Virus record (IMG/VR): IMGVR_UViG_2541047779_000001 | Length of the DNA stretch: 36,485 nucleotides | Source: a virus | Taxonomy: Duplodnaviria > Heunggongvirae > Uroviricota > Caudoviricetes | Strand: one strand, 5' to 3' | Program-made: the position numbers and the translations under genes | Notes under the pieces: generated by a model | What the model saw: only the letters and a program-made list of their open reading frames with translations | The model's database searches: none | Told to the model about the DNA's origin: nothing | Shown here: one piece after another, positions 1-36,485 of the stretch | Layout: every line of letters starts with the position of its first letter | How positions within the stretch are numbered: the stretch's first letter is position 1

Positions 1-1053
1 TTACGGGGTAATGCCAACCGCTGCCGCCACTTTGTCGCCACTTGGCAATGTTGCCAGAGGATTGAAACGGAGCGCCGTTTCCAGATGATCCGGTGCCAGA
101 TGTGCGTAACGCATAGTCATTTTTATATCGTGGTGTCCGAGAATTTTTTGTAAGGCCAGGATGTTTCCACCCGACATCATGAAGTGCGCCGCAAAAGTAT
201 GGCGCAGAACGTGTGTCAGTTGACCGCGAGGGAGCACGATAGACGTTTTTTCCATCACGGATAAAAATTGAAAATAGCAGTCTGTGAAGAAATTGAACCC
301 ATCAAGCGCCATGATCTCTTCGTAAAGCTCTTTACTGATAGGGATGCTTCTGTTTTTCTTCCCCTTCGTTCTTACAAAGGTAATTCGGTATTTGGTCACC
401 TGTGAGCGGGTAAGATTTACGGCTTCTCGCCAGCGTGCGCCTGTGCTTAAGCATATCTTGACTACCAGAGCCAGAATTGGGTCCTGACGTTTGCAATCAG
501 CCAGTAATTCAACAATCTGCTCATGGGTAAGCCATGCCATCTCTTTTTCTGCGATGGTGAATTTTCGCATGTTCTCCAGTGGGTTCGGATACGACCATTC
601 GCCCAGACGGGATAGTTCGCTAAAAACACTACTTAGATAGCTTTGCTCCAGGTTAATGGTGACCGGGCTTGCTCCTTTCTTCCATTTCTCGCTGAAGTAG
701 ATCTCGCCTGTCAGGCGTTTATCTCGATAGTGGGCAAACATTTTAGAGGTGAGATCGGTTGCAAGAGGATTGCCTAGGGCGTCAACCATCAGCAGCAATT
801 TGTCATAGACATGATGTCCAGCAGTCAGAGATTTACCATGTAGTTTGAACCATAGCTCAACCACGTCTTTCAGGGTTCGACGATCCACTGATTCGCCCAG
901 CCAGGGCTTTGATTCGGTTTCTTCCATCGTGTGACGCTCAAAAGCCAGAGCTTCGCCTTTGGTGGCGAATTGTTTACGCACACGACGCCCACTTCGTCCG
1001 GCGGGGTAACATTCGCAAAGCCATTTCCCTGTGGTGAGTTTTCGTACTGCCAT
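1..1053 (-). CDS. int: Tyrosine integrase (P2/186 Int family)
   Basis: C-terminal catalytic motif HVLRHTFAAH...GHHDIKMTMRYAHL in the ORF translation. ORF track starts at 1209, but a start at the ATG at 1051..1053 (MAVRKLTTGKW...) gives a more typical length; that choice is a guess. Confidence 0.85.
   Translation of the reverse strand: MAVRKLTTGKWLCECYPAGRSGRRVRKQFATKGEALAFERHTMEETESKPWLGESVDRRTLKDVVELWFKLHGKSLTAGHHVYDKLLLMVDALGNPLATDLTSKMFAHYRDKRLTGEIYFSEKWKKGASPVTINLEQSYLSSVFSELSRLGEWSYPNPLENMRKFTIAEKEMAWLTHEQIVELLADCKRQDPILALVVKICLSTGARWREAVNLTRSQVTKYRITFVRTKGKKNRSIPISKELYEEIMALDGFNFFTDCYFQFLSVMEKTSIVLPRGQLTHVLRHTFAAHFMMSGGNILALQKILGHHDIKMTMRYAHLAPDHLETALRFNPLATLPSGDKVAAAVGITP
20..42. repeat. 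Putative attL core (direct repeat partner of 33634..33656)
   Basis: cgctgccgccaCtttgtcgccaC here versus cgctgccgccaTtttgtcgccaT at 33634..33656; 21 of 23 identical, same orientation, bracketing the prophage. Confidence 0.5.
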
Positions 1054-1241
1054 AAAAAATGCCCTCCAGTAGAGAGCATTTTTACTGTATGTATAACCAG
1101 TGTCAATGTATGAAATCCTACGACCATACATCTCACTGAAGCCATAATGAAGTTGGCTATTCTTTTTGCTATGTGAGCATGTAACTTTTGCGGTTAACCT
1201 GCGGCTCATTTTTATTTTAGACGCAGATATAAAAGCAAAAG

Positions 1242-1433
1242 TTATCGTGAGTTTTTAGTACAGATTTTTTTGGATTTACTAATAGTTCCATCATTGCAAA
1301 CGAATTTGCCATCTGGGGTACAGTGAGAAACACCTCCCTTTTTCCCTGAGCAGGGATAATTTCTAGCATAGGTAGTTAGTGGGTTTAATAACAAAGAACA
1401 TGACAAAACCACAAAAAATACCTTACCAAGCAT
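1242..1433 (-). CDS. Small hypothetical secreted cysteine-rich protein (63 aa)
   Basis: Strong RBS on the minus strand (gggaggaaact then ATG), N-terminal hydrophobic signal-like segment [23 protein letters not shown], six Cys in the mature part, AT-rich context between int and cI. Confidence 0.45.
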
Positions 1434-1448
1434 AGTTTCCTCCCGGTA

Positions 1449-2105
1449 CTATTTAACATACTTGACTGTTAAACTTATAATTTTACCAATTATTTCAATG
1501 TCTTCTATCTTGCATTCGAAGGCTCTGTTTCCACCCTCGACGAAGATTCTTCCACCGGGTAAACGAGTAATGTCACGGATCGTTATTTCGCCATCAATAC
1601 TTATTACCCATTTAGCATCACGTATATCATCAAATTCTTTATCACAAATAAATTCAGAATTGTTATCTGTGATGACAAAAGGTTTTTTAAACGTAGAGGG
1701 TAGAAATCCCTTATCAAAAATATAAAAACCGTCTTTCTGCAATGCTCCATCAGACAATAAATATTTTTCTACTTCTATAGTATTTGTATTTGCTGATGCT
1801 TGCTTTGAACCATGCCCTGTTGTTAGCCAATTAAGCGAGGTGCCCGTTTCAAGGGCGCACTGGATTACCCAATCTGCTGGAAAAATATCACGCATATAGC
1901 GCGTTGCCATGGTGCTCTTAGAAACACCTAAATGATCACAGAGAGCCTGACGGGTACCGAACCCATATGCTTCAACTAAACGTTCTATGGCTTTCTTACC
2001 GCCGCTATTGAAATCCACAAGTCCTCCAAAGAAATCCAAAATTCGTTGACAGATTCCAAAAGCGATCTTAAAGTTGAACCAGAAGTGTTCTTTTGGAGCC
2101 TTCAC
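1449..2105 (-). CDS. cI: CI-type immunity repressor (186 CI-like, HTH N-domain)
   Basis: N-terminal segment IERLVEAYGF...STMATRYMR...CALETGTSLNWLTTG resembles my recollection of the 186 CI HTH domain. The listed ORF start is a GTG and probably too far upstream; true start uncertain. Confidence 0.75.
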   Translation of the reverse strand: MKAPKEHFWFNFKIAFGICQRILDFFGGLVDFNSGGKKAIERLVEAYGFGTRQALCDHLGVSKSTMATRYMRDIFPADWVIQCALETGTSLNWLTTGHGSKQASANTNTIEVEKYLLSDGALQKDGFYIFDKGFLPSTFKKPFVITDNNSEFICDKEFDDIRDAKWVISIDGEITIRDITRLPGGRIFVEGGNRAFECKIEDIEIIGKIISLTVKYVK

Positions 2106-2163
2106 TACTAATCACGACAAACAACGGCTCGCCACAAGCCATATCTAGAAGGAATGTTGCCTT

Positions 2164-2367
2164 ATGACTCCTAACATTTCAATTACTCTGAATACACCAC
2201 ATGTCACAATCGAACGTTATAGCGAACTGACTGGCCTTTCTATTGATACGATTAACGACATGTTGGCTGATGGCCGACTACCTCGTCATCGTCTTCGTAA
2301 AGACAAAAAACGTGAAAAGGTAATGATTAACCTGGCTGCTCTGACTGTTGATGCTTTGTCTGCTTAA
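2164..2367 (+). CDS. Apl/Cox-like small HTH excisionase/regulator
   Basis: 67-aa basic HTH protein, first gene of the rightward operon facing cI, immediately upstream of cII. Confidence 0.65.
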
Positions 2368-2431
2368 TAGACGTCTATTTTCGCAATAAGACGCTGAGTT
2401 CGATTTTGCGATAAGTTCGGAGTTGAAAACC

Positions 2432-2941
2432 ATGTTTGATTACCAAGTTTCCAAACATCCACATTTTGATGAAGCCTGCCGTGCATTCGCACTGCGCCAC
2501 AATCTGGTGCAACTGGCAGAACGTGCTGGCATGAATGTGCAGATTCTGCGGAACAAGCTGAACCCATCTCAACCTCATTTATTAACCGCACCAGAAATCT
2601 GGCTGCTTACCGATCTGACTGAAGATTCAACGCTGGTAGATGGTTTTCTGGCACAGATTCACTGCCTGCCCTGTGTACCGATTAATGAGGTTGCAAAAGA
2701 GAAACTGCCGCATTACGTCATGAGCGCAACTGCAGAGATCGGACGTGTTGCAGCAGGTGCGGTATCTGGTGATGTAAAAACTAGTGCCGGTCGTCGTGAT
2801 GCTATCAGCAGCATTAACTCTGTAACACGACTGATGGCGCTGGCTGCTGTTTCATTGCAGGCCCGTTTACAGGCTAATCCTGCGATGGCGAGTGCAGTTG
2901 ATACCGTGACTGGCCTCGGTGCTTCATTCGGTTTGCTGTGA
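2432..2941 (+). CDS. cII: CII-like lysogeny establishment regulator (186 CII family)
   Basis: Translation [20 protein letters not shown]...[27 protein letters not shown] closely matches my recollection of 186 CII. ATG at 2432 with GGAG RBS gives 169 aa. Confidence 0.85.
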
Positions 2942-2948
2942 GGTGCTT

Positions 2949-3149
2949 ATGCTGACGAAAGAACCATCATTTGCATCGCTGCTGGTAAAACAAAGCCCGG
3001 CAATGCACTACGGTCACGGCTGGATCATGGGTGAGGATGGTAAACGCTGGCATCCGTGCCGTTCACAAGATGAATTGCTGGCAGAACTATCTACGAAAAA
3101 ACGGGGGAACAAATGGCTATTGAAGGCGCTGCGGCTACTGTTCCATTAA
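2949..3149 (+). CDS. Hypothetical early protein
   Basis: ORF with GAGGTG RBS before the ATG at 2949; position equivalent to the 186 fil/dhr region. Function not recognised. Confidence 0.45.
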   Translation: MLTKEPSFASLLVKQSPAMHYGHGWIMGEDGKRWHPCRSQDELLAELSTKKRGNKWLLKALRLLFH

Positions 3150-3454
3150 GCCCCGGTGAACGCCTGAATGGACTTAATCACATAGCGGAATTAAGGGCGA
3201 AAGTTTTTGGCCTGAATATTGAGTCAGAGCTTGAGCGGTTTATTAAAGATATGCGTGATCCACGGGATATCAATAACGAACAAAATAAACGAGCACTGGC
3301 AGCCATATTCTTTATGGCAAAAATTCCGGCTGAACGTCATAGCATCAGCATCAATGAGCTGACCACTGACGAAAAGCGGGAGTTGATTAAAGCAATGAAT
3401 CATTTTCGTGCAGTGGTGAGCTTATTTCCCAGACGGCTAACCATGCCGAATTAA
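3113..3454 (+). CDS. Hypothetical early protein
   Basis: 113-aa ORF with GGGGGAA RBS, in the early operon. Confidence 0.5.
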   Translation: MAIEGAAATVPLSPGERLNGLNHIAELRAKVFGLNIESELERFIKDMRDPRDINNEQNKRALAAIFFMAKIPAERHSISINELTTDEKRELIKAMNHFRAVVSLFPRRLTMPN

Positions 3455-3521
3455 CCAACTAATGAAATTAATGGCGTAAATCCGCCGAGCATCCCTTTAT
3501 CTAAATTCAGGAGAATTGATT

Positions 3522-3755
3522 ATGCGTAATATTGAAATCCTCACGACTAAAACCGGACCGGATGATGCAGGGCTTAATATTTTACTGACAGAGGCTCGTC
3601 TGGAAGAACGCCGGGCAAGGGCTGAAGCAATGGCAGCTCGCCTTGATAGCCTGGCGTGCCATATCACATCCCGCCAGCTAAACCACGTTGAAGCGGCTGA
3701 ACTGCTGCGTGTGGCAGCTGAAGCAATCCAGAACGAAGCGCAGGAGATCCACTAA
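3522..3755 (+). CDS. Hypothetical early protein
   Basis: CAGGAG RBS 8 nt before the ATG at 3522; stop overlaps the next start (TAATG). Confidence 0.55.
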   Translation: MRNIEILTTKTGPDDAGLNILLTEARLEERRARAEAMAARLDSLACHITSRQLNHVEAAELLRVAAEAIQNEAQEIH

Positions 3756-3982
3756 TGGCTGATGCAATGGATCTCGTACAGCAGCGCGTTGAAGAAGAAC
3801 GCCAGCGCCATATCCGTGCTGCCCGTGCCAAAACACCGGGCGTGTCTCGCGTGCTTTGCATTGAGTGTGAAGCGCCAATTCCGCCAGCACGCCGCCGTGC
3901 CATTCCGGGTGTGCAGCTTTGCATTACCTGCCAGGAAATTGCAGAGCTGAAAGGCAAACATTACAACGGAGGTGCTGTATGA
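3755..3982 (+). CDS. TraR/DksA-family C4 zinc-finger protein
   Basis: Two CxxC pairs (CIECEAP...CITCQ) in a 75-aa protein; translationally coupled to neighbours. Confidence 0.7.
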   Translation: MADAMDLVQQRVEEERQRHIRAARAKTPGVSRVLCIECEAPIPPARRRAIPGVQLCITCQEIAELKGKHYNGGAV

Positions 3983-4836
3983 GCACCATCCTGAAATGGG
4001 CGGGAAATAAAACCGCCATTATGTCCAAACTGAAAAAACACCTTCCTGCTGGCCCGCGACTGGTTGAACCTTTCGCGGGTTCCTGTGCAGTGATGATGGA
4101 GACGGATTACCCCAGCTATCTTGTTGCGGATATTAATCCTGATTTAATCAACCTCTATAAAAAGGTTGCTGCTGATTGTGAGGCGTTTATATCTCGTGCC
4201 AGAGCTTTATTTGAGGAAGCAAACAGGGAGGTGACTTATTACAACATAAGGCAGGAGTTTAATTACTCCACTGAAATTACTGATTTTATGAAAGCGGTAT
4301 ATTTTCTGTATCTCAATCGTCATGGTTACCGTGGGTTATGTCGCTATAACAAGAGCGGGTATTTCAACATTCCCTACGGTAATTATAAAAATCCGTATTT
4401 CCCTGAAAAAGAAATTCGCGCATTTGCAGAGAAAGCCCAGCGGGCAACGTTTATCTGCGCCAGCTTTGATGAAACGCTGGCGATGTTGAAGGTGGGGGAT
4501 GTGGTGTATTGCGATCCGCCTTATGACGGTACGTTTTCCTGCTATCACACTGATGGCTTCACTGAAGATGACCAGTATCACCTGGCATCTGTTCTTGAAC
4601 ATCGATCATCTGAAGGTCATCCGGTCATTGTTTCTAACAGTGACACATCCCTGATTCGTTCGCTGTATCGCAATTTCACTCACCACTACATCAAGGCAAA
4701 ACGCAGCATCGGCGTGTCGGCTGGCGAGAGTAAATCTGCAACAGAAATCATTGCTGTTTCCGGGGCGCGCTGCTGGGTGGGATTTGATCCTTCGCGTGGC
4801 GTGGATAGTTCTGCCATGTACGGAGTGCGTGCATGA
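3979..4836 (+). CDS. DNA N6-adenine methyltransferase (Dam-like)
   Basis: DPPY catalytic motif (VYCDPPYDG) and Dam-like N-terminus [11 protein letters not shown]...[18 protein letters not shown] before ATG at 3979; stop overlaps A start (ATGA). Confidence 0.85.
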
Positions 4837-7247
4837 GCCATGATGATATGAACAACTGCAGCGGCTTTAACGAGGTCGCCGCAGCATTCTCATGGAACAG
4901 CCCGAAAAAGGCCATTAACCCTTATCTGGACCTGGCGGAAGTTGCGCCGGTTTCTGCGCTTTCAAACCTGATCACTCTGTACGCTGTCGATAATGAGCAG
5001 GAACAACTGCGTCGCGAGGCACTAAGTGATCAGGTCTGGGAGCGTTATTTCTTTAATGAATCCCGTGATCCTGTCCAACGCGAAATGGAGCAGGATAAGC
5101 TCATTAGCCGGGCAAAGCTGGCGCATGAGCAGCAGCGTTTTAATCCAGATATGGTCATTCTGGCGGACGTCAATGCCCAGCCTTCCCATATCAGCAAGCC
5201 GCTGATGCAACGTATCGAATACTTCAGCAGCCTGGGCAGGCCAAAGGCTTATTCCCGCTATTTGCGTGAGACGATTAAGCCATGTCTGGAACGACTGGAG
5301 CATGTACGCGACTGTCAGCTATCCACTTCTTTTCGCTTTATGGCAAGCCATGAAGGGCTGGACGGCCTGCTGATCCTGCCTGAAATGAGTCAGGATCAGG
5401 TGAAACGCTTGTCTACTCTTGTCGCTGCGCATATGAGCATGTGTCTTGATGCAGCTTGTGGCGATTTGTATGCCACCGATGACGTTAAGCCAGAAGAAAT
5501 CCGCAAGACATGGGAAAGGGTGGCGGCGGAAACCCTGCGTCTGGATGTCATTCCTCCTGCGTTTGAGCAACTCCGCCGGAAAAGAAACCGCCGTAAACCC
5601 GTGCCCTATGAACTCATTCCGGGTTCGCTGGCGCGTATGTTGTGCGCCGACTGGTGGTATCGGAAATTATGGAAGATGCGTTGCGAATGGCGGGAAGAGC
5701 AGTTGCGCGCTGTCTGCCTGGTTAGCAAAAAAGCATCTCCTTATGTCAGCTATGAAGCCGTGATGCATAAACGTGAGCAGCGCCGTAAGTCGCTGGAGTT
5801 TTTTCGTTCTCATGAACTGGTGAACGAAGACGGCGACACGCTGGACATGGAGGATGTGGTAAACGCCAGCAGCAGCAACCCTGCGCATCGCCGCAATGAG
5901 ATGATGGCCTGTGTTAAAGGCCTGGAGCTTATCGCGGAAATGCGCGGTGACTGCGCCGTTTTCTACACCATCACCTGTCCGTCACGTTTCCATTCCACGC
6001 TAAATAACGGCAGGCCCAACCCGACCTGGACAAATGCGACGGTAAGACAAAGCAGTGATTATCTGGTCGGCATGTTTGCTGCATTTCGTAAGGCGATGCA
6101 CAAAGCCGGATTGCGCTGGTATGGCGTGCGGGTGGCTGAGCCGCATCATGACGGTACAGTTCACTGGCACCTGTTGTGTTTTATGCGCAAAAAAGATCGC
6201 CGCGCCATTACTGCTTTATTGCGTAAGTTTGCCATTCGTGAAGACCGCGAGGAGCTGGGGAATAACACGGGACCACGATTTAAGTCTGAGTTGATTAACC
6301 CGCGCAAAGGAACGCCGACAAGCTACATCGCGAAATATATCAGCAAGAACATTGACGGGCGTGGTCTGGCTGGCGAGATCAGCAAGGAAACGGGTAAATC
6401 TCTGCGTGATAACGCTGAATACGTGAATGCCTGGGCGTCTTTGCATCGTGTTCAGCAATTCCGCTTCTTTGGCATTCCGGGGCGTCAGGCTTACCGTGAA
6501 CTGCGATTGCTGGCTGGTCAGGCGGCAAGGCAACAGGGGGACAAAAAAGCAGGTGCGCCGGTACTGGATAACCCGCGCCTTGATGCAATCCTAGCTGCTG
6601 CTGATGCTGGTTGTTTTGCCACTTACATCATGAAGCAGGGCGGCGTACTGGTTCCCCGCAAATATCACCTCATCAGAACTGCTTATGAAATTAACGAAGA
6701 GCCGACCGCCTATGGCGATCACGGCATTCGTATTTATGGCATCTGGTCACCCATTGCAGAGGGCAAGATCTGCACTCATGCGGTGAAGTGGAAAATGGTT
6801 CGTAAGGCCGTTGACGTTCAGGAGGCGGCAGCCGACCAGGGCGCTTGCGCCCCTTGGACTCGTGGCAATAACTGTCCCCTTGCGGAAAATTTGAACCAAC
6901 AGGAGAAAGATAAATCAGCTGATGGGGACACCAGAACGGACATTACCCGCATGGATGACAAGGAGTTGCACGATTACCTGCACAGTATGAGCAAAAAAGA
7001 GCGCCGGGAACTGGCAGCAAGGTTACGCCTGGTTAAGCCGAAACGGCGTAAAGACTACAAACAGCGAATTACAGATCATCAGCGACAGCAGCTCGTCTAT
7101 GAACTGAAGTCCAGAGGATTTGATGGCAGCGAGAAAGAGGTCGATTTACTCCTTCGCGGTGGCAGTATTCCGTCAGGAGCAGGCCTGCGTATCTTCTATC
7201 GGAACCAGCGTTTGCGGGAAGATGATAAGTGGCGGAATCTGTATTAA
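4833..7247 (+). CDS. A: Replication initiation endonuclease (P2 gpA family)
   Basis: 804-aa protein in the position and with the size of the P2/186 replication protein; contains the HWH-type motif [10 protein letters not shown]. Confidence 0.85.
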
Positions 7248-7316
7248 TTACGCGGGTTAACAATTCGTGCTCTTAATAATACCAGGCATATCAGGCTGAT
7301 GAACGTAAAAAAACGT

Positions 7317-7343
7317 TTTACATCAGTAAGATTATTATATACT
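7317..7343 (+). promoter_or_regulatory. Putative sigma70 promoter of the SOS operon
   Basis: tttaca (7317..7322) and tatact (7338..7343), overlapping the LexA box. Confidence 0.4.
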
Positions 7344-7359
7344 GTAAATATAAACAGTG
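7340..7359. promoter_or_regulatory. LexA (SOS) box
   Basis: TACTGTAAATATAAACAGTG: CTGT-N8-ACAG with AT-rich spacer, about 40 bp upstream of the ATG at 7400. Confidence 0.65.
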
Positions 7360-7399
7360 GTTATGTATACAGTATTGCTTTGGTGTCATAGGAGGAAAG

Positions 7400-7588
7400 A
7401 TGCAGGACTATTTTTTGGAGTCTTTGAAGCTCCAGCGCATTGATTTTTTTCTTAAGCTTGTAGCGGCTAGTGAGTGTAGTGATGAAGAGAAGGGGCTGGC
7501 CCTGCAGTGGGTTTCTGAACTGACAGATGAACTCATGGCAAAAATCAGAACCCACGAATACAACCGCTCAATGGATGTCATCAGCTGA
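7400..7588 (+). CDS. Small SOS-operon protein, possible Tum-like antirepressor
   Basis: AGGAGG RBS before ATG at 7400; sits downstream of the LexA box and upstream of the DinI-like gene, as in the 186 tum operon. Assignment is positional only. Confidence 0.45.
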   Translation: MQDYFLESLKLQRIDFFLKLVAASECSDEEKGLALQWVSELTDELMAKIRTHEYNRSMDVIS

Positions 7589-7598
7589 GGTGACTTTT

Positions 7599-7832
7599 AT
7601 GCGCATTGAAATAATGATCGATAAAGAGCAAAAGATTAGCCAGTCTACACTGGACGCCCTTGAATCCGAGCTTTACCGCAATCTGCGCCCCCTGTATCCC
7701 AAAACGGTAATTCGTATCCGCAAAGGTAGCTCTAACGGTGTGGAACTGACCGGACTGCAACTGGACGAAGAAAGAAAACAAGTGATGAAAATTATGCAGA
7801 AGGTGTGGGAAGACGACAGCTGGCTGCATTAA
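7599..7832 (+). CDS. DinI-like protein
   Basis: Translation MRIEIMIDKEQKISQSTLDALESELYRNLRPLYP...MQKVWEDDSWLH has DinI-family length and pattern; GAGG RBS before ATG at 7599. Confidence 0.7.
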   Translation: MRIEIMIDKEQKISQSTLDALESELYRNLRPLYPKTVIRIRKGSSNGVELTGLQLDEERKQVMKIMQKVWEDDSWLH

Positions 7833-7966
7833 GAAACGTTGCTGGCGTCTGAACTTGTTTCTGGCGTCAGCAAGGTTGAACAACGAGCCCTTGCGAGGCG
7901 TTAGCTCTGTAGTGCATGTCTATGCCGCATGAGATCGCATGATCGTTTGAGGATCGTTTTTGCTAA

Positions 7967-7991
7967 GGCCCGCCAGAACTGGCGGGCTTTT
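7967..7991 (+). terminator. Rho-independent terminator after the SOS operon
   Basis: Stem gcccgcc / ggcgggc with a 6-nt loop, followed by tttt. Confidence 0.55.
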
Positions 7992-8036
7992 GCGTAGATC
8001 ATGCAGGTGCATGAAAACCACTACATAAAGCGGGCA

Positions 8037-8055
8037 GGCGTGGCGGGGATACGAG
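8037..8055. other. cos-like cohesive end sequence
   Basis: GGCGTGGCGGGGATACGAG resembles the P2/186 19-nt cohesive ends as I recall them (GGCGAGGCGGGGAAAGCAC / GGCGTGGCGGGGAAAGCAT). Confidence 0.45.
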
Positions 8056-8246
8056 CGCGCGCTGAAAAGGTTTAGCTAAATTTTTGTCGATAGGTGGTTT
8101 TAGTTGTTATACAAAAGTGTCACTGGTTTTGTTTTGAGCATTTGTGGTGCTAAAAATATTTTTTTTGGTTCAAAATTACCTTAAAAAGGTTTTTTTGGTG
8201 TATGATTGTTTGAAAAGTGGTTCGGTTTTGCCATAAGGGTGGTTAG

Positions 8247-9329
8247 ATGATAAACGTTACAAACGAAATGCTCATTGATGTTGTCAGTGATGCTCTTACC
8301 GGGAAGAGGGAAAGTCTCCTCATGCGGTTGCGGATTATGGCAAAAAAACTAAAAAAAGAATCTCCTGAATTAGCGGGTAAATTAGAAGATTTACTTATTA
8401 ATACGGGTGGCGCAATTGCAGTCGAAAGGGCTAATCCAGTTGTTCCTAAAATAACACCTGTTGATGCGGATACAAGACAAAAGCTGCTAGTTGAAACATA
8501 TCCTGTGGTCATTGATGTTGAACCTGTTTGGCCAACAAAAACTGATGTTCAACTGAATCGATTTGTGGCTGAGTGGGAAATGAAAGAACGCCTTTATAAA
8601 GAAGGGTTGCATCCCTCCAAATCTCTTCTTATGGGAGGACCACCCGGTGTGGGGAAGACTTTGGCTGCAAAGTGGCTCGCTTTTAAACTCGATATGCCAT
8701 TGTTAACATTAGATCTCGCAAGTGTAATGAGTAGCTACTTGGGGAAAACGGGTAATAATATTAAGGCAGTCCTCAATTATGCTTCGTCATTCCCTTGTGT
8801 ACTGCTTCTTGACGAATTTGATGCGATTGCTAAAAAAAGGGATGATGCAACAGATGTTGGAGAACTAAAAAGATTAGTTACAGTATTATTGCAAGCAATT
8901 GATGAATGGCCAAATACGTCTGTTCTTATAGCAGCAACTAACCATGCGGAGCTGCTTGATCCTGCTGCATGGAGAAGATTCGATCGAGTTATTGATTTTG
9001 AATATCCAACACAAGACCTAATGAGAAGATATCTCTGTTCTAAAAATATTGGAGATAGCTTATCGTACTATATTGCTACAAAACTCGAAAAAGTTTCATA
9101 TGCAGTTCTTGAGAGAGCTATAAATCAAGCTAAAAGAAATGCCATTATAGAAGATATTCCTTTAAGTTCAGCTTTAATTGATGAGTTGTTAGATGGCGTG
9201 TCACTTGATGATGTTATAAAAAACATGTCAAACAACAATGTATCACAAAGAAAAATCGCTTTAGATTTGGGGATTTCAAGGTCACAAGTACGTAAGGTTT
9301 TGACGGTTGAGGATGAAGACAATGAATGA
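8247..9329 (+). CDS. AAA+ ATPase with C-terminal HTH (IetA-like)
   Basis: Walker A GPPGVGKT, Walker B VLLLDEFD, C-terminal HTH-like tail (QRKIALDLGISRSQVRKVL). AT-rich gene with GGGTGG RBS. Confidence 0.85.
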   Translation: MINVTNEMLIDVVSDALTGKRESLLMRLRIMAKKLKKESPELAGKLEDLLINTGGAIAVERANPVVPKITPVDADTRQKLLVETYPVVIDVEPVWPTKTDVQLNRFVAEWEMKERLYKEGLHPSKSLLMGGPPGVGKTLAAKWLAFKLDMPLLTLDLASVMSSYLGKTGNNIKAVLNYASSFPCVLLLDEFDAIAKKRDDATDVGELKRLVTVLLQAIDEWPNTSVLIAATNHAELLDPAAWRRFDRVIDFEYPTQDLMRRYLCSKNIGDSLSYYIATKLEKVSYAVLERAINQAKRNAIIEDIPLSSALIDELLDGVSLDDVIKNMSNNNVSQRKIALDLGISRSQVRKVLTVEDEDNE

Positions 9330-11514
9330 TAAAAATATGCTTCTTGGCTATGGTGAAACACTAACTAACCCTGTTAAACTTAACAGAGGTGGAGGTGAAA
9401 AGAATAAACCTTACTCTTATTCAGAAAATAAACCAGTGATATCTGCTCAACTGGAAGAGTTGATTGAGGAAATTAATACCCTTCCATTGTTAGCAATGCC
9501 TGAAGGTAAGGCTGTAGCAAAATTTGTTTTGCATCCGGCATTCTTAGCAAAAAGTTATTTTCCAGTAAGTCTTTTTGAGCGATTTTCCCTAGAAAGCATA
9601 GGCAGTAAGGCTGTAAAAGTAAAACCTAGAAAAGATATTAAAAAAAGAGGGCGAAAAGAGGAATACACTACAGCGTGTATTTATGTTTCTGGCAAAAAAG
9701 AAAGTTTTCAATCATTCTTAGACTCTGTAAATCAAGATACCCTAACGAAAGGGCAGCAAAATGATTTTGTCACCTTAGAAAATATTTCAATACTGGAAGT
9801 TTCAGATAAAGTAAAAACGATTAATAGCAATGAAGTTATGAGTATTGAGGTCGCCTTACATACTCCTGATACAAGTTCCTCTATTGTCGATAGTTTTGAA
9901 GTTTTTGCTTCGCAAAATGGTGCTGTTATAGATAAGGCAAGAAGTATAAAAGTTAAGGGGCTAACCTTTATGCCTATTAAGGCTAGTAAAGATGTAGCTT
10001 TAAAAGTTGCAGAGTTTTCATTTCTCAGGACTTTGAGAGAACTTCCTGAATTAAGGCTAAGTGAGCCTGTTATATCACGTTCTGTGATTCAAACATCTAA
10101 CCTTAGTTTACCATCTGAAGGAGCGGTAAACCCACACATAAAGGTTGCCATATTCGATGGTGGATTGGGGATCGATGATTTCAATCCTTGGGTAACAGAG
10201 TACACTTTCAACGGTAATGCTAGTACTAATGCAAAACTTCTTTCTCATGGACAGGATGTCACCTCTACTGTGTTATTTGGTGTTCTTGGCTCTGAAACGG
10301 AAAAATTAAGTGTTCCTTATTGTAATATTGACCATTATCGTGTACTGGATTCCAATGTTAATAACTCAGATGTCGATCTTTTTGACGTTCTGATCCGTAT
10401 TAAAAGTGTATTAGAACAAAAAAAATATGATTATATCAATCTGAGCTTAGGACCTAGATTACCTGTTGATGACGATGACGTGCATGTGTGGACCTCAACT
10501 CTTGAGGAGATACTTGCATCAGGAGAAACACTTTGTACTGTCGCGGTTGGAAATGATGGTCAGCTGCCTGCCAAGTTAAATCGAATTCAACCACCTGCTG
10601 ATTTAGTTAATGGTCTGTCAGTAGGTGCAGCAACCTCTTTATCTGATAGTTGGGAAAGATGTTCTTACAGTTGTATTGGTCCTGGACGAAGCCCTGGCTT
10701 TGTGAAGCCTGATGGAGTTGCATTTGGAGGACATTCTGATGAGCCATTCCAGGTATACAGCCCTATGGTTAATGGTCTTGCCCGCACTGCGGGGACTAGC
10801 TTTTCTGCTCCATTAGTCCTGAGGCAAGCAATCGCGTTAAGTGCTTCTCTAAATTACAACATTACACCACTTACGGCTAAAGCTCTGCTTATACATCATG
10901 CGGAGAGCAATAATATCAATCGTGCTGAAGTTGGTTGGGGACGATTTCCTCATGATCTTAGTGAAGTAATATTTTGTGATGATGATGAAGTTAAAGTTAT
11001 ATATCAAGGTACTTTAAAACCATCACAACACATGCGAGCACCTGTTCCGTTTCCAGATGTACCTATGCGTGGATGTGTAAATTTAAGAGCGACATTCTGT
11101 TTTTCCAGTCCTGTAGATGCGGAACATCCTTTGAATTATACAAGAAGCGGTCTAGAAGTAACCATGAGAAAAGGTGTTTCAGATAGTTCCGGGTTAACGT
11201 TTCCTCTTTTTAATCTAAAAAATGTTTATGCAGATGAAAATGAGCAACGTGTTGATGCACATAAATGGGAGACTACGTTAAGAAGTGAACACAAATTTAA
11301 ACCGAATGAGCTGACAAACCCATGCTTTGATATTATCTACTATGGTAGAGACTGTGGTATGCCTATTGATGTTGACGAGTTAGAAGAACTACCATATGTT
11401 CTTGTTGTGACTTTATCTGCTGAAGAAATGCCGGATTTATATAACCTAATTAGGCAGAAATATCAAACCTTACAGCCTATCCAAGTTCAACAGCAAATTA
11501 TGTTACGTACTTAA
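9307..11514 (+). CDS. S8 subtilisin-like serine peptidase (IetS-like)
   Basis: Catalytic triad motifs in subtilase order: VAIFDGGLG (Asp), HGQDVTSTV (His), GTSFSAPLV (Ser). About 270 aa N-terminal region of unrecognised function. Start may be the ATG at 9322; overlaps the ATPase stop. Confidence 0.85.
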   Translation: MRMKTMNDKNMLLGYGETLTNPVKLNRGGGEKNKPYSYSENKPVISAQLEELIEEINTLPLLAMPEGKAVAKFVLHPAFLAKSYFPVSLFERFSLESIGSKAVKVKPRKDIKKRGRKEEYTTACIYVSGKKESFQSFLDSVNQDTLTKGQQNDFVTLENISILEVSDKVKTINSNEVMSIEVALHTPDTSSSIVDSFEVFASQNGAVIDKARSIKVKGLTFMPIKASKDVALKVAEFSFLRTLRELPELRLSEPVISRSVIQTSNLSLPSEGAVNPHIKVAIFDGGLGIDDFNPWVTEYTFNGNASTNAKLLSHGQDVTSTVLFGVLGSETEKLSVPYCNIDHYRVLDSNVNNSDVDLFDVLIRIKSVLEQKKYDYINLSLGPRLPVDDDDVHVWTSTLEEILASGETLCTVAVGNDGQLPAKLNRIQPPADLVNGLSVGAATSLSDSWERCSYSCIGPGRSPGFVKPDGVAFGGHSDEPFQVYSPMVNGLARTAGTSFSAPLVLRQAIALSASLNYNITPLTAKALLIHHAESNNINRAEVGWGRFPHDLSEVIFCDDDEVKVIYQGTLKPSQHMRAPVPFPDVPMRGCVNLRATFCFSSPVDAEHPLNYTRSGLEVTMRKGVSDSSGLTFPLFNLKNVYADENEQRVDAHKWETTLRSEHKFKPNELTNPCFDIIYYGRDCGMPIDVDELEELPYVLVVTLSAEEMPDLYNLIRQKYQTLQPIQVQQQIMLRT

Positions 11515-11520
11515 CAATGT

Positions 11521-11543
11521 GGAGGGGTTCCCCCTCCTTTATT
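11521..11543. terminator. Bidirectional hairpin terminator between the cargo island and Q
   Basis: Perfect stem ggagggg-ttc-cccctcc followed by tttatt. Confidence 0.6.
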
Positions 11544-11552
11544 AAGCTTTAT

Positions 11553-12602
11553 CTATGTTGATTGTGGGTCATCGTTTATTAAGTTATATTTTTCAAAATG
11601 GATAATATTAATTCCTAACCATTCATTAAATTCCTGTAATCGTTTTTGTAAAGGCATTAATTCATTTCGAACAAACACTCGACTCGCCTTCTCTACATCT
11701 CCAAATCCTCCAACATTACTTGGCATAATCCCCATCATTTGCGGCGGCACACGGTGTGCCGCCATCATGTCGTCCCGGCTCACGTTCTTGATATTCAGAA
11801 ACTCATCCTTCGCCGCGACTTCTGACAACGGGATGATCTGAAGCCCGTCCTTTTTGCCGTTAGGCGAGTACATAAACAGGTTGCGGAAGTTGCCAGGGCC
11901 TTTGGCGCTTTTCATCGCATTGCGGAGGTTGTTCACATCCTCCTGGTTCTGCGCGGCATCGGTCATGTACATGATGAAGCCTGCATGACTGCCGTTAATA
12001 TAATACTTCCGGCGGAACAGCGTGGCGGACTCGTTGAGCAGGGCTGACGGAATGGCAGAAAGATAACCTGGCAGGCCGTAGATCTCCTGGTTGATGTCAG
12101 GTTCCATCAGATGAAAAATGCTGCCTTTCGTGAACTGATACGGATGGGTTGTCATACCGTATTGCACAAACCAGTAGGTATCCAGGTCTAACCCGCGTCG
12201 GGTGTATTTTGCCAGCGCAGGCTCAAGGGCTATAACTTCACCGAATCGGTTCGTGCGTTTCTCCAGGTAGGCGTTACCAAATACCAGATAGTCCTGCACA
12301 AAACGCGAAAAAGCCTGTTGGCTGAGCAGCGGATGAGGGATATAGGTACTGGTCAGAATGTTGCACTTTACTGCAATCGGGGAACTGTGATGCACGGCAG
12401 CGCGGAAGGTGCGCGCCAGTCCGTCAAAGCTGACGGGTGGCTCATACCAACGGTCCATCTGAACGCATTCCACATAGTCCAGCAGTTCTCGGCGGTCCAG
12501 AACTGGAACGGGATCGCCGAAGCTGAATGCTTCGGCTGTAGTCTGGCTTTTATGCTGAATCTGGGTCGTCGCCGCAGCGCGCTTCTTCTTACTCTTTCCC
12601 AT
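11553..12602 (-). CDS. Q: Portal protein (P2 gpQ)
   Basis: 349-aa protein, first gene of the leftward Q-P operon, overlapping the P stop. Confidence 0.85.
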   Translation of the reverse strand: MGKSKKKRAAATTQIQHKSQTTAEAFSFGDPVPVLDRRELLDYVECVQMDRWYEPPVSFDGLARTFRAAVHHSSPIAVKCNILTSTYIPHPLLSQQAFSRFVQDYLVFGNAYLEKRTNRFGEVIALEPALAKYTRRGLDLDTYWFVQYGMTTHPYQFTKGSIFHLMEPDINQEIYGLPGYLSAIPSALLNESATLFRRKYYINGSHAGFIMYMTDAAQNQEDVNNLRNAMKSAKGPGNFRNLFMYSPNGKKDGLQIIPLSEVAAKDEFLNIKNVSRDDMMAAHRVPPQMMGIMPSNVGGFGDVEKASRVFVRNELMPLQKRLQEFNEWLGINIIHFEKYNLINDDPQST

Positions 12603-14368
12603 TAAAAAATCTCCACAATATTACTGGTATTGGCGGACTCGCCCTGCAGTGGTTCGTTAAACAGTGCGTGCATTGTTGCCCATGCCAGATCCGCATGGCT
12701 GGCTTCTTCGCTGCGGCTGGCTTCATAGGTCGGACGGTTGCCGCTGGCGGTGGTGGCGCGACGGATTGCCATAAATGACTGCGCTATGTCGGTATGTCCG
12801 GCGTCAAACTCCAGACGACGGTGACTGATAATGTCGTAAGCCTTGAGTACCAGGGCGTTTTTAACGTTGGGGTTGTAGACAAACTCCCGGACGGCAGGAA
12901 AGAACGCTTTCACGTTCTCGTAAACCCCGTGACCAACGCCGGTTGAGTCGATACCGATATAAGTCACGTTGTACTGTTCGGTCAGTTTTTTGATGGCGTC
13001 AGCCTGGGCGCGGAAATCCATCCCGCGCCACTGGTGACGCTCAAGAATGCGGAACTTACCACCCGGCACGGCTGGCGGTGCCACCACCACGCATCCGGCG
13101 CTGTCGCCGTTTTGCGTACCTTTTGCCGGGTCATAACCGATCCACACTTCGCGCCAGCCAAACGGGCGCAGCGCCAGTGCATGAAAGTCGGTCCAGACTT
13201 CCCAACTGTCCACCATGCACGCCTGCAGCTCGCTGAGCGGAAACACGGACGCGAGATCGTCCACAAACTCGCACATCAGCAGGTTCTGGTATTCGTCCGG
13301 GCTGTACTCCATGCGTAGCTGGTCGAGGTCGAACAGGTTACAGCCGCCGCGCACCGCATCTTCCACGGTGACTATCTGGCGGTATTGCCCGTCTGCGCAT
13401 AGCAGGCCGGGGGCCAGATTGCTGTGGGACAGGTCGATGTCCACCTTGTCAGCTTTGTTGCGCCCACGGTTGAACAGCGCACCGGACCAGAACGGATAAG
13501 CACTGTGGGTCAGGCTGGATGGTGTGGAAAAATAGGTCTGCCGCCATTTCTTGTGAATAGCCATACCGGAAGCCACTTTGCGTAGCTCCTGAAATTTCGG
13601 TATCCAGAAATATTCATCCAGATACAGGTTGCCGTGATAACTCTGGGCAGTGCGGGCATTGGTGCCGAGGAAGTAAAGCGTGGCCCCGTTAGGAAGCACC
13701 ATCGGATCACCTTTCAGCTCCACCTCGACTTCTTTGGCGAAATCGATGATGTACTGCTTAAAGACGTGAGCCTGTGCCTTACTGGCAGAAAGGAAAATCT
13801 GGTTACGTCCGGTAAGCAGGGCGTCAATCAGGGCCTCACGGGCAAAATAGAAGGTCGCGCCGATCTGGCGTGACTTCAGCAGGTTGCGGATGCGGTTGGT
13901 TTTTCCGGCTTCCCACCAGTGGCGCTGGTAGTTGAACATGGAGGAATGGAAGATTTCTTCCAGCTTCTCAATCTGTTCATCGGTGAAAACGTTCTTTTCC
14001 GGCTGACGGCGCGGGCCTTTGTTGCGGTTGGCGACGTTAGGGTTTAAGTCGGCTTCGTTGCCGCCATTGTTAAACTTGCCGATCCGCGCATGGCGCTCCG
14101 ACTGGCGCGCCAGCAGGTCAATCTCTTTGAAATCTTTCCCTTCTTTGTGCTCCTTCATAATGAGCTGGCAGTAGCGTGCGGCGGTGGTGAGCTGCATCTG
14201 ATCCAGCGGCCCATAGTCACCCCACTTGTCGCGTTTTTTCCAGCTGTGAACGGTTGCAACTTTCTCGCCCAGCATTTCAGCAATGCGGGCTACGCGGTAT
14301 CCCTGAAAGTACAGCAGCATGGCCTGCCGACGGGGATCGAGATCTGCGGGTGTCAGTGTGGTGTTCAT
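12602..14368 (-). CDS. P: Terminase large (ATPase) subunit (P2 gpP)
   Basis: 588-aa protein divergent from O, as in the P2 capsid module. Confidence 0.85.
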   Translation of the reverse strand: MNTTLTPADLDPRRQAMLLYFQGYRVARIAEMLGEKVATVHSWKKRDKWGDYGPLDQMQLTTAARYCQLIMKEHKEGKDFKEIDLLARQSERHARIGKFNNGGNEADLNPNVANRNKGPRRQPEKNVFTDEQIEKLEEIFHSSMFNYQRHWWEAGKTNRIRNLLKSRQIGATFYFAREALIDALLTGRNQIFLSASKAQAHVFKQYIIDFAKEVEVELKGDPMVLPNGATLYFLGTNARTAQSYHGNLYLDEYFWIPKFQELRKVASGMAIHKKWRQTYFSTPSSLTHSAYPFWSGALFNRGRNKADKVDIDLSHSNLAPGLLCADGQYRQIVTVEDAVRGGCNLFDLDQLRMEYSPDEYQNLLMCEFVDDLASVFPLSELQACMVDSWEVWTDFHALALRPFGWREVWIGYDPAKGTQNGDSAGCVVVAPPAVPGGKFRILERHQWRGMDFRAQADAIKKLTEQYNVTYIGIDSTGVGHGVYENVKAFFPAVREFVYNPNVKNALVLKAYDIISHRRLEFDAGHTDIAQSFMAIRRATTASGNRPTYEASRSEEASHADLAWATMHALFNEPLQGESANTSNIVEIF

Positions 14369-14414
14369 GGCACAAACCTACAGCCTTGAATGAAGGCTTT
14401 CCCCGCCTGCGGTT

Positions 14415-14432
14415 TGTGTGGTTGTCGGTACA
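14415..14432. promoter_or_regulatory. Ogr/Delta-type late promoter activator dyad (TGT-N12-ACA) in the P-O divergent region
   Basis: TGTGTGGTTGTCGGTACA between the divergent P and O genes. Confidence 0.45.
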
Positions 14433-14510
14433 AATACCGCGCATTGTTTCACTGCCCCCATCACCGCAACCATAAGGCTCCAGTAAGTTTTTTCTAACGG
14501 AGCACGGCTC

Positions 14511-15344
14511 ATGACAGTGAAAGCAAAGCGTTTTCGCATCGGGGTGGAAGGTGCCACCACCGACGGACGCGAAATCCAGCGTGAATGGCTGGAACAGATG
14601 GCAGCCAGCTACAACCCGGCGGTGTATACCGCGCTGATTAACCTTGAGCACATCAAGTCTTATCTGCCGGACAGCACCTTTAACCGCTACGGCAAGGTGA
14701 CGGCGCTGTTTGCTGAAGAAATCACGGAAGGTCCGCTGGCAGGCAAGATGGCGCTGTATGCCGACGTTGAGCCAACGGAGTCCCTGGTGGAACTGGTGAA
14801 AAAAGGCCAGAAATTATTCACCTCTATGGAAGTCAGCCCGAAGTTCGCTGATACGGGCAAAGCCTACCTGGTCGGCCTGGCTGCCACTGATGACCCTGCC
14901 AGTCTGGGTACGGAAATGCTGACATTCAGCGCCAGTGCAGCCCATAACCCGCTGGCAAACCGCAAGCAGAATCCTGCCAATCTCTTTACCGCTGCAGAGG
15001 AAACGGTGATCGAACTGGAAGAAATCCAGGACGACAAACCGTCCCTGTTTGCCCGCGTCACGGCGCTGTTTACCAAAAAAGAGCAGTCCGATGACGCCCG
15101 GTTCTCTGATGTGCATAAGGCCGTGGAGCTGGTCGCCACTGAGCAGCAGAACCTGAGCGCACGCACCGAAAAATCCCTGTCTGAGCAGGAAGAACGCCTG
15201 TCTGAGCTGGAGACTGCCCTGCAGGCACAGCTGACCGCCTTTAACGAACTGGTGGACAAGCTGAGTCATGAAGACAGCCGCCAGGACTACCGCCAGCGTG
15301 CAACAGGCGGTAACGCCCCCGCTGACACTCTGACCAATTGCTGA
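14511..15344 (+). CDS. O: Capsid scaffolding protein (P2 gpO)
   Basis: N-terminus FRIGVEGATTDGREI and C-terminal ATGG...TNC match my recollection of P2 gpO. Confidence 0.9.
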   Translation: MTVKAKRFRIGVEGATTDGREIQREWLEQMAASYNPAVYTALINLEHIKSYLPDSTFNRYGKVTALFAEEITEGPLAGKMALYADVEPTESLVELVKKGQKLFTSMEVSPKFADTGKAYLVGLAATDDPASLGTEMLTFSASAAHNPLANRKQNPANLFTAAEETVIELEEIQDDKPSLFARVTALFTKKEQSDDARFSDVHKAVELVATEQQNLSARTEKSLSEQEERLSELETALQAQLTAFNELVDKLSHEDSRQDYRQRATGGNAPADTLTNC

Positions 15345-15360
15345 TGGAGCACAAAACCCG

Positions 15361-16419
15361 ATGAAGAAGAATACCCGCTTTGCTTTTAACGCTTACCTGC
15401 AGCAGCTGGCGCGTCTGAACGGTGTGGCAGTTGAAGAACTGTCCAGCAAATTCACTGTGGAGCCGTCTGTGCAGCAGACGCTGGAAGACCAGATCCAGCA
15501 GTCCGCTGCTTTCCTGACGCTGATTAACGTCACGCCAGTGACTGAGCAGTCCGGTCAGCTGCTGGGGCTGGGTGTTGGCAGCACCATTGCCGGAACCACT
15601 GACACCACCGCGAAAGAGCGTGAACCTGTCGATCCGACTCTGATGGTCGATGTGGAATATAAATGCGAGCAGACCAACTTTGACACGGTGCTGACCTACG
15701 CGAAGCTGGACCTGTGGGCGAAGTTTCAGGATTTCCAGGTGCGTATCCGTGACGCCATCGTGAAACGTCAGGCACTGGACCGCATCATGATCGGCTTTAA
15801 CGGCGTGAAGCGTGCGAAAACCTCCAACCGTAGCGAAAACCCGCTGCTTCAGGATGTGAACAAAGGCTGGCTGCAGAAAATCCGTGAGGATGCACCGGAT
15901 CACGTCATGGGCAGCACCACCACGGGCGGTGAAACCACACCGGGCGCGGTGAAAGTCGGTAAAGGGGGCGAATATGCCAACCTGGACGCTGTGGTGATGG
16001 ATGCGGTCAATGAGCTTATCGACGTGGTCTACCAGGACGATGACGATCTGGTGGTGATTTGCGGTCGTGAACTGCTGTCTGACAAGTATTTCCCACTGGT
16101 CAACAAAGAGCAGGAAAACAGTGAAAAACTGGCTGCCGATATGATCATCAGTCAGAGACGCATGGGGGGCCTGCAGGCCGTGCGTGCGCCGTTCTTCCCG
16201 CCGAATGCGCTGCTGATCACCCGTCTGGATAACCTGTCCATCTACTGGCAGGAAGACACCCGCCGCCGTTCAGTTATCGACAACCCGAAACGTGACCGGA
16301 TTGAAAACTTTGAATCCGTTAACGAAGCCTATGTGGTTGAGGACTACCGCTGCGCCGCACTGGTGGAAAACATCCAGATTGGCGACTTCAGCGCCGCCGC
16401 AGCAGAAACCGGAGCGTAA
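15361..16419 (+). CDS. N: Major capsid protein (P2 gpN)
   Basis: 352-aa protein directly after O. Confidence 0.9.
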   Translation: MKKNTRFAFNAYLQQLARLNGVAVEELSSKFTVEPSVQQTLEDQIQQSAAFLTLINVTPVTEQSGQLLGLGVGSTIAGTTDTTAKEREPVDPTLMVDVEYKCEQTNFDTVLTYAKLDLWAKFQDFQVRIRDAIVKRQALDRIMIGFNGVKRAKTSNRSENPLLQDVNKGWLQKIREDAPDHVMGSTTTGGETTPGAVKVGKGGEYANLDAVVMDAVNELIDVVYQDDDDLVVICGRELLSDKYFPLVNKEQENSEKLAADMIISQRRMGGLQAVRAPFFPPNALLITRLDNLSIYWQEDTRRRSVIDNPKRDRIENFESVNEAYVVEDYRCAALVENIQIGDFSAAAAETGA

Positions 16420-16422
16420 TCC

Positions 16423-17073
16423 ATGAGCCTGAGTCCCGCACGGCAGCATCGCCTGCGCGTTCAGGCTGAACAGGCCGCCCGCGAGGGCGGCAGTGTTCGC
16501 CACGCGTCGGGCTATGACCTGATGCTGCTGCAACTGGCGGAAGACCGCCGCCGTCTCAAGGGCGTTCAGTCCACGGTCAAAAAAGCGGAAATCAAGGTGG
16601 AGCTGCTGCCGAAATACGTCGCCTGGGCAGAGGGTGTCCTGGCTGCCGGAGGCGCTCAACAGGATGACGTGCTGATGTACGTGATGCTGTGGCGCATTGA
16701 TGCCGGAGATTATGCCGGGGCGCTGGAGATCGGGCGTCATGCCCTGCGTCATGGCTGGGTGATGCCGCTGGGTAATCGCAATGTGCAGACCGTGCTGGCA
16801 GAGGAAATGGCAGACGCGGCGCAGAGCGCAATGCTTGCCGCCACCGGCTTTGATGCCGATCTGTTGCTGCAGACGCTGGAGCTGACAGACGGTCTGGATA
16901 TGCCGGACCAGTCACGGGCGCGTCTGCATAAAGCGATTGGCGCTGTCCTGAGTGAAAGCAACCCGGCTTCCGCCCTTAATCATCTCAACCATGCGTTACA
17001 GCTCGATCCCCGCTGTGGCGTGAAAAAAGACAAACAGCAGCTGGAGCGCAGACTGCGCAATGACAGCCGCTGA
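16423..17073 (+). CDS. M: Terminase small/endonuclease subunit (P2 gpM)
   Basis: Position and size after N. Confidence 0.8.
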   Translation: MSLSPARQHRLRVQAEQAAREGGSVRHASGYDLMLLQLAEDRRRLKGVQSTVKKAEIKVELLPKYVAWAEGVLAAGGAQQDDVLMYVMLWRIDAGDYAGALEIGRHALRHGWVMPLGNRNVQTVLAEEMADAAQSAMLAATGFDADLLLQTLELTDGLDMPDQSRARLHKAIGAVLSESNPASALNHLNHALQLDPRCGVKKDKQQLERRLRNDSR

Positions 17074-17168
17074 CAGAACGTGCCCCCGCGCACGGGCGGC
17101 ACGGGGTGGCGAAAGGCACTGCCACATCAAAACCCCGTCCACCGCCCTCTATTTCAGGAGAAAGCAGC

Positions 17169-17633
17169 ATGAAGTTTGTTGCGCCAGAACAGGCACCGGA
17201 ACAGGCGGAAATCATCAGGAATACGCCGTTCTGGCCTGATGTGGACCTGTCGGAGTTCCGCAGTGTGATGCGCACTGACGGTACAGTGACGCAGCCGCGT
17301 TTAAAGCAGGTTGCGCTGTCGGCAATTTCGGAGGTCAACGCAGAGCTGTATGAGTTTCGCAGACGCCAGCAGATGCTGGGGTATGCCTCGCTGGCAGAGG
17401 TTCCGGCAGAACAGCTGGACGGGAAAAGTGAGCGCATTCAGCACTATTTCAACGCGGTTTACTGCTGGGCACGCGCCATGCTCAACGAACGTTACCAGGA
17501 CTATGACGCCACGGCATCCGGTGTGAAGCGGGGCGAGGAACTGGCAGAAGCCAGCGGTGATTTGTGGCGTGACGCCCGCTGGGCCATCAGCCGGGTACAG
17601 GATGCGCCGCACTGCACAGTGGAGCTTATCTGA
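17169..17633 (+). CDS. L: Head completion/stabilisation protein (P2 gpL)
   Basis: CAGGAG RBS before ATG at 17169; the ORF-track start at 17106 is a GTG. Confidence 0.8.
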   Translation: MKFVAPEQAPEQAEIIRNTPFWPDVDLSEFRSVMRTDGTVTQPRLKQVALSAISEVNAELYEFRRRQQMLGYASLAEVPAEQLDGKSERIQHYFNAVYCWARAMLNERYQDYDATASGVKRGEELAEASGDLWRDARWAISRVQDAPHCTVELI

Positions 17634-17836
17634 TGAAAGTGCGTGCGCATCAGTATGACACGGTGGACGCGCTTTGCTGGCGTCATTACGGGCGCACGCA
17701 GGGTGTCACGGAGCAGGTACTGAAGGCAAATCCGGGGCTTGCCGAATACGGCCCCTTTTTACCTCACGGGCTGCAGGTGGAGCTGCCGGACATACCGACA
17801 ACCACCACCGTGCAGATCGTCCAGCTATGGGACTGA
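17633..17836 (+). CDS. X: Tail protein X (P2 gpX)
   Basis: 67-aa protein, start overlaps the L stop (ATGA). Confidence 0.75.
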   Translation: MKVRAHQYDTVDALCWRHYGRTQGVTEQVLKANPGLAEYGPFLPHGLQVELPDIPTTTTVQIVQLWD

Positions 17837-17839
17837 ATT

Positions 17840-18055
17840 ATGACGCTTGAGCGAATCAGCGCCTTTATCACGTATTGCATCGCCGTCGTGCTGGCCTGGC
17901 TGGGCGATTTGTCCATCAAGGATGCCTCAACGCTGGGCGGCCTGATGATCGGTGTGCTGATGCTGGCTATCAACTGGTACTACAAACACAAAGCCTACCA
18001 GCTTCTGCGCGACGGGCAGATCTCGCGGGAGGACTATGAATCCATCAATCGTTAA
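17840..18055 (+). CDS. Holin (class II/pinholin-like)
   Basis: 71-aa protein with two hydrophobic segments and a charged C-terminus, directly before the endolysin. Confidence 0.65.
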   Translation: MTLERISAFITYCIAVVLAWLGDLSIKDASTLGGLMIGVLMLAINWYYKHKAYQLLRDGQISREDYESINR

Positions 18056-18548
18056 ACGCTGCCTTGTCGGGGCCGTGCTGGCTATTGCTGCCACGCTGCC
18101 GGGTTTTCAGCAGCTTCACACCTCCGTGGAGGGGCTGAAACTGATTGCCGATTACGAGGGCTGTCGTCTGCAGCCGTATCAGTGCAGCGCGGGTGTCTGG
18201 ACCGACGGCATTGGTAATACATCGGGCGTCATTCCCGGCAAAACAATCACGGAACGACAGGCAGCAGAAGGGCTGATTTCCAACGTGCTGCGTGTGGAGC
18301 GGGCGCTGGAAAGGTGTGTGAAGCAACAGCCGCCGCAAAAGGTGTATGACTCGGTGGTGTCGTTTGCCTTCAACGTGGGAACGGGCAATGCCTGCAGTTC
18401 CACGCTGGTGAAATTGCTCAACCAGCGGCGCTGGGCGGATGCGTGCCGACAGTTGCCGCGCTGGGTTTATGTTAAAGGTGTTTTTAATCAGGGGCTGGAT
18501 AACCGCCGTGCGCGGGAGATGGCCTGGTGTTTACAGGGAGCAAACTGA
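18036..18548 (+). CDS. Endolysin, lysozyme-like with N-terminal signal-anchor (SAR-type)
   Basis: Hydrophobic N-terminus LVGAVLAIAATLPGF, then lysozyme-like region including the G-loop DGIGNTSG. Confidence 0.8.
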   Translation: MNPSIVKRCLVGAVLAIAATLPGFQQLHTSVEGLKLIADYEGCRLQPYQCSAGVWTDGIGNTSGVIPGKTITERQAAEGLISNVLRVERALERCVKQQPPQKVYDSVVSFAFNVGTGNACSSTLVKLLNQRRWADACRQLPRWVYVKGVFNQGLDNRRAREMAWCLQGAN

Positions 18549-18549
18549 A

Positions 18550-18927
18550 ATGAAAAAGAAATTAATCAGCGGGCTGTTTCTGATGTTATGGATGGGGCTG
18601 TTGATCGCAACAATGATGTATCCGCAGGGGGTTTTTCCGGTACTGGCAGCATCCGGCGTTTGGGTAGCCTGTCTGCTGACATGGGCAGTAATTCCGGTAG
18701 CACTGGCTGCGTTAATTAAGAACGGCCCGCTCTGGCAGGAGTTGAGGGCATCTTTGCTGAAGAGCATTACCCGAAAAGAAAACGTATTTATCAGCTGGGT
18801 GATGCGATTGCTGATTATCGTAAGTCTCGCCTGGACGGGGTGGGCCATTACCCTGGTCTTTTATCTGCTGACCGTTATTGCCTTCTGGATCACACGTAAC
18901 CAGATGGCGCAACAGGTAGCCGCATGA
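18550..18927 (+). CDS. LysA-like membrane protein (lysis timing)
   Basis: 125-aa multi-pass hydrophobic protein between endolysin and spanin. Confidence 0.55.
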   Translation: MKKKLISGLFLMLWMGLLIATMMYPQGVFPVLAASGVWVACLLTWAVIPVALAALIKNGPLWQELRASLLKSITRKENVFISWVMRLLIIVSLAWTGWAITLVFYLLTVIAFWITRNQMAQQVAA

Positions 18928-19352
18928 ACCGGTTGCTGCTGGTTGTGCTGGCGTTATTACTGGCGACGCTGGGCTGGCAGACGTGGCGGCTGGCTGATGC
19001 CAGCCAGACCATCAGCACGCAGGCAGACGAGCTGCAGAGCAAAAGCCAGGCGCTGGCAAAGAGCCACAGTCAGCTTATCAGCCTGTCCATTCTGACTGAA
19101 ACCAATAACCGGGAGCAGGCGCGGCTCTATGCCGAAGCAGAACAGACCAGCGCGCTGCTGAGACAACGACAACACCGGATCGAGGAACTGAAACGTGAGA
19201 ACGAGGATTTACGCCGCTGGGCTGATACTCCTTTGCCTGCTGACATTATCCGGCTGCGGGAACGTCCGGCACTCACCGGAGGTGCAGCTTACCGTCAGTG
19301 GTTGTCCGCGAGTGACGCCGTGTCGGCTGGATCAGACAGCGCCGCGCACTAA
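18924..19352 (+). CDS. Inner-membrane spanin (LysB/Rz-like)
   Basis: N-terminal TM segment followed by a coiled-coil-like Q/E/R-rich region. Confidence 0.7.
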   Translation: MNRLLLVVLALLLATLGWQTWRLADASQTISTQADELQSKSQALAKSHSQLISLSILTETNNREQARLYAEAEQTSALLRQRQHRIEELKRENEDLRRWADTPLPADIIRLRERPALTGGAAYRQWLSASDAVSAGSDSAAH

Positions 19353-19485
19353 CGGTGATCTGAACGCATTGCTGGATGAAACGGAGGCCGCCTGGGCGGT
19401 CTGTGCAGACAAAGTGGACATGATTATTGCGTGTCAGGAGCGAAACAGTGAACAAACCACAATCCCTGCGCCACGCCCTCAATAA
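19195..19485 (+). CDS. Outer-membrane lipoprotein spanin (LysC/Rz1-like), overlapping LysB in another frame
   Basis: GTG start; lipobox LTLSGC after a hydrophobic signal. Confidence 0.6.
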   Translation: MRTRIYAAGLILLCLLTLSGCGNVRHSPEVQLTVSGCPRVTPCRLDQTAPRTNGDLNALLDETEAAWAVCADKVDMIIACQERNSEQTTIPAPRPQ

Positions 19486-19879
19486 AGCGGTGCCTTATGT
19501 CCGCAATAACCCGGACAAACTACATCTGTTTGTGGATAACGGTTCGCTGGTTGCCACGGGGGCCAGCTCCATGTCGTGGGAGTACCGTTACACCCTGAAC
19601 GCGGTGATTGAGGATTTCAGCGGCGACCAGAATCTGCTGATGGCCCCGGTTTTGCTGTGGCTGCGGGATAACCAGCCCGATGCCATCAAGAACCCGGCGT
19701 TACGGGAAAAGCTATTCACCTTTGAGGTGGATATTCTGCGCAATGATGTCTGTGATATCAGCCTGAACCTGCAACTGACGGAGCGTGTGCTGGTCAGCAC
19801 TGACGGCAGTGTGTCGAGTGTTGAAGCGGTAGCGGAACCTGATGAACCTGAAGAAATGTGGACGGTGAAACGTGGCTGA
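19448..19879 (+). CDS. R: Tail completion protein (P2 gpR)
   Basis: AGGAG RBS before GTG at 19448; sequence resembles my recollection of P2 gpR. Confidence 0.75.
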   Translation: MNKPQSLRHALNKAVPYVRNNPDKLHLFVDNGSLVATGASSMSWEYRYTLNAVIEDFSGDQNLLMAPVLLWLRDNQPDAIKNPALREKLFTFEVDILRNDVCDISLNLQLTERVLVSTDGSVSSVEAVAEPDEPEEMWTVKRG

Positions 19880-20318
19880 ACTGCAGAAAGTTGACGACTG
19901 GCTGAGTGCCTTGCTGGCGAATCTGGAGCCAGCCGCAAGAAGCCGAATGATGCGCCAGCTGGCACAGGAACTGCGCCGGACACAGCGGCAGAACATCAGG
20001 ATGCAACGCAATCCTGATGGCAGCCGCTATGAACCGAGGCGAGTAACAGCACGCAGTAAAAAAGGCCGTATCAAACGTCAGATGTTTACAAAGCTGCGCA
20101 CCACAAAATACCTGAGAACTGCCGCCAGCTCTGATTCTGCCAGCGTACAGTTTGAAGGTAAGGTGCAGCGTATTGCCCGTGTTCACCATTACGGCCTGCG
20201 CGATCGCGTCAGTCGCAAAGGACCGGAGGTCCGCTATGCAGAGCGCCGCCTGCTGGGTGTAAATGATGATGTTGAGGCAATGACCCGCGACATGATTCTG
20301 CAATGGCTGGCGGGGTGA
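19872..20318 (+). CDS. S: Tail completion/virion morphogenesis protein (P2 gpS)
   Basis: Position after R; GTG start. Confidence 0.75.
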   Translation: MAELQKVDDWLSALLANLEPAARSRMMRQLAQELRRTQRQNIRMQRNPDGSRYEPRRVTARSKKGRIKRQMFTKLRTTKYLRTAASSDSASVQFEGKVQRIARVHHYGLRDRVSRKGPEVRYAERRLLGVNDDVEAMTRDMILQWLAG

Positions 20319-20322
20319 TCTT

Positions 20323-20340
20323 TGTATCAGCACTGATACA
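20323..20340. promoter_or_regulatory. Ogr/Delta-type late promoter activator dyad upstream of V
   Basis: TGTATCAGCACTGATACA: TGT-N12-ACA, and a perfect palindrome. Confidence 0.5.
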
Positions 20341-20386
20341 AGTTGCAGCACTGCCGCCTTTCTTCCCCTGATGGCAACCTTTCCCT

Positions 20387-20965
20387 ATGAACGCACAATT
20401 AACCGAAATCATGCGCCTTATCACCAACCTGATCCGCACTGGGGTAGTCACCGAAGTGGACCAGGAGAACTGGCTGTGTCGGGTGAGAACGGGCGAGCTT
20501 GAAACCAACTGGATCAGCTGGCTGACGCTGCGTGCCGGGAATGCCCGGACATGGTGGCGACCATCGGAAGGTGAGCAGGTGGTGCTGCTGAGTCTGGGCG
20601 GAAATCTGGAAACCGCCTTTGCGCTGCCCGCCATCTATTCGAATCAGTTCGCTCCACCGTCGACGTCGGCGGATGCCTGCGTGACAGAACATCCTGACGG
20701 TGGCTGGTTTGAATACGAACCCGCCACCGGGCGCTGGTATGTCAGGGGCATCAAATCCATGGTCATTGAGGCTGCCGACAACATCACCCTGAAAACCAGT
20801 GAGTTTGTGCTGGAGGCTGACCGCACGCGTATTAACAGCGAAGTGGTGATCAATGGTGGCGTTACCCAGGGTGGCGGTACAATGAGTTCTAACGGGATCG
20901 TGGTTGATGCACATCAGCATACTGGCGTCCTGAAAGGCGGCGACACAACCGGAGGCCCGGTATGA
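20387..20965 (+). CDS. V: Baseplate spike/assembly protein V
   Basis: Position and size in the baseplate operon. Confidence 0.85.
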   Translation: MNAQLTEIMRLITNLIRTGVVTEVDQENWLCRVRTGELETNWISWLTLRAGNARTWWRPSEGEQVVLLSLGGNLETAFALPAIYSNQFAPPSTSADACVTEHPDGGWFEYEPATGRWYVRGIKSMVIEAADNITLKTSEFVLEADRTRINSEVVINGGVTQGGGTMSSNGIVVDAHQHTGVLKGGDTTGGPV

Positions 20966-21321
20966 CGCTTTATAGCGGGATGAACAATACCAGCGGCAAA
21001 GCTATTACTGATATTGACCATCTGCGCCAGTCGGTGCGGGACATTCTGCTGACACCGCAGGGTAGCCGCATTGCCCGCCGGGAATATGGTTCCCTGCTGT
21101 CGGCACTGATAGACCAGCCACAAAATCCGGCGTTACGCCTGCAGGTCATGTCGGCAGTGTATGTGGCGCTGAGTCGCTGGGAGCCACGGCTGACGCTGGA
21201 TTCCATCACCATCAACAGCAACTTTGACGGTTCTATGGTGGTGGAGCTGACCGGGCGGCGGAATAACGGTGTGCCTGTGTCCCTTTCCGTATCAACAGGA
21301 GCAGAGAATGGCAGTGATTGA
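20962..21321 (+). CDS. W: Baseplate wedge protein W (gp25-like)
   Basis: Position, size, overlapping start. Confidence 0.85.
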   Translation: MTLYSGMNNTSGKAITDIDHLRQSVRDILLTPQGSRIARREYGSLLSALIDQPQNPALRLQVMSAVYVALSRWEPRLTLDSITINSNFDGSMVVELTGRRNNGVPVSLSVSTGAENGSD

Positions 21322-22216
21322 CCTTTCGCAGTTGCCTGCGCCGCAGATTGTGGATGTGCCGGACTTTGAGACGCTGCTTACCGAACGCAAGGCAGAATTT
21401 GTGGCGCTTCATCCGAAAGATGAGCAGGAAGCAGTGATCCGCACGCTGGAACTGGAATCTGAACCCGTCACCAAATTGTTGCAGGAGAATGCTTACCGTG
21501 AGTTGCTTCTGCGCCAGCGCATTAACGAAGCCGCGCAGGCTGTGATGGTGGCTTACGCGATGGGCGGCGATCTTGACCAGCTCGCTGCCAACTACAACGT
21601 GAAACGCCTGACGGTGACGCCTGCTGATAATGACGCTGTGCCGCCCGTTGCGGCTGTGATGGAAAGCGATGAAGCGTTACGCCTGCGTGTGCCCGCAGCC
21701 TTTGAAGGGCTTTCAGTTGCGGGGCCAACTGCAGCTTATGAATTTCATGCACGAAGCGCCGACGGTCGGGTGGCGGATGCCAGTGCAACCAGCCCGGCAC
21801 CTGCAGAGGTGGTGCTGACTGTTCTTAGCCGCGAAGGCGATGGAACTGCAGAAAAAGACCTGCTGGACGTGGTGGAAAAAGCTCTGAACAGTGAGAACGT
21901 CCGCCCGGTGGCTGACCGTCTTACGGTTCGCAGCGCAGAAATAATCCCGTACCGCGTGGAAGCCACCATTTTTCTCTATCCGGGACCGGAAGCAGAGCCG
22001 GTAATGGCAGCGGCAAAAGCCAGTCTGCAGAAGTACATCGCCAGTCAGACGCGTCTTGGCCGGGATATTCGCCGTAGCGCCATCTTTGCCGCCCTGCATG
22101 TTGAGGGTGTGCAGCGTGTGGAGCTGGCTTCGCCGCTGGCGGATGTGGTCCTGAACAAAACACAGGCGGCATCATGTACGCAGTGGAGCGTAACCAACGG
22201 AGGAACGGATGAATAG
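21308..22216 (+). CDS. J: Baseplate protein J
   Basis: CAGGAG RBS before ATG at 21308. Confidence 0.85.
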   Translation: MAVIDLSQLPAPQIVDVPDFETLLTERKAEFVALHPKDEQEAVIRTLELESEPVTKLLQENAYRELLLRQRINEAAQAVMVAYAMGGDLDQLAANYNVKRLTVTPADNDAVPPVAAVMESDEALRLRVPAAFEGLSVAGPTAAYEFHARSADGRVADASATSPAPAEVVLTVLSREGDGTAEKDLLDVVEKALNSENVRPVADRLTVRSAEIIPYRVEATIFLYPGPEAEPVMAAAKASLQKYIASQTRLGRDIRRSAIFAALHVEGVQRVELASPLADVVLNKTQAASCTQWSVTNGGTDE

Positions 22217-22814
22217 TCTGCTGCCACCGGGTTCAACACCACTGGAGCGCCGACTGGCGCAAACCTGCAGCGGGATTTCTGATCTGCAGGTGCCGCTGCG
22301 TGACTTGTGGAATCCGGCAACCTGTCCGGTCAGTTTCCTGCCTTATCTCGCCTGGGCGTTCTCTGTGGATCGCTGGGACGAGGGCTGGACAGAAAGCGTC
22401 AAGCGCCAGGTGGTGAAGGATGCTTTTTATATTCATCAGCATAAAGGGACCACCAGTGCCGTGCGGCGGGTGGTGGAGCCGTTCGGCTTTCTGATCCGCA
22501 TTATTGAGTGGTGGCAGACCGGAGAGGCACCGGGCACGTTTCGCCTGGATATCGGCGTGCAGGACCAGGGCATCACTGAAGATACCTATCTGGAACTTGA
22601 GCGACTGATAAGCGATGCCAAACCATGTAGCCGCCACATGATCGGCATGTCCATCAATCTGCAGACCAGCGGTCCATATTGGGTGGGGGCTGCAAGCTAT
22701 CTTGGCGAAGAAATCACGATCTATCCGTATATCAACGAAACAATTATTTCCGGCGGCACCGTGCATGAAGGCGGGGCGGTCCATGTTATTGACACAATGA
22801 GAGTGAATCCATGA
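22209..22814 (+). CDS. I: Baseplate/tail protein I
   Basis: Position and size; overlaps J stop. Confidence 0.8.
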   Translation: MNSLLPPGSTPLERRLAQTCSGISDLQVPLRDLWNPATCPVSFLPYLAWAFSVDRWDEGWTESVKRQVVKDAFYIHQHKGTTSAVRRVVEPFGFLIRIIEWWQTGEAPGTFRLDIGVQDQGITEDTYLELERLISDAKPCSRHMIGMSINLQTSGPYWVGAASYLGEEITIYPYINETIISGGTVHEGGAVHVIDTMRVNP

Positions 22815-24199
22815 GCACAAAATTTTATACCCTGCTGACGGATATTGGCGCGGCGAAACTTGCCAGCGCCGCCGCGCTCGGTGTGCCGTTAAAAATTACC
22901 CATATGGCGGTCGGCGATGGCGGCGGAACATTGCCAACGCCGGACGCAAAGCAGACTGCACTGGTAAATGAGAAACGCCGGGCTGCGCTGAATATGCTCT
23001 ATATCGACCCGCAGAACAGCAGCCAGATTATTGCCGAACAGGTGATCCCTGAAAACGAGGGTGGTTGGTGGATCCGTGAAGTGGGCCTGTTTGATGAGTC
23101 CGGGGCATTGATTGCCGTGGGCAACTGCCCGGAAAGCTATAAGCCGCAACTGGCTGAAGGCAGCGGGCGCACCCAGACCGTGCGCATGGTGCTGATAACC
23201 AGCAGCACGGACAATATCACCCTGAAAATAGACCCTGCTGTAGTGCTGGCAACCCGTAAATACGTGGATGATAAAGTCCTGGAATTAAAGCTGTATGTGG
23301 ATGACCAGATGAGAAACCACATTGCCGCACAAGATCCTCATACCCAGTATGCGCAGAAACATAATCCGACATTTACCGGAGAACCAAAAGCGCCGACGCC
23401 TGCAGCAGGAAATAACACCACTCGGATTGCGACCACAGAGTTTGTTCAGGCCGCTATTACTGCTCTAATTAACGGTGCGCCAGCCACGCTGGACACACTG
23501 AAAGAAATTGCTGCAGCCATTAACAATGACCCGAAATTCAGTACCACTATTAATAATGCGCTGGCACTGAAAGCGCCGCTGTCGAGTCCGGCACTTACCG
23601 GAACGCCAACAGCACCTACTGCGGCACAGTCGGTCAACAATACACAGATTGCCACTACGGCTTTTGTGAAATCGGCGATTGCAGGAATGGTGGGTTCTGC
23701 ACCTGCGGCACTGGATACATTGAACGAACTGGCGGCGGCGCTGGGGAATGACCCGAACTTTGCCACGACAATGCTTAATGCGCTAGCAGGTAAACAACCG
23801 CTGGACAATACGCTGACTAATTTGAGTGGAAAGGATGTAGCTGGTCTTCTCGCATACCTTGGTTTGGGAGAAGCCGCAAAACGAAACGTGGGAACACCGG
23901 AAAAGCAGACACCAGACACACCACCAAAAGCATCACGGAAAGGCAACCGAAAAACGCCAGATGCCGAAAAGGAACAAAAACGACCAAAGACTTACCCAAA
24001 GGAAAAAGGACCGGAATCCCCCAATGAGTCAATCCCCAGGCCAGATAAACAGACACCGGGCAATGCAACGAGACGCCAACGTGCAAGCCAGGCCGCAAAT
24101 ATCCGGGAACAGAACAACGAAAGCAATACAGGCACAAGAAACCAACGCAACGATAGACATGAAGATGCAGCCGGTTCAGCCAAAGGCGCGGAACAATGA
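22811..24199 (+). CDS. H: Tail fibre protein H; only the N-terminal/constant part (to about 23873) looks genuine
   Basis: N-terminus MSTKFYTLLTDIGAAKLA...MAVGDGGG and repeat region resemble P2 gpH. After ...AYLGLGE the frame runs into the A+C-rich segment and the C-terminal 108 codons are low complexity (K/P/T/Q/N-rich). Confidence 0.7.
   Translation: MSTKFYTLLTDIGAAKLASAAALGVPLKITHMAVGDGGGTLPTPDAKQTALVNEKRRAALNMLYIDPQNSSQIIAEQVIPENEGGWWIREVGLFDESGALIAVGNCPESYKPQLAEGSGRTQTVRMVLITSSTDNITLKIDPAVVLATRKYVDDKVLELKLYVDDQMRNHIAAQDPHTQYAQKHNPTFTGEPKAPTPAAGNNTTRIATTEFVQAAITALINGAPATLDTLKEIAAAINNDPKFSTTINNALALKAPLSSPALTGTPTAPTAAQSVNNTQIATTAFVKSAIAGMVGSAPAALDTLNELAAALGNDPNFATTMLNALAGKQPLDNTLTNLSGKDVAGLLAYLGLGEAAKRNVGTPEKQTPDTPPKASRKGNRKTPDAEKEQKRPKTYPKEKGPESPNESIPRPDKQTPGNATRRQRASQAANIREQNNESNTGTRNQRNDRHEDAAGSAKGAEQ
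23859..23873. repeat. Left inverted repeat / putative invertase crossover site
   Basis: ttggtttgggagaag is the exact reverse complement of 25693..25707. Confidence 0.7.
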
Positions 24200-25692
24200 A
24201 ACATCGGCAAGGAAACAACATGGCATACCCGGAAGAACGGCAGTCGAACAACAAAGAAAAAGAAAAAAAGCCAGAAAAAAAAGCAGGTCAGATACACCAA
24301 CGAAGATGCAAGCAAGAGAAACATGACACACAACCACAAGGAAAAGACAGAAGAAATGGAAAAGACGAACTGCCGAAAAGACCAGAAAGCCCTAAACCAA
24401 CACGAAAACAACAAACAGAACCAGCAGAAACAAAAAAGCAAAAATAGATCAACAACAACAAAAAATATAGCAACAGGAGACAATAGCCCGGCAAAGCCCC
24501 GACTGGACGCACCAAAGACAAAGAAAGCGCGCAATACAATCTGTCGCTCGATAAACTGAAAGCAATGGAAATAGGCGACACACCAACGCCGCCAAATAGT
24601 CAATAGCACACAAACCCGACAGACCAAACAAAACAAAATCCCGCGCGATGACCCTAAAAATACAACCAACAGCGCCAAAGTAACGCAACACAACGAAAAG
24701 GAGGGTGAGAAATGGCTGAAGCAGACCCAGCCACACCAGAAAGCCCAAGTAAACCAGACAAAAGCAAACCATCACACAATCAATCAGACACCAACGCCGT
24801 CCATCAGCCGCACCCAACGCAAAGCAAAGCCCGGCCGCAAGATCAGGCACACAGAAAACACCAGACCAAACACCGTACGGAATTAAAGGGACGAGAGGAC
24901 GGCAACAGACACCAGAACCACCCCGAACGGCAACTGCCCTGAAATCCCCCAGGACGAGACCATACAAAACCTCACCCACAGGAACTAGCAAACAGCCCCA
25001 GGAAGTCAAAACAACACAGCCACAAATTACATAACCACAGTTACGCACACCTCAGACAACCAAAAACCAACATACCAACACACCGACGACGACACAGAGA
25101 AACGCAGGCCAGATAAAAAAATAGCCCCGCGTTACGCCAGCATAATGAAATACGATCATCACCCCATCATGGAAAAAGAAACCCCCATGCACCAAAACAA
25201 CCTGCTCCAACAAAGCAGCACTCACAATCTAGTGAAATGCAATAGAAAGAGGCCCACAAAAACACGCCCCCGAAATCAAAACATTTGTCCTAACCACACG
25301 CACACTGTCAAACATAAAGACACTCAAATCCGTAAACAAATACAAGAACCCGCAAGCACAAATACTCAACCACAACCAAAACACAGAGAAAAACGAACAA
25401 CAAACAACACCAGAAATGAAGGGAGCCACGAACCAGCCAGGCATCCAATGGGTAGCCCCAAACATAGACCCCCCCCCAAAACAAACAACCAACACAACGA
25501 AAACAACACCTCGCCCAGCAAACCAAACCCGAAAAAAAACACCGCCCAAAACAGGCAAGTGTAAACCAGGAAAACCAATTCCCACCCACGGGTAAACTGA
25601 ACCAGAAAAAAGTGCACCCCAGCATGAAACCCAGCCAGATGATGACATAGCAGAAAGCCAAGGAACACCCACACCAACAGGCAACGCTGACC
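23874..25692. other. Invertible segment with extreme strand-asymmetric A+C-rich composition and no credible genes
   Basis: On the plus strand T is nearly absent and G reduced; for example 25381..25440 contains a single T. ORFs on both strands are low complexity. Confidence 0.8.
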
Positions 25693-25707
25693 CTTCTCCC
25701 AAACCAA
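25693..25707. repeat. Right inverted repeat / putative invertase crossover site
   Basis: cttctcccaaaccaa is the reverse complement of 23859..23873. Surrounding sequence ttctcccAAACCaaCGTTTaagaaaa (25694..25719) resembles Hin/Gin/Cin crossover sites. Confidence 0.7.
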
Positions 25708-25768
25708 CGTTTAAGAAAATGCAGCGATTACGACTAACTGGCATCATCCCCGGTTTTTATTCAGGGGG

Positions 25769-26341
25769 ATGATCATGCTTATTGGCTATGTACGCGTGTC
25801 AACAAATGACCAGAACACCGATTTGCAACGTAATGCACTGAACTGCGCGGGATGTGAGCGGATTTTTGAGGATAAAATCAGTGGCACTAAGTCCGACAGA
25901 CCAGGGTTGAAAAAACTGCTCAGGACACTATCGGCAGGAGACACGCTGGTTGTCTGGAAGCTGGACAGGTTGGGGCGCAGTATGCGGCATCTTGTTACGC
26001 TGATAGAAGAGTTACGCCAGCGTGGTGTGAATTTCAGAAGCCTGACTGACAGTATTGATACCAGTACCCCAATGGGCCGTTTCTTTTTTCATGTCATGGG
26101 TGCCCTGGCTGAAATGGAACGCGAACTGATAGTTGAACGTACCAGGGCAGGGCTGGCTGCAGCTCGTGCCAAAGGCAGAGTAGGTGGACGCCGTCCTAAG
26201 TTGACCACCGAACAGTGGGCACAGATTGGGCGTTTACTCGAGGCCGGAGAATCAAGACAGCGTATTGCACTGATTTTTGATGTAGGCGTTTCTACCATTT
26301 ATAGAAAATTTCCGGCAAATAAGATCAATGAATCCCCCTGA
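25769..26341 (+). CDS. Serine recombinase, DNA invertase (Hin/Gin/Cin/Pin family)
   Basis: N-terminal catalytic region MLIGYVRVSTNDQNTDLQRNAL with the active-site Ser, resolvase-type core, C-terminal HTH (FDVGVSTIYRKF). Confidence 0.9.
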   Translation: MIMLIGYVRVSTNDQNTDLQRNALNCAGCERIFEDKISGTKSDRPGLKKLLRTLSAGDTLVVWKLDRLGRSMRHLVTLIEELRQRGVNFRSLTDSIDTSTPMGRFFFHVMGALAEMERELIVERTRAGLAAARAKGRVGGRRPKLTTEQWAQIGRLLEAGESRQRIALIFDVGVSTIYRKFPANKINESP

Positions 26342-26389
26342 ATCAGCATTATGTTGATTATCCCTGCAAGCAGACAAATACCGTTATTT

Positions 26390-26407
26390 TGTGTGAATAA
26401 CGACACA
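26390..26407. promoter_or_regulatory. Ogr/Delta-type late promoter activator dyad upstream of FI
   Basis: TGTGTGAATAACGACACA: TGT-N12-ACA, about 75 bp before the FI start. Confidence 0.45.
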
Positions 26408-26483
26408 ACTGCGCTTAGCTGTTTGTCAGGCACAATCACTTCAACATAGGGCGAAGCCTAATCCAATCAGGAGGTTCGCCACT

Positions 26484-27656
26484 ATGGCTCAGGATTACCA
26501 CCACGGGGTGCGCGTTGTTGAAGTCAACGAAGGCACCCGATCTATTACCACGGTGAGCACCGCCATCGTGGGTATGGTCTGCACGGGCGATGATGCCGAT
26601 GCAAAAATGTTTCCTCTTAATAAACCCGTGCTGATCACTGATGTGCTGACTGCCAGCGGTAAAGCGGGTGAGTCCGGTACTCTGGCCCGTTCGCTGGATG
26701 CCATCGCTGACCAGGCAAAACCCGTGACCGTTGTTGTGCGTGTGCCGCAGGGTGAAACGGAAGACGAAACCACGACCAATATCATCGGCGCAGTGACTGC
26801 TGAAGGTAAAAAAACAGGTATGAAAGCCCTGTTATCTGCCCAGTCACAGCTCGGCGTTAAACCGCGCATTCTCGGCGTGCCAGGCCACGACACCAAGGCG
26901 GTAGCTACTGAGTTGCTGAGCGTGGCGCAAAGCCTGCGTGGATTTGCTTACCTGTCAGCGTATGGCTGCAAGACGGTACAGGAGGCGATCACTTACCGTG
27001 AAAACTTTAGCCAGCGCGAAGGGATGCTGATCTGGCCTGACTTTACTGGCTGGGACACGGTGCTGAATGCCGAAGCAACGGCATATGCCACCGCCCGTGC
27101 GCTTGGTCTGCGCGCCAAAATTGACGAGCAGACCGGATGGCACAAAAGCCTGTCCAACGTGGGCGTGAACGGTGTCACCGGAATTTCTGCTGATGTGTTC
27201 TGGGATCTGCAGGACCCGGCAACCGATGCAGGACTGCTGAACCAGAACGACGTCACCACGCTTGTGCGTAAAGACGGTTGCCGCTTCTGGGGTTCCCGCT
27301 GCCTGAGTGATGACCCGCTCTTTGCCTTCGAAAACTACACCCGCACGGCGCAGGTGCTGACGGACACAATGGCAGAAGCGCACATGTGGGCAGTGGACAA
27401 ACCGCTGAACCCGTCGCTGGCGCGCGACATTATCGAGGGCATCCGCGCCAAAATGCGCAGCCTGGTCAGTCAGGGGTATCTCATTGGTGGTGATTGCTGG
27501 CTGGATGAGTCGGTGAACGACAAAGACACGCTGAAAGCCGGAAAACTCACCATCGACTACGACTACACGCCAGTGCCGCCACTTGAAAACCTGATGCTGC
27601 GTCAGCGCATCACCGATCAGTACCTGGTGAATTTCGCCAGCCAGGTCAGCGCGTAA
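26484..27656 (+). CDS. FI: Contractile tail sheath protein FI
   Basis: 390-aa protein with AGGAGG RBS, followed by the tube gene. Confidence 0.9.
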
Positions 27657-27665
27657 GGGGACAAC

Positions 27666-28181
27666 ATGGCATTACCACGCAAATTAAAACACCTGAACCT
27701 GTTTAACGATGGGAACAACTGGCAGGGGATCGTTGAGTCGCTGACGCTGCCGAAATTTACCCGCAAATATGAGAAGTATCGCGGCGGCGGAATGCCGGGT
27801 GCGGTGGATGTGGATCTGGGGCTTGATGACAGTGCGCTGGACACAGAATTTTCCATTGGTGGTACTGAATTGCTGCTGTTTAAACAGATGGGTAAAGCCA
27901 CGGTGGATGGCATCCAGCTGCGCTTTACCGGCTCTATTCAGCGTGACGATACCGGGGAAGTGCAGGCCGTGGAGCTTGTCGTGCGTGGACGTCACAAAGA
28001 AGTGGATTCCGGCGAGTGGAAGACGGGCGAAAGCAACACCACCAAAGTGACCAGTACCAACAGCTACGCGAAGCTGACCATCAATGGTGAGGTGCTCTAT
28101 GAAGTGGACCTTATCAACATGGTGGAAATTGTGGACGGTGTGGACCTGATGGAAGCGCACCGCAACGCCCTCGGCCTCTGA
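27666..28181 (+). CDS. FII: Tail tube protein FII
   Basis: 171-aa protein directly after the sheath gene. Confidence 0.9.
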   Translation: MALPRKLKHLNLFNDGNNWQGIVESLTLPKFTRKYEKYRGGGMPGAVDVDLGLDDSALDTEFSIGGTELLLFKQMGKATVDGIQLRFTGSIQRDDTGEVQAVELVVRGRHKEVDSGEWKTGESNTTKVTSTNSYAKLTINGEVLYEVDLINMVEIVDGVDLMEAHRNALGL

Positions 28182-28235
28182 TATATCTGAACGGCGCGGG
28201 ATACCGCGCCAGAACCCAATTGACAGGACAGCAAA

Positions 28236-28679
28236 ATGAGCGATAAGCAGACTGAAAAGACCATTCAACTGGATACCCCCATCAAGCGCGGTAAAACAGA
28301 AATCACCGAAATTGTGCTGCGTAAACCGCAGTCCGGTGCGCTGCGCGGTACACGCCTGCAGGCCATTATGGATATGGATGTAAACGCGATGATGACCGTG
28401 ATCCCCCGCATCTCCAGTCCGGCACTGACTGCACAGGAAATTGCAGAGATGGACCCGGCAGATCTCACTGCCATGTCGGTTGAGGTTGTCACTTTTTTGT
28501 TGAAGAAGTCGGTGCTTGCCGGTTTACCGACAGCCTGACGGTTGACGATCTGGTGGCAGATATCGCCACCATTTTTCACTGGCCGCCATCCGTTACTGAC
28601 GTTATGCCGCTGACCGAAGTGCTGGAATGGCGGTATAAAGCGATTCAGAGAAGCGGGGCCAACGATGAGTGATAACAAC
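28236..28679 (+). CDS. E: Tail assembly chaperone E and its -1 frameshift extension E' (slip at 28493..28499)
   Basis: E frame 28236..28538. Slippery heptamer TTTTTTG at 28493..28499; the -1 frame continues to a TGA at 28677..28679, overlapping the T start. Confidence 0.7.
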
Positions 28680-31600
28680 CTGCGTCTGCAGGTCATTCTT
28701 AATGCGGTTGACAAGCTCACCCGCCCATTTCGATCTGCGCAGGCCAGTTCAAGAGAACTGGCTGCTGCTGTCAAAAAATCCCGCGATGCAATAAAGCAGC
28801 TTGATCAGGCCGGGAGCAGTCTGGACAGCTTCCGAAAGCTGCAGGCAGAAAATCAGAAATTAGGCGACAGGCTGAACTATGCCCGCCAGCGTGCAAATTT
28901 GCTCAGTCAGGAACTGGGAGCGATGGGGCCGCCTTCGCAACGTCAGGTTGTTGCTCTGGGCCGTCAACGGCTGGCTGTTCAGCGCCTGGAAGAACGCCAG
29001 AAAAAGCTGCAGCAGCAGACGGCGCTTGTGCGTGCTGAACTGTACCGGGCGGGAATTTCTGCGAAAGACGATGCGGGAGCAACTGCCCGTTTAGCCCGTG
29101 AAACATCACGTTATAACCAGGAACTTTCGAAACAGGAGGCGCGGCTGAAGCGACTGGGGGAAGCTCAGCGCAGGATGAATGCAGCGCGTGCCAGTTATGC
29201 CCGTTCGCTGGAGGTGCGTGATCGTATTGCAGGTGCCGGAGCCACCACCACGGCTGCAGGGCTGGCAATGGGTGCGCCAGTGATGGCGGCAGTAAAAAGC
29301 TATACCAGCATGGAAGATGCCATGAAAGGTGTGGCAAAGCAGGTCAATGGTCTGCGTGACGATAATGGCAACCGCACTGCACGTTTTTATGAAATGCAGG
29401 ATGCCATCAAGGCTGCCAGCGAACAGTTGCCGATGGAAAACGGTGCGGTGGACTTCGCTGCACTGGTTGAAGGTGGTGCGCGCATGAACGTCGCAAACCC
29501 TGACGACAGCTGGGAAGATCAGAAACGTGACCTGCTGGCCTTCGCCAGTACGGCAGCAAAGGCGGCAACAGCCTTTGAGTTGCCAGCGGATGAACTGTCA
29601 GAAAGTCTGGGGAAAATCGCCCAGCTCTACAAAATCCCCACCCGCAATATTGAACAGCTCGGTGATGCGCTGAACTATCTGGATGATAACGCCATGTCGA
29701 AAGGGGCAGACATCATTGATGTGATGCAACGTCTGGGCGGTGTGGCTGACCGTCTGGATTATCGTAAAGCGGCGGCGCTGGGTTCCACCTTCCTGACACT
29801 GGGCGCTGCGCCAGAGGTTGCAGCCAGTGCAGCAAACGCGATGGTGCGTGAATTGTCCATTGCCACCATGCAAAGCAAGAGTTTCTTTGAAGGGATGAAT
29901 CTGCTGAAACTCAATCCTGAAGTGATTGAAAAGCAGATGACGAAGGATGCGATGGGAACCATCCAGCGCGTGCTGGAGAAGGTAAACGCGCTGCCGCAGG
30001 ACAAGCGCCTGTCTGCCATGACTATGTTGTTTGGTAAAGAGTTTGGCGATGACGCGGCGAAACTGGCAAACAACCTGCCGGAACTGCAGCGTCAGTTAAA
30101 ACTGACAGCGGGCAATGATGCGCTCGGTTCCATGCAGAAAGAATCCGACATCAACAAAGACTCACTTTCTGCTCAGTGGTTGCTGGTCAAAACCGGAACG
30201 CAGAACACCTTCAGTAGCCTGGGCGAAACGCTGCGCCAGCCGCTGATGGATATTCTGTACACGGTGAAAAGTGTTACGGGAGCGTTGCGTCGCTGGGTGG
30301 AAGCTAACCCGGAACTGACGGGCACACTGATGAAAGTAGCCGCTATTGTGGCTGCGGTTACCGTAGGCCTCGGCACCTTAGCGGTGGCGCTGGCTGCAGT
30401 GCTGGGGCCGCTGGCAGTCATCCGTCTGGGATTCTCTGTGCTGGGTATCAAAACGTTATCTTCCGTTACGGCAGCAGTAACACGAACCAGCAGCGCGTTG
30501 TCCTGGCTGGCTGGCGCTCCACTGGCACTGCTGCGACGCGGGCTTGCTTCATCGGGCAACGCAGCGGGTTTACTTACTGCGCCGTTGTCGTCTTTGCGCC
30601 GCACGGCATCACTGACGGGGAATGTCCTGAAAACTGTAGCAGTTGTGCCGGTTGCACTGTTGCGGTCTGGATTATCCGGTTTACGTGCTGTTGCTGTGAT
30701 GTTTATGAATCCACTGGCAGCACTACGCGGTGGACTGGCTGCCGCAGGCTCGGTGCTGCGAGTACTGGCATCCGGTCCGCTGGCGATGCTGCGCGTTGCC
30801 CTGTATGCCATATCTGGTCTGTTAGGTGCTCTGCTCAGTCCGATAGGTCTTGTGGTTACTGCACTGGCGGGCGTGGCGCTGGTTGTCTGGAAATACTGGC
30901 AACCCATCACCGCATTTCTCGCTGGTGTGGTGGAAGGATTCAAAGCGGCGGCAGGTCCCATCAGTGCAGCATTCGAACCACTTAAGCCTGTGTTTCAGTG
31001 GATTGGCGACAAAGTGCAGGCGTTGTGGGGCTGGTTTACTGATCTGCTGACGCCCGTTAAGTCGACCTCTGCCGAACTGCAGAGCGCAGCGGCAATGGGG
31101 CGACGATTCGGGGAGGCACTGGCGGAAGGGCTGAATATGGTCATGCATCCGCTGGACTCCCTGAAATCCGGCGTTTCCTGGTTGCTGGAGAAACTCGGCG
31201 TTGTCAGTAAAGAGGCCGCAAAGGCGAAACTACCGGAAAGTGTGACGCGTCAGCAACCTGCGACGGTGAATACAGACGGTAAAGTGATGATGCCATCGGG
31301 TGGTTTTCCGTCATGGGGATATGGCTTTGCGGGGATGTATGACAGCGGCGGCTATATCCCGCGCGGGCAGTTTGGCATCGTCGGTGAAAACGGGCCGGAA
31401 ATTGTTAACGGCCCGGCAAACGTGACCAGCCGGAGAAATACAGCTGCACTGGCTGCCGTTGTCGCCGGAATGATGGGTGTTGCTGCCGCGCCAGCAGAGC
31501 TTCCACCGTTGCATCCTTTGGCGCTTCCCGCGAAAGGCGGTGAAGCGATGGTGAGTCGTGCAGCTACTGTGCCGCCCATTTACCGGATTGAAGCACCGAC

Positions 31601-31742
31601 GCAGATCATCATCCAGACACAGCCAGGACAAAGTGCGCAGGATATTGCGCGGGAGGTGGCCCGCCAGCTTGATGAACGTGAACGCAGGCTGAAGGCAAAA
31701 GCCAGGAGTAACTACAGCGATCAGGGGGGATACGACGCATGA
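28665..31742 (+). CDS. T: Tail tape measure protein T
   Basis: 1025-aa protein with coiled-coil N-terminus and Ala/Gly/Leu-rich hydrophobic repeats, after the E/E' chaperone. Confidence 0.9.
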   Translation: MSDNNLRLQVILNAVDKLTRPFRSAQASSRELAAAVKKSRDAIKQLDQAGSSLDSFRKLQAENQKLGDRLNYARQRANLLSQELGAMGPPSQRQVVALGRQRLAVQRLEERQKKLQQQTALVRAELYRAGISAKDDAGATARLARETSRYNQELSKQEARLKRLGEAQRRMNAARASYARSLEVRDRIAGAGATTTAAGLAMGAPVMAAVKSYTSMEDAMKGVAKQVNGLRDDNGNRTARFYEMQDAIKAASEQLPMENGAVDFAALVEGGARMNVANPDDSWEDQKRDLLAFASTAAKAATAFELPADELSESLGKIAQLYKIPTRNIEQLGDALNYLDDNAMSKGADIIDVMQRLGGVADRLDYRKAAALGSTFLTLGAAPEVAASAANAMVRELSIATMQSKSFFEGMNLLKLNPEVIEKQMTKDAMGTIQRVLEKVNALPQDKRLSAMTMLFGKEFGDDAAKLANNLPELQRQLKLTAGNDALGSMQKESDINKDSLSAQWLLVKTGTQNTFSSLGETLRQPLMDILYTVKSVTGALRRWVEANPELTGTLMKVAAIVAAVTVGLGTLAVALAAVLGPLAVIRLGFSVLGIKTLSSVTAAVTRTSSALSWLAGAPLALLRRGLASSGNAAGLLTAPLSSLRRTASLTGNVLKTVAVVPVALLRSGLSGLRAVAVMFMNPLAALRGGLAAAGSVLRVLASGPLAMLRVALYAISGLLGALLSPIGLVVTALAGVALVVWKYWQPITAFLAGVVEGFKAAAGPISAAFEPLKPVFQWIGDKVQALWGWFTDLLTPVKSTSAELQSAAAMGRRFGEALAEGLNMVMHPLDSLKSGVSWLLEKLGVVSKEAAKAKLPESVTRQQPATVNTDGKVMMPSGGFPSWGYGFAGMYDSGGYIPRGQFGIVGENGPEIVNGPANVTSRRNTAALAAVVAGMMGVAAAPAELPPLHPLALPAKGGEAMVSRAATVPPIYRIEAPTQIIIQTQPGQSAQDIAREVARQLDERERRLKAKARSNYSDQGGYDA

Positions 31743-32224
31743 TGATGGTGCTGGGATTGTACGTGTTTATGCTGCGCACCGTGCCGTATCAGGAGCTGCA
31801 GTATCAGCGCAGCTGGCGACATGCGGCTAACAGCCGGGTTAACCGACGCCCGTCAACGCAGTTTCTGGGACCGGATAACGACATGCTGACGCTTTCTGGC
31901 GTTCTTATGCCGGAAATAACAGGCGGCAGGCTGTCGTTGCTGGCACTGGAGCAGATGGCAGAACAGGGGAAAGCATGGCCACTGATTGAAGGCAGCGGCA
32001 CGATTTACGGCATGTATGTGATTGAGGGACTGAATCAGACTAAAACGGAGTTTTTCCGTGACGGTATGCCGCGCCGGATTGAGTTTACCCTGTCGCTCAA
32101 ACGGGTGGATGAATCCCTGTCCGATATGTTCGGTGATCTCAGTTCGCAGCTGAATAATCTGCAGGACACGGCAACATCTGCATTAAGCGATATCAGTAAA
32201 ACGGTGGGAGGGCTGCTGTCATGA
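31739..32224 (+). CDS. U: Tail protein U
   Basis: Position and size after T; overlapping start. Confidence 0.8.
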   Translation: MMMVLGLYVFMLRTVPYQELQYQRSWRHAANSRVNRRPSTQFLGPDNDMLTLSGVLMPEITGGRLSLLALEQMAEQGKAWPLIEGSGTIYGMYVIEGLNQTKTEFFRDGMPRRIEFTLSLKRVDESLSDMFGDLSSQLNNLQDTATSALSDISKTVGGLLS

Positions 32225-33321
32225 ATTTCAGCTCTGAACTGCTTAACAAAGGCAACAAAACTCCGGCATTCAGCATCAGTATTGAAGGCAAGGATATCAC
32301 CACTGTGCTGGACAACCGCCTGATGAGTTTGACGCTGACGGACAATCGGGGCTTTGAAGCGGACCAGCTTGATCTGGAGCTGGACGACGCCGACGGAAAA
32401 ATCGTGCTGCCGCGCCGTGGTGCGGTTATTACGCTGGCGCTGGGCTGGAAGGGGCAGCCGCTTTTCCCGAAAGGGGCATTCACGGTGGACGAGATTGAAC
32501 ACACTGGCGCACCGGACCGCCTGACTATCCGGGCGCGAAGTGCTGATTTTCGTGAAACGCTGAATACCCGCCGTGAAAAATCGTGGCATAACACCACTGT
32601 CGGGGAAGTGGTGAAGGAAATAGCCGCGCGTCACAAGCTGAAGATGGCACTGGGTAAAGACCTGTCGGATAAGCCCGTGGAACATATAGACCAGACTAAT
32701 GAGAGTGACGGCAGTTTTCTGATGCGGCTGGCGCGCCAGTACGGTGCTATTGCGTCGGTGAAAAATGGCAATCTGTTATTCATCCGGCAGGGGCAGGGCA
32801 AAAGCGCCACTGGTAAACCACTGCCGGTGATCTCTATCACACGCAAGGACGGCGACAGTCACCGCTTTACCCTGGCAGATCGCGGAGCCTACACGGGCGT
32901 AATTGCCAGCTGGTTGCATACCCGCGAACCCGCGAAGAAAGAAAGCACCACGGTGAAGCGTAAGCGCAGGACTAAGAAGCAGAAGAAAGAGCCGGAAGCG
33001 AAGCAGGGCGATTACCTGGTGGGTACGGATGAAAACGTGCTGGTACTTAATCGCACCTATGCCAATCGGAGTAACGCCGAACGGGCAGCGAAAATGCAGT
33101 GGGAACGCCTGCAACGCGGTGTTGCGTCATTCTCGCTACAACTGGCGGAAGGGCGGGCAGATCTCTACACGGAAATGCCAGTGAAAGTCAGTGGCTTTAA
33201 ACAGCCGATAGATGATGCGGAATGGACTATTACCACCCTGACGCATACTGTCAGCCCGGATAACGGTTTTACGACCAGTCTGGAGCTTGAAGTGAAGATT
33301 GATGATTTCGAAATGGAATGA
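32221..33321 (+). CDS. D: Tail protein D (late control D family)
   Basis: 366-aa protein after U. Confidence 0.85.
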   Translation: MNFSSELLNKGNKTPAFSISIEGKDITTVLDNRLMSLTLTDNRGFEADQLDLELDDADGKIVLPRRGAVITLALGWKGQPLFPKGAFTVDEIEHTGAPDRLTIRARSADFRETLNTRREKSWHNTTVGEVVKEIAARHKLKMALGKDLSDKPVEHIDQTNESDGSFLMRLARQYGAIASVKNGNLLFIRQGQGKSATGKPLPVISITRKDGDSHRFTLADRGAYTGVIASWLHTREPAKKESTTVKRKRRTKKQKKEPEAKQGDYLVGTDENVLVLNRTYANRSNAERAAKMQWERLQRGVASFSLQLAEGRADLYTEMPVKVSGFKQPIDDAEWTITTLTHTVSPDNGFTTSLELEVKIDDFEME

Positions 33322-33411
33322 TTCTTCGCAATGGAGAACTTTTAAGTTTTCAAAATGGAATAATGCGGTATCATTATTGTGAATTTAGCAAAAATGGGGA
33401 GAACTCGAAAA

Positions 33412-33630
33412 ATGATGATTTGCCCACTGTGTGGAAGTGCCGCCCATACTCGCAGCAGTTTTCAGGTATCTTCATTGACCAAAGAGCGTTACAACCAGTG
33501 CCAGAACATTAACTGCAGCCATACTTTTGTTACTCATGAAACTTTTGTTCGTTCGATTGCAACGCCAAAAGAGTCAAATCCGGTTCAGCCGCATCCAATG
33601 AAATCAGGACAGGTGGCGCTCTCTCTTTGA
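33412..33630 (+). CDS. ogr: Late gene transcription activator, zinc finger (Ogr / 186 B family)
   Basis: 72 aa from the ATG at 33412: MMICPLCGSAAHTRSS...QCQNINCSHTF with Cys4 spacing like P2 Ogr. ORF-track start at 33379 is a GTG. Confidence 0.85.
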   Translation: MMICPLCGSAAHTRSSFQVSSLTKERYNQCQNINCSHTFVTHETFVRSIATPKESNPVQPHPMKSGQVALSL

Positions 33631-33633
33631 CGC

Positions 33634-33656
33634 TGCCGCCATTTTGTCGCCATCGT
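33634..33656. repeat. Putative attR core (direct repeat partner of 20..42)
   Basis: cgctgccgccattttgtcgccat, 4 bp after the ogr stop. Confidence 0.5.
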
Positions 33657-33710
33657 TAAAAAACAGTGCTTCTAACATCATGATTTTAAAGAGCATAAAT
33701 TTCAGGCAAC

Positions 33711-33753
33711 AAAAAACCCATCAACCTTGAACCGAAATGGCGGGGTTGATGGG
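33711..33753 (-). terminator. Probable rho-independent terminator of ybjL
   Basis: Minus strand reads cccatcaacc - loop - ggttgatggg followed by ttttttgttg. Confidence 0.45.
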
Positions 33754-33865
33754 CTCCACAAAATGGGGACATCAAAGAAAAGCAGTGGCACTAATTAAGA
33801 CTGATGCCCTGCGGAAAAGTTCTGCGGTTGTACAAAAAAATTTCATTTTCAGGGCAACTTCAGTT

Positions 33866-35551
33866 TTATCCTAATCCTGGCCATACCATGACGATGATTG
33901 TCCCTGCCAGCGTCAGCAGGACGTTGGCGATTGCATAGGTGCCCGCATAGCCCAGCGCCGGGATGTTACTGCGAGCTGTATCACTGATGATCTCCATTGC
34001 CGGCGCGCAGGTGCGTGCGCCCATCATTGCGCCGAACAACAGTGCGCGGTTCATTCGCAATACATAAGCACCGAACAAGAAACAGATAACCACTGGCACA
34101 AGACTGACAATCAATCCGGCAATCAACATCTGACCGCCAATCGCGCCCAGGCCGTTATTAATACCGCTACCGGCGCTCAGACCAACGCCTGCCATAAACA
34201 CCATTAAGCCGAACTCTTTCACCATGCTTAATGCACCCTGCGGAATGTAACCGAAGGTCGGGTGGTTAGCGCGCATAAATCCCAGCATAATTCCGGCGAA
34301 TAACAACCCGGCAGCGTTCCCCATGCCGAAACTGAATGTGCTGAACTGGAAGGTGATCATCCCGATCATCAGCCCAATAACAAAGAAGGCGCAGAATGCC
34401 AGCAAGTCAGTGACCTGGCTGTGAATCGAGATAAAGCCGATGCGATCGGCGATGGTTTTTACGCGACGGGCATCGCCGCTGACTTGTAAAACGTCACCTT
34501 TGTTAAGCACGACGTTGTCATCTATCGGCATCTCAATCTGGCTACGAATGACGCGGTTAAGGAAGCAACCGTGATCGGTCAACTTCAGTTGTGCGAGACG
34601 TTTGCCCACGGCGTTATGGTTTTTAACGACCACTTCTTCAGTGACGATACGCATGTCGAGAAGGTCACGATCGAAAACTTCTTTGCCGTTACGGAAGCTG
34701 GGATCGAGTCGTGCGTGGGCGTCGGGATAGCCTACCAACGCTATTTCATCGCCCATTTGTAGCACAGCATCACCGTCTGGATTCGCCAGAATCCCGTTAC
34801 GTCGAATACGTTCAATGTAGCAGCCAGTTTGTCGATAAATACCCAGTTCACGCAGATTTTTGCCGTCGGTCCAGGCCACCAGCTCCGGGCCGACGCGGTA
34901 GGCGCGGATCACCGGTAAATAAACCTTACGGTTGGCATCAGTGTCCAGGCCACGTTCGCGGGCGATTTGCTGGGCGCTGGTCTGTAAGTCCTGATGCTGC
35001 AATTTCGGCAAGTAACGCGCACCAACAATCAAACTCACCAGACCGATTAAATAGGTTAAGGCATACCCGAGGCTCAGATTATCCAGTGCCAGTGAGAGCT
35101 GCCTGCTTTCCATGCCGGAATGACGCAGTGTATCGCCAGCACCGACCAGAACCGGTGTCGACGTCATAGAGCCAGCTAACATACCGGCCGTCAGGCCAAT
35201 ATCCCAGCCAAACAGCTTACCTAACCCTAAGGCGATCACCAGCGCACTGCCAACCATCACCAGTGCTAACATTAGGTAATTTTTCCCATCGCGAAAAAAA
35301 ATGGAAAAAAAGTTCGGTCCGGCTTCGACCCCGACGCAGAAAATAAACAGCATAAAGCCAAGATTAAGCGCGTCGGTGTTAATGCTGAAATGTTGTTGGC
35401 CTAATAACAGCGATACGACTAAAACGCCAATGGAATTACCCAGTTGGATCGAACCAAGTCGTAATTTCCCGAGACATAGCCCAAGCGCGAGGACCACAAA
35501 TAATAACAGAATGTAATTCCCATTTAACAATTCGGCGACGTTTATATTCAC
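33866..35551 (-). CDS. ybjL: AspT/YidE/YbjL-family transporter (host)
   Basis: 561-aa polytopic membrane protein with two TrkA-C-like central domains; matches my recollection of E. coli YbjL. Confidence 0.8.
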
Positions 35552-35820
35552 GGAGGCTAACTTCTTGTTTACTAGTAAGCTGTTGAAAGAAATGGTAATT
35601 TACGATAATGTTTTTTACCAGAATTCAGGGCGCAGATTCATTCAGCGCACCTAAACGATAGTAAAGTAACAATATATTTTACTAGTGTAATCACATTAGG
35701 TATCAACGGCTATATGAATTGCGTTGGCCTATATTAGCATGGAATGCGAAGCGGCTTTATCTTACTGAACGCCACACTGGCGAAAAATGTGTTCGATAGA
35801 CGCAGTGTCAGGAGGAACGA

Positions 35821-36198
35821 GTGAAACATAAACAACGTTGGGCGGGGGCAATCTGCTGTTTTGTCCTCTTCATTGTGGTGTGTCTTTTTCTGGCGACGCA
35901 CATGAAAGGCGCTTTTCGGGCTGCCGGGCATCCTGAAATCGGTTTGCTATTTTTCATTCTTCCTGGTGCAGTTGCCAGCTTCTTTTCACATCGTAGAGAA
36001 GTCCTGAAACCTCTGTTTGGCGCAATGCTGGCGGCACCCTGTTCGATGCTCATTATGCGGCTGTTTTTTTCACCGACGCGCTCATTCTGGCAAGAGCTGG
36101 CATGGTTATTAAGTGCGGTGTTCTGGTGTGCGCTGGGGGCATTGTGTTTCTTATTTATCAGTAGCTTGTTTAAACCACAGCACAGAAAAAATCAATAA
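35821..36198 (+). CDS. ybjM: Inner membrane protein YbjM (host)
   Basis: 125-aa hydrophobic protein, GTG start after AGGAGG RBS, between ybjL and grxA as in E. coli. Confidence 0.65.
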   Translation: MKHKQRWAGAICCFVLFIVVCLFLATHMKGAFRAAGHPEIGLLFFILPGAVASFFSHRREVLKPLFGAMLAAPCSMLIMRLFFSPTRSFWQELAWLLSAVFWCALGALCFLFISSLFKPQHRKNQ

Positions 36199-36227
36199 AG
36201 CCCTCAACGCGAGGGCTTGTCAGACGA

Positions 36228-36485
36228 TCAGGCGTCCAGATTCTCTTTCACCCATGCAGCAAAATCGGTATAGCCGCCGATATGTTGCTGATCGACAAAA
36301 ATCTGCGGCACGGTTTCTACGGGTTTACCTGCCTTTTGTTGTAGATCTTCTTTAGTGATCCCTTCCGCACGAATATCTACATACTGATACTGGAAATCAT
36401 CGCGCTCATTGCTCAATTTCTCGGCCAGATCTTTTGCACGCACACAGTAAGGGCAACCCGGACGACCAAAAATAACGGTTTGCAT
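36228..36485 (-). CDS. grxA: Glutaredoxin 1 (host)
   Basis: 85-aa protein with active site CPYC (MQTVIFGRPGCPYCVRAK...). Confidence 0.85.
   Translation of the reverse strand: MQTVIFGRPGCPYCVRAKDLAEKLSNERDDFQYQYVDIRAEGITKEDLQQKAGKPVETVPQIFVDQQHIGGYTDFAAWVKENLDA

What the first reader, a model, noticed from the sequence alone, without database searches (positions are those of the whole stretch)
7317..7832. LexA-boxed SOS operon encoding a small protein and a DinI-like protein (186 tum-like induction module)
Seen directly: a CTGT-N8-ACAG box (TACTGTAAATATAAACAGTG) overlaps a plausible -10, followed by two RBS-preceded small genes, the second with DinI-family features. Established knowledge: coliphage 186 is SOS-induced through a LexA-repressed promoter driving the Tum antirepressor, and its operon includes a DinI-like ORF. 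Inference: this prophage is SOS-inducible by an antirepressor rather than by RecA-mediated repressor cleavage, and the 62-aa protein is the candidate antirepressor.
Basis: partly seen in the sequence, partly recalled or inferred. Interest (0 to 1): 0.5.

Follow-up and report, generated by a model that had tools for sequence, protein, structure and literature searches.

The report
LexA-controlled tumA/tumB prophage induction operon
This is the already-described SOS switch of a P2/186-like prophage: DNA damage removes LexA from a promoter, a 62-residue antirepressor (split-Tum "TumA") is made with a DinI-like partner, and the antirepressor is expected to inactivate the phage CI repressor. It is ordinary and very common in enterobacteria.

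Summary
A strong LexA box (7340-7359, unique in the window) overlaps the -10 of a TTTACA-17-TACTGT promoter. Two genes with ribosome-binding sites follow: a 62-aa ORF (7400-7588) and a 77-aa DinI-family ORF (7599-7832).

The operon is 97-98% identical to the tum region of Salmonella phage Fels-2 and E. coli HS prophage DuoHS. The 62-aa protein matches ECHS_RS04495 at 61 of 62 residues. That gene was named tum and deleted in a 2025 paper, where both the tum deletion and lexA(Ind-) abolished mitomycin C induction. Profile comparison aligns ORF62 to residues 3-44 of phage 186 Tum. The DinI-like ORF aligns to Tum's C-terminal half. So this is the known "split Tum" (PSP3 tumA/tumB) arrangement. The repressor in the window is 186-type CI with no S24 autocleavage domain.

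- A second, overlapping LexA box (7355-7374) makes a colicin-type double SOS operator. It is conserved in this phage group and absent from 186 and PSP3.
- A separate LexA box sits inside a strong promoter directly upstream of int (1078-1106, minus strand).

About 1,125 of 5,426 complete E. coli genomes carry the module. Verdict: already known, low interest.

The parts
7317..7322 (+). -35 hexamer TTTACA of the tum (p95-equivalent) promoter
   Evidence: Sequence. The same position and spacing are conserved upstream of tumA homologues in most of the loci inspected and correspond to the annotated 186 p95 -35.
7340..7345 (+). -10 hexamer TACTGT, 17 bp after the -35
   Evidence: Identical hexamer to the annotated -10 of 186 p95.
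7340..7359 (.). LexA box 1, TACTGTAAATATAAACAGTG (strong)
   Evidence: Unique in the window at 3 mismatches or fewer, 0 of 100 shuffles. HI-type score 4.45. Identical in Fels-2 and DuoHS.
7355..7374 (.). LexA box 2, CAGTGGTTATGTATACAGTA (weaker), overlapping box 1 with a 15-bp offset: a double SOS operator
   Evidence: HI-type score 7.9, third best in the window. The TGG...ACAG core is kept while the spacer varies in Fels-2, DuoHS, SopEPhi, ST13-OXA48phi12.1, ST437-OXA245phi4.1 and MLG42. Same geometry and about 90% identity to the colicin E1/cloacin double operator.
7390..7395 (+). Ribosome-binding site AGGAGG of tumA
   Evidence: Sequence.
7400..7588 (+). tumA: 62-aa antirepressor candidate (split-Tum N-terminal half), predicted two-helix hairpin
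   Evidence: phrog_698 E 3.6e-38. hhalign to 186 Tum residues 3-44. 61/62 identical to DuoHS tum ECHS_RS04495. 98% identical to Fels-2 STM2728. AF2 pLDDT 88.
7587..7591 (+). Ribosome-binding site GAGGT of tumB, overlapping the tumA stop codon
   Evidence: Sequence.
7599..7832 (+). tumB: 77-aa DinI-family protein (split-Tum C-terminal half)
   Evidence: Pfam DinI 6.6e-23. 41% identical to 186 Tum residues 71-145. PDB DinI 1ghh E 2.7e-6. Below the NCBIfam cut-off for chromosomal DinI.
7965..7992 (+). Probable intrinsic terminator of the operon: 11-bp G+C-rich stem, GAAC loop, UUUU
   Evidence: RNA fold of 7826-8010, z = -3.7; sequence. Positional analogue of 186 t95a. Inferred, not tested.
1449..2105 (-). 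cI: 186-type immunity repressor, the presumed target of TumA (the true start is probably internal, about residue 30 of this ORF)
   Evidence: Pfam Phage_CI_repr 3e-31 and Phage_CI_C 7e-28, no S24 domain. 86% identical to DuoHS CI.

Best explanation
This is the SOS-induction operon (tumA-tumB) of a Fels-2/186-like member of the Peduoviridae. In a lysogen, LexA sits on a double operator (7340-7374) covering the -10 and the start region of a sigma-70 promoter, keeping the operon off. DNA damage activates RecA and LexA cleaves itself, so the promoter fires. TumA is a 62-residue helical hairpin equivalent to the N-terminal half of phage 186 Tum. It binds the 186-type CI repressor and stops it binding its operators. 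The early lytic promoter (apl, cII ... A) then turns on and the prophage enters lytic growth. TumB, the co-translated DinI-like protein equivalent to Tum's C-terminal half, acts on RecA filaments and modulates the strength or timing of the SOS signal. It is not the antirepressor. Shown here by sequence: the boxes, the promoter, both genes, the homologies and the CI type. Shown by others in near-identical phages: SOS and LexA dependence, and the requirement for tumA. Inferred: direct TumA-CI binding, the role of TumB, two LexA dimers on the double operator, and the terminator.
For: - LexA box statistics.
- The promoter architecture equals the annotated 186 p95.
- A strong LexA box lies upstream of the tumA homologue in 13 of 13 loci from at least 8 phage genera.
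- ORF62 aligns to the Tum N-terminal half (hhalign 94.9%, E 4e-8). 186 Tum residues 1-70 hit ORF62's own family phrog_698 at 5.9e-6, and ORF62 hits the PSP3 TumA family phrog_1993 and phrog_8554.
- TumB is 41% identical to the Tum C-terminal half and matches Pfam DinI.
- The PSP3 GenBank record annotates tumA as 'similar to 5' end 186 tum; UV induction of prophage' and tumB as similar to dinI and the 3' end of tum.
- PMC3121763 states that Fels-2 and PSP3 have tum split by a stop codon and that the upstream PSP3 gene carries the antirepressor activity.
- The DNA is 97-98% identical to Fels-2 and DuoHS across promoter and genes.
- In DuoHS, deleting ECHS_RS04495 (61/62 identical) or introducing lexA(Ind-) blocks mitomycin C induction (PMC12055606).
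- Fels-2 STM2727 (predicted operon STM2726-2728) is induced 5.5- to 14.8-fold by the mutagen MX and listed with the LexA regulon (PMC2225428).
- CI is 186-type with no S24 domain and 86% identical to DuoHS CI.
Against: - No experiment exists on this exact sequence.
- Direct TumA-CI binding has been shown biochemically only for full-length 186 Tum (the 1998 Shearwin study, as summarised in PMC3121763). The PSP3 TumA activity is a personal communication cited second-hand.
- The DuoHS deletion, as far as I could read, was not reported as complemented, so an effect through tumB translation is not formally excluded.
- ORF62 and Tum are too diverged for pairwise BLASTP (no hit). The homology rests on profiles.
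- The promoter's -10 is weak by consensus.
- My LexA scoring matrix was built from sites recalled from memory.
Confidence: 0.9

Rival explanations
1. The operon is an SOS-modulating accessory module (moron). The DinI-like protein is the functional product, damping RecA activity for the benefit of the host. The 62-aa ORF is a leader or an unrelated small protein, and induction of the prophage runs through another route.
For: TumB is a genuine DinI-family protein. DinI homologues occur in LexA-regulated prophage operons elsewhere. Databases give ORF62 no function: Pfam, NCBIfam and PADLOC return nothing.
Against: ORF62 is homologous to the antirepressor half of Tum. Deleting its 98%-identical orthologue abolishes induction in DuoHS. 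The family also occurs without a DinI partner in ESSI2-type and Yersinia phages, still behind a LexA box. That argues that ORF62 is the core function.
Confidence: 0.05
2. TumA and TumB act only together, as a non-covalent equivalent of full-length Tum. In this case the 62-aa protein alone is not a sufficient antirepressor.
For: The two halves are fused in 186. The genes are adjacent here, with the tumB ribosome-binding site overlapping the tumA stop codon, which suggests coupled production.
Against: A second-hand report says the PSP3 upstream gene alone encodes the antirepressor activity. The TumA family occurs without a DinI gene in several phages. In 186, the truncated DinI-like forms are annotated as modulators, not antirepressors.
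Confidence: 0.05

Closest known systems
tum (ECHS_RS04495) / DinI-like ECHS_RS04500 of E. coli HS prophage DuoHS, and STM2728 / STM2726.1 of Salmonella phage Fels-2
   Same: Same promoter, identical LexA box 1, and the same double operator. TumA is 98% identical, tumB nearly identical, at the same position after gene A. CI is 86% identical to DuoHS CI.
   Different: A few substitutions fall in the spacer of box 2. Downstream cargo differs: homology breaks exactly at the tumB stop codon. This window carries IetA/IetS there instead of the Fels-2/DuoHS genes.
PSP3 tumA / tumB
   Same: Split arrangement, with a small antirepressor gene followed by a DinI-like gene behind a LexA-boxed promoter after gene A.
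   Different: TumA is only about 14% identical (different PHROG, phrog_1993). PSP3 has a single LexA box, not a double one.
Coliphage 186 Tum (146 aa) and its p95 SOS operon
   Same: A LexA-repressed promoter after gene A, with the -10 TACTGT inside the LexA box. The N-terminal half is homologous to TumA and the C-terminal half to TumB. It acts on a 186-type CI.
   Different: In 186 the two halves are one polypeptide, with internal starts giving truncated DinI-like forms. It has a single LexA box. orf97 follows in the same operon.
Double overlapping SOS boxes of colicin/cloacin promoters (ColE1-type plasmids)
   Same: Two LexA boxes offset by 15 bp, with about 90% identity over about 42 bp: CTGTA..ATA.A.C(A/C)AGTGGTTAT.T.TACAGTATT. 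PMC2994835 reports that they bind two LexA dimers and repress very tightly.
   Different: In colicin promoters the boxes lie downstream of the -10; here box 1 overlaps the -10. LexA occupancy of box 2 is untested in the phage.
E. coli chromosomal DinI
   Same: TumB matches the DinI Pfam family over its full length and the solved DinI structure 1ghh by sequence.
   Different: It scores 42.7 bits against the 111-bit cut-off of the NCBIfam DinI equivalog. It is a phage DinI-like paralogue, not DinI proper.

Membership tests
Tum-type LexA-controlled antirepressor, split form (TumA) | Gene sits behind a promoter overlapped by a LexA box | tested here: met
   Box at 7340-7359 overlapping the -10. 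Boxes are present in 13 of 13 homologous loci.
Tum-type LexA-controlled antirepressor, split form (TumA) | Located just downstream of replication gene A in a P2/186-like genome | tested here: met
   gpA at 4833-7247 (Pfam Phage_GPA 9e-128). tumA starts 153 bp after it. Same order in 186, PSP3, Fels-2 and DuoHS.
Tum-type LexA-controlled antirepressor, split form (TumA) | Sequence homology to the N-terminal half of 186 Tum / PSP3 TumA | tested here: met
   hhalign probability 94.9%, E 4.3e-8, residues 3-44 in both. Reciprocal PHROG hits. Pairwise BLASTP alone finds nothing.
Tum-type LexA-controlled antirepressor, split form (TumA) | Cognate repressor is 186-type CI without an autocleavage (S24) domain | tested here: met
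   Phage_CI_repr + Phage_CI_C only. 32% identical to 186 CI.
Tum-type LexA-controlled antirepressor, split form (TumA) | Protein binds CI and prevents operator binding; required for SOS induction | not testable with these tools
   Genetic requirement shown for the 61/62-identical DuoHS gene. Biochemistry is known only for 186 Tum.
DinI-like family (TumB) | Full-length match to the DinI domain above the curated threshold | tested here: met
   PF06183, 81.3 bits against a cut-off of 24.2. PDB 1ghh E 2.7e-6.
DinI-like family (TumB) | Equivalog of chromosomal DinI | tested here: not met
   NF007893 scores 42.7 bits against a cut-off of 111. It is a phage paralogue.
DinI-like family (TumB) | Binds RecA filaments and modulates co-protease activity | not testable with these tools
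   Inferred from family membership and from the 186 record's note that truncated Tum modulates SOS induction.
Colicin-type double SOS operator | Two LexA boxes overlapping with a fixed offset | tested here: met
   Boxes at 7340 and 7355, offset 15 bp. Same offset in colicin E1 and cloacin promoters. Conserved in 7 of the 8 close relatives examined.
Colicin-type double SOS operator | Occupied by two LexA dimers, giving tight and delayed expression | not testable with these tools
   Reported for colicin operators (PMC2994835). Untested for this promoter.

The most novel reading that the evidence does not exclude
This phage group may have wired LexA into induction more tightly than the 186 paradigm, at two nodes. 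First, the tum promoter carries a colicin-type double LexA operator that 186, PSP3, ESSI2-type and Yersinia relatives lack. That should give very low basal expression and late, thresholded induction. Second, int has its own strong promoter with a LexA box in the spacer, so excision would be directly SOS-gated, independent of the cI-int transcript. I found neither feature described in the papers I could search. That search was narrow, and the key Fels-2 paper (Bunny et al. 2002) was not readable.
Probability: 0.45. Interest if true: 0.3.

Novelty: already known. Interest (0 to 1): 0.12.

Why it matters
It confirms that this prophage is inducible by DNA damage through a LexA-controlled antirepressor rather than by repressor cleavage. 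That is useful for annotating it: databases label the 62-aa gene "hypothetical" almost everywhere, although it is the induction trigger and is present in about a fifth of complete E. coli genomes. It adds no new biology. The only slightly fresh points are the colicin-like double LexA operator and the LexA-boxed int promoter. Both are refinements of a known circuit.

Tried and rejected
- Pairwise BLASTP of ORF62 against 186 Tum found no alignment. The homology appeared only with profiles.
- Pfam, NCBIfam and PADLOC gave nothing for ORF62.
- A PDB sequence search with a family profile gave nothing.
- Foldseek of the AF2 model against the PDB returned only generic two-helix hairpins, with no hit at E <= 0.001. 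It was uninformative.
- An exhaustive HMMER search of 1.84 billion representatives found only 66 clusters. Nearly all are short standalone proteins, and no fused Tum-length forms were reached from this query.
- The generic promoter scan found no promoter at 7200-8300 because the -10 is weak by consensus. I relied instead on the annotated 186 p95 architecture.
- An Rfam scan of 7200-8300 gave only a chance microRNA hit.
- The second CTGT-N8-ACAG match at 9371-9386 lies inside the ietS coding sequence and does not rank among the good LexA sites. I treat it as chance.
- Bunny et al. 2002 (PMC151935), the primary Fels-2 paper, is not held. Its content is cited only through PMC3121763.
- A literature search for a LexA-regulated int promoter in P2-like phages found nothing.

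Full report
**What the window is.** The window is a P2/186-like (Peduoviridae, Fels-2-like) prophage.
- The left end reads int (1-1053, minus strand), a small ORF, and cI (1449-2105, minus strand; Pfam Phage_CI_repr + Phage_CI_C).
- On the plus strand follow an apl/cox-position ORF, cII (Phage_CP76), fil, DUF5347, DUF2732, a TraR/DksA zinc finger, Dam methylase and replication gene A at 4833-7247.
- The finding lies in the 153-bp gap after gene A and the two small genes that follow.

**Checking the observation.**
- The box TACTGTAAATATAAACAGTG is at 7340-7359.
- It is the only site in the window within three mismatches of the 20-bp LexA consensus. None of 100 dinucleotide-preserving shuffles produced one.
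- The bare CTGT-N8-ACAG core is not significant by itself: 2 found against 0.6 expected.
- I built a heterology-index matrix from 20 E. coli SOS boxes recalled from memory, so it is a rough tool. With it the site scores 4.45, comparable to recA. The best unrelated site in the window scores 13.5.
- The promoter is TTTACA (7317-7322), 17 bp, TACTGT (7340-7345). In the phage 186 record the SOS promoter p95 is annotated as TTCACA, 18 bp, TACTGT, with the LexA site starting at the -10. The architecture is the same.
- The generic scanner missed it because TACTGT is a poor match to TATAAT.
- The two genes are 7400-7588 (62 aa, AGGAGG four bases upstream) and 7599-7832 (77 aa, GAGGT overlapping the first gene's stop codon).
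- The second is a full-length DinI-family protein: Pfam 6.6e-23 and PDB 1ghh 2.7e-6. It falls below the equivalog cut-off for chromosomal DinI.

**What it is.**
- The 651-bp region is 97-98% identical to Salmonella phage Fels-2, several E. coli phages and many Klebsiella prophages. It occurs in 1,125 of 5,426 complete E. coli genomes.
- In 186, Tum is a single 146-aa protein whose C-terminal half is DinI-like. Internal starts give truncated DinI-like forms annotated as modulators of SOS induction.
- The window's DinI-like protein is 41% identical to Tum residues 71-145.
- The 62-aa protein gives no BLASTP alignment to Tum, but profiles link them. A 29-sequence family alignment aligns to Tum residues 3-44 with hhalign probability 94.9%, E 4.3e-8.
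- The first 70 residues of Tum hit the 62-aa protein's own family phrog_698 at 5.9e-6. The 62-aa protein in turn hits phrog_8554 and phrog_1993, the family of PSP3 TumA.
- The PSP3 record annotates exactly this pair. tumA is 'similar to 5' end 186 tum; UV induction of prophage'. tumB is 'similar to dinI and 3' end of 186 tum'.
- So the window carries the known split-Tum operon.

**Experimental support from near-identical phages.**
- The E. coli HS prophage DuoHS has the same operon. Its 62-aa gene ECHS_RS04495 matches the window's at 61 of 62 residues.
- PMC12055606 names that locus tag tum and deletes it in frame. The tum deletion and lexA(Ind-) strains both fail to lyse or form virions after mitomycin C.
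- The window's CI is 86% identical to DuoHS CI, so the result should transfer.
- In Salmonella carrying Fels-2, STM2727 (predicted operon STM2726-2728) rose 5.5- to 14.8-fold with the mutagen MX and was listed with the LexA regulon (PMC2225428).

**Mechanism.**
1. LexA represses the promoter.
2. RecA activation after DNA damage leads to LexA self-cleavage.
3. TumA and TumB are made.
4. TumA binds CI and prevents operator binding, as reported for 186 Tum.
5. The lytic promoter fires.
6. TumB, as a DinI-like protein, probably tunes RecA filament activity.
- TumA is predicted as a two-helix hairpin: helices 2-23 and 28-61, pLDDT 88.
- The steps shown directly by sequence are the boxes, promoter, genes, homologies and CI type. 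Direct TumA-CI binding, TumB's role and the terminator (7965-7992) are inferred.

- A second LexA box, CAGTGGTTATGTATACAGTA (7355-7374, score 7.9), overlaps the first with a 15-bp offset.
- Across 13 loci from diverse Peduoviridae, every tumA homologue has a strong LexA box.
- The double box is present in the window and in six of the seven other phages of this phrog_698 plus DinI group: Fels-2, DuoHS, SopEPhi, ST13-OXA48phi12.1, ST437-OXA245phi4.1 and MLG42. Spacer bases vary while core bases are kept. SEN8, of the same group, scores only one box.
- 186, PSP3, the ESSI2-type phages and a Yersinia phage have one box.
- The 42-bp operator is about 90% identical to the double SOS operator upstream of colicin E1 and cloacin on more than a thousand Col-type plasmids. 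Colicin operators are reported to bind two LexA dimers and repress very tightly (PMC2994835).
- This suggests tight, late induction of tum, but it is untested.

**Comparison and novelty.** The module is a member of the Tum/TumA-TumB family on every feature that sequence can test. The biochemical feature could not be tested here, though it has genetic support in a 98%-identical orthologue. It is already known. The practical value is annotation, since the 62-aa gene is labelled 'hypothetical protein' in nearly all records.

**Seen in passing.**
- The best LexA-like site in the whole window (score 4.05) is at 1083-1102. It lies in the spacer of a near-consensus promoter, TTGACA-17-AAAAAT, on the minus strand (1106-1078). 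A GGAGG and the int start codon at 1053 follow directly.
- The box core is conserved in DuoHS, 4LV2017, KP12 and vB_EcoM-813R9, even where the upstream gene differs.
- Homology to Fels-2 and DuoHS ends exactly at the tumB stop codon. The cargo that follows is an IetA/IetS defence pair.

Noticed in passing
window 1078-1106 (minus strand); LexA-like box 1083-1102; int start codon at 1053: A near-consensus promoter, TTGACA-17-AAAAAT, lies directly upstream of int with a strong LexA-like box (TACTGTATGTATAACCAGTG, the best score in the window) in its spacer. The CTGG..ACAG core is conserved in DuoHS, 4LV2017, KP12 and vB_EcoM-813R9, even where the upstream gene differs. This suggests an SOS-gated int promoter independent of the cI transcript. 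My narrow literature search found no description of it.
   Followed up: partly
window 8247-11514 (+): An AAA ATPase (IetA, PADLOC E 7e-84) and a subtilase (IetS, E 3e-48) form an IetAS anti-phage defence pair. They sit in the variable cargo slot between tumB and the portal gene (11553-12602, minus strand). Homology to Fels-2 and DuoHS breaks exactly at the tumB stop codon at 7830-7832. Whether SOS transcripts read through the 7965-7992 terminator into it is unknown.
   Followed up: partly
window 1242-1433 (-): A 63-aa ORF between cI and int has a signal-peptide-like N-terminus and several cysteines. It is also present in DuoHS as a hypothetical protein. It has no family match and looks like a moron inserted into the cI-int operon.
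   Followed up: no
window 7833-7910 (+): The roughly 80 nt after tumB include a G-U-rich hairpin at 7839-7873 and the motif GGTTGAACAAC...GCGAGGC. The segment is shared at roughly 70% identity with the segment after PSP3 tumB but is absent from Fels-2, DuoHS and 186. There is no Rfam match and its meaning is unknown.
   Followed up: partly
loci L003, L004, L017 (Yersinia vB_YenM_06.16-2, Escherichia ESSI2_ev015, Cronobacter ESSI-2): TumA-family genes stand behind a single LexA box with no DinI-like gene annotated downstream. The antirepressor half therefore seems to occur without the DinI half. I did not check for unannotated DinI ORFs there.
   Followed up: partly

Follow-up and report, generated by a model that had tools for sequence, protein, structure and literature searches.

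In homologous ietAS systems the protease is the toxin and the ATPase the antitoxin, and protease activity is needed for defence; the molecular mechanism of IetAS was described as unknown in 2026 (PMC13069673). One such homologue acts by abortive infection set off by a phage protein (bioRxiv 10.1101/2022.08.27.505566). In E. coli, ietAS is often prophage-borne, and one study found that the ECOR52 ietAS alone gave limited protection only (bioRxiv 10.1101/2022.08.21.504612). The IetAS of Gao et al. (2020) needs both its ATPase and its protease motifs, and the ietAS that is common in E. coli P2 hotspots, listed as system 7 in Table S5B of Rousset et al. (2022), comprises 400 loci. The ietAS of the Agrobacterium Ti plasmid (ref. 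61 in PMC13069673) is likewise a serine protease toxin with an AAA ATPase antitoxin and, where PMC13069673 cites it, is presented as a plasmid-stability function; it is likened to the present pair by description, not by sequence. A further system, ietHAS (Liu-DS4, NAR 2026, PMC13069673), has the IetA-IetS core in common with the present pair but requires a third, essential SNF2-type helicase gene.

We analysed a window of 36,485 nucleotides (IMG/VR record IMGVR_UViG_2541047779_000001), in which a first-pass annotation had read positions 8247..11514 as an Iet-family AAA+/S8 module. The PADLOC profiles, the intact motifs and the hotspot context all bear this out, and we consider it very probable that the two genes form an IetAS cassette, which a 186/P2-like E. 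coli prophage carries as accessory cargo in its A-Q hotspot close to cos.

The gene pair and its position beside cos

The cargo and its flanks comprise the following features.

4833..7247: replication gene A (ORF list)
7967..7991, + strand: rho-independent terminator closing the early/DinI-like operon and bounding the conserved cos block on the left; 9-bp GC stem GCCCGCCAG/CTGGCGGGC followed by TTTT
8037..8055, no strand assigned: cos site GGCGTGGCGGGGATACGAG, for packaging and cohesive ends in the P2/186-like prophage, from alignment to the P2 cos junction
8063..8246, + strand: left end of the variable cargo, the AT-rich region upstream of ietA, presumed promoter/operator
8247..9329, + strand: ietA, 360 aa (ORF list)
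9322..11514, + strand: ietS, cytoplasmic S8 subtilase of 730 aa, from the RefSeq start ATG 9322
11521..11537, + strand: terminator hairpin 3' of ietS, between the convergent ietS and Q; 7 pairs, 6 of them GC, then a T-run (terminator scan)
11553..11618, - strand: 3' end of portal gene Q, its last ~22 codons, within the variable AT-rich segment
11553..12602, - strand: portal gene Q (ORF list)

At its longest, the second ORF runs from a TTG (9307..11514, + strand, 735 aa), and the ATG at 9322 has a GAGGA Shine-Dalgarno sequence 8 nt upstream. Counted from this ATG, ietS overlaps ietA on the same strand by 8 nt, ATGAATGA; the two genes are a translationally coupled two-gene operon. The GC content is 0.34-0.44 over 8001-11500, compared with about 0.52-0.60 in the phage backbone, and the insert is AT-rich and foreign to that backbone in composition. 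It is bounded on the left by a terminator and the cos block, and on the right by a terminator and portal gene Q, whose 3' end lies 38 bp from the end of ietS. The region around the left terminator (7955-8000) folds at -25.1 kcal/mol (z = -4.98), and a simple terminator scan missed this site because just 4 T follow the stem, while the right hairpin folds at -13.5 kcal/mol on the + strand and -14.5 kcal/mol on the - strand. The ORFs, the GC profile and both hairpins thus agree with the earlier description of two overlapping, co-oriented genes in an AT-rich island between terminators. A sigma-70 scan of 8063..8246 returned no + strand promoter upstream of ietA, and a search of the upstream region for operator repeats gave a 9-nt direct repeat, AAAAGGTTT (8065 and 8184), and a weak small palindrome, neither of them convincing.

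Searching with the P2 cos 19-mer at up to 3 mismatches found nothing, as the site differs from it at 5 positions. Alignment of 8005-8065 to the circularised P2 cosR/cosL junction gave 48 identities in 61 positions in the same orientation and placed cos at 8037..8055; the cargo therefore lies between cos and Q, as the first-pass annotation had it. Loci L001 and L004-L005 have an identical cos motif, and L006 has a version shorter by one base; the sequences diverge within about 10 nt to the right of the motif. Homology to other prophages breaks at 8062-8091 and, at the DNA level, resumes at 11619-11637. At this position, eight comparator E. coli prophages that share the cos block differ in their cargo or have none. 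The insert is accordingly one between A and Q that adjoins cos in a P2-like prophage, the setting that defines the A-Q hotspot.

The old and tin genes of P2 are likewise accessory anti-phage cargo of the cos-proximal A-Q interval, encoding unrelated proteins, but P2 has them on the A side of cos, whereas the present cargo lies on the Q side. The Q-side position had been called unusual, which holds relative to P2 itself alone: cargo sits on the Q side in 7 of the 8 comparators and includes retron Ec67, a DUF262 protein, a TIR protein and an Abi protein. The hotspot of 186-like prophages reaches into the Q side of cos and even replaces the final ~22 codons of Q.

Membership in the IetAS family

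An AAA+ gene is followed by an adjacent, co-oriented S8 gene, and both products match IetAS profiles, IetS also outside its S8 domain. The profile searches that the first-pass annotation had proposed gave E-values far beyond chance for both proteins. IetA matches the PADLOC IetA model PDLC02196 at 6.7e-84 (280 bits; aa 7-355 of 360 against profile positions 5-371 of 374) and Pfam AAA at 5.4e-30, and IetS matches PDLC02197 at 2.7e-48 over residues 29-622 of the 735-aa ORF; with two further PADLOC IetS models, PDLC02199 and PDLC04233, the matched region reaches aa 722 and takes in the C-terminal domain. The sole specific NCBIfam matches are IteA (NF042959) and IteS (NF042956), at scores far below the equivalog cut-offs (247.7 versus 510 bits for IteA, 121.9 versus 900 for IteS). 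The accepted E. coli P2 ietAS also falls below these cut-offs, with 252.4 and 115.7 bits, and the shortfall therefore rules out the narrow equivalog alone and not the family. The IetAS of Gao et al. (2020) is collinear with the present pair over nearly the whole of IetA and most of IetS, and the ATPase and protease motifs it depends on are both present here, but with scores so far below the equivalog cut-offs the orthologous subgroup must differ. No SNF2-type helicase gene of the ietHAS kind lies between cos and Q.

The system 7 ietAS (example L007) has the same gene order, the same sizes (360 and about 730 aa), the same A-Q hotspot location and the same architecture, an AAA+ protein with a C-terminal helix-turn-helix (HTH) and an S8 protein with a long N-terminal region. 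The two pairs score nearly alike on PADLOC and NCBIfam profiles and are collinear at 47% identity for IetA and 37% for IetS (first 400 aa). The first-pass annotation had raised the possibility of a divergent subtype; we rejected this reading, as the standard E. coli ietAS of P2 hotspots scores alike on all profiles tested. The prophages themselves belong to different sublineages, that of L007 having a 940-aa A protein, ParM/StbA and about 500 bp between ietS and Q, and the present one being 186-like with DinI; cos-like patterns did not locate cos in the L007 prophage.

Table S5A of Rousset et al. (2022), a hotspot table, lists WP_001513123 and WP_001513122 as well as NZ_CP025849, which is match H7 of our searches. 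WP_001513123, the ATPase, is the RefSeq accession at locus H4, which is at least 99.6% identical. The present allele thus looks to have been in that table already, and the locus is an ordinary copy of a known IetAS system. Genes for an IetA of 357-360 aa followed by an IetS of 730-731 aa, overlapping or abutting, also occur in mobile elements of Yersinia, Serratia and Vibrio; the pair spreads among mobile elements as a cassette.

Architecture of IetA and IetS

The motifs of IetA map as follows.

8637..8660, + strand: Walker A GPPGVGKT, aa 131-138, codons verified
8736..8744, + strand: pore-loop-1 Y164-L165-G166, aligned to W-V-G in the VAT D2 pore loop
8811..8816, + strand: Walker B D189-E190, invariant, codons verified
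8940..8978, + strand: second region of homology (SRH) with sensor-1 N232 and arginine fingers R243/R244, invariant residues
9225..9302, + strand: C-terminal HTH, around aa 327-352, from sub-threshold Pfam matches and domains of homologues

The Walker A and B motifs claimed for the first gene are both present and invariant: across 27 homologues, G131, P133, G134, G136, K137 and T138 of Walker A do not vary, nor do A229, A230, T231, N232, H233, W242, R243, R244 and F245 of the SRH. The ATPase motif set (K137, D189/E190, N232 and R243/R244) is thus complete. The same homologues all share L165 and G166 of the pore loop and have Y, F or L at position 164. With both an SRH and a pore-loop-1 motif, the sequence places IetA among classical-clade AAA+ ATPases, the Cdc48/FtsH/PAN-like unfoldases. 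A sequence search of the PDB returned VAT/Cdc48/p97 as the closest relatives of IetA, and its kin across PDB and NCBIfam are VAT, Cdc48 and PAN; the same PDB search found generic AAA and subtilisin relatives and no solved IetA or IetS. The protein also carries a conserved N-domain motif, PVDxDTRQxLL. The C-terminal HTH noted earlier is upheld by 18 Pfam matches to the last 47 aa, all sub-threshold and all 18 to HTH families, and by precomputed HTH Pfam domains (HTH_23/HTH_50) in many homologues; Rousset et al. (2022) annotate the protein as AAA/HTH_50.

For IetS, residues are counted from ATG 9322.

9322..9414, + strand: conserved N-terminal peptide, aa 1-31; N5, G9, G11, E12, L14, K27, P30 and Y31 do not vary
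9508..10041, + strand: tandem ferredoxin-like domains, aa 63-157 and 173-240, from predicted structure
10129..10965, + strand: S8 catalytic domain, aligning to subtilisin E
10156-10158, + strand: D279, codon verified
10246-10248, + strand: H309, codon verified
10552-10554, + strand: N411, the oxyanion Asn, codon verified
10798-10800, + strand: S493, codon verified
10978..11496, + strand: family-conserved C-terminal beta-rich domain, around aa 553-725, secondary structure mostly beta-strand

The Asp/His/Ser triad seen at first reading is confirmed in canonical order as D279, H309 and S493, which are invariant, along with N411, in 40 homologues. Neither the N-terminal region (~270 aa) nor the C-terminal region of IetS has a Pfam match at E <= 10. 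The N-terminal region had been described as unrecognised; this holds for Pfam but not for the structure prediction that the first-pass annotation had proposed, which yielded two domains of ferredoxin-like fold, and the structures they match best are subtilase pro-domains. In the predicted model, at least one of these domains resembles the I9-like fold of subtilase pro-domains, a likeness that is new here. Compared with pro-subtilisins that have an I9-type pro-domain (pro-subtilisin E, ProN-Tk-SP and PCSK9), IetS gives no Pfam Inhibitor_I9 sequence match, has two such domains as predicted together with an extra conserved N-terminal peptide and helix, and is cytoplasmic whereas the pro-subtilisins are secreted. 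For aa 1-31 the pLDDT is 77-80 in the full-length model and drops to 42-54 in a model of the N-terminal region by itself, which suggests that this peptide packs against the catalytic or the C-terminal part of the protein.

In the C-terminal domain, T591, H602, Y606, T607, W649 and E650 are invariant among the 40 homologues. The IetS model aligns to KP-43 over 353 residues, and KP-43 likewise has a C-terminal beta domain. Our guess is that this domain recognises the substrate or the trigger.

Function, proposed mechanism and alternative explanations

By analogy with the literature on homologues, IetS would be the toxic effector of the present pair and IetA its ATP-dependent antitoxin, with abortive infection following upon a phage protein trigger. 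In the mechanism that we propose, IetS would be made latent, retaining the pro-domain-like module and the conserved N-terminal peptide in cis. An IetA hexamer, with its intact substrate-threading pore loop, its PVDxDTRQxLL N-domain motif and its C-terminal HTH, would engage IetS and silence the protease using ATP, and the HTH probably autoregulates the operon. A phage cue would block, titrate or redirect IetA, and IetS, once freed, would degrade essential host or phage proteins, stopping the infected cell before phage release. We infer the direction of this control, in which IetA silences rather than activates IetS.

The pro-domain-like N terminus of the modelled IetS and the intact pore loop of IetA together suggest a latent protease under unfoldase control. 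More specifically, and only tentatively, IetS may be a cytoplasmic subtilase zymogen in which the pro-domain-like module and the N-terminal peptide offer IetA a handle by which to silence the protease until a phage cue arrives or, alternatively, to unleash it. If true, IetAS would gain its first structural and mechanistic model, one that would apply to the whole family rather than to this locus in particular. The locus itself adds little, being one more P2-like prophage with a known defence cassette beside cos that PADLOC would flag. It does provide a compact natural allele, 47% and 37% identical to the commonly studied one, that is useful for comparing trigger specificity, and the predicted pro-domain-like IetS N terminus, the IetA pore loop and the invariant N-terminal motifs define concrete mutants for tests of mechanism.

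An alternative that we judge unlikely, though it merits weighing, is that the pair mainly stabilises the prophage by addiction (post-segregational killing), with defence secondary or absent. The first description of IetAS, according to the citation in PMC13069673, was of a toxin-antitoxin system that stabilises plasmids, and the IetA HTH resembles autoregulating antitoxins, yet homologous ietAS systems protect against phage and act as abortive infection systems with a defined phage trigger. Plasmid-partition genes are present in about a quarter of P2 hotspots, and maintenance functions therefore do occur there. Strain ChlosBP-23-1 also keeps the cassette within a truncated prophage remnant; however, of the roughly 1250 E. 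coli genomes that have this cos block only 11 carry it, pointing to rapid turnover and not to entrenchment. The two roles are, moreover, not exclusive.

We judge it very unlikely that the cassette is a decaying or silent passenger that has lost its function. The lack of a consensus promoter upstream, the rarity of the allele and the IS421 element that adjoins the cassette in two genomes would fit such a passenger, but ietA and ietS are annotated as intact in all 11 carriers and the IS is located outside both of them. No catalytic or family-invariant residue has been lost, and the gene overlap and the Shine-Dalgarno sequence are preserved. A role for the protease and ATPase in the phage life cycle, such as head maturation or host takeover, is hardly credible even though the pair adjoins the portal and terminase genes and certain phages encode capsid maturation proteases, since most sister prophages do without the pair and have unrelated genes or nothing there, the same pair occurs in non-P2 islands of Yersinia and Vibrio, the composition is foreign and the profile matches are specifically to Iet; on the same evidence we rejected a morphogenetic protease.

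Elsewhere in the window, the A/C-rich region at 23.9-25.7 kb agrees only partially with a rule by which each base is the alphabetically lower one of the forward and the inverted reference. A scan for the window's own inversion centre explained the region: at 23856..25710 the consensus is an artefact produced by an invertible tail-fibre segment.

An ietAS pair of the family already known from P2-like prophages

The prophage is 186-like, with the gene order CI, CII, Fil, Dam methylase, the replication endonuclease gene A, a 62-aa ORF and a DinI-like gene. Beyond these, an ATPase gene and a protease gene lie between A and the portal gene Q, in an interval delimited by the following features.

4833..7247: replication endonuclease A
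7967..7991: left hairpin (−25.1 kcal/mol, z = −4.98 by folding)
8037..8055: cos, GGCGTGGCGGGGATACGAG, located by alignment with the P2 cos junction
8247..9329 (+): ietA ORF, 360 aa
9307..11514 (+): ietS ORF, 735 aa from TTG
11521..11537: right hairpin with T-run, from a terminator scan
11553..11618: variable 3′ end of Q, AT-rich, last ~22 codons

At near-identical E. coli loci RefSeq starts ietS at ATG 9322, which has a GAGGA Shine-Dalgarno 8 nt upstream and gives a 730-aa protein; from this start ietS overlaps ietA by 8 nt (ATGAATGA). GC content over 8001-11500 is 0.34-0.44, compared with ~0.52-0.60 in the phage structural genes. The first-pass annotation, which described two overlapping co-oriented genes in an AT-rich island bounded by terminators, was therefore accurate in each respect.

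We compared both proteins with defence-system profiles, as that annotation had proposed for its assignment to the Iet family. IetA matched four PADLOC IetA profiles (best E-value 6.7e-84, aa 7-355 of 360) and IetS matched six IetS profiles (best 2.7e-48, aa 29-622), further profiles among them carrying the match to aa 722. Pfam found only AAA (IetA aa 127-253) and Peptidase_S8 (IetS aa 294-545) in the pair, and the sole specific NCBIfam matches were “anti-phage ATPase IteA” and “S8 family anti-phage peptidase IteS.” The pair thus belongs to the Iet family. The NCBIfam equivalog cut-offs were missed by far (IteA 248 versus 510 bits, IteS 122 versus 900 bits), which does not indicate unusual divergence, because the common ietAS of E. 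coli P2-like prophages (L007) reaches 252 and 116 bits with these models. PADLOC scores for IetA and IetS are likewise close (297 and 138 bits for L007, 280 and 163 bits here), and the earlier suggestion of a divergent subtype is not upheld.

The survey by Rousset et al. 2022 (PMC9122126) of the gpA-gpQ interval in E. coli P2-like prophages records “Peptidase_S8 | AAA” 400 times as its system 7, under the label “ietAS (Gao et al., 2020).” Our pair is collinear with system 7, at identities of 47% for IetA (full length) and 37% for IetS (first 400 aa), and the allele itself appears to be listed in Table S5A of that survey. The entries there include the genome NZ_CP025849, whose DNA is 99.7% identical to the segment, and WP_001513123, the accession that the ATPase bears at the equivalent locus of another matching genome. 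In view of the system 7 and Table S5A entries, the kind of module and its place are already catalogued, and apparently the allele too. Reading the locus as an ATPase-protease module in the P2 A-Q hotspot was correct, with both system and hotspot already known. Our literature search turned up no experiment on this allele.

Eleven complete E. coli genomes out of 5,426 carry the 3.7-kb segment in full (≥99.6% identity), adjoining a portal gene and with ietA and ietS annotated as intact in every one; the segment was absent from all phage records. Among sequenced phages the closest IetS is that of Enterobacter phage phiT5282H (40% identity), followed by a Pseudomonas Pf phage (39%). Homologues are many and strikingly uniform in length (IetS 723-742 aa, IetA ~355-375 aa), mainly from Proteobacteria, with matches also in Leptospira and Sulfurovum. 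The order ietA then ietS, with genes overlapping or abutting, recurs in unrelated mobile contexts, including an integrase/Prim-Pol island in Yersinia and an island in Vibrio cholerae.

Position beside cos

Window positions 8005-8065 align in the same orientation to the circularised P2 cos junction, placing the cargo on the Q side of cos. P2 itself has tin and old on the A side, with a cos-Q gap of only 167 bp. The first-pass annotation had called the Q-side position unusual; the position stands, but the adjective does not, as seven of eight comparator prophages have variable genes between cos and Q, including a TIR protein, a putative Abi protein, the retron Ec67 RT/endonuclease and a DUF262 protein. 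Four comparators carry genes on the A side as well, and one of the eight is empty. The cos block itself is found in ~1,250 complete E. coli genomes, and in three neighbours divergence begins no more than ~10 nt to the right of cos. Variable DNA spans ~8063-8091 to ~11618. At the DNA level the match to sister prophages does not pick up again until 11619-11637, and therefore the last ~22 codons of Q were exchanged along with the cargo.

A Serratia P2-like remnant (L010/L011 4606-9450) carries the same ietAS clade, with 69% DNA identity over the cassette. The cassette occupies the same cos-adjacent spot there, with a cos-like block (74% identity) immediately before it. Beyond it come an extra 300-aa gene, which had no Pfam match, then IS and integrase genes. 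In two of the E. coli genomes (L014 5189-6301, NZ_CP018995.1; and match H8), IS421 (IS4 family) sits between the ietS and Q stop codons, leaving both genes undisrupted.

Several minor features of these loci were also recorded. In L007, ~500 bp of non-coding DNA (9284-9789) separates ietS from Q, and no P2/186-type cos motif was found throughout that locus. The prophage of strain ChlosBP-23-1 (L001 15612-17062, NZ_CP048603.1) is a remnant in which a partial gpD directly follows the scaffold gene O, so most late genes have been deleted; ietAS, Q and P are kept intact. Here, as in ChlosBP-23-1, the prophage lies between rcdA and ybjL, and the RybB sRNA (33708..33786, minus strand; Rfam RF00110, 105 bits) is next to ybjL, just beyond the right end of the prophage. 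Upstream of ietA the DNA is rich in T-tracts and GGTTTT-like motifs, and a 9-nt direct repeat, AAAAGGTTT, occurs at 8065..8073 and 8184..8192, 119 bp apart; the repeat could be coincidental or could serve the HTH of IetA as an operator.

Anatomy of IetA and IetS and a putative latent-protease mechanism

IetA is a member of the classical AAA clade, its closest solved relatives being VAT, Cdc48 and p97. We assessed IetA invariance across 27 homologues; the IetS domains come from a model of the isolated N-terminal 275 aa (pLDDT 83.9).

IetA G131-x-P133-G134-x-G136-K137-T138: Walker A, invariant
IetA D189-E190: Walker B, invariant
IetA N232: sensor 1, invariant
IetA R243-R244: arginine fingers, invariant
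IetS aa 1-31: conserved peptide, N5, G9, G11, E12 and L14 invariant
IetS aa 33-52: long helix
IetS aa 63-157 and 173-240: two ferredoxin-like domains

The pore-loop-1 motif of IetA (Y/F/L-L-G), with L165-G166 invariant, aligns to W-V-G of VAT, and an N-domain motif, P71-V-D-x-D75-x-R77-x-x-L80 (PVDxDTRQxLL, 8457..8486, aa 71-80), has P71, D75, R77 and L80 invariant. The last 47 aa gave 18 Pfam matches, all sub-threshold and all to HTH families; HTH_23 or HTH_50 domains are present in many IetA homologues.

In IetS, all 40 homologues compared share D279, H309, N411 and S493, bearing out the Asp/His/Ser triad recognised at first pass. IetS is cytoplasmic, as its N-terminus has no signal-peptide-like hydrophobic stretch. 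Assignment of the ferredoxin-like domains as a pro-domain is only suggestive, because generic ferredoxin-like proteins match them with similar scores and Pfam I9 has no sequence match in the N-terminal region. Residues 1-20 reach pLDDT 77-80 in the full-length model versus 42-54 in the isolated one, which hints that the invariant peptide packs on the catalytic or C-terminal part. This peptide and the PVDxDTRQxLL motif of IetA are candidate interaction or pseudo-substrate elements.

In ietAS homologues the protease acts as toxin, with the ATPase as its antitoxin; defence depends on protease activity, ietA-dead constructs were not obtainable, and how the system works against phages “remains unknown” (PMC13069673). 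A Bacillus ietAS functions through abortive infection, set off when a phage protein of unknown function is expressed (bioRxiv 10.1101/2022.08.27.505566), and in E. coli ietAS is frequently prophage-borne (bioRxiv 10.1101/2022.08.21.504612). Taking the toxin and antitoxin roles from these homologues, and combining them with the anatomy, we consider the following three-step scheme most likely. IetS would be a latent cytoplasmic subtilase whose own N-terminal modules, together with IetA, restrain it. IetA would act as a hexameric, pore-loop-competent AAA+ spending ATP on IetS, and its HTH would probably autoregulate the operon. A phage cue would then disable or divert IetA, freeing IetS and halting the infected cell. 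The pro-domain and unfoldase logic is what we infer here; such a zymogen-plus-unfoldase model would apply to the whole ietAS family, beyond this locus.

An addiction-type role that stabilises the prophage is plausible as the main function and is compatible with defence. Decay of the cassette is unlikely given the conserved residues, and a morphogenetic role is also unlikely for a pair that is missing from sister prophages and also found outside P2-like phages.

A consensus artefact in the tail-fibre region

Positions 23856..25710 (1,855 bp), the expected place of the tail-fibre and tail-fibre-assembly genes, are nearly T-free, G-poor and A/C-rich. The flanks match tail-fibre/recombinase loci of other E. 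coli with length conserved and the centre unmatched. In 927 of 927 base pairs mirrored about 24783, base(i) ≤ complement(base(49566−i)) in alphabetical order, and the pair of mirrored letters accounts for 92.7% of bases in an inverted reference (other centres, 74.7±1.4%). From this we conclude that the stretch as written is a consensus artefact and does not represent biological sequence: it overlays the two orientations of a Cin/Gin-type invertible tail-fibre segment and keeps the lower letter. ORF 22811..24199 is garbled at its end, as are the tfa genes, and a recombinase ORF (25769..26341) adjoins the invertible segment.

Follow-up and report, generated by a model that had tools for sequence, protein, structure and literature searches.

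Within a window of 36,485 nucleotides, the whole stretch of viral DNA analysed here (Caudoviricetes; IMG/VR record IMGVR_UViG_2541047779_000001), the tail-fibre gene H of a P2-like prophage runs into about 1.8 kb of strongly A+C-rich sequence, which lies between two short inverted repeats and beside a DNA invertase. The question raised by this locus is what the A+C-rich block is, and whether any such DNA exists. An earlier note made from the letters alone had offered three readings, namely strand-specific hypermutation or editing of a locked segment, a consensus artefact from reads of both orientations, and a genuine non-coding cargo. Our analysis leads to the answer that the block is almost certainly a bioinformatic superposition of an invertible cassette on its own reverse complement, absent from any cell. 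Computation established four things in support of it: the block equals the alphabetical minimum of a cassette and the reverse complement of that cassette; it is mirror-symmetric; it is restricted to the stretch that the two repeats enclose; and a normal cassette lies beneath it. The visible elements of the locus are the following.

22811..23873, plus strand: constant N-terminal part of the tail-fibre gene H (Pfam Phage_tail_fib N-terminal domain, E=2.5e-65)
23859..23873, no strand: left 15-bp inverted repeat TTGGTTTGGGAGAAG, the exact reverse complement of 25693..25707
23874..25692, no strand: the A+C-rich block, almost certainly an artefact (triangular substitution matrix, fit to the minimum model, mirror rule and 7:5:3:1 composition, all described below)
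25693..25707, no strand: right 15-bp inverted repeat CTTCTCCCAAACCAA, the mirror partner of 23859..23873
25775..26341, plus strand: intact serine DNA invertase of the Gin/Hin/Cin/Pin type (Pfam Resolvase, E=2.2e-53; HTH_7, E=1.4e-15)

The constant part of H is 93-97% identical to that of E. coli P2-like prophages, and it is real and unaffected up to the left crossover site. The left repeat, which is part of a Gin/Hin-type crossover site, sits in frame within H at ...LGLGE.... The presence of an intact Hin/Gin-type invertase next to the block, as the earlier note had described it, is confirmed by the Resolvase and HTH_7 domains; the N-terminus of the protein reads MLIGYVRVS with a serine at position 9, and its counterparts in relatives are annotated as "recombinase family protein".

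The 1819 nt of the block (23874..25692) contain 815 A, 545 C, 324 G and 135 T, that is, 44.8% A, 30.0% C, 17.8% G and 7.4% T, against a balanced composition in the flanks. The AT skew stays at about 0.65-0.83 throughout the block, compared with about 0.1-0.2 in the flanks, and takes ordinary values at both edges. In a scan of the whole 36.5 kb, all 200-nt windows in which any base accounts for 8.5% or less fall inside the block, and the density of T shifts exactly at the 15-bp inverted repeats. Both the base bias of the block and its boundaries are far beyond chance. Thus the base counts and the skew agree with the earlier description of an A+C-rich, strand-asymmetric block at 23874..25692, and the shift in T density agrees with its statement that the skew starts and stops at the repeats. 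The long open reading frames had also been described there as low in complexity and as a product of stop-codon depletion, and this holds as well: those on the plus strand are rich in R, K, Q, T, P and N, those on the minus strand are rich in L, F, V, C and G, no Pfam family was matched by the reading frames within the block, and all six frames of the block are poor in stop codons (7-20 each, versus 12-42 in the true cassette). A fibre-like reading had been noticed just inward of the right repeat and there alone; the reading at the right is indeed present (GLGEGSALPVGVGVPW), but a few fibre-like codons are kept inward of the left repeat too (GLGEAAKRNVGT). The block has no match in public sequences by megablast or exact search, and the exact search with a 42-mer taken from it gave zero matches in IMG/VR, the GTDB species representatives and the JGI metagenomes.

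When the region 22500..27000 was compared with complete E. coli genomes by megablast, the flanks alone were matched, with a coverage of 60-64%. Megablast of the flanks themselves against these genomes gave best identities of 96-99% and no identical record. In several genomes the matched span equals the length of the query exactly (in MS10860, for example, query positions 1-4499 correspond to 4499 bases), so that in length the block matches a normal invertible cassette. Placed against the cassette of E. coli MS10860 at offset 0, the block is 63% identical in an ungapped alignment, with no insertion or deletion in 1.8 kb. The substitutions from MS10860 to the window, counted by base, are given below.

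MS10860 A to window: A 469, C 0, G 0, T 0
MS10860 C to window: A 104, C 326, G 0, T 0
MS10860 G to window: A 116, C 102, G 221, T 0
MS10860 T to window: A 126, C 117, G 103, T 135

This matrix is strictly triangular in the order A<C<G<T, with zero changes "upward" in the alphabet, and its proportions are those of min(x, y) in that order, where x is the base of the cassette and y is an unrelated base. Alignment with the invertible segment of a related P2-like prophage had been suggested earlier as a check on whether the differences are systematic; run here, it shows through the triangular matrix that they are. Another cassette variant, L002 of strain H1, was tried as a candidate and rejected, with an ungapped identity of only 41%, at a different offset.

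The source of the base y becomes evident when the MS10860 cassette, denoted S, is combined with its own reverse complement. With 23856..25710 as the inverted interval, we compared S with its reverse complement column by column and kept the alphabetical minimum, min(S, revcomp S); the result agrees with the window at 1854 of 1855 positions. Wherever the two orientations disagree, the window carries the alphabetical minimum in 1350 of 1351 columns and the maximum in none, and a third base never appears in these discordant columns, save for a single exception explained by a SNP. This sole mismatch lies at 24151, where C is observed and G is predicted, and its mirror position 25415 reads A; on enumeration of the allowed base pairs, both columns are explained by one SNP, a change of C to G at 25415 with respect to MS10860. 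It should be noted that the cassette used for this deconvolution comes from another strain, of which the left flank is only 93% identical to the window, and the fit of the cassette is nevertheless 99.95%. The minimum of two bases has an expected composition of 7:5:3:1 for A, C, G and T, or 43.75/31.25/18.75/6.25%, to be compared with the observed 44.8/30.0/17.8/7.4%. Two simpler candidates were rejected: an alphabetical-maximum rule fits at 27%, and a single orientation fits at 64% for S alone and 63% for its reverse complement alone. As to the flanks, 8.2 kb compared with a relative of 96.8% identity displays no alphabetical bias, with 134 differences towards the lower base and 128 towards the higher one, and these differences are dominated by transitions.

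The same model can be examined without any reference. If position i of the window is W[i] = min(x, comp y) and its mirror position is W[mirror] = min(y, comp x), the model permits no more than 10 mirror pairs out of 16; each T, for example, has to face an A. Among the 927 mirror pairs of the window there are 0 violations of this rule, whereas shuffling the same bases produces 105 on average and never fewer than 87. With any other centre of symmetry there are at least 80 violations, so that the mirror centre is unique; it satisfies p+q=49566, which equals 23859+25707 and is thus set by the inverted repeats themselves.

Underneath the block, the deconvolution with the MS10860 cassette predicts the following features, of which the fibre C-terminus of orientation A is legible only after this step.

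23874..24193, plus strand: underlying variable C-terminus of H in orientation A (L001 CDS 812..2194 at offset 0; Pfam Gp53-like_C)
24193..24636, plus strand: underlying assembly chaperone of orientation A, masked (L001 CDS 2194..2637; Pfam Caudo_TAP, E=3e-33)
24608..25210, minus strand: underlying assembly chaperone of orientation B, masked (L001 CDS 2609..3211, minus; Pfam Caudo_TAP, E=1.5e-29)
25211..25692, minus strand: underlying alternative fibre C-terminus (L001 CDS 3212..3745, minus; Pfam Collar, E=5e-15)

In MS10860 itself, one strand of the cassette encodes a Gp53-like_C fibre end with a Caudo_TAP protein and the other strand a Collar fibre end with a Caudo_TAP protein. The constant part of H, joined to either end, gives an open frame, of 460 aa in orientation A and of 514 aa in orientation B. 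The cassette is 100% identical between MS10860 and LR-33 and 99.9% identical in the ST131 strain 4224. Relative to H, strain 4224 has the cassette turned the other way round, and its annotation includes the 514-aa fusion as a CDS of 1545 nt. Both types of junction occur among complete E. coli genomes (8 and 474 genomes, respectively). An exact search with a 159-mer of the left flank retrieved six IMG/VR contigs, 94-97% identical to the window and of normal sequence, so that none of them is the source; among genome and metagenome contigs the 159-mer had no match. The source record turned up in none of INPHARED phages, RefSeq complete E. coli genomes, IMG/VR, GTDB species representatives and JGI metagenomes. 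Clonal E. coli cultures are reported to hold both orientations of the invertible segments of P2-like prophages (PMC4272514). The identity of one and the same cassette across strains, the existence of both junctions, the intact fibres and the culture data of PMC4272514 together show the underlying biology to be an ordinary host-range switch of the Mu-G/P1-C/e14-P type in a P2-like prophage. Three claims of the earlier note have to be given up in this light: the fibre segment is not "replaced", for an ordinary cassette is there in full, overlaid with its own reverse complement; the fibre ends and chaperones are not absent, the cassette that reproduces the block encoding two of each; and gene H does not end in junk, both orientations giving intact in-frame fibres.

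How such a superposition might have arisen can be outlined as follows. The prophage cassette consists, in order, of an inverted repeat, a fibre end and its chaperone, the opposite-strand chaperone and fibre end, and the second inverted repeat followed by the serine invertase. Two full-length versions of the locus, identical in flanks and length and differing in the orientation of the cassette, would have been overlaid column by column, and wherever they disagreed, the base that comes first in the alphabet (A, then C, then G, then T) would have been kept. Two routes lead to exactly this outcome. One would be a consensus of two sequences or of equal weights, in which a tie is decided in favour of whichever base is listed earlier in an A,C,G,T table, as an argmax does; the other would be the writing of IUPAC two-base codes that were later turned into their first base (M, R and W to A, S and Y to C, K to G). 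The manual of a commercial assembler is said to give ties to A, C, G and T in that order, and a literature search for documentation of such a tie-break rule yielded irrelevant papers only. We infer, rather than observe, the software step responsible, whether it was an error in the assembly as deposited or a deliberate or accidental transformation when the window was prepared. The superposition itself implies that both forms were in the input; likewise, both orientations presumably coexisted in the sequenced material, as is expected for a prophage with an active invertase.

The alternative nearest to this is an ordinary pile-up, in which the reads of a mixed-orientation culture were mapped and the majority base was called. 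It has in its favour that mixed orientations are expected in cultures of lysogens (PMC4272514) and that the affected region is exactly the invertible interval. Judging from how mappers behave, however, reads from inside the flipped form should align without mismatch to the opposite strand in their own place, which would leave a clean pile-up, and calls based on counts would fluctuate, yet the minimum is found in 1350 of 1350 explained columns and there is no insertion or deletion. A column-wise merge of two full-length forms, or a first-letter resolution of IUPAC codes, fits better, and we regard the pile-up as improbable. The ungapped and exception-free mirror register needs two full-length forms merged column-wise or first-letter ambiguity codes, which refines the consensus artefact that had been listed among the earlier readings: in substance this reading stands by the minimum model and the mirror test, but its source in "reads of both orientations" does not hold in so simple a form.

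Far less probable still, to a degree that makes it negligible, is strand-specific hypermutation or editing of a locked segment, in which a deaminase or error-prone copying would have stripped T and G from one strand. The skew is in fact strand-asymmetric and limited to the segment, and the conservation of A as A is complete, as such a process might leave them. Nevertheless, the outcome at 1350 of 1351 columns is the complement of the base at the mirror position rather than a mutational spectrum; C, G and T are all altered, in about equal shares to each lower base and with transitions and transversions mixed; no insertion or deletion occurs in 1.8 kb; and the flanks and the invertase are untouched. 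Moreover, the order A<C<G<T is alphabetical and not chemical; it is a convention made by people, and neither mutation nor editing can yield a pattern that follows it. The triangular matrix and the outcomes dictated by the mirror position thus exclude this reading.

Least probable of all, by a small step further, is a genuine non-coding A+C-rich cargo in place of the fibre ends and chaperones, which would agree with reading frames that lack a Pfam match and a block that lacks a public match by megablast or exact search, but which is excluded by a length exactly equal to that of the known cassette, by an ungapped identity of 63-64% to both orientations of the cassette at once with a minimum rule that reproduces 99.95%, and by full compliance with the mirror constraint, which unrelated DNA would break at about 105 of 927 pairs.

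With the superposition of the two orientations taken as the explanation, the existence of the A+C-rich DNA as a physical molecule is effectively excluded; the A+C-rich block belongs to no biological family and holds no new biology. To report a "hypermutated" or "junk" fibre gene at this locus would be to make a false discovery and to label the prophage fibre-defective in error; the true content is a standard two-state host-range switch with fibres intact in both states. The block should be masked, or swapped for one real orientation, before annotation or model training. The chances are about even that the artefact is also of some use, in that it may record both orientations in the sequenced material together with an active invertase, and that its signature may serve as a reference-free screen for active invertons. 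This signature, comprising the 7:5:3:1 composition, the triangular matrix and the mirror rule, could find and repair merged invertible segments in public assemblies.

Regarding the known systems, the window is best compared with the G segment of Mu with Gin, the C segment of P1 with Cin, the P segment of e14 with Pin, and their equivalents in P2-like prophages of E. coli. In all of these a serine invertase adjoins the segment and short inverted repeats lie inside the fibre gene, both as here. The fibre in these systems has a constant N-terminus and either of two C-termini, with a separate Caudo_TAP chaperone for each C-terminus, and the arrangement underneath the block is the same. Both orientations are found in nature, as here, and nothing biological seems to differ; what sets the window apart is that it shows the two orientations summed into one string instead of a single orientation. 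APOBEC-type C-to-U editing and the adenine-specific mutagenesis of DGRs bear a superficial likeness to the block, as localized strand-asymmetric change in a phage receptor-binding gene, but they act on one source base with a characteristic spectrum, whereas here C, G and T are changed, A never is, and the mirror position dictates the result. The block also resembles artefacts of consensus or IUPAC resolution, in which disagreeing columns are turned into the alphabetically first base, and the 7:5:3:1 composition and the triangular matrix are the same here. The difference from other artefacts of this kind is that the "alleles" here are a sequence and its own reverse complement, which adds the perfect mirror constraint and confines the damage to the invertible interval.

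Compared with Escherichia coli MS10860, the tail-fibre locus is, on sequence identity, a mosaic: the constant part of the tail-fibre gene H (window 22500..23873) is 93.4% identical, the hidden invertible cassette (23874..25692) reaches 99.95%, and the invertase/sheath side (25693..27000) stands at 98.6%. This pattern of identity is consistent with a recent exchange of the cassette.

The 1819-bp cassette is also found, 100% identical, in another genetic setting in E. coli LR-33 (the relative L010, NZ_AP027523.1; 1866..4602), where its neighbours are an invertase of another allele and, beside tonB-yciI, a DUF2612/baseplate-J tail module; the locus hosting it there is no P2-type H gene. As one unit, the invertible cassette appears to move among unrelated tail modules.

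The two ends of the window are marked by the following genes.

1..1209, minus strand, left end of the window: phage integrase
33866..35551, minus strand: ybjL, aspartate:alanine antiporter gene of the host chromosome; 5420 out of 5426 E. coli genomes have a match to it

With this host gene at the right end and the integrase at the left, gene content identifies the window as a complete P2-like prophage together with a single flank of the Escherichia chromosome, a chromosome with no counterpart in the set of complete RefSeq genomes. Its early region carries a methyltransferase gene upstream of replication gene A, and an IetAS-type anti-phage defence pair of two genes is encoded at 8247..11514 on the plus strand.

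3919..4836, plus strand: D12-class N6-adenine DNA methyltransferase (Pfam MethyltransfD12, E=6e-76)
within 8247..11514, plus strand, first gene of the pair: AAA ATPase (PADLOC IetA, E=7e-84)
within 8247..11514, plus strand, second gene of the pair: S8 subtilase (IetS, E=3e-48)

The pair, where C content is locally only 9-13%, occupies the P2 variable hotspot, with replication gene A (4833..7247) on one side and the portal/terminase block on the other; in relatives this hotspot holds different cargo, e.g. GmrSD and DUF2971.

Returning to the cassette, each of the 15-bp repeats flanking it resembles the inner half of a candidate Gin/Hin-type crossover site of about 26 bp, whose central dinucleotide would fall at 23859-23860 on the left and at 25706-25707 on the right.

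23848..23873, left candidate crossover site: TCTCGCATACC-TT-GGTTTGGGAGAA
25693..25718, right candidate crossover site: TTCTCCCAAACC-AA-CGTTTAAGAA

These candidate sites of about 26 bp are presumably comparable with the hix/gix consensus sites.

Follow-up and report, generated by a model that had tools for sequence, protein, structure and literature searches.

Members of the Gin/Cin/Pin/Hin family of DNA invertases are small serine recombinases with an N-terminal catalytic domain carrying a nucleophilic serine (S9 in Gin, S10 in Hin), the Arg and Asp catalytic residues of serine invertases and a C-terminal helix-turn-helix. They act on two inverted 26-bp sites, each consisting of 12-bp imperfect half-sites that flank a 2-bp core, and the two cores must match when read in the inverted sense. 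The enhancer of the family comprises two Fis sites in cis, usually within the invertase gene, in the 5′ part of its coding sequence. In P2-like (Peduoviridae-type) phages, the tail genes follow the order V-W-J-I-H-(fibre assembly)-FI-FII-E-T. Experiments on E. coli cultures have demonstrated inversion in P2-like prophages and in the e14 element, and in culture such loci normally exist as a mixture of orientations (PMC4272514).

Over 24 kb, the window examined here (the whole stretch of DNA that was analysed, 36,485 nt) shares ~96.5% identity with P2-family prophages. Its tail module presents, in Pfam terms, Phage_base_V, GPW_gp25, Baseplate_J, Tail_P2_I and Phage_tail_fib, followed in order by Phage_sheath_1, Phage_tube, Phage_TAC_7, Phage_P2_GpE and PhageMin_Tail; both the P2-like tail order and the P2-family domains are thus found in the window. 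The baseplate and fibre genes form a P2-type W-J-I-H block that ends with H, whose constant part lies outside an invertible segment delimited by two crossover sites (Table 1). Taken as a whole, the locus is very probably an ordinary, intact Gin/Pin-type switch, situated where the tail-fibre operon ends in a P2-like prophage of E. coli HVH 128, and its unusual cargo the product of a merge artefact.

Table 1. Coordinates of the invertible tail-fibre locus within the window; genes inside the segment are listed as they lie in reconstructed orientation A
Feature	Position	Strand	Description
H constant part (codons 1–350)	22811..23860	+	ORF; Pfam Phage_tail_fib at residues 1–150, E=2.5e-65
Left 26-bp crossover site	23847–23872		TTCTCGCATACC-TT-GGTTTGGGAGAA; core TT at 23859–23860; inner half-site forms the GLGE codons of H
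Interior of the invertible segment as deposited	23874..25692	.	Artefactual base-wise merge of both orientations
H C-terminus A (reconstructed)	23861..24193	+	Gp53-like_C (PF21882); 107 aa after GLGE
Tail-fibre assembly gene A (reconstructed)	24193..24636	+	147 aa; Caudo_TAP, E=3.2e-33
Tail-fibre assembly gene B (reconstructed)	24608..25210	-	200 aa; Caudo_TAP, E=1.5e-29
H C-terminus B (reconstructed)	25211..25705	-	Collar, E=5e-14; 160 aa after GLGE
Right 26-bp crossover site	25694–25719		TTCTCCCAAACC-AA-CGTTTAAGAAAA; core AA at 25706–25707
Serine DNA invertase, Gin/Cin/Pin/Hin family	25775..26341	+	188 aa; ORF 3′ of the right site
Candidate recombinational (Fis) enhancer	25793..25864	.	5′ end of the invertase gene; homology to the P1 cin enhancer

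The A/C-rich, T-poor interior of the segment is an assembly artefact and not real DNA. Its composition (A 44.8%, C 30.0%, G 17.8% and T 7.4%) shifts exactly at the repeats that bound it, and matches the frequencies expected for the minimum of two random bases (A 0.4375, C 0.3125, G 0.1875 and T 0.0625). At each position the deposited base is whichever comes first alphabetically of two, the base of the segment read forward and the one that its reverse complement places there. A mirror test of this rule, x[i] <= comp(x[49566-i]), returned no violations over 1819 positions, compared with 174–218 when the centre was shifted, and every T of the interior (135/135) mirrors an A. When the merge was computed as min(fwd, rc) on the segment of E. 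coli MS10860, 1818 of the 1819 positions were equal (99.95%; related locus L001), and the related locus L006 gave 99.89%. This segment is the only long merged run within the window; no merged stretches were detected in the rest of it or in the 11 related loci scanned. A long run in locus L012 was rejected as a candidate, being a genuine 262-bp inverted repeat complementary at 260 of 262 positions.

Merging of this kind loses orientation information only, and the true cassette is consequently recoverable from the record itself. Reconstruction here denotes the undoing of the merge, and min(rec, rc) computed on the result regenerates the window exactly. In orientation A the full H has 460 aa, the same length as the annotated H of L001, and tail-fibre assembly gene A corresponds to WP_000978829.1 in L001 and L006; gene B, silent in this orientation, corresponds to WP_095526201.1 in the same two loci. 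Inversion joins C-terminus B to the constant part, giving a 514-aa H paired with the 200-aa Tfa, and a 514-aa H is annotated in strain 4224, where the cassette is inverted. Both H–Tfa pairs (460+147 aa and 514+200 aa) are in frame after GLGE and contain the expected Pfam domains, and the restored cassette is at least 99.9% identical to cassettes in complete E. coli genomes. With the merge undone, the locus shows the features of a Mu S/U-S′/U′-type cassette, a constant N-terminus outside the segment and two C-termini with their chaperones inside it. Judged from the reconstructed sequence, the cassette with its two alternative tips and two chaperones is a standard one and is intact.

These results bear directly on an earlier note, which had placed the left repeat in frame within H at the codons for GLGE and had expected inversion to fuse the constant part of H to whatever the segment encodes in the other orientation. 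H starts at 22811 and its codons 351–354 (23861–23872, the inner half-site) indeed encode G-L-G-E, and in the reconstruction the second C-terminus is joined there in frame. The same note had regarded the cargo as non-functional; this view is abandoned, because the deposited sequence is a base-by-base superposition from which two complete tip–chaperone pairs emerge once it is undone.

As to its origin, the merge was probably produced when the assembler flattened a two-path ambiguity. Under this explanation, the segment and its reverse complement would be kept as equal-length paths in the form of per-base ambiguities, which would then be flattened to the first alternative before submission. The HVH 128 assembly was presumably made with ALLPATHS. 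Parallel edges and brace-listed alternatives are retained by that assembler (PMC2784318, PMC6434015). Flattening of a two-path ambiguity would imply that the sequenced HVH 128 culture held both orientations, and the record would then constitute indirect evidence that the switch was flipping in that culture.

The main competitor of this explanation holds that the merge arose in computation alone, through an accident such as a bug in post-processing or the merging of a contig with its own reverse complement, in which case the culture could have been of a single orientation. We consider this unlikely, while acknowledging that no other assembly with the artefact tail was found even though such cassettes are common, which would be odd if mixed cultures systematically gave rise to it. 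Against an accident, both boundaries of the merged stretch coincide exactly with the crossover repeats of a switch type known to be active, and an assembler has grounds for keeping two paths of equal length only when both are supported by junction reads. Such loci, moreover, are normally mixed in orientation in culture (PMC4272514). Flattening by the assembler is thus the explanation we prefer, and a further, rather doubtful extension of it is that the alphabetical-minimum merge is a reproducible by-product in ALLPATHS-type drafts of cultures mixed for invertible segments. If reproducible, the artefact would leave in public drafts a hidden trace of actively inverting DNA, detectable by the mirror test and decodable up to orientation, and it would also have introduced bogus low-complexity proteins into nr, RefSeq and UniRef. 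An exact look-up in the protein collection of the two merge products predicted for K-12 e14 returned none. A search with the artefact-tail protein returned genuine Gp53-like tails only, and the source protein itself was also not among them, while our literature search on such assembly artefacts and on HVH 128 yielded nothing specific.

The artefact is already present in the public deposition. Scaffold KE700032.1 (E. coli HVH 128, assembly GCA_000457875.1), at its positions 916596–927984, agrees with the window at every one of 11,389 bases and is free of ambiguity codes. The proteins EQR62638.1/WP_021532226.1, EQR62640.1/WP_021532228.1 and EQR62641.1 correspond exactly to the translated merged DNA and have no X residues, so that bogus merge-derived proteins are present in nr, RefSeq and UniRef. 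It is accordingly very improbable that the interior was changed after public deposition, through IUPAC conversion downstream or deliberate masking, and that GenBank holds something else. Such a change would fit the absence of an artefact 41-mer, in exact searches, from the viral, GTDB-representative and JGI metagenome collections, and the finding of no phage or complete E. coli record covering the deposited interior. In the search for the artefact elsewhere, a 100-mer from the H flank had no match in two collections. Alteration downstream of GenBank was rejected on the scaffold identity and on the accessions held by GenBank, RefSeq and UniRef for the merged translations. WP_021532226.1, WP_021532228.1 and EQR62641.1 are spurious wholly or in part, and the deposited cargo is unfit for interpretation.

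A biological origin of the interior has an almost vanishing probability. On this account the cargo would be real DNA, a decayed or hypermutated segment whose genes were destroyed and whose switch machinery was left behind, as the sequence taken at face value might suggest: it has no long meaningful ORFs and only 7% T, and the H ORF enters a low-complexity tail without a Pfam domain. However, no mutational process gives the mirror rule at all 1819 positions, and all but one of these positions agree with the merge computed from a normal cassette. Where the sequence departs from the relative, only T>A/C/G, G>A/C and C>A changes are seen, in both orientations. Hypermutation and strand-biased decay are excluded because these differences obey the alphabetical rule both ways and the mirror test is perfect.

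As the earlier note had claimed, TTGGTTTGGGAGAAG at 23859–23873 is the exact reverse complement of 25693–25707 (15/15); for 5.5 kb of sequence, chance predicts ~0.014 exact inverted pairs of 15-mers. The inverted repeat can be extended to 27 nt with 81% complementarity, and both 15-nt arms are contained within the two 26-bp crossover sites. When the whole 36.5-kb window was scanned with a matrix derived from Mu gix and P1 cix half-sites only, the left site ranked first (25.8 bits) and the right site second (23.7 bits), whereas the best unrelated site scored 11.3 bits and the highest score across 20 shuffles was 14.9 bits. The resemblance of the right site to Hin/Gin/Cin crossover sites, as stated in the earlier note, is borne out for Gin and Cin sites by this formal comparison, and extends to the left site. 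The core dinucleotides are inverted between the sites, TT on the left and AA on the right, and the family layout of two inverted 26-bp sites with matching cores is found here. That the repeats are fortuitous or a relic, and the recombinase a resolvase or integrase unrelated to them, is scarcely credible: nothing favours it apart from the shortness of the perfect repeat (15 bp), whereas the low chance expectation and the retention of the same arrangement in e14, Mu and many prophages count against it, and the ranks of the two sites on the gix/cix matrix together with the occurrence of both orientations in genomes rule it out.

The invertase gene does lie outside the right repeat as an intact ORF, in agreement with the earlier note, although its start is corrected from 25769 to 25775, the position that is used in relatives and aligns with Gin M1, leaving 188 aa. 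The protein matches the Pfam families Resolvase (E=2.2e-53) and HTH_7 (E=1.4e-15) and the Gin structures 3uj3 and 4m6f with E about 1e-92 (1.1e-92 for 3uj3), and is 83.5, 76.6 and 73.9% identical to PinE, Cin and Gin, respectively. It contains Y5, R7, S9 (the catalytic Ser), D64, R65 and R68; the catalytic Ser, the Arg/Asp residues and the C-terminal helix-turn-helix that characterize small serine recombinases are all present. In the public collection, 9140 blocks contain an identical protein, beside comparable cassettes. These data support an intact invertase of the Gin/Cin/Pin/Hin family.

Residues that contact Fis and the enhancer are conserved in invertases but not in resolvases. In Hin, they comprise Q151, R154 and L155, together with basic residues 47, 48 and 51 (PMC3798978). 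Alignment to the Hin DNA-binding domain (1hcr) equates Q150, R153 and L154 of the present invertase with Hin Q151, R154 and L155. The protein also carries K46, K47 and R50, which are presumably the counterparts of Hin 47, 48 and 51. A scan for promoters and terminators around the invertase gene gave matches at chance level only.

A search of the 5′ region of the invertase gene located a candidate enhancer by homology to P1 cin only: 25793–25864 and the enhancer annotated in P1 cin (nt 19–90) are identical at 56 of 72 positions, within a conserved coding region where third-codon identity is no higher than downstream, so that homology and coding constraint are not told apart. In each of the four genes compared, the 15-mer at 25845–25859 (gene nt 71–85) agrees with the degenerate Fis consensus. 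A second Fis candidate (gene nt 22–36) is spaced 49 bp from it instead of 48 and is a poor match to the consensus, and the assignment of two Fis sites from the degenerate consensus was rejected, just one being common to all four genes. By analogy with the family, the switch may depend on Fis.

Genome comparison shows the same cassette, with the same protein accessions, in both states, E. coli MS10860 having orientation A and ST131 strain 4224 orientation B, and cassettes of the same domain architecture occur in both orientations beside the identical invertase in further genomes. Together with the intact invertase and the two top-ranking sites, this upholds the original reading of the locus as an inversion apparatus, with evidence at the genome level across strains and, for HVH 128 itself, the indirect evidence of the merged record.

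In the proposed mechanism, the N-terminal 354 residues of H are constant and encoded outside the 1.85-kb invertible segment. The segment holds, back to back, the Gp53-like and Collar C-termini of H, and a dedicated tail-fibre assembly chaperone gene comes after each of them. The 188-aa invertase would bind the two 26-bp sites and, as in other members of its family, would assemble with the Fis-bound enhancer in its own 5′ coding region, cut both sites at the central TT/AA, rotate the DNA and religate it. The operon would then read the other C-terminus and chaperone, with a change in receptor specificity, and host range may thereby change. Such biology is already known; this would be a textbook host-range switch, whose identical invertase appears thousands of times in public data.

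Comparison with described systems places the locus among the gene-end switches, unlike the Salmonella Hin system (Hin/Fin), which flips a promoter and not gene ends. The G segment of Mu follows the same logic, Sc being joined to Sv/U or Sv′/U′ with the invertase just outside the right site; its sites are likewise 26 bp with the same half-site consensus, and the present invertase, 73.9% identical to Gin, fits the Gin crystal structures. The G segment differs in its 3-kb length, its 34-bp-class repeats and its TC/GA core, and Mu is a transposable myovirus whose variable modules are unrelated in sequence to those found here. The C segment of P1 uses the same family of sites and invertases (76.6% identity to Cin), but it spans 4.2 kb with long repeats, and, with respect to the fibre gene, cin is located at the opposite side of the segment.

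The P segment of e14 with PinE (E. coli K-12: stfP/tfaP, tfaE/stfE, pinE) shares the gene layout of the present locus, namely fibre constant part, pix site, Hc-Tfa, Tfa′-Hc′, pix site and invertase. Its inner half-sites are identical to those described here (GGTTTGGGAGAA); the right site differs from pixR at 1 of 26 positions and the left site from pixL at 3 of 26, each of which falls in the outer half-site. The invertases are 83.5% identical, and the distance between the repeat arms is similar, 1797 nt in e14 versus 1819 nt here. In contrast, e14 is a defective lambdoid element in which stfE is annotated as a pseudogene, whereas the present prophage is P2-like with a full tail module, its constant part is of the P2 H type (Phage_tail_fib N-terminus) and one of its variable modules is Gp53-like. 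In P2-like E. coli prophages, for example that of EPEC E2348/69, phase variation by inversion has been observed by sequencing (PMC4272514). From the segments of these prophages the locus shows no essential difference, its sole peculiarity being the way in which the public assembly represents it.

The scarcity of T in the segment between the crossover repeats (23874-25692), the cargo of the switch that looked non-functional in the earlier note, is an artefact of the deposited assembly, in which both orientations are merged base by base, and it can be decoded. Base composition between the repeats, with which the limits of the anomaly coincide exactly, is A 44.8%, C 30.0%, G 17.8% and T 7.4%, close to the proportions predicted for the alphabetical minimum of two random bases (0.4375, 0.3125, 0.1875 and 0.0625, respectively). 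Searched by megablast against complete E. coli genomes, 22811-27656 found matches for its flanks alone, and the flank matches in several complete-genome records span an identical length of 4846 bp. Ungapped comparison with the locus of strain MS10860 (L001) gave 63% identity in either orientation, the sole substitution types from L001 to the window being T>A/C/G, G>A/C and C>A, meaning that the window never has the alphabetically later base. At 1818 of 1819 positions the window carries the lower of the two bases found in the L001 segment and in its reverse complement, and the lone mismatch is accounted for by one underlying C-to-G difference (25415). Complementation turns alphabetical order round, and a merged sequence should accordingly obey x[i] <= comp(x[49566-i]) at every position, a rule applied here without any reference; violations numbered 0 of 1819, against 174-218 for shifted centres, and all 135 T residues stand opposite an A. 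Scanning every centre revealed no second merged run in the window.

The deposited base at each position is the lower of the pair, and the higher can be read by complementing the mirror position, so both are known throughout; the merge loses phase only, and the more abundant orientation is not readable from the deposited sequence. Phasing by L001 yielded a sequence that reproduces the window exactly when re-merged, and undoing the merge in this way returned in-frame fibre tips and assembly chaperones. The tail-fibre gene H starts at 22811, and the left repeat does lie in frame within it, as proposed: the inner half-site (23861-23872) supplies codons 351-354, which encode GLGE; both the H-A and the H-B fusion continue in frame immediately past this motif.

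Features of the inversion locus, the reconstructed orientations and the products called on merged DNA
Feature	Position	Details
Left crossover site	23847-23872	TTCTCGCATACC-TT-GGTTTGGGAGAA
Right crossover site	25694-25719	TTCTCCCAAACC-AA-CGTTTAAGAAAA
Serine recombinase (invertase) ORF	25775 (start), 3' of right site	188 aa; start matches relatives and Gin
Candidate enhancer	25793-25864	Homologous to P1 cin nt 19-90; 56/72 positions identical
Candidate Fis 15-mer	25845-25859	GCGCGGGATGTGAGC; degenerate Fis consensus matched in 4/4 genes compared
Second candidate Fis 15-mer	25796-25810	GTGTCAACAAATGAC; poorer consensus fit
Orientation A		H of 460 aa, Gp53-like_C tip, then 147-aa Caudo_TAP chaperone gene
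Orientation A, opposite strand		200-aa Caudo_TAP gene and Collar-type tip
Orientation B		H of 514 aa, Collar tip, then 200-aa chaperone gene
Merged-DNA ORF	22811-24199	EQR62638.1 / WP_021532226.1, 'phage tail protein'
Merged-DNA ORF	24712-24942	EQR62640.1 / WP_021532228.1
Merged-DNA ORF	25229-25747, minus strand	EQR62641.1 (G788_00863)

Both orientations, rather than the single one that would have spoken against a switch, exist at the genome level. The cassette is in orientation A in L001 and in orientation B in ST131 strain 4224 (L006; 99.9% identity), the two loci carrying identical chaperone protein accessions on swapped strands. Junction queries against complete genomes gave 12 with the H-A fusion and 371 with H-B. 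The public collection lists 9140 blocks containing the exact invertase protein, and among the ten loci shown for it are cassettes of the same domain architecture (Collar/Tfa200 opposed to Tfa147/Gp53-like) in both states. Goldberg et al. (PMC4272514) demonstrated e14 inversion by sequencing and PCR and detected inversion in two EPEC P2-like prophages by sequencing.

Relatives also vary in other respects. H has a mosaic constant part, 23211-23510 being only 74-87% identical to the MS10860 prophage compared with 95-99% on either side. The fibre locus is damaged in some relatives: H is annotated as incomplete in strain H1 (NZ_CP010160.1), and in E. coli W an IS3-family transposase sits inside the matched span. 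In a related prophage with an identical invertase (L012; GCA_019297505.1, NBJG01000001.1), most of the segment is without called genes, and a 262-bp inverted repeat (260/262) at 1094-1355 and 2675-2936 marks the segment ends, reflecting the same Gp53-like tip module at both.

A search for exact copies of the artefactual 462-aa H protein returned one contig, scaffold KE700032.1 (916596-927984) of GCA_000457875.1, from Escherichia coli HVH 128 (4-7030436), which is identical to the window across 11,389 bases and free of ambiguity codes. EQR62638.1, EQR62640.1 and EQR62641.1 are exact translations of merged DNA, each the sole member of its 90% cluster; wholly or partly, they are spurious, as are the WP_ entries paired with the first two. 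The merge therefore predates submission and has since spread into nr, RefSeq and UniRef. Its source was probably a mixed culture combined with flattening by the assembler. HVH 128 is presumably a Broad Institute ALLPATHS assembly. ALLPATHS retains parallel edges as ambiguities, and efasta lists alternatives in braces (PMC2784318, PMC6434015). A culture mixed for orientations would generate an assembly graph with two equal-length parallel paths between shared flanks, and such paths, if written as sorted per-base alternatives and flattened to the first, would give exactly the merge seen. An artefact-tail protein search and a look-up of predicted e14 merge products found no second example, so the event may be rare; the protein search missed its own source protein (P0001), an exact match and its cluster's representative, which calls for caution over its negatives for low-complexity artefact proteins.

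The flanking machinery is intact, as the earlier note supposed, comprising two crossover sites and a complete invertase with its catalytic residues. The 15-nt repeat TTGGTTTGGGAGAAG (23859-23873) recurs at 25693-25707 as its exact reverse complement, with ~0.014 such pairs expected by chance per 5.5-kb region, and a repeat finder stretched the match to 27 nt (81% complementarity). Each site spans 26 bp, with two 12-bp half-sites flanking a 2-bp core, and the cores are mutually complementary, as an inversion substrate requires. The likeness of the right site to Hin/Gin/Cin sites, proposed in the earlier note, was borne out for gix and cix by a position weight matrix built from only eight half-sites, those of gixL and gixR in the Mu record and of cixL and cixR in the annotated P1 record: across the entire 36.5-kb window, the left and right sites ranked first and second (25.8 and 23.7 bits), followed by a site at 11.3 bits, and the top score among 20 window shuffles was 14.9.

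The invertase ORF lies just outside the right repeat, where it had been placed, although it starts at 25775, as in relatives and Gin, and not at 25769. Pfam assigns it Resolvase (E=2.2e-53) and HTH_7 (E=1.4e-15) domains, and Y5, R7, S9, D64, R65 and R68 are all there. Alignment to the Hin DNA-binding domain pairs Q150, R153 and L154 with Hin Q151, R154 and L155, and K46, K47 and R50 are taken here as counterparts of basic Hin residues 47, 48 and 51. These Hin positions are the ones that McLean et al. (PMC3798978) list as contacting Fis and the enhancer and as kept only in enhancer-dependent invertases. P1 has its annotated Cin enhancer at cin nt 19-90. The stretch homologous to it here, in the 5' region of the invertase gene, is a candidate enhancer, likely by homology; third-codon conservation within it is not above that downstream. 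Its two candidate Fis sites are 49 bp apart, centre to centre, the expected spacing being 48 bp. A perfect 12-nt inverted repeat (ATTCAGGGGGAT / ATCCCCCTGAAT; 25759-25770 and 26332-26343) almost exactly frames the invertase ORF and may mean nothing, since the same formula as for the 15-nt repeat predicts ~0.9 such pairs per 5.5 kb.

Ahead of the segment lie the P2-type genes W, J, I and H, and beyond the invertase FI and FII, so the segment makes up the distal part of the fibre operon. Some 80 bp before the sheath gene FI (26484), a TGT-N12-ACA dyad (26390-26407) resembles the usual P2 late-promoter activator site, which would put the invertase between two late operons. Only the tip and chaperone facing the constant part of H would be expressed; flipping by the adjacent invertase would exchange both, and the swapped tip, to judge from the analogous switches of Mu, P1 and e14, may use another receptor. 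The biology of this switch is already known, and the artefact is the point of interest. The inversion apparatus itself is real, complete and well known in kind: the nearest solved structures to the invertase are Mu Gin 3uj3 and 4m6f (E about 1e-92), its global identity is 83.5% to PinE, 76.6% to Cin and 73.9% to Gin, and its right site differs from e14 pixR at only 1 of 26 positions, the inner half-sites being identical to those of e14.
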